In this document: positions 1 to 35,321 of the stretch, piece by piece
Layout: the number at the start of each line of letters is the position of its first letter
How positions within the stretch are numbered: position 1 is the first letter of the stretch
Source: a virus
Taxonomy: Duplodnaviria > Caudoviricetes
IMG/VR virus record: IMGVR_UViG_3300043416_000007
Span: 1-35,321 of that record
Direction: 5' to 3' (one strand)
DNA: 35,321 nt
Made by a program: the position numbers and the translations under genes
Notes under the pieces: generated by a model
Database searches by the model: none
What the model was told of the DNA's origin: nothing
What the model saw: only the letters and a program-made list of their open reading frames with translations

Positions 1-36
1 TCCTTACTAAGAATATGCCACTTAGGCTCATATCCC
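1..36. repeat. terminal overlap, copy 1 (circular assembly)
   Basis: TCCTTACTAAGAATATGCCACTTAGGCTCATATCCC matches 35286-35321 at 35/36 positions. Confidence 0.95.
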
Positions 37-353
37 TCATCTTGCAAAAACGTCCTTGCCCAACCCTTACGGCCAGCCAAGGTAACTCGCGTGCAACCAT
101 TCTGCTTTCCCCAAGACTCGATGTATGGTCGCATAATCTTGAGTTCATCTAGGTCGCCGCCAGCAAGAAAATAGTGCAGATTCTTGAGTCGCGGATAGAC
201 AATGATCTCTGTGATGACTGCGCTGTTGATCCCAGGCCAAAACTGGAATCTCCCTTCCTCCACACCCCGCGCAACATCTTCAATGGTGTGAGTTCCTGCT
301 GAGTATTCTAAGGCGGCTTTGACATATTGTGCCAACCGCCAAAAATCCTCCAT
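1..353 (-). CDS. conserved virion-module protein (possibly GNAT-like), 119 aa, spanning the genome junction and ending at 35279
   Basis: Not in the ORF track. ATG at 353 overlaps the upstream TAA (TAATG). Reads MEDFWRLAQYV...LHYFLAGGDLDEL...GCTRVTLAGRKGW...ILSKEL with TAG at 35281-35279. Confidence 0.85.
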   Translation of the reverse strand, partial: MEDFWRLAQYVKAALEYSAGTHTIEDVARGVEEGRFQFWPGINSAVITEIIVYPRLKNLHYFLAGGDLDELKIMRPYIESWGKQNGCTRVTLAGRKGWARTFLQDEGYEPKWHILSK

Positions 354-1834
354 TACCGTTTCCCTGCCGCCGTAGCCTCCAGCCGCATCACGCCAACCCG
401 CCAATCCTGCGGAGTGCTTCCCGTTACCTTCATTTTGACTGACCGGCCTGAGAACCTGGCGTCGGTTGGCTGCTTGGCGCTGTAAGGACCGTAGCTTGAT
501 TCTGCCGATGTAGGGTACAACCTGGCCGTGAAAGAGATAGCGACCTCTCCCAGAGTCTGCTCGTCAGGTATTACCGACCTGACGGCCATGACGTTGTCAC
601 CGTTCCCCAACTCAATCGGACCGGACTGCGCATAGGGAGCCACCGAGTCGTAGGTGTAGCCAATCTCGTGGTCGTAGATGTACCCGTCGGTACTGACCAT
701 CATGGGATTTGCAAACACTGCCCTATCAGTCCCCGCTGTACGCGCCATCAATCCGTAGTACCAAGTGCCTTCACGATAGTTGTATGTTACATAAGAATCA
801 TTCTCATTTGAGGATAACGATGGGTAGAACCATGTCACCTCACCATACTGCGAGTTATGGACTGCGTAAACCTTAGACGCCTGAGACAGATTTAGATTGT
901 TGAAAATGTAATCACTCACATCGCACTGCATTGGCTTGACAAACCCATCATATGACCAGAATCCTGATGTTGACATCCACATAGCGGACGTATCAATGGC
1001 GGCAACCGCCTGCGCAGAGATGACTCCGCACCCGCTGCCTATCTTCTCAAAACTGTAGATGTATGGCAGGCCGATATAGCTTGCGACGTGCGCATCCACG
1101 TCTGTGAATAGGATGTTGACTCCGCGCACGCGCTTGCCGCACTTCAGAGCGCCAACAGTAGCAATCTCAAAATCACCAGCCTGGTTGGTGGCTGCAGCCG
1201 TCCAGGTCGTATTGTTCTCCTGATCTGACCACTTAACTAAGCGCGGGTTACCAGATGCACCTAAAGCAAACATGATGCGCTCGCTGGTTACCATAAGACC
1301 GGCACAACTTGTAGGCGCATTGGTGATAACAGCTGCAAGCGTAGGCGTAGCAAATCCTAATTGCCACTCGTACAGTTTCCCATCTGTGCTGCTACAGCCT
1401 ACTAGGTATTCTCCCCAAGTATCTAGACTCCAGGTTGTGGCTGGTGTGGCTGCACCAGTATCAGGTCGCTGAGTGCCGTAAGCATAATAGCCATAAGCTG
1501 CATTGCCGTAGCCTGTCTTCACCACAGAGTCGGCGCTTCCTGCCGTAAATCCTGTAGGCGTGATGTCTTTAAGTACCCCAGCTGCAGACATTACATACAG
1601 CTTTGAGTGCGTACCAGCACCAATCCAACGATCTCCACCGTTATCACGCCAGGTGATTAGTCCTCGACACATTCCCGTCATCTGCGACGCGGAATGCTTT
1701 TGCCAGCCACCAATAGGTCGCAGGGTATTCTCAAACCAGCGCACCAGGTTGGAGTCGTACCAGCGTCCAGCAGATTGATATTCAGTGCCGTTGCGGTAGA
1801 CGCCTGGTGGGATTTTTAAGGGGATGAGTGCCAT
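353..1834 (-). CDS. tail hub/nozzle or packaged-DNA stabilization protein (P22 gp10 / T7 gp12-like position)
   Basis: 493 aa rich in W/G/Y beta-propeller-like segments; lies just before the ejection genes. Confidence 0.65.
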   Translation of the reverse strand: MALIPLKIPPGVYRNGTEYQSAGRWYDSNLVRWFENTLRPIGGWQKHSASQMTGMCRGLITWRDNGGDRWIGAGTHSKLYVMSAAGVLKDITPTGFTAGSADSVVKTGYGNAAYGYYAYGTQRPDTGAATPATTWSLDTWGEYLVGCSSTDGKLYEWQLGFATPTLAAVITNAPTSCAGLMVTSERIMFALGASGNPRLVKWSDQENNTTWTAAATNQAGDFEIATVGALKCGKRVRGVNILFTDVDAHVASYIGLPYIYSFEKIGSGCGVISAQAVAAIDTSAMWMSTSGFWSYDGFVKPMQCDVSDYIFNNLNLSQASKVYAVHNSQYGEVTWFYPSLSSNENDSYVTYNYREGTWYYGLMARTAGTDRAVFANPMMVSTDGYIYDHEIGYTYDSVAPYAQSGPIELGNGDNVMAVRSVIPDEQTLGEVAISFTARLYPTSAESSYGPYSAKQPTDARFSGRSVKMKVTGSTPQDWRVGVMRLEATAAGKR

Positions 1835-1836
1835 GA

Positions 1837-2490
1837 TTACACCGATAGGTTGGAGACAAACGACAGTGTAACGATGGCCGACGGTACTGCTGGCCTGGTC
1901 GGGGAAGTGCCTGCCGGATACTGCTCAATGCTAACGCTAGTGCTTGTTGTTCTCCACATGATCTCTACATAGTCATTGGCCGCTAAGTTAACAAAGAAAT
2001 TCAGCGCAGCAATTAAGTGAGATGGATCACCCGCCGACTTTCTTGCTGGAGGATGAAATCTGCTGTTTGAATTGGCGATGTTTGTGCCGTTCTTGCGAAA
2101 CCACACATCCACATCTTGGCCGTCATTGGTGGTGTTCTTGAATTGGATGCTGAACTGGACGTTGTAGATCCCCGACTGCGATACGTTCAGCCTGGATGAG
2201 TTTGAGAGAGTAACGCCGTTGCTAAAGTCGGTCGTGTCAAACGTAACGGCGTAGGCCGTGGTGGTGTTAGCCGCGACCTGGTCTGTGGAGTCCTGGAACG
2301 CGCCATATGGAGCATTGAGGTACTTACCCCCACGCGGTCCGAATAACGCTGCCAGCGCGTTTGTGATGCGGGTGGCGTAGTTCCCGATGCTGCTGAATGT
2401 CTGGCTGAAGTACAGGCGGTCATACACCTCGCCAGGATTGCCGAGATTCGGCTGCGCTGGCGTTGTGATTTGACCGCTGTAGTCGCTCAT
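1837..2490 (-). CDS. putative tail fibre/spike-associated protein with C-terminal beta-sandwich (C1q/BclA-C-like)
   Basis: SGIYNVQFSIQF...L.ANDYVEIMW pattern; structural operon. Confidence 0.5.
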   Translation of the reverse strand: MSDYSGQITTPAQPNLGNPGEVYDRLYFSQTFSSIGNYATRITNALAALFGPRGGKYLNAPYGAFQDSTDQVAANTTTAYAVTFDTTDFSNGVTLSNSSRLNVSQSGIYNVQFSIQFKNTTNDGQDVDVWFRKNGTNIANSNSRFHPPARKSAGDPSHLIAALNFFVNLAANDYVEIMWRTTSTSVSIEQYPAGTSPTRPAVPSAIVTLSFVSNLSV

Positions 2491-2493
2491 ACG

Positions 2494-2910
2494 TTAGGCA
2501 ATTTTTGCCCCAGATTGAAGTTGCGCGATTGTTAAACCGCCCGTGTATTGAAAATGCGGGAATTCCTTAAATGTCTTCCAGTTACCAGCCCACTCCAAAC
2601 CACAAGCTACTCCAATTTCGCCAATCTGCGTCCACACTACGTTGTCATTCCAAATTGCTTTCCCATTGACCAGTGGAACCACATCTAAAGCGCAACGGTG
2701 GTTATGCCACGATTGACCAGCTTTTGCATTGGTTACTACCTTACCAGGTGTTATGCGACCCTGGTTGTATAGTGCGGTTTGGCTCTCATGGTCGCGGTAG
2801 GTAGAGGTCACCAGTAAGTCGATTCCTTTGGCCTTGGCGGCTTCTACAAAGGCTTCTGCCCGTTGCTTTACGGGAGTCGCCAAGTCATCAAGGCTGCGGC
2901 TGTTAATCAT
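2494..2910 (-). CDS. endolysin, M15 family L-Ala-D-Glu peptidase
   Basis: TYR...Q..LY.QGR, SWHN...ALD and E.PHFQ zinc-peptidase motifs. Confidence 0.9.
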   Translation of the reverse strand: MINSRSLDDLATPVKQRAEAFVEAAKAKGIDLLVTSTYRDHESQTALYNQGRITPGKVVTNAKAGQSWHNHRCALDVVPLVNGKAIWNDNVVWTQIGEIGVACGLEWAGNWKTFKEFPHFQYTGGLTIAQLQSGAKIA

Positions 2911-3314
2911 TTGGCGGCAACCCCGTTGATTTTCTCAGCGGTACGCATACCGCCCAGGCCAAGCATACCAAGCAGCAGCGGCATCATCGTGCCCGTGTCC
3001 ATAGCAGGGAACTTGACGGGGTGACCGTAGAGCGCAGAACCCCACTCAGCGAGAGGGCCGACAACGAACTGCACGGCAAAGCCTGCGCCGCATATCCATC
3101 CTATAGCTGGTCGCCAGCCGGAGACAAAGACAGACGGGTTAGCCGCCTCTACCTTGTTGATTTCCATTTGTCCGGCAATCATGGACAACTCGCCAGACTG
3201 TTGCAGCTTAAACAGTTCTAGCTTTGCGGCGGCAGCTTGGGCAGGATCAGGCCATAGCCGATCCATTACTTTTCCACCAATGTCTAGCAGTGCGGATACG
3301 GGATCAAGTGCCAT
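2907..3314 (-). CDS. holin, 3TM/GTA-holin family
   Basis: FVSGWRPAIGW and LLGMLGLGGMRT.EK motifs; adjacent to the endolysin. Confidence 0.85.
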   Translation of the reverse strand: MALDPVSALLDIGGKVMDRLWPDPAQAAAAKLELFKLQQSGELSMIAGQMEINKVEAANPSVFVSGWRPAIGWICGAGFAVQFVVGPLAEWGSALYGHPVKFPAMDTGTMMPLLLGMLGLGGMRTAEKINGVAAK

Positions 3315-3540
3315 TGGTGTTTCCTTTGGTGCGGATGTCTACAATTTTTTCGGCGGTCTTGCCAGCAAAGATGGCGGTGATGACGATAATCATTGCCTGT
3401 CCAAGCAGGTCAACGTAAGCGCCGCGTGTTTCCAGATTGAACACCGACAGCAGCGCAAAGAAGAAGTAGGAGAACAGCAGAAATGCAACCGTCACCGGCT
3501 GGATGTTCCGCGCTAACCAGGATTCATTTTGCTCGTTCAT
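3304..3540 (-). CDS. small two-TM membrane protein (holin-like)
   Basis: WLARNIQP, two hydrophobic segments, FAGKTAEK; likely start at MNEQ. Confidence 0.65.
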   Translation of the reverse strand: MNEQNESWLARNIQPVTVAFLLFSYFFFALLSVFNLETRGAYVDLLGQAMIIVITAIFAGKTAEKIVDIRTKGNTNGT

Positions 3541-3799
3541 ATATCTGCTCAATCTTTGCTCTGATTTGCATGGTGTCTGCTGAACCTAGAACTTGTGCTA
3601 GATTTGCGTAAATGAGTACCAACTGCTCTTTAGTGCAGACTTGGCCCGAATCACCCAACCATTCAAGAATTCGATCACGGCGTTCCTTTGGGTCGTTGTT
3701 ACTGTACGCAATGTTTACGAAATCACTGACGCTGCACTCGCGCTTGACTGTCGCGCCATAGACTAGCGACAGGATGAATAGCGGAATGAGCCAGCGCAC
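3524..3799 (-). CDS. hypothetical exported protein in the lysis cassette
   Basis: N-terminal signal-like hydrophobic stretch; two Cys. Confidence 0.6.
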   Translation of the reverse strand: MRWLIPLFILSLVYGATVKRECSVSDFVNIAYSNNDPKERRDRILEWLGDSGQVCTKEQLVLIYANLAQVLGSADTMQIRAKIEQIYERAK

Positions 3800-4033
3800 T
3801 CACTTGTCTGCTTTGTTTTCCAACTTATCAAAGATACGCTCTAGGGTAGCGTCAATCTTGTCCAAGCGGGCCTCAATGTCTGCCTTACTGACGTAGTTCT
3901 TTGGTAGGTCAATCTCAATGGCCTTAATGTCTGCCTTAAGCGCCTTGACAGATTCCCATATCTCTTTGCACCACCAGCCCACAGCGACCAAGATCGCGCC
4001 ACCAATGAAGTTGAACATTGGCTGGAATTCCAT
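3800..4033 (-). CDS. single-TM plus coiled-coil protein in the lysis cassette
   Basis: N-terminal TM, then LPKNYVSK.D and a heptad-rich tail. Confidence 0.7.
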   Translation of the reverse strand: MEFQPMFNFIGGAILVAVGWWCKEIWESVKALKADIKAIEIDLPKNYVSKADIEARLDKIDATLERIFDKLENKADK

Positions 4034-4035
4034 GA

Positions 4036-4305
4036 TTAGCCCTTGGGATATTTAGCTTTGACTGCTTGACAATCGGCTATGTACTTGTCAATCTGCGCTT
4101 GGTCGCCCTTTACAACGCCATCAAGGTAGTCGGTCATTGGCGGGTACTCGGCAGCACGTTTCTGTGCGTAAGTCAGTTCTACTTTAGGGCGCAGCGCATC
4201 GGCTTCTTCATCAGTAATCTGTACGCAACCTGCGGGCAGATAGGATTCATACTCCGCAGAGTCCAGCCAGTGCAGTTTGTTTTCAGTGTCTTTGTAGTGT
4301 GGCAT
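4036..4305 (-). CDS. putative tail fibre assembly protein
   Basis: Y..KR.AEYP...VKAKYPK motif; directly follows the fibre gene. Confidence 0.65.
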   Translation of the reverse strand: MPHYKDTENKLHWLDSAEYESYLPAGCVQITDEEADALRPKVELTYAQKRAAEYPPMTDYLDGVVKGDQAQIDKYIADCQAVKAKYPKG

Positions 4306-4314
4306 TTTTAATCC

Positions 4315-5598
4315 TTAACGAAGTTCACGCCAGTTAAGCGTTGTGCTAGCTGCCATAGCGGCAGAATAGGAAGCCCCAGGAGGAATTATTCCTGAAACCA
4401 AAGAAGCAAAAGTTGTTTGTGACACTAAATTTGCAATTACTACGCTATTTACTGTCAAAGATAAAATATTTGCACCAGAAGCCGCACAATTTATAGATAC
4501 TTGTATTGGCCTACCGGTGGTGTTGTAGTAGGTAGTGCTAAGAGCGCGTGAAGCAGTAAGGTCTTGCCAAGTCTGCCCATACCCTAACGAACTCATGGCG
4601 TTCAAAGCCTGACCGCCTTGGCCTTGGATGGTTGATGGCGCAGTGGCCCAAGTTCCTGCGGTTGCTTGGGTGGATTCAATGTAACCAATCACCCGATACG
4701 CAAGTGATGTACGGGCGGTGGTAGAGTAGATTACGCTTGCACTGTCAGCCGCACCGGCACCACCTTCAGCAGTGGTGCTAATCAGGTTTGCCTCATCAAG
4801 TTGAGTGCTACCAGAAATGTTGACCGCTGCCAACTCAATCGTTCCTGCGTTATTCAGCGCAATTACCACAATACGGGATTGCTGCGCCGATACCGTGCCA
4901 AGAGTTGATCCACTTGAAATTACAAGGTTAGCGGGTGTTCCAGACACTGTGGTAACAGTGCCGCTTGTTAAGGTAGTAGAACGAAAATCTAGAGTCAATG
5001 CGGATGCAGAAATTGTCAACGCATTGGCAGCAACTGATGCAGAAATTGCTCTAATTTGTGTAGCTGACGGCACCTCTTGATAATCCCAAGATGCTGCCGT
5101 TGTACCTGTAATCAAAATACAAGTAAACGTAACGTACTTTCCTGCTGCAACAACCAAGACCGTGTTAGCGCCAGATGATTGAACAGTTACAGCACCAGTA
5201 GAGTTGTTCTTGATCAAGTAACTCATGCCAAGTGCAAGAGTTGACGTGACAGGCAGCACTACAGTCTGGGTGGTGGTTCCCGTGAAAAACTGCTGATTGG
5301 CGCTTGTGACGGTCAGAGTTGTAGTGCCTGCCGCTGTAGCTGTAGTCGCATACCCGAGTTTCGGGTTGTCAATGATTGGGACAGTCAGCGTTGTAACGCC
5401 TGTAGCAGTAAGCGCACCGGCCACCGCCAGCGTCTTGCCTGCCCCCACATTGAGACCAACGCTAGTTCCAGTTCCAGCCGCCTCAAACACCGCGTCAACT
5501 GAGTCCAGATCGGTGTTGATCTTTGTACCCCAGGTGTCAGTTGAGGCTCCGACCTCTGGCTTGGTAAGGAGTAGGTTTGTCGTTGTCGTATCAGCCAT
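4315..5598 (-). CDS. tail fibre protein
   Basis: N-terminal [16 protein letters not shown] anchor; Thr/Ala-rich; C-terminal GYGQTWQ...R...YYNTTGRPI fibre motif. Confidence 0.8.
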
Positions 5599-5605
5599 GA
5601 TTACC

Positions 5606-6652
5606 TCATTGGGTTGTCCAATCCTTAGACGTGCTGCTTACAGATGTCCAGGGGTTGGTGTTATCGGAAATTATAGTCCAGCTACCAGTATTTGGGGACT
5701 GCGTAGTCCATGATGTGGTTGATGTCCCAGAGTCTGTCCAGGTGTCTGAATTGATTGGCTCAGGCTCCCACTTGAGTCGCTGAGTGATGAAATCCATTGC
5801 GCTTGCAGTCTCTGCTATCTGCGCGAGAAATTGCAATCCAGACAGATAGCTGTCACTGATTGAGTAGATATCTGAAATGTCTACATTGAAAATTGCAATG
5901 TTGTCAAATGCATCAGATGCTGCAAGAGTCTCAGATATAGCTGATAGGAATGAACTTACAGCTACATTAGCATCACTGGCCGATACAGTTTCACTTCTGT
6001 CTACTTGATATGAAAATGTTGGTATTAAAGAATCAGATGCTGACAGTGCTTCAGCAATTACAGCTGAAAAATTTATCCCTCCAACAATAACATCTTGCGC
6101 TGACAATGCATCCGAGGCCGTTGCCACTGCTTGAAGTACATTTGTTACAGCATCAGCCGCCGTAAGTGATTCTGATATTGTTACAGGTATTGTTAGGACG
6201 CATACCTGAGAATCTGATGCGGTTCCTGCTTCAGATGCCAGTGCTAGGAAAACAATCGTGCTGGTCTGCGCGTCAGTTGCTGAACCAGTTTCAACCGCAA
6301 ATGCTACTGCTGTCAATACTGAAGATAGGCTATCGGATGCCAATCCGGTCTCAGATATAGATGCTAGGGCATTAAGCAAATTGCTACTTGCGTCAGAAGA
6401 TGACCCTAATTCTTCTGAAAAAGCTATGGCATTTAAAATGTTTGTTATTGCATCAGCAGATGATCCGGATTCCACTAAATTTGAGTCATATGCATTGATA
6501 ACCAAAAATCCATCTACAGATTTATATCCATACAAATATTCGCCATAATTTCCAGAACCATATCCACCCTCTCCTATTGTTACGTTATAGGTAAAATTGG
6601 ATATTGCAAGCGAACTAAATGGCGCTTCACTGAATGTTGCAATACCAAACAT
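5606..6652 (-). CDS. repeat-rich structural protein
   Basis: MFG..FSEAPF start; about 12 x 20-aa repeats; C-terminal 10-aa Trp repeats. Confidence 0.75.
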
Positions 6653-6659
6653 TTCACAC

Positions 6660-6920
6660 CTACTCTATCAATGTCCAGGACAATGTTGCCTCGTCCCAGC
6701 CATACACGAGACCGTCTGTAAGCATTGGAGTAGGAGCAACCCAATAGGACTCGCTTTCATGCAACACCCAGCTTGGATGCGGTGATGGGCCGTGCAATTC
6801 ATCACCGTTTATTTGTTTTGCTTCATCAATGCTGATAGGTATAGAACCATCTGGTAAACCTGTCAAAGGAGTACCAGTATCGTACCAATACAAAGCGTTT
6901 GTTTGGGTTTTATAATACAT
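6660..6920 (-). CDS. hypothetical tail-associated protein
   Basis: P.P.PSW.L.....W.AP.P....Y.WDE...W motif typical of small fibre-associated genes. Confidence 0.7.
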   Translation of the reverse strand: MYYKTQTNALYWYDTGTPLTGLPDGSIPISIDEAKQINGDELHGPSPHPSWVLHESESYWVAPTPMLTDGLVYGWDEATLSWTLIE

Positions 6921-6921
6921 A

Positions 6922-7701
6922 TTAAAAAGGACTTAATGAACTGTAAGTCGCACCATTATTGTTAGTTACACTTCTGGCAAAAGAACTTGAATCTGTAGTG
7001 AATGCTCCGCTATTAGCCGCAAGCAATAGTAGTTGAGTATTTGCAACAGCAGTTAATGGAGTAGTTGATGGAGTGAAATTTCCTGATGTGTATACAGCTG
7101 ACCCAAGTACATATCTAAAATTTGCTATGTTTGCCCAAGCTGGGTTTGCTGTGTCAGTTGCAACTTGCATAGTTCCTGCATTAAAATTTGATGTAAGTGC
7201 TGTAGTAGTAGTCAAAGTGCCGATAAGAGTACCGTTTAAAAATATTTCAAGAATACTGTTTATGCCAGAAACTCTGCGCTGCGCTACAACATGGTTCCAA
7301 GTTCCAAGCGTTACCAATGATGTTGTGTATGCTGATGATGACAATATTGGTGTTGAACTATTCCAAATAGACAAATTTTTAGATGGGTCATTTATAAAAA
7401 AACGAAAGTTTCCTCCTCCATTTCCCCAAGCAGATACGGTAGCAAGAGAACTACTCAACAACTTGACGTAGGCTTCAATTGTAAATTCTGAAGTACCAAT
7501 CAATGGAGCCGTAGAAATTGTAAAAGATTGCTTGGACGCAGATGTTTGGTCAAATAAAATACTGCCCCCAGCCCCAGCAATAGGCCAAGCACCAGCTTTT
7601 TTTGCTTGCATTTGTTCAGTCAAACTCCAAATACCAGCAGCAGCAGACGTACTGGCTGTGGCTGCCGTAGAGGACTTTATGGAGCCTTTATAACGCTGCA
7701 T
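6922..7701 (-). CDS. LamG/concanavalin A-like lectin domain protein (candidate receptor binding)
   Basis: FTIEAYV...WNHVVAQR...IFLNG...I.NFRY..G.AVY...FTP.T.PL. Confidence 0.8.
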   Translation of the reverse strand: MQRYKGSIKSSTAATASTSAAAGIWSLTEQMQAKKAGAWPIAGAGGSILFDQTSASKQSFTISTAPLIGTSEFTIEAYVKLLSSSLATVSAWGNGGGNFRFFINDPSKNLSIWNSSTPILSSSAYTTSLVTLGTWNHVVAQRRVSGINSILEIFLNGTLIGTLTTTTALTSNFNAGTMQVATDTANPAWANIANFRYVLGSAVYTSGNFTPSTTPLTAVANTQLLLLAANSGAFTTDSSSFARSVTNNNGATYSSLSPF

Positions 7702-8123
7702 TAGGTGATAGCCTCAAATGAAGCAACAAACTGGATGGCGCTGCCGGTTCCAGTAAATACGCCAAGTGACTGCGTATCGGTGAGATAAAACGGCGTGCTC
7801 TTGTCAGTAACCACTACCGATGAACCTGCCGGAACTGAGATACCATACGAAATGAAGTAAATGGTGGACGATGAAAACGTGGCAGAGTTTCCGATTGCAA
7901 CGTAGCAAGTAGCCGCCGATGCTGTGACATTTGTGGCTGTGATGTTGTCAATCTTGTTTACCGTGCCAGACGCTGGAGTCAGGCCGGTCAGAGCAGTGCT
8001 GCCATTGTATGTCCATGATACAAAACCATTTGCTGCAACAAAGCTAGTAGTGGATGCTGTTGGGATTGCATAGCCGGTGTTCCCCGTGATGGAGGATACA
8101 TTGAGCATATTAGGGGTTGCCAT
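7701..8123 (-). CDS. hypothetical virion protein
   Basis: Coupled ORF, beta-rich, in the structural operon. Confidence 0.7.
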   Translation of the reverse strand: MATPNMLNVSSITGNTGYAIPTASTTSFVAANGFVSWTYNGSTALTGLTPASGTVNKIDNITATNVTASAATCYVAIGNSATFSSSTIYFISYGISVPAGSSVVVTDKSTPFYLTDTQSLGVFTGTGSAIQFVASFEAIT

Positions 8124-8132
8124 ACGATTCCT

Positions 8133-8477
8133 TTAGATGCCAAACACCATTGCCATGATGATTGCTTTGCCTTCTGTAACTGAATTATTTGCTGGGTAAG
8201 TTACAAATACATCTTTTGTTCCAGCAGAGAACGATACCAACGATCCAGCATTACTAGAACCTAAAACCGTTGTTCTGGAAAGCGTTGTTCCGGAAGACGT
8301 GTATGTACCGATACCGACCTCCCACTCGCTAGTTCCAACAATGCTGTAGTAGGTAGTATTCCCATCACCCACAGCAGCAAATGATTGGAATCCAGTAGCA
8401 GCACCTAGCAATGTTGCTGTGCCAGTACCAGTGACCGTTGTGGTCTCCTTGACTCGGTCAGCTAATATCAGAGCCAT
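8133..8477 (-). CDS. hypothetical virion protein
   Basis: ADRVKETTT.TGTG...WEVGIGTY...TKDVFVTYPA motif. Confidence 0.75.
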   Translation of the reverse strand: MALILADRVKETTTVTGTGTATLLGAATGFQSFAAVGDGNTTYYSIVGTSEWEVGIGTYTSSGTTLSRTTVLGSSNAGSLVSFSAGTKDVFVTYPANNSVTEGKAIIMAMVFGI

Positions 8478-8489
8478 GAAAGCCCCTTG

Positions 8490-8666
8490 TTATGCTGCTT
8501 CTAACTCGTCTTCCTTGAAGAATCGTTCTTGCGGAGTTCCAACCTGGTCGGTATAGGAAACACGCAGCAACAAATTCGACTCAGAATCCACGGTAGCACC
8601 TTCAACAACTCCATTTGTAGTCGTTGTGTACTTTACTTTTACCGAATCACCAGTTTTAAAGGCCAT
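8490..8666 (-). CDS. small hypothetical protein, 58 aa (SH3-like)
   Basis: Below the track cutoff: MAFKTGDSVKVK...ERFFKEDELEAA; AAGGGG RBS; fills the gap between neighbours. Confidence 0.75.
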   Translation of the reverse strand: MAFKTGDSVKVKYTTTTNGVVEGATVDSESNLLLRVSYTDQVGTPQERFFKEDELEAA

Positions 8667-8676
8667 GATTTCCCCT

Positions 8677-9231
8677 TTATACCGATGCGGTGTAAGTGAC
8701 GTTCAAAGTATCGCCGTTAGCTACAGAACGATTACCACCAGTGAACGAACCAGCCGAGTACAGGACTCCAGTGGTAGTTGCACGTACCTGGGTGACTGTC
8801 AGCAAGGCGCCTGCAATTGTTGCAGTGGCATTGATGCTAAATGCAGTTGCGGTAGATGCCTTAGAGCCAGACGCAGCCGCGTTCCAGGCCACCGTGATGC
8901 GGTTGCTTCCAGTGTATGCAGTGCTTTCAGTCCATCCAGCGTGAGACGCCAAAGTATCTCCAGCCGCATAAGTTGGAGTAGATGCACCATCAACCAGGCC
9001 CATGTACCAGGCTGCGGTGTAGGCGCTGCCTGCAAAATACTTGTCCAACAGATCATTCTTACCAACTGTCACAACTAGGTTTTCGATGGTGTCTACCCAC
9101 TTGACTTGACCATCTGAATCAACGCACTCCACTTCATAACGGCCAGTTACTCCAATGGTTTCATCCATATCGGACTTGCGCGAGATAGACACGCTTGCAG
9201 CGTCTTTAATATTGACTCGTTCAGAATGCAT
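8677..9231 (-). CDS. hypothetical virion protein (tail-associated)
   Basis: NLVVT.GK...WYMGL...LYSAG.F...GDTLNVTYT. Confidence 0.75.
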   Translation of the reverse strand: MHSERVNIKDAASVSISRKSDMDETIGVTGRYEVECVDSDGQVKWVDTIENLVVTVGKNDLLDKYFAGSAYTAAWYMGLVDGASTPTYAAGDTLASHAGWTESTAYTGSNRITVAWNAAASGSKASTATAFSINATATIAGALLTVTQVRATTTGVLYSAGSFTGGNRSVANGDTLNVTYTASV

Positions 9232-9257
9232 TTTGGGTTCTCCAATATGGGAAAATT

Positions 9258-9878
9258 TTAACCGAAAGACCTGGCGCGTGACTTCAGCACGCCGCCGGTA
9301 GTCGCTCCGCGCTCATCTGCAATTTGCAGTTCCTCAATACCTCTTTGGTACAGACCGGACCACACTTGAATTCTTCCATCATCCTGTAGGTATGGCGCAG
9401 CTTGCAGCAGTGAACCGTATAGGTACACGTCAGGCGCTTTAGTTAGCAGCCAGTTGGTGGTGTTGGAGTCAGACAGCTTGCTGAGTTTGCTGTAATAGAT
9501 CAACTCGCCCGTGTAGCTAGAGTCTGGTATCGGTACAACGCGAATCTGTGACCCGACAACGCCAAAGAACTTAGGCTTTCCGCTAGACGTGTAGACAGTC
9601 AGCAAGTCATCCAGGCTATCAATGGTCTCAAACTGCAATGGAGTGACGGGGTTAGTGTCCATCTTGAACGTCCGAGCCTCCAGGAAGTCGCCTGGCGTTG
9701 CGTTGTACTCTGCATCAATGGTGGCCGTGGCGCGAGTAATCATCTGGGTGGTGCGCAGAGTGCGCTCCATCTGCGCTTCAGCCAGAGAGACAAAGTCGGT
9801 GATGGCAGACGTGAGATCGCTACGGTTGAGCCAGTCGGCGACCGAGGCTTTCAGTTCAGCGTAGGTGCTAAGTGCCAT
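9258..9878 (-). CDS. head-tail adaptor protein
   Basis: TYAELK.SVADWLNR.DL...NWLL..APDVYLYGSL; located after the capsid gene. Confidence 0.75.
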   Translation of the reverse strand: MALSTYAELKASVADWLNRSDLTSAITDFVSLAEAQMERTLRTTQMITRATATIDAEYNATPGDFLEARTFKMDTNPVTPLQFETIDSLDDLLTVYTSSGKPKFFGVVGSQIRVVPIPDSSYTGELIYYSKLSKLSDSNTTNWLLTKAPDVYLYGSLLQAAPYLQDDGRIQVWSGLYQRGIEELQIADERGATTGGVLKSRARSFG

Positions 9879-10533
9879 GCTCTGCCTTTTCCTTCTCGAT
9901 GTCGCGCATCATCCAGGTGTGATCGTGCTTAAACTCAAACGTCCCGATGTGGCCGATCTCTTTGCTCACGTCGTGGTCTATGTAGATTTTATACCCTGCC
10001 GCCTTCGCCTTTTGGCAGAAGAAAATATCCTCTCCGATGTAGCCTCGTGCATCGGTGCGCCAGGGAGTCTCAAACCAAGGTTCTGTCAGCTTCTCAAAGA
10101 CGTTGCGCTTAATCAGCATCACGCCCATGCCGATGCTGCCCACTTCCTCAATGCCGGTTGACTCTGGCATGGTGTAGATCAGTTCGCGCTTGCCATCAGA
10201 ATCGTACTTCTGCGCAGTCGGGCCGGTAGGGATGCGTCGGCGTGCGCAGTTGGTCGCCACTATGTCTAGGTCATGCTTTAGTAGGCGCTCTACCATGTCC
10301 TGCGGGAACGTCATGTCGGAGTCGATAAACAGGATATGGGTGCAGCCCTCGGCCATCGCATCCAGCGCCAGGTCGGCACGCTGGTTCTGTATTAGCGTTC
10401 CCTGCATGATTTTCAAACTCACTGCATCTGTCGTGTTCAGCGTGTGGTAGCAGACCATATTCACCAAGCAATAGGTAAAGTTGGCGTGGACCATGTCCCG
10501 CGCTGGGGTGCAGACTGCAATGTAGTTATTCAT
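9868..10533 (-). CDS. GT-A fold glycosyltransferase (GT2-like)
   Basis: HILFIDSD (DxD), G.GVMLIKR.VF, GEDIFFC, and D....IGH motifs. Confidence 0.8.
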   Translation of the reverse strand: MNNYIAVCTPARDMVHANFTYCLVNMVCYHTLNTTDAVSLKIMQGTLIQNQRADLALDAMAEGCTHILFIDSDMTFPQDMVERLLKHDLDIVATNCARRRIPTGPTAQKYDSDGKRELIYTMPESTGIEEVGSIGMGVMLIKRNVFEKLTEPWFETPWRTDARGYIGEDIFFCQKAKAAGYKIYIDHDVSKEIGHIGTFEFKHDHTWMMRDIEKEKAEHGT

Positions 10534-10844
10534 ACTTGTCCAGGTCTCGTTCTGAAAAATCTGTTGTCGGGGTCATTGAGCCAGCGTTTCATGTACGCCT
10601 GATCGTCCAGCTTGCCCTCGGCCTTGAGTTTGTAGTAGACGCCCTCTGGGATGCTGGCGACGTGATGCCACTCGCCACTCCAATTTGCGCGCTCATCTAC
10701 CTTATTGAAATCCGCCTTGTTTGCTTCAACAACTGCTGTGACATCCTGCTGAGTCTGAATTGTTGCCTGGCCGGTTTCATCGTTGAAATGCCAAAAGCGG
10801 GTGATACCCGCTTCCTTGTTCTCGTCAAATATTTGATTGTTCAT
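10530..10844 (-). CDS. conserved hypothetical protein downstream of the capsid gene
   Basis: HVASIP...KRWLNDPDNRFFRT. Confidence 0.8.
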   Translation of the reverse strand: MNNQIFDENKEAGITRFWHFNDETGQATIQTQQDVTAVVEANKADFNKVDERANWSGEWHHVASIPEGVYYKLKAEGKLDDQAYMKRWLNDPDNRFFRTRPGQV

Positions 10845-10849
10845 GCGTT

Positions 10850-10880
10850 AAAAAAGGGACCAGGTTGCCCTGATCCCTTC
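10850..10880 (-). terminator. Rho-independent terminator after the major capsid gene
   Basis: Minus strand GGGATCAGG-GCAA-CCTGGTCCC followed by T6. Confidence 0.85.
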
Positions 10881-10887
10881 AAGTTGA

Positions 10888-11850
10888 TTACGAAGTAATC
10901 AGGTCAGCAGCCAGACCGTGGGCGTTCTCGGCCAGCACCTTGTGACCCCACTCGACCAACAGCATACGCTTCTCAGCGTCGCCGGTCTTAGCGAGTTCAA
11001 TTTGCTGGTAAGGACGCAGCACAACCATCTTGGCGTACTCAGGATCGAGTACCCATGCGTCACGCTCACGTTGGAAACGGTTCGCAATAACGGCGACGGT
11101 TCCGAAGTCGCTGACGTAAAGATCAACCGCTCCAATCAATGTCGCAGGCTTTTCACCGCCATTGATGTTGAAACGGCTGGAGGCGATACCAGAGAAACCG
11201 CTGACGCGCTGCTTGTTAACAGGGCCGGTCATCAGAATCTTAGGCGAACCACCAGCAGCCCACACTTGCTGAATCACATTCTTGAGAATGGTCTCAGTAA
11301 AAGTGCGCACAGTGCCGTCAGTACGGGCGCTGTTTGGCAGCGTGGTGTACGACGGGTTAGTGCCATCAGTCTGCTTGTCTACGTTGGTCTTAACCCACGC
11401 GCCCAGAGATGCAGTACCGCGTGCAACGCTGGTGCTACCAGCAGCAGCCACAGCGCCGTTCAGCATGGTGAACTCTTGATCGCGTTTCAGTTCGGCGCTA
11501 CGCTTGGCAATCTGGTAAGCCAGTTCGCTGCGACGGCCAGCCTTGTTGACCACCTCTTCAGTCGCGGACAAGATGATGGTCTTGCGCGAAATCTGAGCGT
11601 AGTTTTGCAGGCGAACGGTTGCGGTAACAGCGTCAAAGGAGGCGACATCGTCACCCTCAATCTGCTTGTTAGCAGCGGCTGCCGCCAGGGTATCGCTTTG
11701 GAATTCAAACAGCGAATTGCTGATTGACTCACGCCCGATGTTGCTCATGTAAGGAGTTTCTTCGGGTGCGATATTGGTGATGATGTTGGACAGGTCTTCA
11801 CGGATACCTTTGGCGTCAAAGGTCGTGAAAGTATTGGTAACAATAGTCAT
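10888..11850 (-). CDS. major capsid protein (DUF5309/SU10-like)
   Basis: GIREDLS.II.NIAPEETP, NYAQI.RK, ELKRD.E, LAKTGDAEK; strongly biased codons; terminator downstream. Confidence 0.88.
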   Translation of the reverse strand: MTIVTNTFTTFDAKGIREDLSNIITNIAPEETPYMSNIGRESISNSLFEFQSDTLAAAAANKQIEGDDVASFDAVTATVRLQNYAQISRKTIILSATEEVVNKAGRRSELAYQIAKRSAELKRDQEFTMLNGAVAAAGSTSVARGTASLGAWVKTNVDKQTDGTNPSYTTLPNSARTDGTVRTFTETILKNVIQQVWAAGGSPKILMTGPVNKQRVSGFSGIASSRFNINGGEKPATLIGAVDLYVSDFGTVAVIANRFQRERDAWVLDPEYAKMVVLRPYQQIELAKTGDAEKRMLLVEWGHKVLAENAHGLAADLITS

Positions 11851-11857
11851 GGTGTAC

Positions 11858-12814
11858 TCACTTCAATAAAAGTTCAATTGCGGAGACCGCATCTTGGACG
11901 CGGCCACTTTTTGCAAGACGTTGTTTTGCACGCACTGACTCGCTTGTCGTGGAGACTCGACCCGCTGCACCTGGCTTGGCTGGTCTTGGGCCATTGTTGG
12001 TCACTGGCTTGATGTTGCCCCGCTTGGACATCATCTGTTCGTACAGTGCCGCTTTACGCAGCACGTTCACGACGCGGTGATCAAAAATGTTCTTCAGTTC
12101 ATCAGGCTGGAATCCCGCCTTCTGGCCGAATTCAATGAGTAGCGCCTTCTCTGCCTTGGCCTTGGCGGGGTCTTTCCACTCGGGTAGGACTTCCATCAAT
12201 CTTTCCTGCTCTTGAGCAAGAAACTCCTGCATAGACTGCGCCTGTTCCTGGCGTGAGATTTCTGCAAGACGCTGCTGTTCGCTCTGAATAGCCGCTGCCT
12301 TGGTTTGGTTCTCACGCACTAGCTCTTTCTGCCTCACCCACTCGATGGGGTCCTCTTGGTAGAGGCGGTCCCAATCGATCTGAGGCTCTGCCGCCTGCTG
12401 AACTTGCTGCTCCAATGCTCCTAACAATTGAGCGTACTGCGCACGCTCGGCGCGGATGGCCTGGCTCTCTTGCTCGACTTGCTTGCGCACCTCGGCAATC
12501 TGCTGGGTCTTCCGCGTATAGTCTTGAGTTCGTGAGTAACCTTGTTGGAGTTCGTCAAGCGTTACAGAAACTTCCTTACCGTCTACCTTGACGGTGAAAG
12601 TCTGCGGCTCTTCGATATCCTCTGGTTCCTCATCTTCCTCTGACTGTTCGGTAGGTGTTTCATCGTCCGATGCGTCTGCATCACCGGACAATTCTTCATC
12701 CACCGCCGCCTCAGTTTCCTGAGATAACGCCTCGTCGGGTAACTTTTCTCCGTCTTCCGGAAGTATCGCCGTGAGTGCCTGGACTGCTGCGTCCATATTG
12801 AGTGATTCTGTCAT
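11858..12814 (-). CDS. capsid scaffolding protein
   Basis: Acidic N-terminus, TVKVDG.E..VTLDEL..GY.R..DYTRKTQ, coiled coil; directly upstream of the capsid gene. Confidence 0.85.
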   Translation of the reverse strand: MTESLNMDAAVQALTAILPEDGEKLPDEALSQETEAAVDEELSGDADASDDETPTEQSEEDEEPEDIEEPQTFTVKVDGKEVSVTLDELQQGYSRTQDYTRKTQQIAEVRKQVEQESQAIRAERAQYAQLLGALEQQVQQAAEPQIDWDRLYQEDPIEWVRQKELVRENQTKAAAIQSEQQRLAEISRQEQAQSMQEFLAQEQERLMEVLPEWKDPAKAKAEKALLIEFGQKAGFQPDELKNIFDHRVVNVLRKAALYEQMMSKRGNIKPVTNNGPRPAKPGAAGRVSTTSESVRAKQRLAKSGRVQDAVSAIELLLK

Positions 12815-13062
12815 TTGTTAACCCGTTCTGCCGCACGCTGCGCCACTTTTGCGTTGTCGATGGACTTTGTCAGTTCATTCTTGAGGTTTTCAATTGACCT
12901 CAACATGGACCAGGCCATCTCTCGCTTTGCGGATTCTTCGGGTTTACTGCTCTTGAAAATCCAGAGTTGTTCGTTCTCAATCTTGCTTAGTGCCGTATTG
13001 AACGTCTCATCCTCTAGGAGTTCCTGGGCCTTTCGGCCCGAGCGAATTACTTGATCTGTCAT
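12811..13062 (-). CDS. hypothetical protein between portal and scaffold
   Basis: 4-bp overlaps with both neighbours. Confidence 0.8.
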   Translation of the reverse strand: MTDQVIRSGRKAQELLEDETFNTALSKIENEQLWIFKSSKPEESAKREMAWSMLRSIENLKNELTKSIDNAKVAQRAAERVNK

Positions 13063-15182
13063 GCCATTCCAGGTTGGTTGATGGTTGCCTCTCGATTCAT
13101 GCTGGTGACAGCTTGAATCTCAGCGTTGCTAATCTGTGCGTTGTACTTTAACTCAATTTCGTATTTCTTTAGTAGTCCATCCTGCGCCAGCTGGTCGCGC
13201 CGGAAGTCATCGTCACGAATCATCTGCTCCCGCTTGAGTTTTAACTCGGCGGCTTTCTTCTGAATGTCTGCCTCAATGCTCTTCGCCTGGACCTCGGCCA
13301 GCACCTCCTCCGGTGTCGGCTTGGGAGGTGGTGGGGCTGGCGGCTGGTAGTCGGCAGGGATGTTGTTAAAGAACTGGCTGGCATCCTTGAACCCGCTGAT
13401 TTCCACGATCTTGCGCAGGGTGCTGGCATACATGGACGGGCTTACCAGAGGGTTCTGAGCGCCGAGTTGCGTCAGCGCCTCCTGCTGCTTGCCGCTAATC
13501 ATCATCAGAGCCTGCAGGCGCTCGTTGGTGTCGCCGTTGCCCAGGCCGATGTTGATGCTCACGTCCATGTTGGCGTTCCAGGCACGGGGGTCAATCTCCA
13601 CGAACTGGTCGCGCAGGCGAATCATGCGGGGCTTGTCCTGGTGGGTCACCATCAGGAACAGGATGCCCTTGAATAATTTTTTCATGCCCTCGGCCATCAT
13701 CCGAGCCGTGAGTTCGATGCGACCCTGGGACGCGCTGATGGTAGCCGCCACCGCCGCCTTGGTGCTGGACTGCAATGCGTCGGCGTTCAGACCCATCGCG
13801 GCCTTGCTCATGCCGGTGCGGTCTTCCTTAATCTGGTCGATGTAGTCCAGCATCGGGAACGCGGCCTGGCCCACAAACGGGCTGGAGAACGGCTGCACCA
13901 TGCCAGGCGCACGCATACGAATGATGGCGCCGGTCTCGTTGTTCAGCACGTCATCCATGTTGACCTGGCCCTCTACCACGGCGGTGCGGGGATGGATCGA
14001 CTGCGCCAAAGAGTCCAGCGTGTTGCGCAGGATCTCGGACTTGATCTCCTGGATGTCGTGGGTGATGTCGAATATGGACATCGCCTCGATGGGGCTGGTG
14101 TGTGGCTCGGGGTCGCAGGGGAAGTCCACGAATGGGATGTAGGACGCCGGCAAATTGCGCACAACCTTGTAGCCGGAACCCATGCAGCAGATTTTCCGCA
14201 ATTCGGGGATGCCGTCACCGTCGTAGTCGATGCGCTCGTAGGCTTCGATGTACAGGACGCGCCGCTGCATAGGGTTGGCGCTGTCGGTTTGGCCGACGGC
14301 GGTTGCCAGCGGCTGGCGTGCTAGGTACTCCTCGTTATCGTCCAGGTCGGATGCGGTGACGTTGTCCAGCACCTCGTCCTCGTCGTATCCCATCGCAATC
14401 AGTTCTGCGACAGTCGCCATCTTCCGGTGCGCAATCAGGCTGCAATCGTCAAAAGAACGCGCTCGGCGGTCGATCAACAACTCCTCTGGCGGCACTGCCA
14501 TGATCTTGATGCGCCCATCCTTGGTCACGCGCTTGATCTGCACGTCGTGCAGCATGGGTGGCGGTGGCATTGGCATCATCTGACCCGTCATTGGGTCAAT
14601 CTGCGGCTGCATCGGAGGCGCGTCGGGGTCGGGGTAGCTGACAATAATCTTGACCTCGGCCTGCTCCTGCATCAGTATTTGCAGCGTCTGCTCATCCAGG
14701 CCGGTGAAATCGGTTATCTCCACCTTCTCGGAGTCCTCCCACCAGAACTTAGCAATCCCGCACTTCCGGACCAGGCTATCCTTGAAGATGGAGTAGGTAG
14801 ACATAAAACCGTTGTTGTCACGGTTAAATACGAAATTTGCGTAATCGGTGGCCTGCTTGGCGTACTCAACATCTGCCGGTGTCTCTGGCATATATTCGAC
14901 TGTGTTCTCACTAGAGAAAAACACCCGCATCAGGCTGGGCATCATGGCCGATACGGTGTCGCGCACCTCCATCGCCACTACCTGGGAGCGCCCGTCTTCC
15001 TCATTCCCAAACGGGTCACCACGGTAATAAGCAGTACCCATCGCCCGAATAGGCGAGATGTCGGAGTCGATGTAGCTAACGGCGTCGGTCAGGTCTTGCC
15101 CGATGATCGCCTCCAGTTCGGTGTCATCCATAGGCTCTTGGGCGGCCACGTCGGTGGTAATTGGCAATTCGTTCATGTTCAT
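13059..15182 (-). CDS. portal protein (P22-like podoviral)
   Basis: 707 aa; YYRG.PFGNEE.GRSQVV..EVRDTV; Q/P-rich helical C-terminus; position between terL and scaffold. Confidence 0.88.
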   Translation of the reverse strand: MNMNELPITTDVAAQEPMDDTELEAIIGQDLTDAVSYIDSDISPIRAMGTAYYRGDPFGNEEDGRSQVVAMEVRDTVSAMMPSLMRVFFSSENTVEYMPETPADVEYAKQATDYANFVFNRDNNGFMSTYSIFKDSLVRKCGIAKFWWEDSEKVEITDFTGLDEQTLQILMQEQAEVKIIVSYPDPDAPPMQPQIDPMTGQMMPMPPPPMLHDVQIKRVTKDGRIKIMAVPPEELLIDRRARSFDDCSLIAHRKMATVAELIAMGYDEDEVLDNVTASDLDDNEEYLARQPLATAVGQTDSANPMQRRVLYIEAYERIDYDGDGIPELRKICCMGSGYKVVRNLPASYIPFVDFPCDPEPHTSPIEAMSIFDITHDIQEIKSEILRNTLDSLAQSIHPRTAVVEGQVNMDDVLNNETGAIIRMRAPGMVQPFSSPFVGQAAFPMLDYIDQIKEDRTGMSKAAMGLNADALQSSTKAAVAATISASQGRIELTARMMAEGMKKLFKGILFLMVTHQDKPRMIRLRDQFVEIDPRAWNANMDVSINIGLGNGDTNERLQALMMISGKQQEALTQLGAQNPLVSPSMYASTLRKIVEISGFKDASQFFNNIPADYQPPAPPPPKPTPEEVLAEVQAKSIEADIQKKAAELKLKREQMIRDDDFRRDQLAQDGLLKKYEIELKYNAQISNAEIQAVTSMNREATINQPGMA

Positions 15183-15469
15183 TTCTTGTTCCTCTCGGAT
15201 ATTGCTTTGGCCTTGGCTCGCGCATCAGCCTTAGATGACGCACCCCAGGCTTTCAAACTCAGCAGCAAGCGCGTTGGCTCGCCATCTTTCATCTCAGCGC
15301 CTGGCATATTGCCCATTCTCGCAAGGAATGATGCCCTGCGCGGGTTATCGCCAGACTTGACCGGCGCTTTCAGATTCATACCCTCGGCCTTGGCACTGGC
15401 GCGACCCTTGGCGTTCAACCCGCCGCTGGGACTCTTTCCCTCTTTACGCTGCCACGCTAGTGTCTTCAT
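15179..15469 (-). CDS. small basic conserved phage protein (DUF6321-like)
   Basis: WQRKEGK.P.GGLNAKGRAS...RRASFLARM; ATGA overlap gives a start at 15469. Confidence 0.8.
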   Translation of the reverse strand: MKTLAWQRKEGKSPSGGLNAKGRASAKAEGMNLKAPVKSGDNPRRASFLARMGNMPGAEMKDGEPTRLLLSLKAWGASSKADARAKAKAISERNKK

Positions 15470-15981
15470 TTGATGCCCCAAAAATACAGGTCTCGTGGAG
15501 ACTGATTTTCGCTAAATTCATGCCGTGAAAACCTCTTGACCAACAAACCAAAGTGTCCGGCCTCCAGGTTCATGTAGTAGTCATTGGTAAAAGGCGCATC
15601 AGCCGGTGATGTTCTAGTTGTCCCATGCTCTTGCCTGCCAGTGGTCGCGCAGGAAAATACAACCAGACCGCCAACCCTGACCAGATCAACCATCTTGGAG
15701 AATGTCTTACGCCAGTGCCGGTCATGCTCAAAGCACTCGCACGATATGGCAACATCAAAATGTCCATCAGCATATGGCAACTCATGCCCTGCACAGACAA
15801 TGTCAACGCCCTTGCCTTCTCCTAAGTCGCAACCCACATACTCTTCAGTATTTACGAAGAAGTCGCGCACGCTGCCGTTAATGTTCAATGAACCAATCTC
15901 TAAAACCCGCCCACCCGCAAAAAACTCAGGGAATTGAGCCTTCACGCCACCGACAAAGTTGATCTGGGACTCGTGACTCAC
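15466..15981 (-). CDS. class I SAM-dependent methyltransferase (small molecule/glycan type)
   Basis: VLEIGS, YVGCD, FDVAIS.ECFEH motifs; no DPPY/PCQ DNA-MTase motif; GTGA overlap start. Confidence 0.85.
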   Translation of the reverse strand: MSHESQINFVGGVKAQFPEFFAGGRVLEIGSLNINGSVRDFFVNTEEYVGCDLGEGKGVDIVCAGHELPYADGHFDVAISCECFEHDRHWRKTFSKMVDLVRVGGLVVFSCATTGRQEHGTTRTSPADAPFTNDYYMNLEAGHFGLLVKRFSRHEFSENQSPRDLYFWGIK

Positions 15982-16673
15982 TTGAACCACTCCTCTGCAT
16001 AGTGTGGCCTATTCTGCAATAGCCACGGTATAGCCGCCCTGGTCAGGGTCTCACCATTCAATCCAATGGTCTGGCTGCCAACGTGATGCACATAAGACCG
16101 GCTCAGGTAATGACTAAAACCCGCTGCACGCAAGTCTTCGCAGTGGACATCGTCTGAGTACCAGTTCAGTGGTGGGAACTTAAAGCAGTCCCAGGCATCG
16201 CGGCCAATCCACGCGAATATAGGGCTAACAACCTCCATTGGAACGATGGCGTCCTCGTAGGGATACTTGAAATAGTGCAGCTTCTGGTTAAATGGATTAC
16301 TGCGGATGTTCTGCACCGGCCTGGCTGCATCGCAACGCGCAGAAACCCAGCCCACTGGCTCGCCGGTTTCAGCCTTTAGCTGCCGGACATCCTCCACCAG
16401 CATCCGGTAGCTGGTGGGCGTCAGGACAATATCGTCATTAGCGCAGATCACAGACTCAAAGCCATCAGCAAAGGCGCGGTCCATGACGTTGTTGTAATCG
16501 TCACCAAAATTGTGCGCTGCACCAAACACTTTTAGGTCGGTGTCAAAGCCGCCAATCACTGACTCTGGACCGCGCAAGTAGACAGGCACCTCGGGACAGT
16601 ATTCGGCAATACTTGCAAGCATCACCCGCAAACCCTTGCCATGCACTGTCGAGATGCAGATCGGTGAGATCAT
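15978..16673 (-). CDS. GT-A fold glycosyltransferase-like protein
   Basis: NFG..YN, ANDDIVL, WYSDD and YVHHVGSQT motifs. Confidence 0.75.
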   Translation of the reverse strand: MISPICISTVHGKGLRVMLASIAEYCPEVPVYLRGPESVIGGFDTDLKVFGAAHNFGDDYNNVMDRAFADGFESVICANDDIVLTPTSYRMLVEDVRQLKAETGEPVGWVSARCDAARPVQNIRSNPFNQKLHYFKYPYEDAIVPMEVVSPIFAWIGRDAWDCFKFPPLNWYSDDVHCEDLRAAGFSHYLSRSYVHHVGSQTIGLNGETLTRAAIPWLLQNRPHYAEEWFK

Positions 16674-16825
16674 TTCTTCTTTACTGGCTTGGCCGTCTTA
16701 GCCGCCTTACGAAAGTCGGCTGCGCTGGGCGCTGCCTTGCTGCCTACTTTGTTCATCTTCTCGCCGGAGCCAGCCGCGATCCGCTTCTGCTTGGCGTTGA
16801 TGTTTGCGTACAGACCTGGCTTCAT
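16670..16825 (-). CDS. small Lys/Ala-rich protein, 51 aa
   Basis: Not in the track: MKPGLYANINAKQKRIAAGSGEKM...AAKTAKPVKKK; ATGA overlaps at both ends. Confidence 0.8.
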   Translation of the reverse strand: MKPGLYANINAKQKRIAAGSGEKMNKVGSKAAPSAADFRKAAKTAKPVKKK

Positions 16826-17313
16826 TCCTCTTCCCCCTCTAGTTCCGTGTCCATAGACTCTTCATCGTCTCCACTGCCATCGTTCGGGCCTCCGACAACC
16901 CATGCATCGCACGTTCTAGTAGCTGCGCACTTGAAGTCGAAAATCTCACAATAGCCGAGGTCAGCGAGTCGTATAGTTCCCCAAGGGTCTGCTTCATTTC
17001 CAATTCCTTTCGCAATGCACTGCTTGATCGAGTCCTGCACGTTAAACGCTGCGCAGTTACCGCATACGCTCTTCTTCGCGTCATTGATGCTCACGTCCCA
17101 GGTATCTGCCTTCTTCTTCCAGTAGGCCGTGTTAGGCAGCGCGGGATTCTCAGGGCCATAGGCGGCAGTGGTAATCGCCTTCGCCCGATTCTTCAGATTC
17201 AGCACCACGTCCTGGGTAGGCATAGGACACTTCGCCACGTCCTTGGCAGGCGTCATCATCTGATTCATCGCCGCCTGGTACTTTGCAGGAACGTCGCGTG
17301 TTTGCGTTGCCAT
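16822..17313 (-). CDS. Cys-rich hypothetical protein (HiPIP-like Cys spacing)
   Basis: CGNCAAF...GYCEIFDFKCAATRTCDAW; GGAG RBS. Confidence 0.8.
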   Translation of the reverse strand: MATQTRDVPAKYQAAMNQMMTPAKDVAKCPMPTQDVVLNLKNRAKAITTAAYGPENPALPNTAYWKKKADTWDVSINDAKKSVCGNCAAFNVQDSIKQCIAKGIGNEADPWGTIRLADLGYCEIFDFKCAATRTCDAWVVGGPNDGSGDDEESMDTELEGEEE

Positions 17314-17331
17314 AGTGTCTCCGTGTATAAT
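17302..17331 (+). promoter_or_regulatory. putative sigma70 promoter for the HNH gene
   Basis: TTGCGT-N18-TATAAT (TATAAT at 17326-17331). Confidence 0.45.
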
Positions 17332-17362
17332 ATCGCTATATCAACTAATAGCGATTGAAGTT

Positions 17363-17875
17363 ATGAAAACAATTGAATGCTCATTTTGCAAAGAACAATT
17401 CAAGCCTAAAAGAAAAACAACGAAATATTGCGGTAGACATTGTCAGTCAAAGCATATCGCTATTCTATTTGGGAAACAACGATCTGAAAAACGCAAGAAC
17501 GGGAAAAATTTTTCATGTCTTGTTTGCTCTACTGAATTTTATGCTCCAGCCTATCGCCTTGAAACTGCCAAATATTGCTCTAGGAAATGCACCTCTATCG
17601 CTAATCCTGAGAACACCAAAAAAGCACAATTTGCAAGCCCAATAATGAAACGATCTGGCGTTTCAGAAAAGAGGAAATACGTTGTCATTACTGTTGATGG
17701 AAAGCAAATTCGTGAACATCGTCATGTGATGCAAGTTCATCTTGGTAGAAAACTGGAAAAACATGAGCACGTTCATCATATAAACGGCAACCCAATAGAC
17801 AACAGAATTGAAAACTTACAAGTTCTGACAAATTCAGATCATCAAAAACTGGAACTTAGCTTTTTTTCTGTTTAG
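17363..17875 (+). CDS. free-standing HNH homing endonuclease with two N-terminal Cys-rich Zn modules
   Basis: EHRHVM...HVHHING...DNRIENL; two CxxC..F...KYCxxxC units; AT-rich and antisense to its neighbours. Confidence 0.9.
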   Translation: MKTIECSFCKEQFKPKRKTTKYCGRHCQSKHIAILFGKQRSEKRKNGKNFSCLVCSTEFYAPAYRLETAKYCSRKCTSIANPENTKKAQFASPIMKRSGVSEKRKYVVITVDGKQIREHRHVMQVHLGRKLEKHEHVHHINGNPIDNRIENLQVLTNSDHQKLELSFFSV

Positions 17876-18020
17876 GCTTTACACCAGCAGAACTCAACGC
17901 AATAGCAATCGCCTGGCGCGGATTCTTCACGACGCGCTTGGTCATGCCAGAGTGCAGCTTGCCTGACTTGTACTCGCCCATCATCTTCGCAATCTTCTTG
18001 GCGGCCTTGTCAATCTTCAT
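17856..18020 (-). CDS. small basic protein (DUF6496-like), 54 aa
   Basis: Not in the track: MKIDKAAKKIAKMMGEYKSGKLHSG...QAIAIALSSAG; 3' end overlaps the HNH gene. Confidence 0.8.
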   Translation of the reverse strand: MKIDKAAKKIAKMMGEYKSGKLHSGMTKRVVKNPRQAIAIALSSAGVKPKQKKS

Positions 18021-18048
18021 AGATTACCCCTTCAGTTGGATGGCGTAA

Positions 18049-19476
18049 TTATGCTACGCGAGGCAGATTCCTGCGCAGCGGCTTGTTCCAGGACACCTTC
18101 GCACCGCCAAATGCACCGATTACCGCGTCTGAGGCAAACGTCAGGCAAAAGGCGTCTGCGCGGTCAGGACTCGGGAAACCGCGCTTTCTGATCTCGTCCT
18201 TGCCCTCAATCTGAATCTTTCCGCTGGACGTGAACGAATACCGCACGATGGCCAACTCTGCCACCAAAGCCTCGTCCTTAGGCATCTTGCAGTCACGCCC
18301 CTCCAGCCATGCTTTGGCCTTGTGCCATAACTCAGCCTTCAGATTCCGGTACGTCGCGCCCATCGCGGGACTCTCGGACACGTTGATGCCGCGACAAGGC
18401 AGATTCAGTTCCCGCAGCCTGTCAACCACTCCCGCGCCCAGGCCGATGCTATCCACCAGGATTTCCATTGGCCTCTCTGACGGCGGCAGCGCCTCATACT
18501 CGGAGACCACCGCGCCCGTGAGTTGCATCAGGTCTAGGTTCTTCCAGGTCTTGATCGGCTCGGTCACGGCGTTACCCTTGCGCTTGCAGAGTGCCGACCT
18601 ATCTGATCCAAACCGCGCAACGTCCAGACCCCAGACCATTGGCGCCGACTGACTCGGCTCAACGTCCCTCTGCTGCGCCATCTCCAATAACTCCATAGGG
18701 ATGACAGTATCGTCATCTGAACGCGGGAACTCCCCCAGCACCCTGATCCGGTAGGCATTGCTCTCCTCGCCGTAGCGTGCCGCCATCTCCCCCAGGTACG
18801 CCTCAGACACGCGGGGGGAGTCGGCGCACGACACCTTCATCGTCACCCAATCATCCTTCAGCCGGTTGTGGGTGTCGTAAAAGAAACCCGTACTGCGCAC
18901 CGGATTACCCAGCAACAGCGTCACCGCCTTGTGACCCGACATCGAGCCTGCTGCTGCTTCAAACACCGCCTCGGGGATGCCGGACGCCTCGTCGGCCACC
19001 AGCATGACGTTGTCGCTGTGAACGCCTTGCAATGCTTCTGGTTGCTCTGCGCGGCTAGTCCTGGCCGATATGAACGCCTCGTTGGGTGCCTCCTTGACCT
19101 CAACCCTGTCCTGCTTGACATCCAACTGATCGGCCAGCATGGGCGGCAACTGCTTAACCCAGCGCTTCAGTTCCGCGAACAGTGCGTCGTAAAGTTGGCT
19201 TGACGTTGGCGCTGTAACGACAACCTTTACAGGAAACCGCAGGAACAGATACCAGAGCATTGCCCAGGCGCTGGCGGTTGACTTCCCCACGCCGTGGCCG
19301 GAGCGCACGCTAATGCGTCGGTTTCCAGCCGCAATGTGATTCAGAAACTCTACTTGCCAAGTGTCAGGCTCGGTGTTCAGCACCTCGCGCACAAACAGCA
19401 CAGGGTCATTCCGATACCGCAATGCGAACTCAATGAACGGGTTATCGGGAACTTCCAAATTTTTTTTTGTAACCAT
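18049..19476 (-). CDS. terL: terminase large subunit
   Basis: Walker A SGHGVGKS, Walker B LVADEASG, coupling motif GNP, nuclease GLDVARFG.D and SPD.ADA. Confidence 0.95.
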   Translation of the reverse strand: MVTKKNLEVPDNPFIEFALRYRNDPVLFVREVLNTEPDTWQVEFLNHIAAGNRRISVRSGHGVGKSTASAWAMLWYLFLRFPVKVVVTAPTSSQLYDALFAELKRWVKQLPPMLADQLDVKQDRVEVKEAPNEAFISARTSRAEQPEALQGVHSDNVMLVADEASGIPEAVFEAAAGSMSGHKAVTLLLGNPVRSTGFFYDTHNRLKDDWVTMKVSCADSPRVSEAYLGEMAARYGEESNAYRIRVLGEFPRSDDDTVIPMELLEMAQQRDVEPSQSAPMVWGLDVARFGSDRSALCKRKGNAVTEPIKTWKNLDLMQLTGAVVSEYEALPPSERPMEILVDSIGLGAGVVDRLRELNLPCRGINVSESPAMGATYRNLKAELWHKAKAWLEGRDCKMPKDEALVAELAIVRYSFTSSGKIQIEGKDEIRKRGFPSPDRADAFCLTFASDAVIGAFGGAKVSWNKPLRRNLPRVA

Positions 19477-19628
19477 AGTGCGTTGTTAGGTAGGGGGTAG
19501 GGGGTCAGTGGAAACGTTCATCCGGTAGGTGTTTAGGTGCTGCCACAACCGCCCCGCCGCCACGGCCAGACGGGGGGGGGTCGGGCGCCGCCGGCCAGGG
19601 AGCGGCCACCTGGCGACGGGCTGCAGCC

Positions 19629-19637
19629 TGTGGACAA
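19629..19637 (-). promoter_or_regulatory. DnaA box, one mismatch (TTGTCCACA)
   Basis: 8/9 match to TTATCCACA; shares the flanks C...CT with the two perfect boxes. Confidence 0.55.
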
Positions 19638-19682
19638 CTCAGCACGCTGCGCGTCCCCTCTGACGCTGCGCTATGGTGCGCG

Positions 19683-19695
19683 TAACCCGTTGATT
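19683..19695 (-). promoter_or_regulatory. IHF binding site
   Basis: AATCAACGGGTTA matches WATCAANNNNTTR exactly. Confidence 0.6.
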
Positions 19696-19740
19696 CGATT
19701 GAGTATTCTGCTGCGCGTCTGAACTTAGTTCATCTGCGCT

Positions 19741-19768
19741 ACTTAATACAGTGTCCATTATGTGAATG
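19741..19768 (+). other. dif-like XerCD recombination site
   Basis: ACTTAATACAG-TGTCCA-TTATGTGAATG; 11-6-11 layout; XerD arm 8/11 and spacer 4/6 identical to E. coli dif. Confidence 0.55.
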
Positions 19769-19817
19769 AAAACAGGGTGTTTATGCCTGTTTCTGCTTAA
19801 TCCTTGAGCAAATGCAC

Positions 19818-20264
19818 TCATTCTGTGGATAACTTAGGCACTGCATCTGTGGATAACTGCTCGACCACCTCGACATGGCGCAGCGCCTCCATGCGCAAAC
19901 CCTGGATGCTGATGTTCACGGCCTGCGCTTTGTCAGTGCCGTAGGTCTTCCGATCCCAGCGTTCCGCGAGCCACTGGCGCGTTCTGATGCGCTGCACGTC
20001 GCGCTGGCCGTTGTCCACGTCCATGCCGTCCGCTATGGCGAGTGTCTCGCAGGCGAGATGCGAGGCCGCTTCCACCCGCGCGCGCGTTATTTTAGCCTCA
20101 TAGTCGTTGTCCGCTATCCACGTATCGAGCGCACGCCGTCCGATGCCTAGGCCACGGCATATGTCTGCCTTGCTGCGTCCCTCTTCAAACATCGACAGGA
20201 TTAACTCGTCATCGATGTCCTCCAGCAGCGCAATGTCTGCCCTCACTTTCGGATTCCCAGGCAT
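19818..20264 (-). CDS. terS: terminase small subunit
   Basis: N-terminal HTH, Y..AR...A......IAD and RI.TRQWLA.R.....YG pattern; upstream of terL. Confidence 0.75.
   Translation of the reverse strand: MPGNPKVRADIALLEDIDDELILSMFEEGRSKADICRGLGIGRRALDTWIADNDYEAKITRARVEAASHLACETLAIADGMDVDNGQRDVQRIRTRQWLAERWDRKTYGTDKAQAVNISIQGLRMEALRHVEVVEQLSTDAVPKLSTE
19824..19856 (-). promoter_or_regulatory. two perfect DnaA boxes in direct repeat (19824-19832, 19848-19856)
   Basis: TTATCCACA twice, 24 bp apart, within the 13-bp repeat TCTGTGGATAACT. Confidence 0.7.
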
Positions 20265-20327
20265 TAGACGGCCCTCCAAGCGCGTTTAGCTGGTGCAAGC
20301 ACCTTACCTACCACCTCGCCCCATAAA

Positions 20328-20975
20328 TCATGCTGTACGCTCATTTCTAGCCCTTTCTGCTGCCTTTGTGTCGAACAACTTGCCACCCTTGAATGGCTTA
20401 CTGATGTCGATGTCGTTTTCCATCTCCTCAAACCCGCTGGAGCCTTGCGGCGTCACGGGAACCATTGTCGCGCTTGGAATCGCCGCCTTGATGTCTCTCA
20501 CTTGCTTGAGTGTCGGACCCGTCATCACCACTTCAAGTTCCGCGAGTGTCCAGATCGATCTCGCGCCTGGCGCCTTGCGGAACTGCTCGTACCAGGTCGC
20601 TGTTCTTTTATCCCTGACGATGACCATCAGGCTCCCGTCGGCCATCCGGTGTTCCATGCAGTCAATTTTAGGCATTTGCTCAATGCCTGCCTCAGTCGCC
20701 CACCTGGTAAGCGCCTTGTACGCTGAGATCATTCCCCTGATGGCTTTCTCTAGCCGTTCCTCGTCCCGCGCCTGGCTGGCCTCCCAGATGCGCTCCCGCT
20801 GCGCGTTGAACTTCCTTCGGAACTCGGCATCCACCAAATCAATCACTCGGTCTATCCCGTAAACCCGTTCATGGTCCATTTTTGCGGTTTCCATCTCAAC
20901 CATGAGCGAATGCTCAAAGACTTTGAAATGGTCGCTCGGATACACGTCAGTCTCCAACAATTTCTTCGATGCCAT
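20328..20975 (-). CDS. hypothetical protein
   Basis: Likely start MASKK at 20975; the track's upstream extension runs through the origin repeats. Confidence 0.75.
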   Translation of the reverse strand: MASKKLLETDVYPSDHFKVFEHSLMVEMETAKMDHERVYGIDRVIDLVDAEFRRKFNAQRERIWEASQARDEERLEKAIRGMISAYKALTRWATEAGIEQMPKIDCMEHRMADGSLMVIVRDKRTATWYEQFRKAPGARSIWTLAELEVVMTGPTLKQVRDIKAAIPSATMVPVTPQGSSGFEEMENDIDISKPFKGGKLFDTKAAERARNERTA

Positions 20976-20988
20976 CTCTAATCCTTTA

Positions 20989-21206
20989 CCTAGGCAACTT
21001 ACACAAAACAATTTCCGAGGTAGGCAACCTAGACAACTTACAACTTGCATTAAGCAAGTTGTTGTAAGTTGCCTAGGTTTTTACCCTTTCCTGTACAACT
21101 CGCTACCTAGGCAACAGTCTAGATTTACCCATCTTGTCTAGGTTTTTCAAACATAAGTACATAGGCAATTGCCTAGATTTCACATAGGCAAGATGAAAGT
21201 TGCCTA
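20989..21206. repeat. putative replication origin: about 10 TAGRCAA iterons in both orientations plus a long hairpin
   Basis: TAGGCAA/TTGCCTA at 20991, 21021, 21069, 21108, 21162, 21169, 21185, 21200; variants at 21030, 21134; directly downstream of the primase-helicase. Confidence 0.8.
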
Positions 21207-23282
21207 TCAAAATGGACTCACAAACGGCTCATCTTTGTCCTTGTCGGGGTAGATTACCCAGCAATATTCAGCCATTTCGGTCTTGTGGTAACCCACTAAT
21301 TTCTTCTCAAACATGGCGTTTTTGCCACGATACCAGTCCGTGTCTATGCTCTTGCTGTCGCCCTTGCGCTTCACAAATGATTCGCGCCACTCGCTCAACA
21401 TCACCGTCTTGTGACGCTCGTTACCTACGCTTGTCATATGCCCATTCTTCTCAATGGCATCGTGGATTGACTCGTAGGCCGCCAACTGGTTCCCATATAG
21501 CTTGCGTGGTTTTGCCTGGCGCTCTACTGATTGCTGCTGCATATCCTGCTTGAGCGCCTCGTCACTGGCTCTAACCGCCAGGCTGATCTGCGCCTCGCTG
21601 ATACCCAATTGGCTCGCTTGAATCTCCACCTTCACCATCTCAAAGCCGATTTTGACTCCCGTCTCGCCGTCCTTCATCTTGGTGATGTGGATCAATCCTG
21701 ACCCAGCCACATCGCTGGCGGCATTCGGAACTGAGTCCAGCTTGATAAGTTCAAGCTGCGAATCGCACGCACCTAAGAGACTGCTATGCCCTCGAGCACC
21801 TTGCTCTTTGTTTTTTCCGCTGTGATGCACCACCATCAGGGCGCAGTTAAGCATCCTCTGAATCCTGCCGGTGTTGTGAATGAATGCTCCCATGTCTTGA
21901 CTGTCATTCTCCTGGCCGCCACCAAATGCTCTGGCTAACGTGTCAATCTGGACCATTTCAAACTGGACACCGGTGCGCTCAATCAAATCCTTTATGGATG
22001 CCATTAATAGATCAAAGTCATCAACGCTCGATCTCAGGTTGATGGCGGCTCTCAGCACATAGATTTCGGCTCCAGCTGCGGTCTTGTTGTGCAACTTGGC
22101 GGCCTTGATGCGAGCGCCTATACCCCCATGCCCCTCACCAGCAATGATTAGCACTCCCCCTGGCGTTGGGACATCGCGCCCCATCCACGGCCTGCCAGTT
22201 GCTACAGCCTCTGCCATATCCAGAGCCACAAATGACTTGTATGAGCCAGGTGGTCCAAAGAGTAGGCAAAACCCTTTGGCGGGTAACACCCCATCTATTA
22301 AGTATTCAACCGGCTCGTCCTCAATGTCATCCCAAGCCTCAATGTTGAGCAACTGCCGTGGTACAAGAATTGGTACAACCGTACCCATATCGGGTTCAAT
22401 TGGGTATTCTATTGGGTCAACCGTTTCCCGTGGAACAATCCACTTTGGCGTCTGCACCTGGTCAACGCTGGTAATAACCGGCAGCGCCTTGGCTAGTTCT
22501 GCCAGCTTGGCCCTATCACCGCCATCCGCAACCCACTCGTATGCATCGTCACCTAATTCGGGCAGGTTGAAGTCGAGCACTCGCACAGCTTTGGCGACTG
22601 GTAAGAGCGCCTCCACCACCCGCCTGGCGTACTTCCAACCAGGCGCATCGCAATCAGGGACTACGATTACAACTGCGTTGGTGAAGTATTGGGTGATGTC
22701 TGCCGGCCAGTGGCCTGCACCAGCGTGAGACGTAGTGGCAATGGCACCTATGCTGACCAAGGCATCCGCTGCCTTCTCGCCCTCCACCAGATAGATGGCG
22801 CGGCCAGCTTCCTTAGCGTTGATAAGTTCCGGCAGGCGGTAAGGCACTATCCTTGCCCCTGTCATGCTGCCCTGCCTACGTCCTGCGGCATCCACCTTGT
22901 GCAGCGAATACGTCTTGCCCTTCTCGGTGTTTGTCTTGAACCGGCGCTTTACGAATAGCGTCTCGCCTGACTCGTCTTTATATTCCCACTCCTGCTCCAG
23001 CGTTGGCATAGTCATCAATTCACCTTTAATGAGCGCGAGACTGTACTCCTGGCGCTGGATGCTTGGCAATAGGTTGCGTTCCCGTACAGCGTCAAATACC
23101 GAGTGCTGGTCGCAACCACCGTGGCAATGAAATAATAATTTCCCATTGTCTTCCTTGATGCTGAGACTCGGGTTCTTGTCACCATTGCCGCGTCCGTGGC
23201 CAGCTACAGGGCAACTCGCAAGCCAGTTCCCGTTTACCTGCTTGGCGTTGCCTAGCGCCTTGGCTATGTGTTCTGTGTCCAT
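21207..23282 (-). CDS. primase-helicase (Zn finger + TOPRIM + RepA/AAA_25 helicase)
   Basis: CP..H....D.NPSL...HCHGGC; LVEGEK.AD; PD.D.PG; GPPGSYKS; IDTLAR; VHHSGK; RGHSSL. Confidence 0.92.
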   Translation of the reverse strand: MDTEHIAKALGNAKQVNGNWLASCPVAGHGRGNGDKNPSLSIKEDNGKLLFHCHGGCDQHSVFDAVRERNLLPSIQRQEYSLALIKGELMTMPTLEQEWEYKDESGETLFVKRRFKTNTEKGKTYSLHKVDAAGRRQGSMTGARIVPYRLPELINAKEAGRAIYLVEGEKAADALVSIGAIATTSHAGAGHWPADITQYFTNAVVIVVPDCDAPGWKYARRVVEALLPVAKAVRVLDFNLPELGDDAYEWVADGGDRAKLAELAKALPVITSVDQVQTPKWIVPRETVDPIEYPIEPDMGTVVPILVPRQLLNIEAWDDIEDEPVEYLIDGVLPAKGFCLLFGPPGSYKSFVALDMAEAVATGRPWMGRDVPTPGGVLIIAGEGHGGIGARIKAAKLHNKTAAGAEIYVLRAAINLRSSVDDFDLLMASIKDLIERTGVQFEMVQIDTLARAFGGGQENDSQDMGAFIHNTGRIQRMLNCALMVVHHSGKNKEQGARGHSSLLGACDSQLELIKLDSVPNAASDVAGSGLIHITKMKDGETGVKIGFEMVKVEIQASQLGISEAQISLAVRASDEALKQDMQQQSVERQAKPRKLYGNQLAAYESIHDAIEKNGHMTSVGNERHKTVMLSEWRESFVKRKGDSKSIDTDWYRGKNAMFEKKLVGYHKTEMAEYCWVIYPDKDKDEPFVSPF

Positions 23283-23306
23283 GTTTTTGTTCTCAATTTT
23301 TAGAGG

Positions 23307-23335
23307 AAAAAAAACCGGTGGGGATCAGCCACCGG
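23307..23335 (-). terminator. Rho-independent terminator between the SSB-like and primase genes
   Basis: Minus strand CCGGTGG-CTGATCC-CCACCGG followed by T8. Confidence 0.8.
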
Positions 23336-23350
23336 CCACCAGATTACTGG

Positions 23351-23920
23351 TTAAAAGAACTCTTCGTCATCCATCACGGGCGCAGGCGCTGGCTTGGCCT
23401 TGCGTACAGGTGCTGGCTCCGGCTCAAACTCGTCACCGCCATCAGGATTCATTCCAGCGGGACGCGCTACCCACGACACCAGCTTGAAGTTCGGCACTCG
23501 GGTGTTGCCCTTGCCAACCTTCTCGGCGGTAGAGTTGACGTACTCAATGACCGGCAGCTTTCCATCAAAGTCATCGGCAGCTTTCTCGCACTCGTTGTAG
23601 ATTTTCTCAAACCCTTTGCATGGCCCGTAAGCGTTCGCCGACCAATCGACCAGGCCAAGTTCCTTTGAGTACAACGTCACCACAAACCCGCGCTTGTAGC
23701 CCTCACCAGGTGACTGGCTCTTAGCGCCCAGCACCAGATCAGGCTGCCAGTCGCGTACACCAGCGCCAATCATCAGCCAGCCAGTCTGCACAGACTCCAA
23801 GTCCATCACCACCTTCTTGAGTTGTATTTCCTCACTGTCGCGGTTTGTCCAAGCGTTAGCCTGTGGCGCAAAGCGGATGTAGCTATTCCCAGATCCATTG
23901 TTGTTTGAAAGATTTAGCAT
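23351..23920 (-). CDS. putative single-stranded DNA-binding protein
   Basis: Beta-rich body, Pro/Ala linker and acidic-aromatic tail DDEEFF; between nuclease and primase. Confidence 0.6.
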   Translation of the reverse strand: MLNLSNNNGSGNSYIRFAPQANAWTNRDSEEIQLKKVVMDLESVQTGWLMIGAGVRDWQPDLVLGAKSQSPGEGYKRGFVVTLYSKELGLVDWSANAYGPCKGFEKIYNECEKAADDFDGKLPVIEYVNSTAEKVGKGNTRVPNFKLVSWVARPAGMNPDGGDEFEPEPAPVRKAKPAPAPVMDDEEFF

Positions 23921-23954
23921 TTCAGTTCCTAAGTTTACGGGCTTTCGCCCAAAG

Positions 23955-25010
23955 TCAGATGTCAGAGGATTCCAACATCTTTGCCAGAGTCAGTCCACTT
24001 GAGACCTTCTCTGTCAAATCGTCGAGCAGATGCCGGTCATCTTTGCTCAGTAATTTCTCAGCTTGCGCTGGCGTGATTGGCTCACTCTTGTACAACTTGG
24101 CGGTTTCAATTGGCAAGTCGCTGATGTCGATGTCTGCCTTCCACTTGCGGATGGCACGCTTCGGAACCAAATGCCAGCCTGGTACTGTTGTACCACCCGC
24201 CAATCGCATAGTCGCATGGCCACGCAGTTCCTCGTAGAAACCTTCCACTAGGTCGGCCTGCTCCAACCAATAAGCAATCTCAGTCTCGCTTAGTTCCTTG
24301 GTTGGCTTGATTGGTACCGCTGCCGCCTTCTCTTTGAGGGCTGGGCAGTGTAACTTGGCGGGGCAGTACTTGCAGGCATCGCGTGACGGTGTCGGGTAGG
24401 CATTCATGGTCGCAATGTCGTTGACCGCTTTCATTAACTCGTTATCACGCCACTGCAGCAACTCGTACAGGCTCATCTCGTGAGTGCGGTTGACGCCAAC
24501 CTGTGGCTGAACAATCGTTAGGCGAATCGTCTGGAAGTCGCCCAATGCCTTCATCATGGCGAGAGCGTAAATCTTCAACTGCGCAGAGTCAGCGTCAACG
24601 TAGTTGCGGCCCGTCTTCAAGTCCACGATTTCCATGATCGAATCCTTAACGTTGTACCCGACAACGTCGCACGTCCCTGCCAATTGCAACTGCATGGTGT
24701 CGAGCACCGTCCCGTGCTGCTCCACCAGGACTCGTCCGAGATCAGTCTCTAGGCGCTTGATGGTGTCCAGGTGTAGTTGCGCGAATTCCGCATTCTGCTC
24801 GGTGATGCGGATTCCCTCCACCAGCGTACCGATGGAGTTCTTCGGGTCATCCTCTGTCTGCCAGCACGTCTCGGCCAAGGCGTGAATAGCTGTCCCGGTT
24901 TGCGCTGCCTCACCGGACGGTGACTCGGGAATGCCGACTGACAGGTGGACACTGGCAGGGCAAGCCATCCAGCGTGATGCTGCTGACGGCCTCAGTTTGA
25001 TACGTTCCAT
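23955..25010 (-). CDS. Cas4-like PD-(D/E)XK nuclease (DUF2800)
   Basis: S...RW..CP.S, GT..H, GTCD, DLKTG, QL.IYA, C.YCPAK..C. Confidence 0.88.
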   Translation of the reverse strand: MERIKLRPSAASRWMACPASVHLSVGIPESPSGEAAQTGTAIHALAETCWQTEDDPKNSIGTLVEGIRITEQNAEFAQLHLDTIKRLETDLGRVLVEQHGTVLDTMQLQLAGTCDVVGYNVKDSIMEIVDLKTGRNYVDADSAQLKIYALAMMKALGDFQTIRLTIVQPQVGVNRTHEMSLYELLQWRDNELMKAVNDIATMNAYPTPSRDACKYCPAKLHCPALKEKAAAVPIKPTKELSETEIAYWLEQADLVEGFYEELRGHATMRLAGGTTVPGWHLVPKRAIRKWKADIDISDLPIETAKLYKSEPITPAQAEKLLSKDDRHLLDDLTEKVSSGLTLAKMLESSDI

Positions 25011-25213
25011 TTTTCTCTTTCTCTTTCCAAGTCATTGTTGATGATTATGTAAGCCTGCTTGCGTACCTCATTGGTGACCGCGTGACCCAGGTCATCAGGG
25101 TCTAGCAGGCGCTTTAGAAGCACAGTCTTATCGCGTGATGATTCGCGCTCACGCTCTAGCTGAGTCCCCAGCCAGATGATGTGTTCGCGCATGGTTTTGA
25201 GTTCGTCAAGCAT
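24992..25213 (-). CDS. hypothetical protein
   Basis: Overlapping operonic ORF; LLDPDDLGHAVT.EVR. Confidence 0.75.
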   Translation of the reverse strand: MLDELKTMREHIIWLGTQLERERESSRDKTVLLKRLLDPDDLGHAVTNEVRKQAYIIINNDLEREREKWNVSN

Positions 25214-25679
25214 TGCGTGTTATGTACCAATAAGCGATCAAAGCAGCGTCTGCGCGGCCATCGTCCTTCGCACGCTTGAACAATTCAGCGCGTGTCGGGA
25301 ACAGTTCCATCGCACGCATACGGCTGGCATCCTTGCCCGCTGCGCGGCCTACAGCCTTTGTCCAAGCGGCAGGGGTAACGTAGGTGCTTGGCATCCGCAA
25401 GGCGGCTACAACGCCTTCTATGATGCCTGCTGACCGCCCAAAGTTAAACATCGAACTCACGCCCTGACCAGGCATCGCGCCTACCTTCTCCACCACAACG
25501 TGAGCGGTTGGATACAGTTCCAAGATGTCGCGTAATGTGACGGCGCTGATATGCCGTTTCTTTGTCTTGCCAGAGTCCACTTCCAATGTAGGCATATCCA
25601 CTACGCTGTGCAATACGTTGTTTCTAAATATGGCAATTGCGCCACTGATACCTGGGTCAATTCCGATGGTGTGACTCAC
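25206..25679 (-). CDS. RuvC-like Holliday junction resolvase
   Basis: IGIDPG, VVEKV, F.FG...G, P..W.K, DGRADA.LIA; GTGA overlap start. Confidence 0.85.
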   Translation of the reverse strand: MSHTIGIDPGISGAIAIFRNNVLHSVVDMPTLEVDSGKTKKRHISAVTLRDILELYPTAHVVVEKVGAMPGQGVSSMFNFGRSAGIIEGVVAALRMPSTYVTPAAWTKAVGRAAGKDASRMRAMELFPTRAELFKRAKDDGRADAALIAYWYITRNA

Positions 25680-25906
25680 TGCTGGCTCTCCTTCTGTAGC
25701 ATCAGCAGCCTGACTTCCACCAGCGCATCGCAAGCCTCTTGCAGCTTGATGACTGCGCTGTACAGTGGCACTACCTTGCCGGTGCTCCAGCGGCTCACCT
25801 GGGCCTTGTCAATGTTTGCCGCGTATGCGACATCCGAAAGCGTAAAGCCTGACCGTTCCGCTTTTTCGCGTATGACTCGGATTGCTTGTTGTGTACTGGA
25901 TTCCAT
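25676..25906 (-). CDS. XRE/Cro-like HTH regulator
   Basis: TLSDVAYAANIDKAQVSRW.TG...P; first gene of the leftward operon; AGGAG upstream. Confidence 0.85.
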   Translation of the reverse strand: MESSTQQAIRVIREKAERSGFTLSDVAYAANIDKAQVSRWSTGKVVPLYSAVIKLQEACDALVEVRLLMLQKESQQ

Positions 25907-26030
25907 GATTAGATTATCATCTCCTTGTTGACGCATTCTACATCAAAATGTCTAGGTATTTTCCCTACCCCATTTCGCAACTGCTGTTTGTGATGTATGT
26001 GTCATCTATTATATGATGCGACTGTCATCA
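25906..26030. promoter_or_regulatory. divergent promoter region with four 17-bp operators TGATG-N7-CATCA
   Basis: Sites at 25906, 25929, 25991, 26014; -10-like TAGAAT (minus, 25935-25940) and TATGAT (plus, 26012-26017). Confidence 0.75.
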
Positions 26031-26047
26031 ACCACTAGGAGACACAA

Positions 26048-26350
26048 ATGAGGCTTACAGACCGTCAACGCAGCCAGCTACGCGCTGCTGCCATCTTTGG
26101 AGGCGATCACGTTAGCAAGGTCGCCGCCGCCTTGCAGCTAGAGAATCCCGAGGCATTCTGGCAGGAGCGCGAACTGCACCATCGCAACTTCTGGCATGAA
26201 CCGATGTCCTACGGTTTCACCATCCCGCACCGCAGCTTTGTGCATCGGTATGTGCCTGGCCGTAAAAGTGAGTACGGTCTGGAGCAGCGTCAGATCATGG
26301 CGCAAAACCATCACCTCACTATCACCCGCCAGATCGGAGTCGGAGAATGA
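26048..26350 (+). CDS. early hypothetical protein
   Basis: AGGAG RBS; first rightward gene. Confidence 0.75.
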   Translation: MRLTDRQRSQLRAAAIFGGDHVSKVAAALQLENPEAFWQERELHHRNFWHEPMSYGFTIPHRSFVHRYVPGRKSEYGLEQRQIMAQNHHLTITRQIGVGE

Positions 26351-26433
26351 AATCTTTAATCCTTGATGCGCTGCTTTCTAGCGCAATCCTTGCCGGTCTT
26401 TCCTATGTCATAACTCAATGGTGGTTTGCATGA
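26347..26433 (+). CDS. 28-aa membrane microprotein
   Basis: MKSLILDALLSSAILAGLSYVITQWWFA; GGAG RBS; ATGA overlaps at both ends. Confidence 0.65.
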   Translation: MKSLILDALLSSAILAGLSYVITQWWFA

Positions 26434-26675
26434 ATCCTTTAGAAATTGAAATAAAGAAAACCGTGTTCGCGCATCTGCCTGCGGTTGGCGACTTTGGCAT
26501 CCTGTCACGCGGTGACTTAGCCACTGTCCTGCACACTGCCTGCACCGAGGCGGCTCTCGCAGGCTGGGCGCGTGGCGCTGAGTCTGCACAGAAACGCTTA
26601 GACCAGGAACTGGAGACGTTGCGTACAGAACTGAAATCCCTTCAGACTGAACTGGCGTATGCCAAAGCCAATTAA
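26430..26675 (+). CDS. hypothetical protein with C-terminal coiled coil
   Basis: ATGA overlap start. Confidence 0.7.
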   Translation: MNPLEIEIKKTVFAHLPAVGDFGILSRGDLATVLHTACTEAALAGWARGAESAQKRLDQELETLRTELKSLQTELAYAKAN

Positions 26676-26760
26676 CTTAGTCGTGCTGGCGCTTTGCGCC
26701 ATGCTCTTTATGTTTGATTCACCGGAGTACCAACAATGGATAACGATGATGATGAAATAG
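26659..26760 (+). CDS. 33-aa hydrophobic microprotein
   Basis: MPKPINLVVLALCAMLFMFD...; bridges its two neighbours. Confidence 0.45.
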   Translation: MPKPINLVVLALCAMLFMFDSPEYQQWITMMMK

Positions 26761-26924
26761 AGTCCTGGGCCAGCCTGGTTCTGGGACTGATAGCGTGGAT
26801 ATTCTTTGTAATTGGCCTAGTGGCCGTAGTAATCGCCATCTGCATGGCCTGGGGCTACTACACTTATGAGCCTGTCTGCGGTAGCGTAGTTTCACGATTC
26901 ACTGAGGAGTGCAAATTTCCATGA
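26736..26924 (+). CDS. single-TM protein
   Basis: GGAG RBS; acidic N-terminus, long TM, C-terminal Cys pair. Confidence 0.7.
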   Translation: MDNDDDEIESWASLVLGLIAWIFFVIGLVAVVIAICMAWGYYTYEPVCGSVVSRFTEECKFP

Positions 26925-27130
26925 TCAACATTATTTATATACCCGTGCTGTTTGTTTGTATTGGTGACCAGTGCAACTTCATGCAGGGGGTTCATTACAC
27001 ACGCGAGGTTGAGTGCCGTGCAGTAGTAGAGGCTCAGAAGAAACGTATGCAAGAGATGTCTTTAAAGGCGGGTCAGATGGTCATCCTGATTCAGGGAACC
27101 TGTATAACTGCAAAGGATGGAATGCTATGA
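26921..27130 (+). CDS. small Cys-containing hypothetical protein
   Basis: ATGA overlap; LFVC....C...C...C. Confidence 0.65.
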   Translation: MINIIYIPVLFVCIGDQCNFMQGVHYTREVECRAVVEAQKKRMQEMSLKAGQMVILIQGTCITAKDGML

Positions 27131-27579
27131 AAGATGCAGAGGATGAAGCCTTTGACGAACTTGCCAAGCGGCAGGGGCATTGGGGCGGTGGCTATCAAGC
27201 TAAGAAAGCTATGGCTGCGAACAAGTTGCAGGAGCCTGTGGCTGATAGGTTGGAGCGATTGCTGTGGGAATACATAGACCTACAGGCCGCGCATCCTGAG
27301 CATAGACCCAATCCAAAAACGTGGCATCACTTAATGATTTACGCACCTCTGCCAGCGCAGCCAGCGCAGGAGCCTGTGGCATTTATTTGTCAAGGCAACT
27401 TATACATGATTGAAGATGTTGATAAATATTGCACAGCACCGCATATCCCGCTTTACACCCACCCACCACGGCGCGAATGGGTAGGGCTGACGGATGAGGA
27501 GCTTGCAGATTGCTTGGATATGAGTATTCAAAAAACTTGTCGAGCCATCGAAGCCAAACTCAAGGAGAAGAATTCTTGA
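27127..27579 (+). CDS. mosaic hypothetical protein (QEPVA...PLYT.P...EWVGLTDEE family)
   Basis: Two QEPVA units and an AIEAKLKEKN ending typical of phage early genes. Confidence 0.75.
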   Translation: MKDAEDEAFDELAKRQGHWGGGYQAKKAMAANKLQEPVADRLERLLWEYIDLQAAHPEHRPNPKTWHHLMIYAPLPAQPAQEPVAFICQGNLYMIEDVDKYCTAPHIPLYTHPPRREWVGLTDEELADCLDMSIQKTCRAIEAKLKEKNS

Positions 27580-27809
27580 TCTGCCCCACTTGCTCCGCGT
27601 GGACCCGCTGTCTTGAGACGCGGAACAAATACGACAACGAAGTTTATCGCCGGTATGAGTGCGCGAACGGCCACCGATTTTCAACTATGGAAAGAGTGAA
27701 ACTTAAAGAGGTGAAAAATGCAGATAACAGCGATATTTCAAGACGAACAGGAGGCAATCAAAGCCATCCACTCGGACTACGCCTGGCAGGCTCTGCGCGA
27801 GATCAATGA
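27576..27809 (+). CDS. zinc-ribbon protein (NrdR-N-like)
   Basis: CP.C......LETR......RRYEC..GHRFST.E; TTGA overlap start. Confidence 0.75.
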   Translation: MICPTCSAWTRCLETRNKYDNEVYRRYECANGHRFSTMERVKLKEVKNADNSDISRRTGGNQSHPLGLRLAGSARDQ

Positions 27810-27909
27810 AGTGCTACGTCAAAATAGAAAACACGGCCTACCTTTTGAGCAGGCCGTGTCTGAGATACAGGCATCTGTGAACGATGCCTTGGCGCTGATT
27901 CCGGATTAA
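27718..27909 (+). CDS. hypothetical protein
   Basis: GAGGTG RBS; last rightward early gene. Confidence 0.7.
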   Translation: MQITAIFQDEQEAIKAIHSDYAWQALREINEVLRQNRKHGLPFEQAVSEIQASVNDALALIPD

Positions 27910-28175
27910 GCAGCCTCGGTTTCTTCTTCCTCTTCGTCGTACTCTTCTTCGTCGTCGCCCCAATCAGCTTCGTCATCCTCAACCAGCAGCCACTCGCCGG
28001 TGTCTTCGTTGAGCCAGTACCATGCGTCGTACTCGCAGTCGTACCAGCAGTAGCAATCATAGTCCTCGTCGTACTCGTACTCTTCGCCTTCTTCAAAGTA
28101 ATCAAAAACCGAATCAAATTCCTCGTCGTTTTCTACTTCGACAGAGTTGTTGACAATGAATGTGAGATGAAACAT
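27906..28175 (-). CDS. extremely acidic, aromatic-rich 89-aa protein
   Basis: AGGAG RBS before the ATG at 28175; 39 D/E and 0 K/R. Confidence 0.8.
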   Translation of the reverse strand: MFHLTFIVNNSVEVENDEEFDSVFDYFEEGEEYEYDEDYDCYCWYDCEYDAWYWLNEDTGEWLLVEDDEADWGDDEEEYDEEEEETEAA

Positions 28176-28183
28176 AAAAACTC

Positions 28184-29155
28184 CTATACGTTGATGATCT
28201 GACCGCGAAACTCTACCTGATTTTCGTCCCCCCACTTGTGGACTATTTCAGGCCACAAAAGCTTACCACCCTTGAATGTCAGCACAGCAAACCCAGACCT
28301 GTGGTTTAATGGATTCCCTTCGCCGTAATCAAACTGCGGGCCATATGGTTCAGCAAGTGTTCCAGTATCTACACCGTACCTATTGCCCGTGTAATCAGCA
28401 AATGGCGTAACTTTTAGGCTATGCAAATGCCCTGTAACAATGGATATGCCAGCGTTGACTGTATTGTTGTGCGCGGCGTGGATGCCAGATCTGAATCTGT
28501 GTTTGATAATGCATTCTTTTGTAGGCCAGACAGACCAGGCAAACTCCCAGGCTGGCAGGTGATCTTGCAGCTTGAATCCATGCACTTCTTTGTACTGCGG
28601 AGCCTGAGAGGCCAACTTGTTAGCAAAGCGAGAATCGTGATTGCCCCAGGTAAACAGCAGTTTGCAGTTGTGCCTAGCCGCCTTGGCCGTCTCCTCAATC
28701 TCGCCAAGATGAGCCTGCACCGCCTTGAGTTCTTCGATTACAGATGGAGTCTTAGACCAGCCCAGCGGGTCATGCCTGCTGATAGTAGCCCCGTCAAAGG
28801 CATCTCCATTGCTGATAACAACGTGCGGTTTGAGTTCCTTGATAGCCCACAGCAGTCCCTTGTAGGCGGTGGTGTATTCATTAGGCCAGAAATGCGCGTC
28901 ACTGAAAACGATTATGGTCTGGTCAAGTACGCCAAGTTCAATCTTGTTCAGCGAGGTCTGGATTGGCTGGAACTGAGAATATTTCTTTGCCCTATCGTCA
29001 AAGTTAATCAGAGGCTGGTTTGTTTCTTTTTCAATTCTGCGCCTACGATTGAGGACAGATCGCTCAGAAACATCTAAGTGTTTCGCTACTAAGATAGCAG
29101 AACCATGACGGTTCCAAACATTGATAAACTCTTCTCGGGAAACTTTAGGTTGCAT
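28184..29155 (-). CDS. calcineurin-like metallophosphoesterase with N-terminal HTH-like region
   Basis: SDAH, NGDAFD, GNHD, KH and GHLH motifs; GGAG RBS. Confidence 0.9.
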   Translation of the reverse strand: MQPKVSREEFINVWNRHGSAILVAKHLDVSERSVLNRRRRIEKETNQPLINFDDRAKKYSQFQPIQTSLNKIELGVLDQTIIVFSDAHFWPNEYTTAYKGLLWAIKELKPHVVISNGDAFDGATISRHDPLGWSKTPSVIEELKAVQAHLGEIEETAKAARHNCKLLFTWGNHDSRFANKLASQAPQYKEVHGFKLQDHLPAWEFAWSVWPTKECIIKHRFRSGIHAAHNNTVNAGISIVTGHLHSLKVTPFADYTGNRYGVDTGTLAEPYGPQFDYGEGNPLNHRSGFAVLTFKGGKLLWPEIVHKWGDENQVEFRGQIINV

Positions 29156-29205
29156 GGTGACTCCACAAAGTTGCTCGGAATCTAACACTAATTGATGTAA
29201 TAAGC

Positions 29206-29577
29206 ATGACCCCAACTCGTCTAAAGCAGATTGAGCAGGCGCTCAGAAAACGCCCCATGACGTGCGTTGAGTTGGCGGCTGCAGTGTTTCTATCTAATCG
29301 TGCCGTTGAGCACAACATGAATAGGATGCATGAGCGCGGCCAGGTCTACATCGCACGTTGGGAGCGTACTGCTGGCTCTATTGCAAGGGTCTACGCCTGG
29401 GGGATAGGCGCCGACGCTCCCAGGCCAGAGCGTCAATCTGTGCGCGAGAGGGTTAAGCGTTTGCGTGAGCGTGAGTCCCAGGAGGATAAGGACTTCCGCT
29501 TGGCGCGTGAGCGTGGCAAGCGCAGGAAGATCAAGGTTGATCCGCTGATGGCGGCTTTCTACTCAATCCCCAAGTAG
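29206..29577 (+). CDS. winged-helix DNA-binding protein
   Basis: MT..ELA....LS.R.V.......H..G.VYI..W; basic C-terminus ending DPL.AAFY. Confidence 0.75.
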   Translation: MTPTRLKQIEQALRKRPMTCVELAAAVFLSNRAVEHNMNRMHERGQVYIARWERTAGSIARVYAWGIGADAPRPERQSVRERVKRLRERESQEDKDFRLARERGKRRKIKVDPLMAAFYSIPK

Positions 29578-31710
29578 TCCAGCGGCATACGGCTGCACAT
29601 TGCTGCCAATAGCACCACCAGTAAATCCACCTAAACCAGCAGCGCGTGATCTAGCCTCACCTTGACGGCGCAACTCCATCATCATCGCGTTAAGTTGTTG
29701 CTGGTCACGCGATAGCAGAATCTGACCCATCTGGTTACGCACAGGCTCCGGCGTTCCGACTCTGCTTGCTAAATTAGCGGCTGATGTAATCATGCCTGGA
29801 ACATTTCCGCTTGCAACAGACTGACCGGCAGCCATAGCAGGAGCAATATCTAGGTCAGACATACCAGCCAAGCGTGCTGCCGTCTGCGATCCACGGCCAG
29901 CAGACTCAAGGCCTTTCAGTCGTGCCTCTTGTGCTACAGCAGATGCGAACTTGCGGTAGTCGTTCTCAAACACTGCCTTCAGACGCTCCTGAGTAGCTGG
30001 TTCCTTCCACATCTTCAGCAGAGACGTTTGACCAGCTTCTGTGCCTGTCTTCTGGCGTAGGGACTGCAATGCTCCAATGCGGAACGCATCAATCTCTGAT
30101 CCAGACAACGCACTCAGTTCCTGCTTGAAGTTGACAATGTCACCCGTCATAGCTTTGCGGCCCAATTCGGCGGCGTCCATCATTTGAGACGGGCCTGCCC
30201 ACTTATCCAGCGCCTGCTTGTACGCTGACTTGCCGCCCAACCTAGGCGACTTCTCAACCAGGAAACTAGTCAGGTTGACGCGGATATCGTCAATGGCCTT
30301 TGCCTGGTTCCCGCTGCCTGATTGCTTGGCTGTTTGTGCCGCGTCGTACAGCGACTGCTTGACAGAGTCCAGCACCGTCATGGGTACGACATCGCCTTTT
30401 TTTAGGTTGCCAAGGTTGATCTCTTGGCCTGTCTTCCTGCGGAACAAAGTCTCCGCGCCACCCTGCAAGTCCTTAGACTTTTGCAGAAGATTGAGTAGAT
30501 TGTCATCAACCAGCACACTTGCGTTTTCAATGCGTTGGTAAAAAGGTTGAGACTCAATCTTGCGCAATGTGTTGAATGCGTCCAGGCTCTGCTGGAACTG
30601 AGCGCCTTGCGTACCCATAGCCTCGTCAGCGGCAGATACCAAGCGCCCTGCACGTCCTGCCTGGCGCTCGCGGATAGCACGCTCTAGAGCCTGCTTAGTC
30701 TCACCAGGCAGGGTCGCCAGCGTATCCAGCAAGCCGCGCACATTAGCGCCTCCAACGTCAGCGATACGCGCCTCTGGCCCTAGCTTACCCATCCTCGCCT
30801 GCGACATGGAGAGTGCGCTTTGCAGTAGGTCTGGTGGCGTGTCGCGCAGCAGTGCCTCTGCCACCTTCTGCTGTGCGTAGCGTGATGCTGCCGTGTCAGA
30901 TACCCGCGCCATGCCTTGCCGTCCAACAGCTCCCAATACGCCCATCACAGGCTGGGTAACAGGACCAAGTACGCCGCCAATGGCTGCGCTTGTAAGCGCG
31001 TCTTGGGTGATCTGGCTTATGTCCTCACCAGTTGAAGATCCTGCGCCACCAATGAGGCCGTATCCAACGCCAGAAGCACCGGCCTGCGCCATGCGCTGAC
31101 CCATACCCATCGTCTGACCAGCGGCTGGTGCGCCAGCAAGGTATCTGCCTGCGCTCTGCATACCGGCTGCAACCCTTGGCGCTACTGCCTCAACAGCAGA
31201 CACAACCGGCGCTGCTGCCGCACCTATTGCCCTGCTTGTAAGGTTGGTCATCGCCAGTGGAACTGACGCGACGCCTTGCAAGCCAGCAGACGTGAATGGT
31301 CTCTCTTTCATGAATGACTCAGTCGCACCGCGCACTACGTCACGCTGTTGCTGGTACGCCTGGCTTAAGGGAATGTCCTGCTGATACGCAAGTAGAGGAG
31401 CGGTAACTGCCCCAGCCAACTCATCAAAAAAACCTAGAGTCGGACCTTGCATTGCACTAACAATAGCTTTTTCTATAGTGGACTTCTGAGTGCCCATTTC
31501 ATACGATGGCGACCTACGCTCCAGGATTGACTTGACAATCTCAGGCGCAGCGTAATTGCTTTCCATCGCAGTCGTTACTTGCGGCCCAATGTTAGGTACG
31601 GTTTGCAAAAACTGAGTAATTTCCTCGTCGTTGTATCCGGCCTTCTTAGCCTCCAAGATTTGAGCGTTTAAGTCTTTCCACTCTTCCCATCCTGATTTTT
31701 CTTCAGCCAT
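29563..31710 (-). CDS. putative internal virion / DNA ejection protein
   Basis: 715 aa, Ala/Gly/Gln-rich and helical, QGPTLGF.DELAG; end of the late operon. Confidence 0.65.
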   Translation of the reverse strand: MAEEKSGWEEWKDLNAQILEAKKAGYNDEEITQFLQTVPNIGPQVTTAMESNYAAPEIVKSILERRSPSYEMGTQKSTIEKAIVSAMQGPTLGFFDELAGAVTAPLLAYQQDIPLSQAYQQQRDVVRGATESFMKERPFTSAGLQGVASVPLAMTNLTSRAIGAAAAPVVSAVEAVAPRVAAGMQSAGRYLAGAPAAGQTMGMGQRMAQAGASGVGYGLIGGAGSSTGEDISQITQDALTSAAIGGVLGPVTQPVMGVLGAVGRQGMARVSDTAASRYAQQKVAEALLRDTPPDLLQSALSMSQARMGKLGPEARIADVGGANVRGLLDTLATLPGETKQALERAIRERQAGRAGRLVSAADEAMGTQGAQFQQSLDAFNTLRKIESQPFYQRIENASVLVDDNLLNLLQKSKDLQGGAETLFRRKTGQEINLGNLKKGDVVPMTVLDSVKQSLYDAAQTAKQSGSGNQAKAIDDIRVNLTSFLVEKSPRLGGKSAYKQALDKWAGPSQMMDAAELGRKAMTGDIVNFKQELSALSGSEIDAFRIGALQSLRQKTGTEAGQTSLLKMWKEPATQERLKAVFENDYRKFASAVAQEARLKGLESAGRGSQTAARLAGMSDLDIAPAMAAGQSVASGNVPGMITSAANLASRVGTPEPVRNQMGQILLSRDQQQLNAMMMELRRQGEARSRAAGLGGFTGGAIGSNVQPYAAGLLGD

Positions 31711-33719
31711 TATCGCGCTCCTCTAGGCTTGATGATGTCACTCAATGATTTTCGGCCATCAGCACCGGCTGCTGGTGCTGGTGCGACTGGTTGATATCGA
31801 TCAATCGTGTAAAGATCTCGATACTCCTCCATGCCAGGCAATCTAGTAGTTTTTTCTAGAAACTTTGCTTGATCATCAAGTCGGAACTGTGCCATTTTTT
31901 GCGCTGCAACCAGTGCCGTTCGTAACTCTGCTGCGCTCATGTTTTGATCGCCAGCGGCAGAACGTTTCAGCATCTCACGCTCTGGTCCTGTAAGAGTTCC
32001 CTGTCCTTTTGTATATGACGCTGCATTAAGTTCTTGCTGCGCAAGACCCTGCACAACATTTTGCGTGTTGGAAAGAATTTCGTTAGCATTTTTACCAGCA
32101 ACACCCATGAATTGACCAACGCGCAAAATTGTAGTTCGATAATCTGCCAATGGTCCGGTGATAGCTTTATCAAGCGCAGGAAGAATCCTATCAATATTCG
32201 CTAAAGTTTGATTGGCGGTTTCGGCTTGCTCTGTTTTTGCGCTCAATCTATCAATGATGTCCTTGTTAACCGGAACATTTCTTGCCTTTTGACCTGTGTC
32301 TACAGACACCTTTGTAGCACTTGCTTGTTGTGATTTTTCAAGTTCAGCAAGTCCAGCAGCACCTGTATTCTCCAATGATTTCCCACCAACATATTCAAGG
32401 TTTGTCACTAATGATGATGGTTCTCTGTATGAAGAAACACCAGCAAGTGGCTTGCTTGTCCCATCATCGTAATCCTGCATCATTGTCGGGACGCCATTTA
32501 CTACTCGCATTTGTGGCTGACCGGTAGGTTTAGCCACTTGGCTAACGCCTGAAATAGGCTTAAATGTTCCATCATCGTAGTACTGGATCATCTTAACCTT
32601 GCCATCAACCAGTTGTTGTTGTGGTTGGCCCATAGGTTTGGCTGCTGGCGTTACCGTTCCACCACCAAACAACCTAACACCGCCTGATTCTGTGCGCTGG
32701 TAAACCCTACCATCATCAGCCCTAAATGGCTCGCCAATTACCTTATCAGTAGGACGGGCTTTATCTGCCAAAGTAGCGTAGGCCGTGGCCTTTGCAGTGT
32801 CGCCATATTGAGCCGCAATATTGGATGCTTTCGTATATCTGTTGTACAGCATATCTGCTTGGCTCATAGGTGCAGCAGGAGCCTCTGTACCAATCATGGC
32901 AGCGCGTGCCACTGTAGGACCAGCGGGTAGTCCTGGTGCATTCATAGCTTGGTCTGGCGTAATGGCAGCGCCAGGCATAGCCGGAGCGCCTTCTCCTACC
33001 AATGCGCCACTGATGCGTGCCTCAATGTCCCGCGCACGCTTGTACTCATCCATCTTCTGCTTCATGGTCATGCTCTGGAGCAGATTCTGCTGCGCTGCCG
33101 TGTAGCCCTTCTGACCGGCGCCATACGCCTCACCAAGAGCCTGGCCGAGTCCTACAGGCGTGCGGCTCGGGCCTGATGCCGCAAGCAGTTGCATGGCAGC
33201 AGACATCAATCCCTGGTTCTGTAGCTGCGCTCTTTGCTCTGGCGTCATGTACTCGTCCAGCGCGGATGCACCGCCAAACATATCACCCAGCAGTCCGAGT
33301 GTGCGCTGTGGTGCTGCTCCACCATATGCCTGTTCAAATGTCTGCAATGGCGCTTCCATAGTCTGCTCAACTTGCGGTGCTGCTTGCACTTGCGGTTGTG
33401 CAGACAGCGGCTGCATCTCGCCACCCATATCCATCAGTCCTGCGCTAGGAGTGAATCCCATGCCAGGCACATTCGGATACAGATTAGCCCCTAGTGGATC
33501 ACGCCGCTTCTGGTAAAAAATGTCAGGGCCGGTACGCGAAACGTATTGCGGGGTTGACATCTGGTCGATGTAAACCGGATCGCCAGGCATACCAGTAATC
33601 TCGGGACGGTTCATGCGTGCCAGAATGTCTTGAATCTTAGGACGATACGGCTGGTTGTATCTACCTACACCGAGTCCGCTACCGAGATAATATTGAGTTG
33701 GGTCAAATTGTGTTGTCAT
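31710..33719 (-). CDS. putative internal virion / DNA ejection protein
   Basis: LL.ASGP...P..LGQALG motif; Q/M/P/A-rich; likely start MTTQF. Confidence 0.65.
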   Translation of the reverse strand: MTTQFDPTQYYLGSGLGVGRYNQPYRPKIQDILARMNRPEITGMPGDPVYIDQMSTPQYVSRTGPDIFYQKRRDPLGANLYPNVPGMGFTPSAGLMDMGGEMQPLSAQPQVQAAPQVEQTMEAPLQTFEQAYGGAAPQRTLGLLGDMFGGASALDEYMTPEQRAQLQNQGLMSAAMQLLAASGPSRTPVGLGQALGEAYGAGQKGYTAAQQNLLQSMTMKQKMDEYKRARDIEARISGALVGEGAPAMPGAAITPDQAMNAPGLPAGPTVARAAMIGTEAPAAPMSQADMLYNRYTKASNIAAQYGDTAKATAYATLADKARPTDKVIGEPFRADDGRVYQRTESGGVRLFGGGTVTPAAKPMGQPQQQLVDGKVKMIQYYDDGTFKPISGVSQVAKPTGQPQMRVVNGVPTMMQDYDDGTSKPLAGVSSYREPSSLVTNLEYVGGKSLENTGAAGLAELEKSQQASATKVSVDTGQKARNVPVNKDIIDRLSAKTEQAETANQTLANIDRILPALDKAITGPLADYRTTILRVGQFMGVAGKNANEILSNTQNVVQGLAQQELNAASYTKGQGTLTGPEREMLKRSAAGDQNMSAAELRTALVAAQKMAQFRLDDQAKFLEKTTRLPGMEEYRDLYTIDRYQPVAPAPAAGADGRKSLSDIIKPRGAR

Positions 33720-33729
33720 CTTGTTCCCC

Positions 33730-34467
33730 TTACCCAAAGTATCCAAGCAGACCGCCAAGTGCAGCGCCGTAGCCACCACCCAACTGGTAACCGGCAGCAG
33801 CACCGCCAAGTCCACCAGCAGTTCGATTTTGGTAGTACGGTTGCGTACTCGTCATCCCGAGGTTGGGTAGGTTAATTCCAAGTGCGCCAGATGCAATGCC
33901 CAGCTTCTCCACACCAATGTTGCGCAGGGCGTCCAACTGCGCCTGCTCCAACTGCTGACGCGCACCGCCCAGGCCCATCACTGCCTGGCCGCCAGAGATG
34001 TTTGCGCCCTTGGCGTACTGAGCCAGACCAGCCGCCTGGCCGTAGCCAGATGCACGCATCTGAGCGGCAGTGTCAGCGGCTTGCTTGATGGCCGCAGCGT
34101 TTGTGAGTGACTCTGCAACGCCCTGGCGTGATCCACCAAATGCCTTGGCAGCGGTAGCTGCCTGCCGATCCTTGAGCCGCTGAACGTCTAGTGCTCCACC
34201 TACATCAGCAAGTGAACGCTGAACCACCTCGTTCTCGTAGGGGTTCATAAACTGCTGGATGGACTGACCCGTAAACGGTGTCAGAGCCTCGTTTGTGACT
34301 TGCTGCTCGCCAGCCGTATACAGCGGGTTAAAGCCTGCAAATTGCCGTACTGGTAATGCACCAGCAACACCCTGCGCCTGCTGGAGATTGCGAAAATACG
34401 CAGCCTTGAGTTCGGGGTCAATTGATGTTGTGTTTGTTGTGCTACCGGATGCGCCGCCTTTAGACAT
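33730..34467 (-). CDS. putative DNA transfer/ejection protein (P22 gp7-like position)
   Basis: MSKGG start, FMNPY, AFGGSRQGV, Gly-rich hydrophobic C-terminus. Confidence 0.7.
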   Translation of the reverse strand: MSKGGASGSTTNTTSIDPELKAAYFRNLQQAQGVAGALPVRQFAGFNPLYTAGEQQVTNEALTPFTGQSIQQFMNPYENEVVQRSLADVGGALDVQRLKDRQAATAAKAFGGSRQGVAESLTNAAAIKQAADTAAQMRASGYGQAAGLAQYAKGANISGGQAVMGLGGARQQLEQAQLDALRNIGVEKLGIASGALGINLPNLGMTSTQPYYQNRTAGGLGGAAAGYQLGGGYGAALGGLLGYFG

Positions 34468-34477
34468 ATCGTTCTCC

Positions 34478-35278
34478 TTACATTTCGAGCAAGCCGCGTA
34501 GCTTGCCCTTTGAAATCTTGCCGGTGTTGATGGCATTCATCAACTCGATACCGTACTTCTTGACCGCCTTGTCGTTGATGACGTATTCGCCATCCTTGAG
34601 AGCAGCGTAGCCGTCATCTGGGCCCATTGGATTCGGGCCTTGCAAGTGCATCATGGAGACGTGGCCGCCTTGCGCAAAGCCACCGCGTGTTCCGCGATCA
34701 CCACCGCCTGATGCATCACCGTTGTTGCCACCAGTAGCTACGCCACCACCATTTCCATTTCCACCACCGCCTCCATAGTTGCGTCCCTCGTTACTGTAGT
34801 TACCACCATCGTTTGGGGCACTAGGGGCAGGAGCATTACGTCCCTCGTTGCTGTAGTTGCTGGTGTCACCTTGCACTGGCGCTGTGCTTAAAAAACCACC
34901 AGTGGGAGCTGAATAGTTTCTTCCTTCATTGCTGTAATTTGGATTTACTTGGCTTGCCAAGTAATTACCATACATGGATGCTAAGGCTCCAGTTAATGGA
35001 GATATGTATCTTAAATTTTTTCCTAACTGAGACACGTTGTACGCCTGCTCGCTAGTAGGCTCAGTAAATGTCACGCCTTCATCTGCTGGCATACCGCGTC
35101 CACCACCAGACATAGCTGGCTGCGCCATAATGTCAGCGTAGCGGTTTGATGGTGCAGCATACGCTTGTGGTTGCGATACGTCATAACCACCCGTGTAGGT
35201 AGACGGGTAACCAGTGAAAGAAAACGGCTGCGCCTGCTGGTACTGCGCCATGATCTCAGCGTAACGGTTTCTGTCCAT
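34478..35278 (-). CDS. low-complexity virion-module protein
   Basis: NYSNEGRN x3, Gly-rich linker, C-terminal FAQGG...GPDD..A.L.DGEYVI...AVKKYG. Confidence 0.75.
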   Translation of the reverse strand: MDRNRYAEIMAQYQQAQPFSFTGYPSTYTGGYDVSQPQAYAAPSNRYADIMAQPAMSGGGRGMPADEGVTFTEPTSEQAYNVSQLGKNLRYISPLTGALASMYGNYLASQVNPNYSNEGRNYSAPTGGFLSTAPVQGDTSNYSNEGRNAPAPSAPNDGGNYSNEGRNYGGGGGNGNGGGVATGGNNGDASGGGDRGTRGGFAQGGHVSMMHLQGPNPMGPDDGYAALKDGEYVINDKAVKKYGIELMNAINTGKISKGKLRGLLEM

Positions 35279-35285
35279 CTACAAC

Positions 35286-35321
35286 TCCTTACTAAGAATA
35301 TTCCACTTAGGCTCATATCCC
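35286..35321. repeat. terminal overlap, copy 2
   Basis: Matches 1-36 except T35302 vs G17. Confidence 0.95.

What the first reader, a model, noticed from the sequence alone, without database searches (positions are those of the whole stretch)
19620..19860. Host-chromosome mimic cassette between terS and terL: DnaA box, IHF site, dif-like site, two more DnaA boxes
Seen: about 230 bp hold sites resembling three different host chromosome-cycle factors, in a genome with no visible integrase, partition gene or DNA polymerase and with a separate iteron origin at 21.0-21.2 kb. Known: DnaA, IHF and XerCD/dif govern bacterial initiation and dimer resolution. Inference: this may be a protein-free cis module. 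It could support episome maintenance or integration, concatemer/dimer resolution with IHF and DnaA as accessory factors (analogous to cer/psi), or coupling of packaging to the host cell cycle. I know of no described tailed-phage system with this combination, but cannot search to confirm.
Basis: partly seen in the sequence, partly recalled or inferred. Interest (0 to 1): 0.85.

Follow-up and report, generated by a model that had tools for sequence, protein, structure and literature searches.

The report
Phage dif site framed by DnaA
A freshwater phage and its uncultured relatives keep a look-alike of the bacterial chromosome-untangling site (dif) beside their DNA-packaging genes, framed by DnaA- and IHF-type motifs at fixed distances, which likely lets host enzymes join the phage genome to itself without a phage recombinase.

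Summary
The motifs are real and under selection, though two of the three DnaA boxes lie inside the terS 3' end. The core (19741-19768) matches the published Rhodoferax dif at 20 of 28 bases, with a different central hexamer. All 82 distinct related terS-terL regions keep it. In IMG/VR, dif-like sites lay upstream of terL in all 100 loci where a terL was found (43 of 122 and 57 of 120 fetched), across several terL families. DnaA boxes and the IHF motif hold fixed, partly helix-phased offsets from dif, even beside unrelated terL genes or when inverted. A sister clade lacks dif and its boxes (0 of 48) and carries a serine resolvase gene there instead. No close prophage was found. Best reading: host XerCD recombines phage DNA with itself, likely circularising terminally repeated DNA, with DnaA and IHF as helpers. 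Binding, genome ends and recombination are untested. Against: resolvase phages keep DnaA boxes at their putative origin, so a replication role is open. No paper describing this was found; this scan noted dif beside terS, and DnaA boxes around dif, on other DNA.

The parts
18049..19476 (-). terL, terminase large subunit (475 aa)
   Evidence: PHROGs phrog_2 E 4e-47, phrog_5902; Pfam Terminase_6N
19495..19502 (+). KOPS-like octamer pointing towards dif from the terL side; role doubtful
   Evidence: one of 3 in the window; KOPS consensus recalled; may only reflect the G-runs common before terL
19538..19582 (-). C-run/G-run motif before terL, shared with dif-less relatives; candidate genome-end mark (inferred)
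   Evidence: the annotated 357-bp terminal repeat of phiM5 ends 42 bp past the start of the same kind of C-run; no stable fold (z 1.18)
19629..19637 (-). DnaA box 3 (1 mismatch here), offset -112 from dif
   Evidence: perfect box in 33 of 45 clade cassettes, this variant in 11
19683..19695 (-). IHF-consensus site, offset -58
   Evidence: full consensus in 20 of 45 clade cassettes, one mismatch in 25 of 45; offsets -46/-47 or -56/-58 in other clades
19741..19751 (+). XerC-type arm, Comamonadaceae type
   Evidence: 8/11 to Rhodoferax dif; same arm type with core TGTATA in 28 of 81 genomes around G374
19752..19757 (+). central hexamer TGTCCA, unlike the host core TGTATA
   Evidence: 44 of 45 clade cassettes; 0 of 120 phage sites carry the host core
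19758..19768 (+). XerD-type arm
   Evidence: 8/11 to Rhodoferax dif; 8 of 11 positions invariant in 45 cassettes
19824..19832 (-). perfect DnaA box 2, offset +83, inside terS codons 150-152
19848..19856 (-). perfect DnaA box 1, offset +107, inside terS codons 142-144
   Evidence: invariant in 45 of 45 cassettes; codons TTA/TCC/ACA fixed in 52 of 52 terS sequences
19818..20279 (-). terS, Sf6-like small terminase
   Evidence: Pfam Sf6_terminase E 8e-12; phrog_1482
20985..21206 (.). direct/inverted repeat array behind the primase-helicase gene; putative origin, separate from the cassette
   Evidence: no DnaA box here; the same position holds repeats plus DnaA boxes in the resolvase clade and L323
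21207..23282 (-). primase-helicase (AAA_25)

Best explanation
The 230-bp stretch is a conserved module built round a 28-bp dif-like site, with DnaA boxes and an IHF-type motif at fixed distances, and it likely lets the host's XerC/XerD recombine the phage genome with itself, most likely closing terminally repeated virion DNA into a circle, with DnaA and IHF as predicted architectural helpers. Shown: the motifs, their conservation and spacing, the likeness to a Comamonadaceae-type dif, the private core, the position upstream of terL, the lack of a phage recombinase, and mutual exclusion with a resolvase gene. Inferred: (1) the host is a Comamonadaceae-type betaproteobacterium; (2) the cassette lies in the terminal repeat, so each virion DNA has two copies in direct repeat; (3) IHF bends and DnaA oligomers wrap or bridge the flanks, bringing the cores together as PepA/ArgR/ArcA do at cer/psi; (4) XerCD crosses over, or XerC makes a Holliday junction that replication or the phage resolvase finishes; (5) the altered core keeps the phage from recombining fully with the chromosomal dif.
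For: Selection on DNA: spacing between the three boxes unchanged in the >=96% terL clade; majority-base frequency 0.98-1.0 in boxes and core vs 0.87 in spacers; box-1 codons fixed 52/52 though TTA is 9% of Leu codons and 14 of 86 conserved-residue codons are monomorphic. dif-like site in 82 of 82 distinct terS-terL regions, >=17/22 arm matches in 74. Position: upstream of terL in 43 of 43 and 57 of 57 loci with a terL hit, several terL families, both orientations. Boxes follow dif: same offsets beside ~30%-identical terL (L481, L469, L478, L501; 62-70% cassette identity) and in inverted modules (L315, L380, L350, L323); 338 relaxed boxes in 38 kb near dif vs 24 in 118 kb of flank; none near 11 of 11 host dif sites located in 12 loci. 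Phasing: IHF offsets one turn apart; reverse boxes on the XerD side R=0.66 at 10.5 bp, p~0.009, n=10. Natural swap: resolvase clade has no dif and no box after terS in 48 of 48; 5 of 5 whole cassette genomes lack both recombinase families and 5 of 5 resolvase genomes lack the dif pattern; L386 (dif) is sister to L570 (resolvase), 100/99; L323 has origin boxes and dif boxes, its resolvase sisters only origin boxes. phiM5's annotated repeat reaches 314 bp upstream of its C-run; the cassette spans 275 bp.
Against: No binding, recombination or terminus data. Genome ends not seen (contigs only); the terminal-repeat placement rests on one 52%-terL relative that itself lacks dif. cer/psi synapsis favours supercoiled circles (bioRxiv 2026.02.23.706985 passages), and serine resolvases also need supercoiling (recalled), which fits multimer resolution better than closing a linear DNA. 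Resolvase phages keep 2-4 DnaA boxes at the putative origin in 30 of 35 loci with upstream DNA in view, while the window's origin array has none, so the boxes may serve replication. Canonical-arm phage difs mostly lack boxes (12 of 122), so DnaA is not generally needed. XerC-side boxes are not phased (p 0.76, 0.41), and offsets were merged by eye after seeing them. IHF site and arms are barely more conserved than spacers (0.89-0.91 vs 0.87), and IHF is absent in some clades. The window's exact XerD-arm variant was matched in 1 of 301 family genomes, not examined as a dif. Counts are not dereplicated by lineage.
Confidence: 0.5

Rival explanations
1. Same Xer self-recombination, but the substrate is multimers of a supercoiled circular form (theta replication or a plasmid-like carrier state), as at cer/psi; DnaA and IHF impose the topological filter.
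For: Swap with a serine resolvase; private core; Bacillus phage B83, proposed to be a plasmid prophage, has an XerD-like gene between terS and terL (PMC6669507 passages).
Against: Does not explain why the site is upstream of terL in 100 of 100 loci; no partition gene or clear repressor family found.
Confidence: 0.2
2. The DnaA boxes and IHF site do a job of their own: a DnaA-dependent primary origin or helicase-loading aid, or a datA-like DnaA sink; dif merely shares the region.
For: Resolvase phages keep boxes among iteron-like repeats; the window's repeat array has none; box-IHF-box in one orientation recalls datA, whose spacing matters (PMC4585315 passages); L387 and L532 show 11-bp-spaced box arrays.
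Against: Offsets are tied to dif across unrelated and inverted contexts; L323 has both box sets and only the dif-linked set is missing in its resolvase sisters; box orientation varies between clades; AT content peaks at only 0.68, on dif itself.
Confidence: 0.15
3. The site is an attP for integration at host dif through a XerC-made Holliday junction finished by replication, like CTX-type IMEXs.
For: Host-type arms; the XerC-side three core bases equal the host's in 67 of 120 sites (that XerC cuts on that side is recalled); the route is described in PMC6744903.
Against: No close prophage: 2 short phage-like MAG contigs in genome contigs, only 30-36% terL hits in 4 of 401 family genomes; integration would split terS from terL; 53 of 120 cores differ even on that side.
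Confidence: 0.08
4. The proteins bind but do not recombine: the region is a packaging, injection or transcription-control signal (IHF-assisted terminase cut; DnaA anchor as proposed for T5 iss; roadblock before terL).
For: IHF-like motif and C/G-run occur before terL in phiM5, which lacks dif; DnaA boxes lie in the T5 terminal repeat (bioRxiv 10.1101/866236).
Against: Two arms with exact 6-bp spacing and a clade-fixed core; replacement by a recombinase gene.
Confidence: 0.07

Closest known systems
Plasmid Xer sites cer (ColE1) and psi (pSC101) with PepA + ArgR/ArcA
   Same: dif-like core with a non-host centre, about 200 bp of flanking protein-binding motifs, host XerCD, no own recombinase (PMC6744903 part 1; bioRxiv 2026.02.23.706985 passages)
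   Different: Tailed phage, beside terminase; flanks carry DnaA and IHF motifs on both sides, mostly the XerD side; PepA/ArgR/ArcA sites not identified; activity untested
Chromosomal dif of Rhodoferax/Comamonadaceae type (XerCD/FtsK)
   Same: 11-6-11 layout, 16 of 22 arm bases as in R. ferrireducens (PMC2731167 table row)
   Different: Different core; DnaA boxes absent around 11 host sites; on a phage
Phage P1 Cre/loxP circularisation of headful DNA
   Same: Site-specific closing of packaged linear DNA on entry (PMC2841073 passages show it for lox-flanked DNA in P1 heads; loxP lying near pac in P1 itself is recalled)
   Different: P1 encodes Cre; here the recombinase would be the host's, with accessory motifs
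IMEXs (CTX, TLC, gokushovirus prophages)
   Same: Phage-borne dif-like site using host XerCD (PMC6744903, PMC7062461 passages)
   Different: Those integrate and are not tailed; no prophage or XafT-like family found here
T5 injection-stop region; E. coli datA/oriC
   Same: Ordered DnaA boxes in a phage terminal repeat (bioRxiv 10.1101/866236); DnaA boxes around an IHF site (PMC4585315)
   Different: No XerC mention in the T5 preprint; here a dif-like core is the anchor

Membership tests
Xer (dif-type) core site | 11-bp XerC arm, 6-8-bp centre, 11-bp XerD arm like the host's | tested here: met
Xer (dif-type) core site | bound and recombined by XerC/XerD | not testable with these tools
   needs EMSA and recombination assays
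cer/psi-type resolution site | about 200 bp of conserved accessory DNA at fixed spacing from the core | tested here: met
cer/psi-type resolution site | accessory proteins PepA + ArgR/ArcA | not tested
   motifs seen are DnaA and IHF types; ArgR/ArcA boxes not scanned
cer/psi-type resolution site | intramolecular resolution on supercoiled multimers | not testable with these tools
   -
IMEX attP | prophage at host dif with split attL/attR | tested here: not met
   none; samples only, so not proof of absence
IMEX attP | core compatible with host dif | tested here: inconclusive
   full match 0 of 120; XerC-side half 67 of 120
P1-type loxP circularisation site | site present twice in packaged DNA | tested here: inconclusive
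   position 100/100 upstream of terL; phiM5 analogy; no read ends
P1-type loxP circularisation site | phage-encoded recombinase | tested here: not met
oriC/datA-like DnaA-IHF element | DnaA boxes flanking an IHF site at conserved spacing | tested here: met
   window clade; IHF missing in several clades
oriC/datA-like DnaA-IHF element | AT-rich unwinding element; DnaA-dependent activity | tested here: inconclusive
   AT peak 0.68 on dif itself; activity not testable

The most novel reading that the evidence does not exclude
A family of freshwater tailed phages uses the host initiator DnaA, with IHF, as the accessory proteins of an Xer synaptic complex in the terminal repeat, so the injected genome is circularised, and handed to replication, entirely by host proteins, and this module is interchangeable with a phage serine resolvase.
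Probability: 0.3. Interest if true: 0.88.

Novelty: new variant of a known kind. Interest (0 to 1): 0.74.

Why it matters
How small tailed phages with no recombinase close or monomerise their genomes is mostly assumed. A host-XerCD site tied to the terminase region, exchangeable with a phage resolvase, gives a defined 230-bp substrate to test. DnaA as an accessory factor for site-specific recombination was not found in my searches and would link initiation and recombination. The XerC arm also carries a host signature (Comamonadaceae-type versus canonical), a possible host-prediction marker for uncultured phages.

Tried and rejected
Coding artefact (boxes as LST codons): rejected by fixed rare codons and by non-coding, reversed boxes in relatives. 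Structured RNA: no Rfam match; the C/G-run folds no better than shuffles. Sigma-70 promoter or terminator: none in 19400-21300. Polynucleobacter as host, suggested by a MAG contig: its dif has a canonical XerC arm and another core. Reads: four runs held contigs only, three flagged as possible sources; no ends. Contig ends: 11 of 24 within 200 bp on the XerC side vs 3 of 20 on the XerD side (pooled view), not separable from assembly breaks at a variable, homopolymer-rich stretch. KOPS polarity: 3 sites in the window, weak skew in loci. Annotated relatives: dif-like site upstream of terL in 1 of 12 records checked (C72C1; not P26218, MEP301, Venkman, HTVC010P/027P/106P, BcepC6B, phiM5 or three Manatee Spring genomes; fetched stretches only). 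240-aa ORF upstream of terS: no family, Atlas hits 0.76 only. blastn of cassettes against annotated phages gave only short hits. The search for a C72C1 paper gave nothing relevant.

Full report
Context. The window is a virus record rated 100% complete; its ends overlap by about 36 bases. It has SU10-type capsid and portal genes, terL (18049-19476), an Sf6-like terS (19818-20279), a primase-helicase, a Cas4-like exonuclease and a Holliday junction resolvase. No recombinase or partition family was found among the ORFs scanned and no PF00589 match in six frames. It occurs in freshwater metagenomes.

Observation. All motifs are present. The two perfect DnaA boxes lie inside the terS 3' end. Alone, DnaA (8 vs 6.4 expected) and IHF (2 vs 1.0) matches are not above chance. 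The 28-mer at 19741-19768 is a poor E. coli-type dif but matches the Rhodoferax ferrireducens dif printed in PMC2731167 at 20 of 28 bases (table row seen). Genome G374 carries the Rhodoferax sequence over the 24 bases shown, and 28 of 81 genomes around it carry this arm type with core TGTATA. Polynucleobacter has a canonical arm. A Comamonadaceae-type host is therefore inferred; the window's exact XerD-arm variant matched 1 of 301 family genomes.

Conservation. From 150 IMG/VR loci, 130 entries with both genes gave 82 distinct regions, window included, terL 81-100%. All 82 hold a dif-like site (74 at >=17 of 22 arm matches). In the >=96% clade (45 distinct cassettes; one region dropped because my pattern missed its core) box spacing is unchanged; majority-base frequency is 0.98-1.0 in boxes and core, 0.89-0.91 in IHF site and arms, 0.87 in spacers. 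The IHF consensus is complete in 20 of 45. Box-1 codons are fixed in 52 of 52 terS sequences, against 14 of 86 monomorphic codons overall.

Breadth and position. A strict canonical dif pattern matched an estimated 1,300 IMG/VR stretches; 122 loci were fetched. A terL was found in 37 of 80 with long flanks and 6 of 42 with short ones, and dif lay upstream of its estimated start in all 43, 96-2,050 bp away, in both orientations and several PHROG terL families. Many of the rest are filamentous phages. The Comamonadaceae-type pattern (about 440 stretches, 120 fetched) gave 57 terL hits, again all downstream of dif. These counts are not dereplicated.

The boxes belong to dif. Of those 120 loci, 100 have a box within about 150 bp; 338 boxes lie in 38 kb near dif against 24 in 118 kb of flank. 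Host dif sites have none (11 located in 12 loci). Offsets recur: reverse boxes at +32, +83, +94, +107, +116-118, +127-128; forward at +38, +78-80; IHF at -46/-47 or -56/-58 (including loci). They persist beside terL of about 30% identity and when the module is inverted. Ten distinct reverse offsets on the XerD side cluster at 10.5-bp phase (R 0.66, p about 0.009; offsets merged by eye); XerC-side boxes do not. Canonical-arm phage sites rarely have boxes (12 of 122) but often an IHF motif at +42.

Natural swap. MW202879 (terL 69%) has a PF00239 serine resolvase gene just after terS. Among 54 related loci, the 48 with terS in view have no dif-like site and no box between the terS end and 1.5 kb past the resolvase start; none of 344 + 122 dif loci holds that resolvase in the fetched DNA. 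Five complete cassette genomes lack PF00239 and PF00589, and five resolvase genomes lack the dif pattern. On a terL tree of 29 representatives from 244 sequences, dif-bearing L386 is sister to resolvase-bearing L570 (100/99), with canonical-dif phages outside. L323 and L570/L571 share terS, the C/G-run motif and terL at 71-81% DNA identity but differ in this slot. Against a simple picture, resolvase phages keep 2-4 boxes about 800 bp upstream of terS among iteron-like repeats in 30 of 35 loci. L323 has that set and the dif-linked set, so only the dif-linked boxes leave with dif; yet the window's own repeat array has no box, so a replication role stays open. Bacillus phage B83 has an XerD-like gene between terS and terL (PMC6669507 passages).

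Integration. No close prophage was found. No phage core equals the host core (0 of 120); the XerC-side half does in 67.

Mechanism. Self-by-self recombination explains the private core and the resolvase swap. The strict tie to the terminase start suggests the site must be doubled in packaged DNA. phiM5 (terL 52%) has an annotated 357-bp terminal repeat covering the 3' part of the ORF before terL and ending just past a C-run/G-run motif; a repeat of that reach would contain this whole cassette. That is an analogy; reads gave no ends. cer/psi-type synapsis favours supercoiled circles, which keeps multimer resolution as the main rival.

Literature. Ten searches (listings and abstract starts) returned no paper on dif-like sites beside tailed-phage terminases or on DnaA as an Xer accessory factor; the library lacks most subscription papers. 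Read: PMC6744903 part 1 of 5; bioRxiv 10.1101/866236 part 1 of 6 plus passages; passages only of PMC2731167, PMC3025954, PMC4585315, PMC6669507, PMC7062461, PMC2841073, PMC10386132, PMC3931495, PMC11769102 and bioRxiv 10.64898/2026.02.23.706985. No supplements were opened; the dif tables of PMC3025954 could name the host more exactly. The phiM5 paper was not read. Consensus motifs for DnaA, IHF and KOPS are recalled. Earlier notes of this scan report dif beside terS, and DnaA boxes around dif, on other genomes; they are unchecked and not counted as support.

Verdict. A real, widespread and apparently undescribed variant of Xer-site hijacking. The host-type match, dif-anchored DnaA/IHF frame and resolvase swap are shown here; function is inferred. 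Interest 0.74.

Noticed in passing
L566-L619; MW202879 966-1634: Clade with a serine resolvase gene about 210 bp after terS, behind a sigma-70-like promoter; short palindromes after the terS stop may be its res site.
   Followed up: partly
window 19538-19582 and before terL in most loci: C-run/G-run motif followed by an A-tract precedes terL across terL families, with or without dif; candidate terminase or genome-end signal.
   Followed up: partly
L174 around 2500: Canonical dif flanked by five copies of another 9-mer (CGTGGAACA) in place of DnaA boxes, plus an IHF motif.
   Followed up: no
L231 around the match: Two dif-like sites about 55 bp apart upstream of terL.
   Followed up: no
L213:180-340 (155-kb contig): Canonical dif with five DnaA boxes 46-96 bp away and IHF-like motifs.
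   Followed up: no
L387, L532: Arrays of perfect and degenerate DnaA boxes at about 11-bp spacing next to dif.
   Followed up: no
L561:667; L564:1457-1499: Pelagiphages HTVC010P and HTVC106P have DnaA boxes in the non-coding DNA before terL without a canonical dif.
   Followed up: no
window 17315-17875 (+): HNH endonuclease gene on the opposite strand just downstream of terL.
   Followed up: no
window 20328-21050 (-): Orphan ORF between the repeat array and terS; no family assigned.
   Followed up: partly
about +2,100 from dif in 43 loci: A single perfect DnaA box recurs at a position corresponding to the primase-helicase gene.
   Followed up: no
window 27906-28235 (-); 28184-29215 (-); 15466-15990 (-): Very acidic small ORF; metallophosphoesterase; SAM methyltransferase before the portal gene.
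   Followed up: no
L155:2824-2877 (phage C72C1): Annotated phage with a canonical dif-like site and IHF-like motif between terS and terL; a possible experimental handle.
   Followed up: partly
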